Positions 1 to 64,000 of a stretch of DNA of 64,000 nucleotides are shown here, piece after piece (the first letter of the stretch is position 1; every line of letters starts with the position of its first letter). The stretch is from Eledone cirrhosa (taxonomy: Eukaryota), in NCBI GenBank assembly GCA_964016885.1, contig OZ024746.1:26722001-26786000 (forward strand), read 5' to 3'. The notes under the pieces were generated by a model. That model worked only from the letters and a program-made list of their open reading frames with translations, did no database searches and was not told the DNA's origin. Both the position numbers and the translations under genes were made by a program.

Positions 1-53649: not shown

Positions 53650-54610
53650 TGAAACTAGGACCAATACAACCGAATTAAGCTGAGGTAATGGTAATTCAAA
53701 CAATTTAATTTTAATGATACTTCCAAAACTGGCTCCTTGTCTCATTAGAATTAAAACTGCTAGATCAGCAGTAGGAAATATTTTTATGCCGGTATACACA
53801 CTTAGAAATTAACTGACATTCAATGAAGCCACAATTTGAAAAACATATAGTCCCGCTAAAGTTCAAGGCTTTGGAAATATATAATTACGTATGTAGGTGT
53901 TACTTTTCGTAACAAACATAATAAATTGAACAGATTAACGTTCAATATAATGAAATCAGCAAGAACGTTCTGCTTCTTTCAGTTGGCAGTAAATATTATT
54001 TTGGAAAGTTCGATATAAATATCTCAACCCTGTGTCAGAGTTTTTTCATGTTTGCCAGACCATCACCAATATTGTTATAGCGAAGTTTATTGTGAAATAA
54101 ACCTTCAATCATATACTGTATATGATATACATTTCAAAGTATATTATATATATAATATGAATACATTACACATTATAATAAATTGTAAACAAACGAAAGT
54201 AAGGTTTAAAAATGTCGAACGTAATATAAATTCAATATCTTTAATGTTTCAATAAAAAAAATATAAATATAAAAAGTTTATATAACAAATAATTATCTAA
54301 AATATAGATATATATTTTACAGTTCCAGTTTGGTGTTATCAATAATACCATTTCAGTAGGATTATAAATTTAAAGAAATGATACATAATATTACATAGGA
54401 TATAAATGTAGAGTTCTCTGTTATATATCAAGCATTACAGAGAAATTAGATAAAATATTCATATTTTTAGAAAATATATTTACAAAGTTACAACAGTATT
54501 GTTGAGAATTGAAGCTGAAACACTTCTACATATTTATAACGATACACTTGTATCTGGGTGTCTAACTGACAGGGGTACCAAGGAATATTATAGATTGAGC
54601 ATTAGATATT

Positions 54611-55739
54611 TCACATGTATGATTTAAGTATTTGTTGAATATGGTTTATATGTTCAAGAAGAGTATGTAGTGTAACCATGGTAAACCATCGATGTTCAAT
54701 GATTGGAATATCTGTTGGTACAAAGAGACTCTCATTCACATCCTCATTGTTTTGGACTTTCGAAGACAACTGAAATATCTGAAAATAAAAGGATATATAT
54801 CAGGTTAAAATATACTCATATAATCTTACATATATATGTATATACAGATATGGTATTAACGCTCTTACGTTAGTTTGAGCTTTATACTTTATACATGTGT
54901 ATTATCAAAGAATTTGCATTACTTAAATGTTAGTAGTATAACTCCTATATAAAGTATCTACTGTAGAAACTTCATTTCATTATAGGAAATATCAAATCAA
55001 TTAACAATGGATATATTATATTATCAATACTTACTGGTAAACTTAGTAGAATTTTCAGATCAAATAAGTAATAAACAGTCTGTCTTAGATAACAATAGAA
55101 TATAGCATCTGATGTTCGTGTGAGTTTAGAACAAGCAGCTGGGTAGTAACACTGTGCTCCTATACGTGTGGCAGGAGCACACAGATTGTCATATTCTCTC
55201 TTCACCTGATTCTTCATCACAACAACATATTTATTAAGGGTTGTAGACATGTTGAACAGAGACATCTGTAATGAAGAATTGTGAGAAATTATATATTTCA
55301 GAATCACTGTCATTTCTATAAAATGTATTATGAGTTCATGAGACAATAAACATAAGATGTTCAAAGCTAATATATTGTTTTGTCTTAATTTTATGATATT
55401 GTGTTAATGATAGAAATATATATATACAAACCTTTAATAAATCAATGTTGTTGACGGTGATATTGTCCTGAATATTCATCTGTGGAAATTTAACATCCAT
55501 ATTGTGGAGTAACTTGTTTATAAATTGTGGACAGCTTTTAGCAAACAGCAATGGAGTATTGTTACACTGTAGAAAAATATATAACACTTTATGAGATAGG
55601 ATGGAGAGTCTGACACATGATATATGGAACAAATTATTTTAATTTAGATTATACTAATATATCTATTATAAATATTCATCTGAGTGAGAAAGTCAGAGTG
55701 ATAGAGACAGAGAGAGTGAGAGACAGAGAGAGAGAGAGA

Positions 55740-55779
<40 letters not shown>

Positions 55780-56734
55780 AATTGATAAAGATAGAAAAAT
55801 AAAGAGAGAAAGAGAGAGAGTAAGAGAGAGATAGTAAGAAAAGATTGGGAAAAGTAATGAATTCTTAACTTACATAATTAATCAAAGTATTGTTTACGGC
55901 TGCTGTGGTTCTTTTTGTTAACGTCAATGCCGTATCTATTTCAGTTTTTATATCAGATATATCAGATAATTCAGTTGTTGTTGTTGTAGATTGTATAGGT
56001 AATCCATGGATCAATGTCATCCATGTTGAGAGACATAAAACCAATGTATATTGCCAATCTGGAGGAGAAAAAAAGGTATAAAGATTTTATTAATTAAACA
56101 AAGAAATATTTAAACTTTATCAGTAATTAATACGAGAAATATTTTATTATATTTTAAGAGAAGAATTAGATTCTGGAACATTGATGAATATTTAAATTAG
56201 GAATATTGGGGATTTCTACACAGAAGCAGGAACTAAATCTTCGCGAAATCATACCCCACTGTGTAAACAAAATTATAGACAGATTTCATAATGAATTTCA
56301 AGATAATCAATAACTAAATTGATGACGAGATGCTTAGTTATGGAGAGCCTTAGACTATAGTATGGTTGTAGTGTACTACAAAAATAAACAAACAATATTA
56401 TAAACTCTCATTTAGCAGCAACTATATGGTTGTAGAACACTGAATGTCACCTCCCCAACTGTGAACATTCCTCCTACAACACACATAGATAGATAAAATA
56501 GAATAATTATAAGAAAAGAAAGAGAAGATACTGAAGAATAATCATTGGATAAATGGGAAAGTATGTGAAGAAAGACATCTTACGATTAAACACACGATCA
56601 CATAACTGATGGGGAATGGGTCATTTACCTGAGATATATATATATATATATATATAATTAATACATTAACTGAGAAAGGCTTAAGCGATACTCTGACCAA
56701 CTCCATCTCACTCAACAAACATTAGGATATACCA

Positions 56735-56820
<86 letters not shown>

Positions 56821-57079
56821 CAACTCAAACAGTAATATTACAGTGACTATAACATAGAATATTCTACTTACACATGTTGATCTTTTATAAATTTGTTAGA
56901 GGAAATATAAGTTAATGTGAGACGTCAGTAAATTTGCTTTGTACTCTTTTGAATACAATTAATAAATGATAGTCAATAGAATTATAATGTGACTTTATAT
57001 ACTTACCAGTGAAATTTATATATTTGGAAATACCGTTGATATATATATTGAAGATGGAGAATTTGAAAGTTCCCAACAT
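54611..57079 (-). CDS. Intact 5-exon gene (copy 5), predicted secreted long-chain four-helix cytokine-like protein, 263 aa
   Basis: Exons 57079-57007, 56058-55874, 55566-55432, 55265-55035, 54778-54611. All introns are GT..AG with pyrimidine tracts; phases 1,0,0,0. Protein: MLGTFKFSIFNIYINGISKYINFTDWQYTLVLCLSTWMTLIHG-LPIQSTTTTTELSDISDIKTEIDTALTLTKRTTAAVNNTLINY/CNNTPLLFAKSCPQFINKLLHNMDVKFPQMNIQDNITVNNIDLLK/MSLFNMSTTLNKYVVVMKNQVKREYDNLCAPATRIGAQCYYPAACSKLTRTSDAIFYCYLRQTVYYLFDLKILLSLP/IFQLSSKVQNNEDVNESLFVPTDIPIIEHRWFTMVTLHTLLEHINHIQQILKSYM*. The gene model is read directly; the cytokine call is inferred. Confidence 0.8.
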
Positions 57080-57138
57080 CCATAGTTTACTATTTGGATG
57101 AGATTAGATTTACTTTAAGTTGTAGAGACCGGCGTATC

Positions 57139-57146
57139 TATTTATA
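57139..57146 (-). promoter_or_regulatory. TATA box of gene copy 5
   Basis: TATAAATA 60 bp upstream of the in-frame ATG at 57079. Confidence 0.65.
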
Positions 57147-58139
57147 ATCCCAATTTTAGTAGGAGAGATAAAAGTAGAGGGAGAGAAGGACGGGGTGAGA
57201 GGATGGTGAGAGAAAAAAGAGAAAGTTAAGTGAGAGAGAGAGGGGGAGAGGGAGAGGGGTAGGGAGGGAGTGAAAGTAATATGTAGGATGGAGGACGTGT
57301 GAATGGAGGGAGAAGGAGTGAGTAGTTAAGTGTAACAATGAATAACTACTTTTATCTTAATTTTAGGTCTATTTTACTTTATTTCATTGATGGGAAACAT
57401 TTATTTCGTAGAAGTGTCATTTTAAACGTTTAGAATCACACACAAACACAAATCTTGGTTTTATATATATTATGTTTCTCTCAGTGCCAAAACTTCCAAC
57501 AAAGATTTTGATGCTAAGAAGTAAATGCTATTTATGTTAAAATATTTGTGTTTTTCATATTGTAATATTTTCAATTTCTTCTGATAAAGAAATTCGCGTT
57601 TAATTTATTGTGTATTGTTTTGTTTGTCTGTTTGTTTTGTTGTTTTTTTTTTATTTTATTTTCGATATTCCATAACCTCCGCTGAGAAAATACCACAATT
57701 CTTGGGTTATTTCACACTTTCATTATGAAACATAAGACGGAAGTGTTACAATACATGTGACCTCCTACACAGCATCACACTGTCATAGTAATAGTAAAAT
57801 ATATGTCAGTTTCCATAAACGCTGAAACATAACTGAAAGTAAACAATTATCATTTAGTAAATATAGAATATTAAAGAGGTTATATTTTATATTACGTGCA
57901 TGTGGTTAAAATGTCTGAAGAATGAATCAATGGACAGATTTGACGGACAAAACCAACTGGCAGGGTACCCTGGGTGCAACCCGAGTAAGACGGTAGGGTA
58001 AAATACATGAGATCGGCTGGTCTAAATTGAGTATCCAGCCAGATCAAATATTGATTAAATAGATCATCAATAGTTTTGGAGGATTGGGGGTCATCCTTCT
58101 CTCTCCGTATTACATGAGTTATAATTTATAGGTCTGTTA

Positions 58140-58461
58140 ATTTTCTCCAGTGTATAGGTGTGGTGATCTTCTCCAGTCTATAGGTGTGGTGATTTTCTCC
58201 ATTCTATAGGTGTGGGGATTTTCTCCAGTCTATAGGTGTGGTGGTGATTTTCTCCAGTCTATAGGTGTGGGGATTTTCTCCAGTCTCTAGGTGTCGGGGA
58301 TTTTCTCCTGTCTATAGGTGTGGTGATTTTCTCCAGTCTATAGGTGTGGTGATTTTCTCCTGTCTATAGGTGTGGTGATTTTCTCCAGTCTATAGGTGTG
58401 GTGATTTTCTCCTGTCTATAGGTATGGTGATTTTCTCCAGGCTATAGGTCTCGGGGATTTT
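58140..58461. repeat. 26-bp minisatellite, ~12 units
   Basis: Read directly. Confidence 0.95.
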
Positions 58462-61053
58462 ATTCAAGATTTGTAAGCCGTATATTTAGTTTGACTTAGT
58501 ACAATATTTCTATGAGTGAACTACTTGAGTGTCTGGTTGATGTGTTAATGTTACTACAATAGAAATAATTACCTATAGGAAAATAATAATAGTATGGCAC
58601 AGTTCATTACTGGTATCTTTGGATCAACACATCTATCAACAAATCTACCAACTAATCTATCAGATGTCACGATAAATCTCTGGTCAAAATATTTACCATT
58701 AATCACTTGTTTGTACACTTCTCTTTTATTTTAAACCTATTCATCGTGTTGGAGTTCTTCAGGTTGGTTCCTTCCAATCCTTTGGAACACATAATAATTG
58801 ATTGTGTACACCTGTCTTCAGAGAATCTTGCAACAATTTAGTAATCACAATTCAATATATATATATATATATAGTGACGAAACATAAGTCAATTGCATGA
58901 ACTCATAATCCTTTATTTACTGCTATATATATTTCGATGATAGCCATTGAATGGCTATGACCTCATCGGGCAGTTAGTCAGTTCTTAGATATGCCAGCTC
59001 TGTGTTTATAGTGTTGATGGTATCAGAGCCTTGGGACATATATATATATGGTAGGGGGGTGTAGGCATGATTCTCATGTTGAATACAGAAAATATTTATG
59101 CATCAGTCATGTAATAAGAAATGATACTAATAATTACTCCTGACAGAAATCTAAGAGAAAACATTCAAGGAAAAAAGGTGTAGCTAATCAAAATGACTTC
59201 AGTACATCACAGGTGTTATTTTATTGATTTTCGATGATTTGAAATCAAACCTTAATGACATAACTAATTAACGTGAATCTAACATCTAACCTAATGATAA
59301 TTGTTTATATTAATATCATTTTTTGCATAGACACAATAGCACAAAGCATAATCTATTATATCTATTTTGGTACAATATGCTATATTATCTATTATATCTA
59401 TTTTGGTACAGTATGCTATATTATGTTCTCGTCATTATTATTGTTTGTGTCATGGCTTCAGTTTATGGTTTCTATGGCTTTAGTTTATGTTTTTTTTCAT
59501 CAGAATCCGGCATATTTGGGGAGAAAACAGTGTCAACCAGGACACATTAATAAGCCGGATGGAATAATGTGACTGATCATACAAACTGAGGTAATCCCGG
59601 CCACAACAGGAAATACAGTCTGTCTATCCACATACATTTATACATATAAACTGATCTCCATTCCTTTTACTGTAACACAACTAATATGTGGCTGGGTACT
59701 AATGTTAAACATTACTATTATTATTCGGATCCGGCTATCAGCTGAGTTTATCATAAAGACTGCCCCACCGCCCTTTTTAACCAGGAACGGTAGGCAGTTT
59801 TTATCTGCCTAGTGGCCATGGTGATAGAGATCATATGTTTTTAGGATTCACTTGAAAAGGAAAATCGGGGTGGAGAGGGAAGTGCTGATTTCCAGCCAGT
59901 TTATTGAAAGATGGGTGAGAGATGTAATAATGGCCCGTGTGAATGTGTCTGCCCTGAGCGTGTGCCTGTATTACTGAAGGAAGACAATGCTTGCCTTAAC
60001 AGTCTGGGTGACCTTGGCTTATGTAGGCTTTCTCCACATGTAACCATTGGAGTCTCCTCGCCTTTGGGGATTTATGTTTGTTGTTTTAAATGTTTATTGC
60101 GTTAATATCTGTTATAAATATTATTTTACGCAAAAAAATCTACAAGAAAGCATTTGGGAGTACCGGTAGAGCATAGAGTTAAGTCCCTTTACATTCTGAG
60201 TTCAAATCCCGCCGCGGTTAACTTTGCCTTTCTTCCTTACGGGGTCGATAAAATAAAGCAGCAATTTAAACATTCATACCTGATATACATAAACAAAATA
60301 TTATCTTGCTTCACACCCACCCGCACACACATACACATATGTGTGTGTGTGTCTGTCTGTGTGTGTGTAAATAAACAACCAGGATTAAATTAAATCATTT
60401 AATATTTTACGAATGATACATAAAAGAAAAGAATGAAACTAAATGTAGTTAAAATAGATGTTGATAAACGTAAAAGTTTGTGTTTACAAATGTTTAATTG
60501 TTCTTTTCAAGTGGCTTGGGAAATACACTATTGAAGGCAATAATTTCTTCGTTATTTTGATAGATAGATTTCTTTATTTATTTTGATAGATCGTAACCGG
60601 ATACTACTAATAAACTTACATTAATATATTGCCATTTATACATAATCAATCATTAATTAATACACATTGTCTTCAATTAACAAAGTATTTATGACAAACT
60701 TATAAAAGATGCAATATTTGAAAATATCGAATTGAAAATATGTAAAAATATAGCCCCGACATAAAATTTTATGAGGAACATCAAATTAAGCCCTGTACTT
60801 AATCAGCCATTAAATTTATTCTTCTCAATATTTTACTAAACTTTTAGACACATTCAATTTTTTCCAAACATCAGTTGTTAAAATGTTACCCAAACACACA
60901 TGGTACTGTTTCGAAAATTACTTTTGAATTATATTTGTATACACAGATAATTAAGACTTTACAAAATAAAGTGTTCAAAAACTATTTTTTTTTTACTTTC
61001 TCTCTCTCATACTCTCACTCTCGACAAAAACACACATTCATGCAGACACACAA

Positions 61054-61158
<105 letters not shown>

Positions 61159-61337
61159 AAGATCAAAAGATGGTTAAATGTGTTCCATGTATTTTATTAT
61201 GCGCATTTCAAAGACAAATATCATCATGCAATAACATTTGTGTTTTCATCAGATAAAATAGGGGGACATGATATGAAGGTTAAAAACACTTGTGGATAGT
61301 GCAGTTTTAATATTGTACTACAATAAAACTCACCTCC

Positions 61338-61434
<97 letters not shown>

Positions 61435-61469
61435 GCATTTACATATATATATTTATATATATATACATT

Positions 61470-61526
<57 letters not shown>

Positions 61527-61941
61527 TAAAACCCAGATAGACCATAACCCACCAGAGTACTTGATATTTGGGGTAGTAGAGTGGGTAACATGAAAAGATT
61601 CAGGACCCCGACGGCTGAACTCCGGCCGTTTCGACAGCTAGATCAAAACTAAAGCGCCAGTAGTCGTGATTAAGGAAGTGGTTTTTATACCGGCTCTCTC
61701 ACATACCCACATATCTCCAGGATTCGTTTCTTGATATTGATTCAATGAAGAGACATCAGATCGTAAATTATCGCTGGGTTGATGCATTTTTGATCCTGCG
61801 GTCATGACTCCCATTATTTACAAGAACATCCAATTTACCAATTCATTTACTTCGGCACAGGTTGAAAGAGTTGTCCCTCCGGCCCACGAAACGTACGACT
61901 CTCGTATGGCGCCATTGTAGTAACAATAAATGTAGAAGAAC

Positions 61942-62480
61942 ATTGTAGGAGAAATTTTCACAGTTGGGGAGGTGACATTCAGTGTTCTACAATCATGTAG
62001 TTGCTGCTAAATGAGAGTTTACAATATTCTTTGTTTATTTTTGTAGTAATTGGGAAATTCCTACACTATAACCATATCTATAGTCTAATGCTCTCCATAA
62101 CTGACCATCTCTTCATCAATTTAGCTATTATTTATCTTGAAATTCATTATGAAATCTGTCTATAAATTTATTTACACAGTGGCGTATGATTTCGCGAAGA
62201 TTTAGTTCCTGCTTCTGTGTAGAAATCCCCAATATACCTAATTTAAATATTTATCACTGATCCAGAATGTAATTATTCTCTTAAAATATAATAAAATATT
62301 TCTGGTTTTAATTACTGATGAAGTTTAAATATTTCCTTGTTTAATTAATAGAATCTTTAAACCTTATTTTCTCCTCCAGATTGGCAATATACATTGGTTT
62401 TATACATCTCAACATGGATGACATTGATATATATTCTTTTATTTTCAGATATTCCAGTTATTTTCAAAAGTCCAAAACAA
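61942..62480 (+). pseudogene. Inverted paralog fragment, unit 6
   Basis: Same sequence as 633-1171. Confidence 0.8.
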
Positions 62481-62852
62481 GTAATACCCTCAGCGCTCCC
62501 AATCCTATTTCCAGAGAGACCTGCCTACACGCAAGTTGTAAATAATATATAACAAATAAAATAGTTAATTTTTATATAATAAAATAATGTAATATATTCT
62601 ATGTATAAATAAATATTATATATTTTATATTTTACTATATTGATATATAATATTGTTATACTTGGGGAGGGTCATATTTGTGTAATATTGCCAGAATTAA
62701 TAATAGAACACACTTACTGTTGGGTTGGTTTTTCGCTTTTCACTTCTGTGTCTTTTATATCGGTAATCTAATTTATTCGGTCCTCAATGTTGCCACTCAC
62801 TGCCCAACGGTCAAAAATAATACAGATACAATATAGACACAAACACATATAT

Positions 62853-63326
62853 ATAGTTTATCAAAGTTCTTTCGTTGTACATCTGCAACATCGTCAGTGG
62901 TGCTATTGTTTCCTCCCGTTACATTGTACTTTCTACGCCATCTTCATTTAGTCTGTTTATATATTTATTTATTTGTTTATTTTATTTTGACTTCTTTGCG
63001 CATGCGTTTGCGTGTGTGTATAGTGTTTTGTTTGATGTGTGTTCGTGATTGGGTGACTGTGTATTGGTTAATGTATTCTATCTTTACTAGTGTGTGTTTA
63101 TATGTGTTTGTTGTTATTGTTGTCTATGTTACCGTCGTGTTGTCTGGCATGTTCGTATAGTACTGACCCGTTTTTTCGTCCTTTTAGTTCCCCCAGTGTT
63201 GGTCTATCCTTTCACCTGTGCTACAAGCTGTCTCGCCTATGTATGTTGCTGTCATGTTTCTGCAAGTACCCTCTGTACATCTTATGCTATAGACTACGTT
63301 TCTAGTTTTACAATTTATCCGTATAA
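62853..63326 (-). mobile_element. Penelope-like fragment, unit 6 (different ~200 bp deletion)
   Basis: Junction near 63118; carries CAA (Gln) where units 1, 3 and 4 have TAA. Confidence 0.75.
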
Positions 63327-63679
63327 ATTTTATATTTTTTATTTTATATTTTATATTTTATATTTTATATTTTATATTTTATATACTATTATATCATTTC
63401 TATCGTCCCCTTAGGCTGAAGCACCCCAGGACCTTCTCAACGCTCCCGGGGTGGGGGCGTTAGCGTCCACTTTAAGAACCTTTGGTTTATGCGGTGGCAT
63501 TTTTCCTCTGGTCAGTTCCCCATAAAATAACCGTTTAGGAAGCCCTTCATCTTCCATCCTGCCCAAATAACCAGCCCAATGCATCTAGCTCATTATAATC
63601 CTTATCTCAATACTGGTGCTACCCGCTTTTCCGGTACAGCAGTATCAGATGTGTAAGAGGACCACTTGATGTTCAGTAA

Positions 63680-64000
63680 GCGTGGGATACAAGATAAATC
63701 ACAATGAGTGGATTGATGATAATGATGTTACAATCACCAAGCCTAGTGAAGAGAAAAATAACTTGTATTGAAGTGTCTTGTTGCAGATGGTCCAGTGATG
63801 ATCACTTTTGAGAAGACCTTCAAAGAAACAAAGTCAAAACTGCCATATAAATTTCTAAGAATGAAGAATAAATTATGGTCTGAAGTTTCAGCCGAGATTC
63901 AGAAAGATTATAACTGCAGAGAATTACAGCACAATAAGTTAAGCTTTTGGCTCAGCGCACTAAAACATGGCACCATTGAAGTAAAGAGATGGGAAAGCCC
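63680..64000 (+). mobile_element. RTE LINE fragment, unit 6 (runs off the window)
   Basis: Copy of the start of 2540-3483. Confidence 0.75.

Follow-up and report, generated by a model that had tools for sequence, protein, structure and literature searches.

Vertebrate IL6, IL11, CSF3, GH and PRL share a layout of five exons with intron phases 1-0-0-0; IL-6, IL-11, G-CSF and LIF carry a signal peptide, and growth hormone (GH), prolactin and leptin have a small first coding exon. Vertebrate members of the long-chain cytokine fold are mostly single genes. Interleukin-17 (IL-17) has a different fold and receptor class. Domeless is an invertebrate class I receptor, with Upd as its ligand in Drosophila (PMC7378365; bioRxiv 10.64898/2026.10.26.761873); receptor sites I and II are distinguished from site III, which GH and prolactin lack (PMC7378365). 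A shrimp preprint describes a non-helical Domeless ligand, Vago4, so Domeless does not need a ligand of the helical class. Among molluscs, a cytokine-like oyster homologue of interleukin-12 p35 is in print (Xin et al. 2021, PMID 34051203), and oyster CgIFNLP has been described as class II-like (PMC9756803). Octopus bimaculoides has 31-36 IL-17 genes with tandem repeats, in 23 clusters (PMC8353272). For octopus haemocytes, the reported cytokines are IL-17 together with growth factors (PMC4199593); the octopus white body shows an enrichment of JAK-STAT (PMC6522055). Openly accessible text, which does not imply absence from print, named no helical cytokine for cephalopods and contained no paper that mentions six LOC identifiers belonging to the family described below; five identifiers were absent from the readable files of three supplements of PMC9712504. 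As far as these sources go, helical cytokine-like proteins of molluscs are already known from oyster, and the cephalopod family appears undescribed.

A spliced gene for a predicted secreted protein

We analysed 64,000 nucleotides of the Eledone cirrhosa genome (the window; assembly GCA_964016885.1, contig OZ024746.1, positions 26,722,001 to 26,786,000), in which an initial annotation had proposed a five-exon gene for a helical cytokine. The gene is real, spliced and codes for a predicted secreted protein, with exons 2-5 as first described. It lies on the minus strand, all ends of these exons are AG/GT (Table 1), and the spliced model has the proposed phases of 1-0-0-0. Two fully modelled paralogues also have five exons, these phases and a tiny first coding exon, and the gene shows the class I cytokine layout, in which a phase-1 intron in the signal peptide is followed by phase-0 introns. 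Reads across the junctions had been suggested as a check: a single 775-letter contig from sequencing run X4 has introns 2, 3 and 4 precisely removed with no mismatches, extends past the coding end of exon 5 to 54556 and leaves the joint of intron 1 uncovered. The joints of introns 2-4 are not present in two intron-covering runs. All runs come from one study, possibly the source of the assembly itself, and the depth of the X4 contig is unsuitable for ranking expression.

Table 1 Features of the window (positions counted from its first nucleotide)
Feature	Position	Strand	Comment
kappaB-like element GGTATTTCC	57026..57034	-	Candidate Rel/NF-kB site
First exon of the initial annotation	57007..57079	-	Probably not the coding start; frame depends on (AT)n
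Conserved GTAAGTATATAA(AG) element	56993..57006	-	Kept in three paralogue classes
Exon 1, coding part	56872..56875	-	Met and one base; phase-1 donor
Exon 2	55874..56058	-	Signal peptide (cleavage after Gly20, by eye), Thr-rich spacer, helix A
Exon 3	55432..55566	-	Cys64 and Cys75, extra AB helix, long AB loop
Exon 4	55035..55265	-	Helix B, four-Cys B-C linker, helix C
Exon 5, coding part	54611..54778	-	CD loop, helix D, stop codon
Inverted, internally deleted gene remnant	50073..50610	+	About 90% identical
Tandem copy	41269..43672	-	Intact, 2 amino acids different
Tandem copy	28972..31421	-	Intact, protein identical
Tandem copy	17134..19398	-	Intact, 3 amino acids different
Tandem copy	5462..7855	-	Intact, 2 amino acids different

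The product is a 239-240-amino-acid precursor with a 20-residue signal peptide and 220 mature residues. By sequence prediction it is secreted and falls within the roughly 170-220 mature residues of class I long-chain cytokines. Several features proposed from the letters alone are present: a signal-like segment ending LIHG/LP, six cysteines after it, several N-glycosylation sequons (five in the mature chain) and four helical segments, A to D. The N-terminal hydrophobic peak reaches 1.96 (Kyte-Doolittle, 9 residues), and homologues keep the small-residue cleavage site. The closest relatives, from Argonauta (57% identity) and Octopus (54-55%), agree with the octopus-type host that had been guessed. 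Named relatives are exclusively cephalopod and all uncharacterised; the family is present in Sepia, Argonauta and three Octopus species, and there was no named bivalve protein among 10 looked-up profile matches and homologues. Three long profile matches (P0023, P0026 and P0027; 765-1231 amino acids, many short stretches) were set aside as probable chance hits. Exon 4 is the best-conserved portion of the family. Paralogues that are 46-54% identical have a dN/dS of 0.48-0.56, and the family is under purifying selection.

The start of the coding sequence is where our model departs from the initial annotation, which had placed the ATG at 57079 and a donor at 57007 to give 263 amino acids. That exon is open only where the (AT)n tract is longer by one unit. 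Among the 27 testable array copies 12 have it in frame, as does one of the five in the window, and four further copies of the 31 lack its ATG, its donor or the entire region. In each of the 30 complete copies a Met-only exon, with its ATG at 56875 and its donor following 56872, reads through, giving 240 amino acids in 29 and 239 in one. First exons of 1-3 codons ending in phase 1 are found in paralogues on C4, C6:12.4 Mb and C6:10.5 Mb, and the N termini of homologues P0002, P0006, P0008 and P0033, Octopus and Argonauta among them, agree with the Met-only start. On the counts of 30/30 and 12/27 we rejected the 263-amino-acid model; judged from sequence, the coding start is probably the Met-only exon in place of the ATG at 57079. 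Against this stands the X4 contig, which starts at a G (56059) directly before exon 2; this base is compatible with intron 1 left unspliced or with use of the donor at 57007, not with a 56872/56058 junction. Neither candidate first exon is covered by any piece of X4, and the Met-only junction is absent from the reads.

The TATA box originally read at about 57145 is altered or lost in two diverged copies. The sequence GTAAGTATATAA at 57006-56995, previously read as the donor of exon 1, lies 82-131 nt before the ATG in the array, C4 and C6:12.4 Mb paralogues; with its AG extension it is most likely a TATA box, although it may instead be a donor belonging to a non-coding exon. In five of six promoters, from three paralogue classes, a GG-W2-3-TT(C/A)C word is found 26-29 nt upstream of this element. 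Its background is 1.9% per 50-mer, the pattern was picked post hoc and the promoters are homologous, and as a candidate Rel/NF-kB site it is a lead only. AU-rich pentamers are not enriched in the 3' region (3 observed, 3.3 expected).

An array of near-identical copies

The initial annotation had overlooked that the window contains five gene copies with a repeat unit of about 12 kb. They belong to 31 near-identical tandem copies across 395 kb, 30 of them intact, which is unusual for a long-chain cytokine fold. With eight additional paralogues outside the array there are 39 family loci genome-wide; no further members lie in the 100 kb flanks, and genome-wide searches with P0011 or P0030 found nothing beyond the same 39. 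Collapsed contigs in runs X1 and X2 have a depth of about 120-160, against 3-11 for variant contigs, which fits a multi-copy array, though it is not a copy number. Inverted gene remnants recur six times in the window, with the exon-2 piece near 1071, 13363, 24923, 36891, 50510 and 62380; in the one in Table 1, the last part of intron 1 with 49 nt of exon 2 is fused to the last part of intron 4 and the beginning of exon 5. An inverted remnant of this kind explains a 54798/56010 joint in DNA-like runs.

The 31 copies may have arisen by recent unequal crossing-over of the 12 kb unit, and the array might raise the dose that can be made quickly. Approaching, yet not reaching, an even chance is that it is neutral: an ordinary cytokine gene multiplied by recent unequal crossovers, or partly by assembly expansion, and with no adaptation. 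Array copies differ by only 0.9% on average, and misalignment could be favoured by the microsatellites, retroelement-like remains and inverted gene remnant present in every unit. The lack of stops among 37 array variants is by itself not significant, whereas the balance of 14 synonymous to 23 non-synonymous variants in 29 copies (pN/pS 0.44, binomial p 0.016; 0.37-0.44 within the array) and the intactness of 30 of 31 copies speak against neutrality. So does repetition elsewhere: the C4 paralogue is present in four copies, 98-100% alike over exons 2-5, and close paralogues in Octopus form a separate clade of their own. An assembly artefact is countered by 27 distinct coding sequences among the 30 copies, variable introns and inverted end copies.

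Predicted fold and the site III register

The initial annotation had proposed a class I helical cytokine, with structure prediction and a fold search as the way to check it. The protein that we folded with AlphaFold2 was the Argonauta homologue P0002, 57% identical, standing in for the window protein. Its model (pLDDT 80.5, pTM 0.76; two of the five models were weak, at 62.7) has helices at 27-63, 101-139, 157-186 and 205-231 with long AB and CD loops. In an unbiased search of 48,161 chains, ranks 1-14 were all long-chain class I cytokines and ranks 1-28 all helical cytokines, led by IL-11 (Z 15.2, rmsd 2.6, 153 aligned), LIF (14.8), CLCF1 (14.5), IL-6 (14.4) and CNTF (14.4); the first unrelated fold was Dps, at Z 7.4. 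A second comparison gave Z scores of up to 17.0 for CNTF (3.1 Å, 166 residues), followed by G-CSF (16.5; 2.7 Å, 162 residues) and IL-11 (16.0). Prolactin reached 12.8-13.2 over 164-169 residues, placental lactogen 12.7, leptin 10.5 and GH 10.2. Interferons, at 8.9-10.1 against 14-17 for long-chain class I proteins, do not suggest a class II cytokine. Such values are to be read with the caution that helical bundles may reach Z 13-14 with this aligner through common arrangement alone. Residues 28-232 aligned sequentially to CNTF, G-CSF and IL-11, consistent with four long helices running up-up-down-down, a topology read from the alignments and not from coordinates.

Other approaches agree. The Atlas model of P0011, a homologue 33% identical, matched cardiotrophin-1 (TM 0.65/0.71, 180 residues). 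In a language-model feature search, matches at 0.90-0.92 carried IL6, IL12, Hormone_1, GCSF, IL11 and LIF_OSM, all 10 of 10 in one clan; among the top matches was an Atlas cluster, mostly of molluscan proteins, in which 11% of members carry IL6, and arthropod clusters scored 0.92 and 0.88. Sequence profiles were silent: none of 20 family members passed Pfam cut-offs, none matched the IL6, IL11, LIF_OSM, CNTF, GCSF or IL12 profiles at E 1 or the Hormone_1 profile, and PDB profile searches gave no match at E 10. Foldseek returned nothing at E 0.001 (best 0.03, G-CSF), nor did a viral structure library at E 0.001, and the structural matches are 7-18% identical in sequence. Single-sequence AlphaFold2 of P0006 gave no confident fold (pLDDT 36.2). 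The models of the two homologues and the feature search thus support a long-chain class I helical cytokine fold, established at the level of the close homologue, and by Z score the modelled fold is closer to the gp130/G-CSF group (14-17) than to prolactin (13.2 at most) or GH (10.2).

A site-III tryptophan had also been proposed at the start of helix D. Alignments to IL-6, IL-11 and viral IL-6 end at 232=183, 232=173 and 232=170; counting back from these ends, which assumes an ungapped helix D as residue pairs were not printed, Trp157, Trp147 and Trp144 all fall on model residue 206. This residue is Thr in P0002 and Ile212 in the window protein. The conserved Trp of the RWF motif (residue 210 in P0002, 216 in the window protein) lies four residues, or one helical turn, past site III, and we rejected it as the site-III Trp. 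The missing site-III aromatic would make a simple receptor homodimer likelier than an IL-6-type hexamer.

Proposed function and known systems

We favour, at a probability of roughly 0.7, a 240-amino-acid secreted, glycosylated four-helix cytokine that is nearest to the gp130/G-CSF group and would signal through a Domeless/gp130-like receptor. After removal of its 20-residue signal peptide the protein would be secreted as a glycosylated and probably disulfide-bonded four-helix bundle. Through sites I and II, on helices A, C and D, it would bind the cytokine-binding module of the receptor, dimerise the receptor and activate JAK-STAT. More tentatively, the protein could serve as a signal in immunity or injury that is inducible through Rel/NF-kB. 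The pathway is represented in the genome by a STAT linker exon above the Pfam cut-off at C8:40.17 Mb. Pfam searches of the genome found no class I receptor with IL6Ra-bind, only two weak, unconvincing places with LIFR_D4 and nothing with JAK FERM_F2 or STAT_bind; they are insensitive in this intron-rich genome and their controls were silent, so absence is not implied. Back-translated WSxWS patterns hit 116 and 229 places; the 21 that were opened (1 + 20 among 100 + 100 listed) were repeats, thrombospondin-like exons or short frames, with no receptor among them. A single giant FN3 gene on C10 dominated the fn3 search; six exons lying apart from it were read, and the best candidate, with Interfer-bind above the cut-off, is part of a receptor tyrosine phosphatase. 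As judged from the models, a ligand of a Domeless/gp130-like receptor is a plausible candidate role.

The same fold and kind of receptor could serve an endocrine or developmental signal, like prolactin, GH or leptin or in Upd1-like patterning. The prolactin, placental lactogen, leptin and GH scores point that way, as do Hormone_1 clusters among the top feature matches, the lack of AU-rich enrichment and the lack of site III in GH and prolactin (PMC7378365), as seems to hold here. We consider it unlikely, given that gp130/G-CSF-group cytokines score 2-4 Z higher, that the kappaB-like word keeps a fixed place in three promoter classes, and that quick divergence with lineage-specific tandem growth resembles octopus IL-17 (PMC8353272). 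Distinctly improbable is co-option of the fold for bulk secretion from a salivary or venom gland, skin mucus or oviducal gland, the array setting the dose and the product having lost its signalling through the animal's receptor. Genes needed in bulk typically come in thirty or so intact copies as alike as these, the extra cysteines and the five sequons would fit a secreted product of high stability, and neither a site-III aromatic nor, in the insensitive genome searches, a receptor was found; yet the family is old, its low-copy paralogues are kept under purifying selection and no finding ties it to a gland. That the resemblance is convergent, an unrelated bundle or a model drawn to the cytokine fold by a shallow alignment of only 20 rows, is very improbable despite the silent sequence profiles and the P0006 result, with cytokines at up to Z 17.0 against 7.4 for the first unrelated bundle, a second predictor agreeing on the distant P0011, and signal peptide, length and intron phases fitting independently.

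The cytokine reading makes the family a good candidate for an undescribed cephalopod immune or growth signal. The odds lean against a bolder version, in which the family is the undescribed ligand set of cephalopod Domeless/gp130-like JAK-STAT signalling: NF-kB-inducible, in several octopod paralogue classes, with a 30-copy dosage array paralleling the vertebrate type I interferon cluster and receptor contact without a site-III aromatic. A spliced, selected cephalopod family of the right fold allows tests of what triggers JAK-STAT in octopus haematopoiesis, in infection and in the regeneration of arms or nerves. As a lophotrochozoan point with a vertebrate-like intron pattern, it adds to the case for long-chain cytokines predating the protostome-deuterostome split.

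With the gp130/G-CSF group (CNTF, G-CSF, IL-11, LIF, CLCF1, IL-6, IL-27p28, OSM, IL-23p19 and IL-12p35) the octopod protein shares the modelled fold over 137-166 residues at 2.3-3.7 Å, a mature chain of about 220 residues and five exons in phases 1-0-0-0. It differs in its 7-18% identity and lack of a Pfam match, in having Ile or Thr for the site-III aromatic with a Trp one turn later, in a longer B-C linker with four conserved cysteines and an extra AB helix, and in its roughly 30 near-identical gene copies as opposed to one gene. GH, prolactin and leptin share the superfamily fold (Z 10.2-13.2) and the lack of site III; their structural scores are lower, their cysteine pattern differs and Hormone_1 is unmatched. 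Drosophila Unpaired 1-3 are invertebrate secreted JAK-STAT ligands, the role proposed here; a Pfam search with the family gave no match to them, and no Upd is among the listed structural matches. The oyster IL-12p35 homologue and CgIFNLP are, by published description, helical cytokine-like molluscan proteins as is this one. Octopus IL-17 is likewise an expanded cytokine family, but one split into 23 clusters, whereas the octopod array is nearly homogeneous.

Gene structure and the first exon

Exons 2–5 have AG/GT ends, with a phase-1 acceptor ahead of exon 2 and phase-0 introns among them, as in the initial annotation. Four sequencing runs, all from one study and none recorded as RNA, contain the window stretch, and we examined three (X1, X2 and X4). 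Introns were covered in X1 and X2, which behaved like DNA, whereas one 775-letter contig in X4 joins 55874/55566, 55432/55265 and 55035/54778 with zero mismatches. As these joints were absent from X1 and X2, X4 was taken to be an RNA library. Three of the four predicted junctions (introns 2–4) are thus bridged; the intron 1 junction and both candidate first exons are uncovered in X4. Provided that X4 is RNA, we infer that the array has at least one transcribed gene copy whose splicing follows the prediction.

The five-exon model proposed earlier holds for exons 2–5 but probably not for exon 1 or the 263 aa product that it yields. In all but one of the five window copies that exon is 2 bases shorter, within an AT repeat, and a stop ends the frame at the junction, 23 codons in. 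Of the 27 array copies that have both its ATG and its donor, only 12 keep it in frame; the other four of the 31 lack, one each, exons 1–3, the region, the ATG and the donor. By contrast, the start at 56875, a Met codon and one base followed by a GTAAGT donor, is open in all 30 complete array copies (one with an in-frame codon deletion). In each of the five window copies it yields 240 aa, of which the N-terminal 20 residues resemble a signal peptide. Database homologues have N termini of this kind, and first coding exons in the paralogues on C4, C6:12.4 Mb and C6:10.5 Mb consist of one to three codons and one base; for the C4 copy L005, the sequence retrieved showed no exon 1. The donor word first proposed lies within a GTAAGTATATAA element kept 82–131 nt upstream of the ATG in three paralogue classes, which we read as a putative TATA box. 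Alternatively, the element may hold the donor of a non-coding exon. The spliced X4 contig starts with the G preceding exon 2, which counts against the 56875 start because it fits an unspliced intron or the donor first proposed, not a junction from 56875.

Positions of features in the window and elsewhere in the genome (L numbers, genomic stretches fetched)
Feature	Position	Detail
Exon 1, initial annotation (−)	57079–57007	ATG 57079, donor 57007
Corrected start (−)	56875	
Exon 2 (−)	56058–55874	
Exon 3 (−)	55566–55432	
Exon 4 (−)	55265–55035	
Exon 5 (−)	54778–54611	
Inverted duplication	48132–49562	near-perfect, ~1.4 kb, made of 424 bp pieces; unique to one unit
LINE reverse transcriptase-like remains and GIY-YIG-like nuclease frames	51103–53065	in every unit, by eye; three frames without Pfam match
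Minisatellite	58140–58460	units ~29–30 bp (raw sequence)
Array	C6:26.45–26.85 Mb	31 copies, 96–100% identity
Open frame, array's other side	C6:26.421 Mb (L093:951–1928)	326 aa; DDE_Tnp_4 (Harbinger-type) nuclease domain
SNF2-family helicase gene, beyond array	C6:26.879–26.903 Mb (L099–L101)	SNF2-rel_dom and Helicase_C above cut-off; handy synteny anchor
Paralogues	C4:128.16–128.23 Mb (L005–L008)	four copies ~20 kb apart; exons 2–5 98–100% alike, open in 4/4
Paralogues	C6:12.41–12.45 Mb (L001–L003)	inverted near-identical pair; more distant one nearest P0011 class
Paralogue	C6:10.51 Mb (L004)	one further single copy
Tandem repeat	C19:9923656–9924851 (L009:4616–5919)	269 bp, 4.8 copies, 98% alike; each unit has first 36 codons of a diverged family exon 4
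FN3 exons	C10:12.89–13.03 Mb	>120, one strand, within 150 kb; giant titin-like gene
Receptor tyrosine phosphatase	C13:42.87 Mb (L134)	kringle (PF00051); FN3 domain above Interfer-bind cut-off

The tandem array and its relatives

The ORF list and composition profile of the window are periodic, with five gene copies in a unit of ~12 kb. Searching the 3.0 Gb genome with exon 4 gave 44 matches: the 31 of the array, eight further paralogues (four on C4, three at C6:12.4 Mb and one at C6:10.5 Mb) and five C19 fragments; searches with two distant family members returned the same 39 loci. The array spans 394.5 kb at a median spacing of 12.1 kb, with 28 copies sharing a strand and three, at the ends, inverted; 30 are complete and open and one is truncated. 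The copies encode 19 different proteins from 27 different coding sequences and differ by 0.9% on average. Among 29 equal-length copies, 14 synonymous and 23 non-synonymous variants give a pN/pS of 0.44 (p 0.016), or 0.37 (p 0.007) without the most diverged copy, p values that are rough because the copies are not independent. That copy number is neutral rather than adaptive is plausible, if somewhat doubtful. Two paralogues modelled in full, one from C4 and the other from C6:12.4 Mb, are intact and 53–54% identical to the window protein, with dN/dS of 0.48–0.56 by a simple counting method.

Public protein searches gave 6, 7 and 22 family matches. Eight of ten proteins checked are named, all from cephalopods (Octopus sinensis, O. 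bimaculoides, Argonauta hians and Sepia pharaonis) and all uncharacterised, and two are nameless; O. vulgaris members were also matched. The nearest to the window protein are from Argonauta (57% identity) and O. sinensis (55%), which places the host among the octopods. So far the family has been seen only in cephalopods, and it is not annotated. The O. vulgaris database models P0001, P0007, P0004 and P0005 are fused or truncated (335–368 aa, exons repeated), suggesting that a tandem cluster is mis-annotated in that species as well. A 23-row tree with an open backbone groups the five included array copies in a clade of their own (99/97) and the close Octopus paralogues in a second (95/100), a pattern that would fit separate expansions or homogenisation per lineage and gives no order of events.

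Predicted fold and proposed role

Pfam and PDB sequence searches with the family gave no match. We modelled the Argonauta homologue P0002 in place of the window's own spliced protein, using a 20-row alignment (AlphaFold2: pLDDT 80.5, pTM 0.76; pLDDT close to 80 in three models and 62.7 in two). The model comprises a signal helix, helix A (27–63), an extra helix (72–86), a long loop, B (101–139), a Cys-rich linker, C (157–186), a long loop and D (205–231); A–D match the four amphipathic segments first proposed. Foldseek returned nothing at E 0.001, its top rows being G-CSF, LIF, prolactin and IL-27. Among 48,161 chains, ranks 1–14 were all long-chain class I cytokines (Z: IL-11 15.2, LIF 14.8, CLCF1 14.5, IL-6 14.4, CNTF 14.4, GH lowest at 10.2), followed by interferons and other cytokines, and a second comparison gave CNTF 17.0, G-CSF 16.5, IL-11 16.0 and prolactin up to 13.2. 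For the homologue P0011, which shares 33% identity with the window protein, the Atlas's own model matched cardiotrophin-1 at TM 0.65/0.71. A feature search with another homologue, P0006, was topped by two clusters, one of mainly molluscan and one of mainly arthropod members, with IL6, IL12, Hormone_1, GCSF, IL11 and LIF clusters at 0.90–0.92; folded from its single sequence, P0006 reached a pLDDT of only 36.2. With Z of 14–17 against 7.4 for the first unrelated fold, the P0002 model supports the class I fold initially proposed, and a long-chain helical cytokine fold is predicted with near certainty.

The mature protein would most likely be secreted and dimerise a Domeless/gp130-like receptor, which would then activate JAK and STAT. 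A STAT linker exon lies in the genome above the Pfam cut-off; genome searches, which have little power where introns are many, yielded neither a receptor nor a JAK. Five of the six promoters that we examined carry a kappaB-like word 26–29 nt upstream of the GTAAGTATATAA element; this pattern, fitted afterwards, hints at possible immune induction. AU-rich pentamers are not enriched in the 3′ region. We favour a receptor ligand with a mainly immune, injury-related or mixed role (probability about 0.72); a mainly hormonal role is unlikely, and bulk secretion most improbable.

Comparison with known cytokines

IL-6-like ligands in invertebrates are not a new idea. In published work, a gp130 homologue is placed in Spiralia, and fish are the first group given IL12-alpha (PMC9857879); an oyster interferon-like helical protein appears in a list in which IL-6 and IL-12 do not (PMC9756803); O. 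bimaculoides has 31–36 IL-17 genes, with tandem repeats (PMC8353272); and an oyster IL-12 p35 homologue is attributed to Xin et al. 2021 (cited in PMC12122919). Other sources consulted are PMC6522055, PMC3296744, PMC9068888, PMC13230822, PMC4199593, PMC9712504 and bioRxiv 10.64898/2026.10.26.761873. We found no cephalopod helical cytokine in the literature searched, whose coverage is thin for subscription journals.

The site-III hot spot is Trp157 in IL-6 and Trp144 in viral IL-6 (PMC7378365); Trp147 of IL-11 was taken from a structure entry title. The alignments end at model residue 232, equivalent to IL-6 183, IL-11 173 and vIL-6 170, which, for a helix D free of gaps, places all three tryptophans at model residue 206. 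P0002 has Thr at this residue and the window protein has Ile212, so the site-III Trp claimed initially at the start of helix D is displaced: the tryptophan of the RWF motif, at 210 and 216, respectively, lies one turn further on. The Arg preceding it would presumably match the Lys of the LIF/CNTF FxxK motif.

The window gene is real, spliced, selected and of the long-chain helical cytokine kind, and is distinguished by its corrected start, the lack of a site-III aromatic, a four-Cys B–C linker and a 31-copy tandem array. Compared with the IL-6 family proper, its product is long-chain cytokine-like yet departs from that family at one defining feature, site III, because its tryptophan is out of register.
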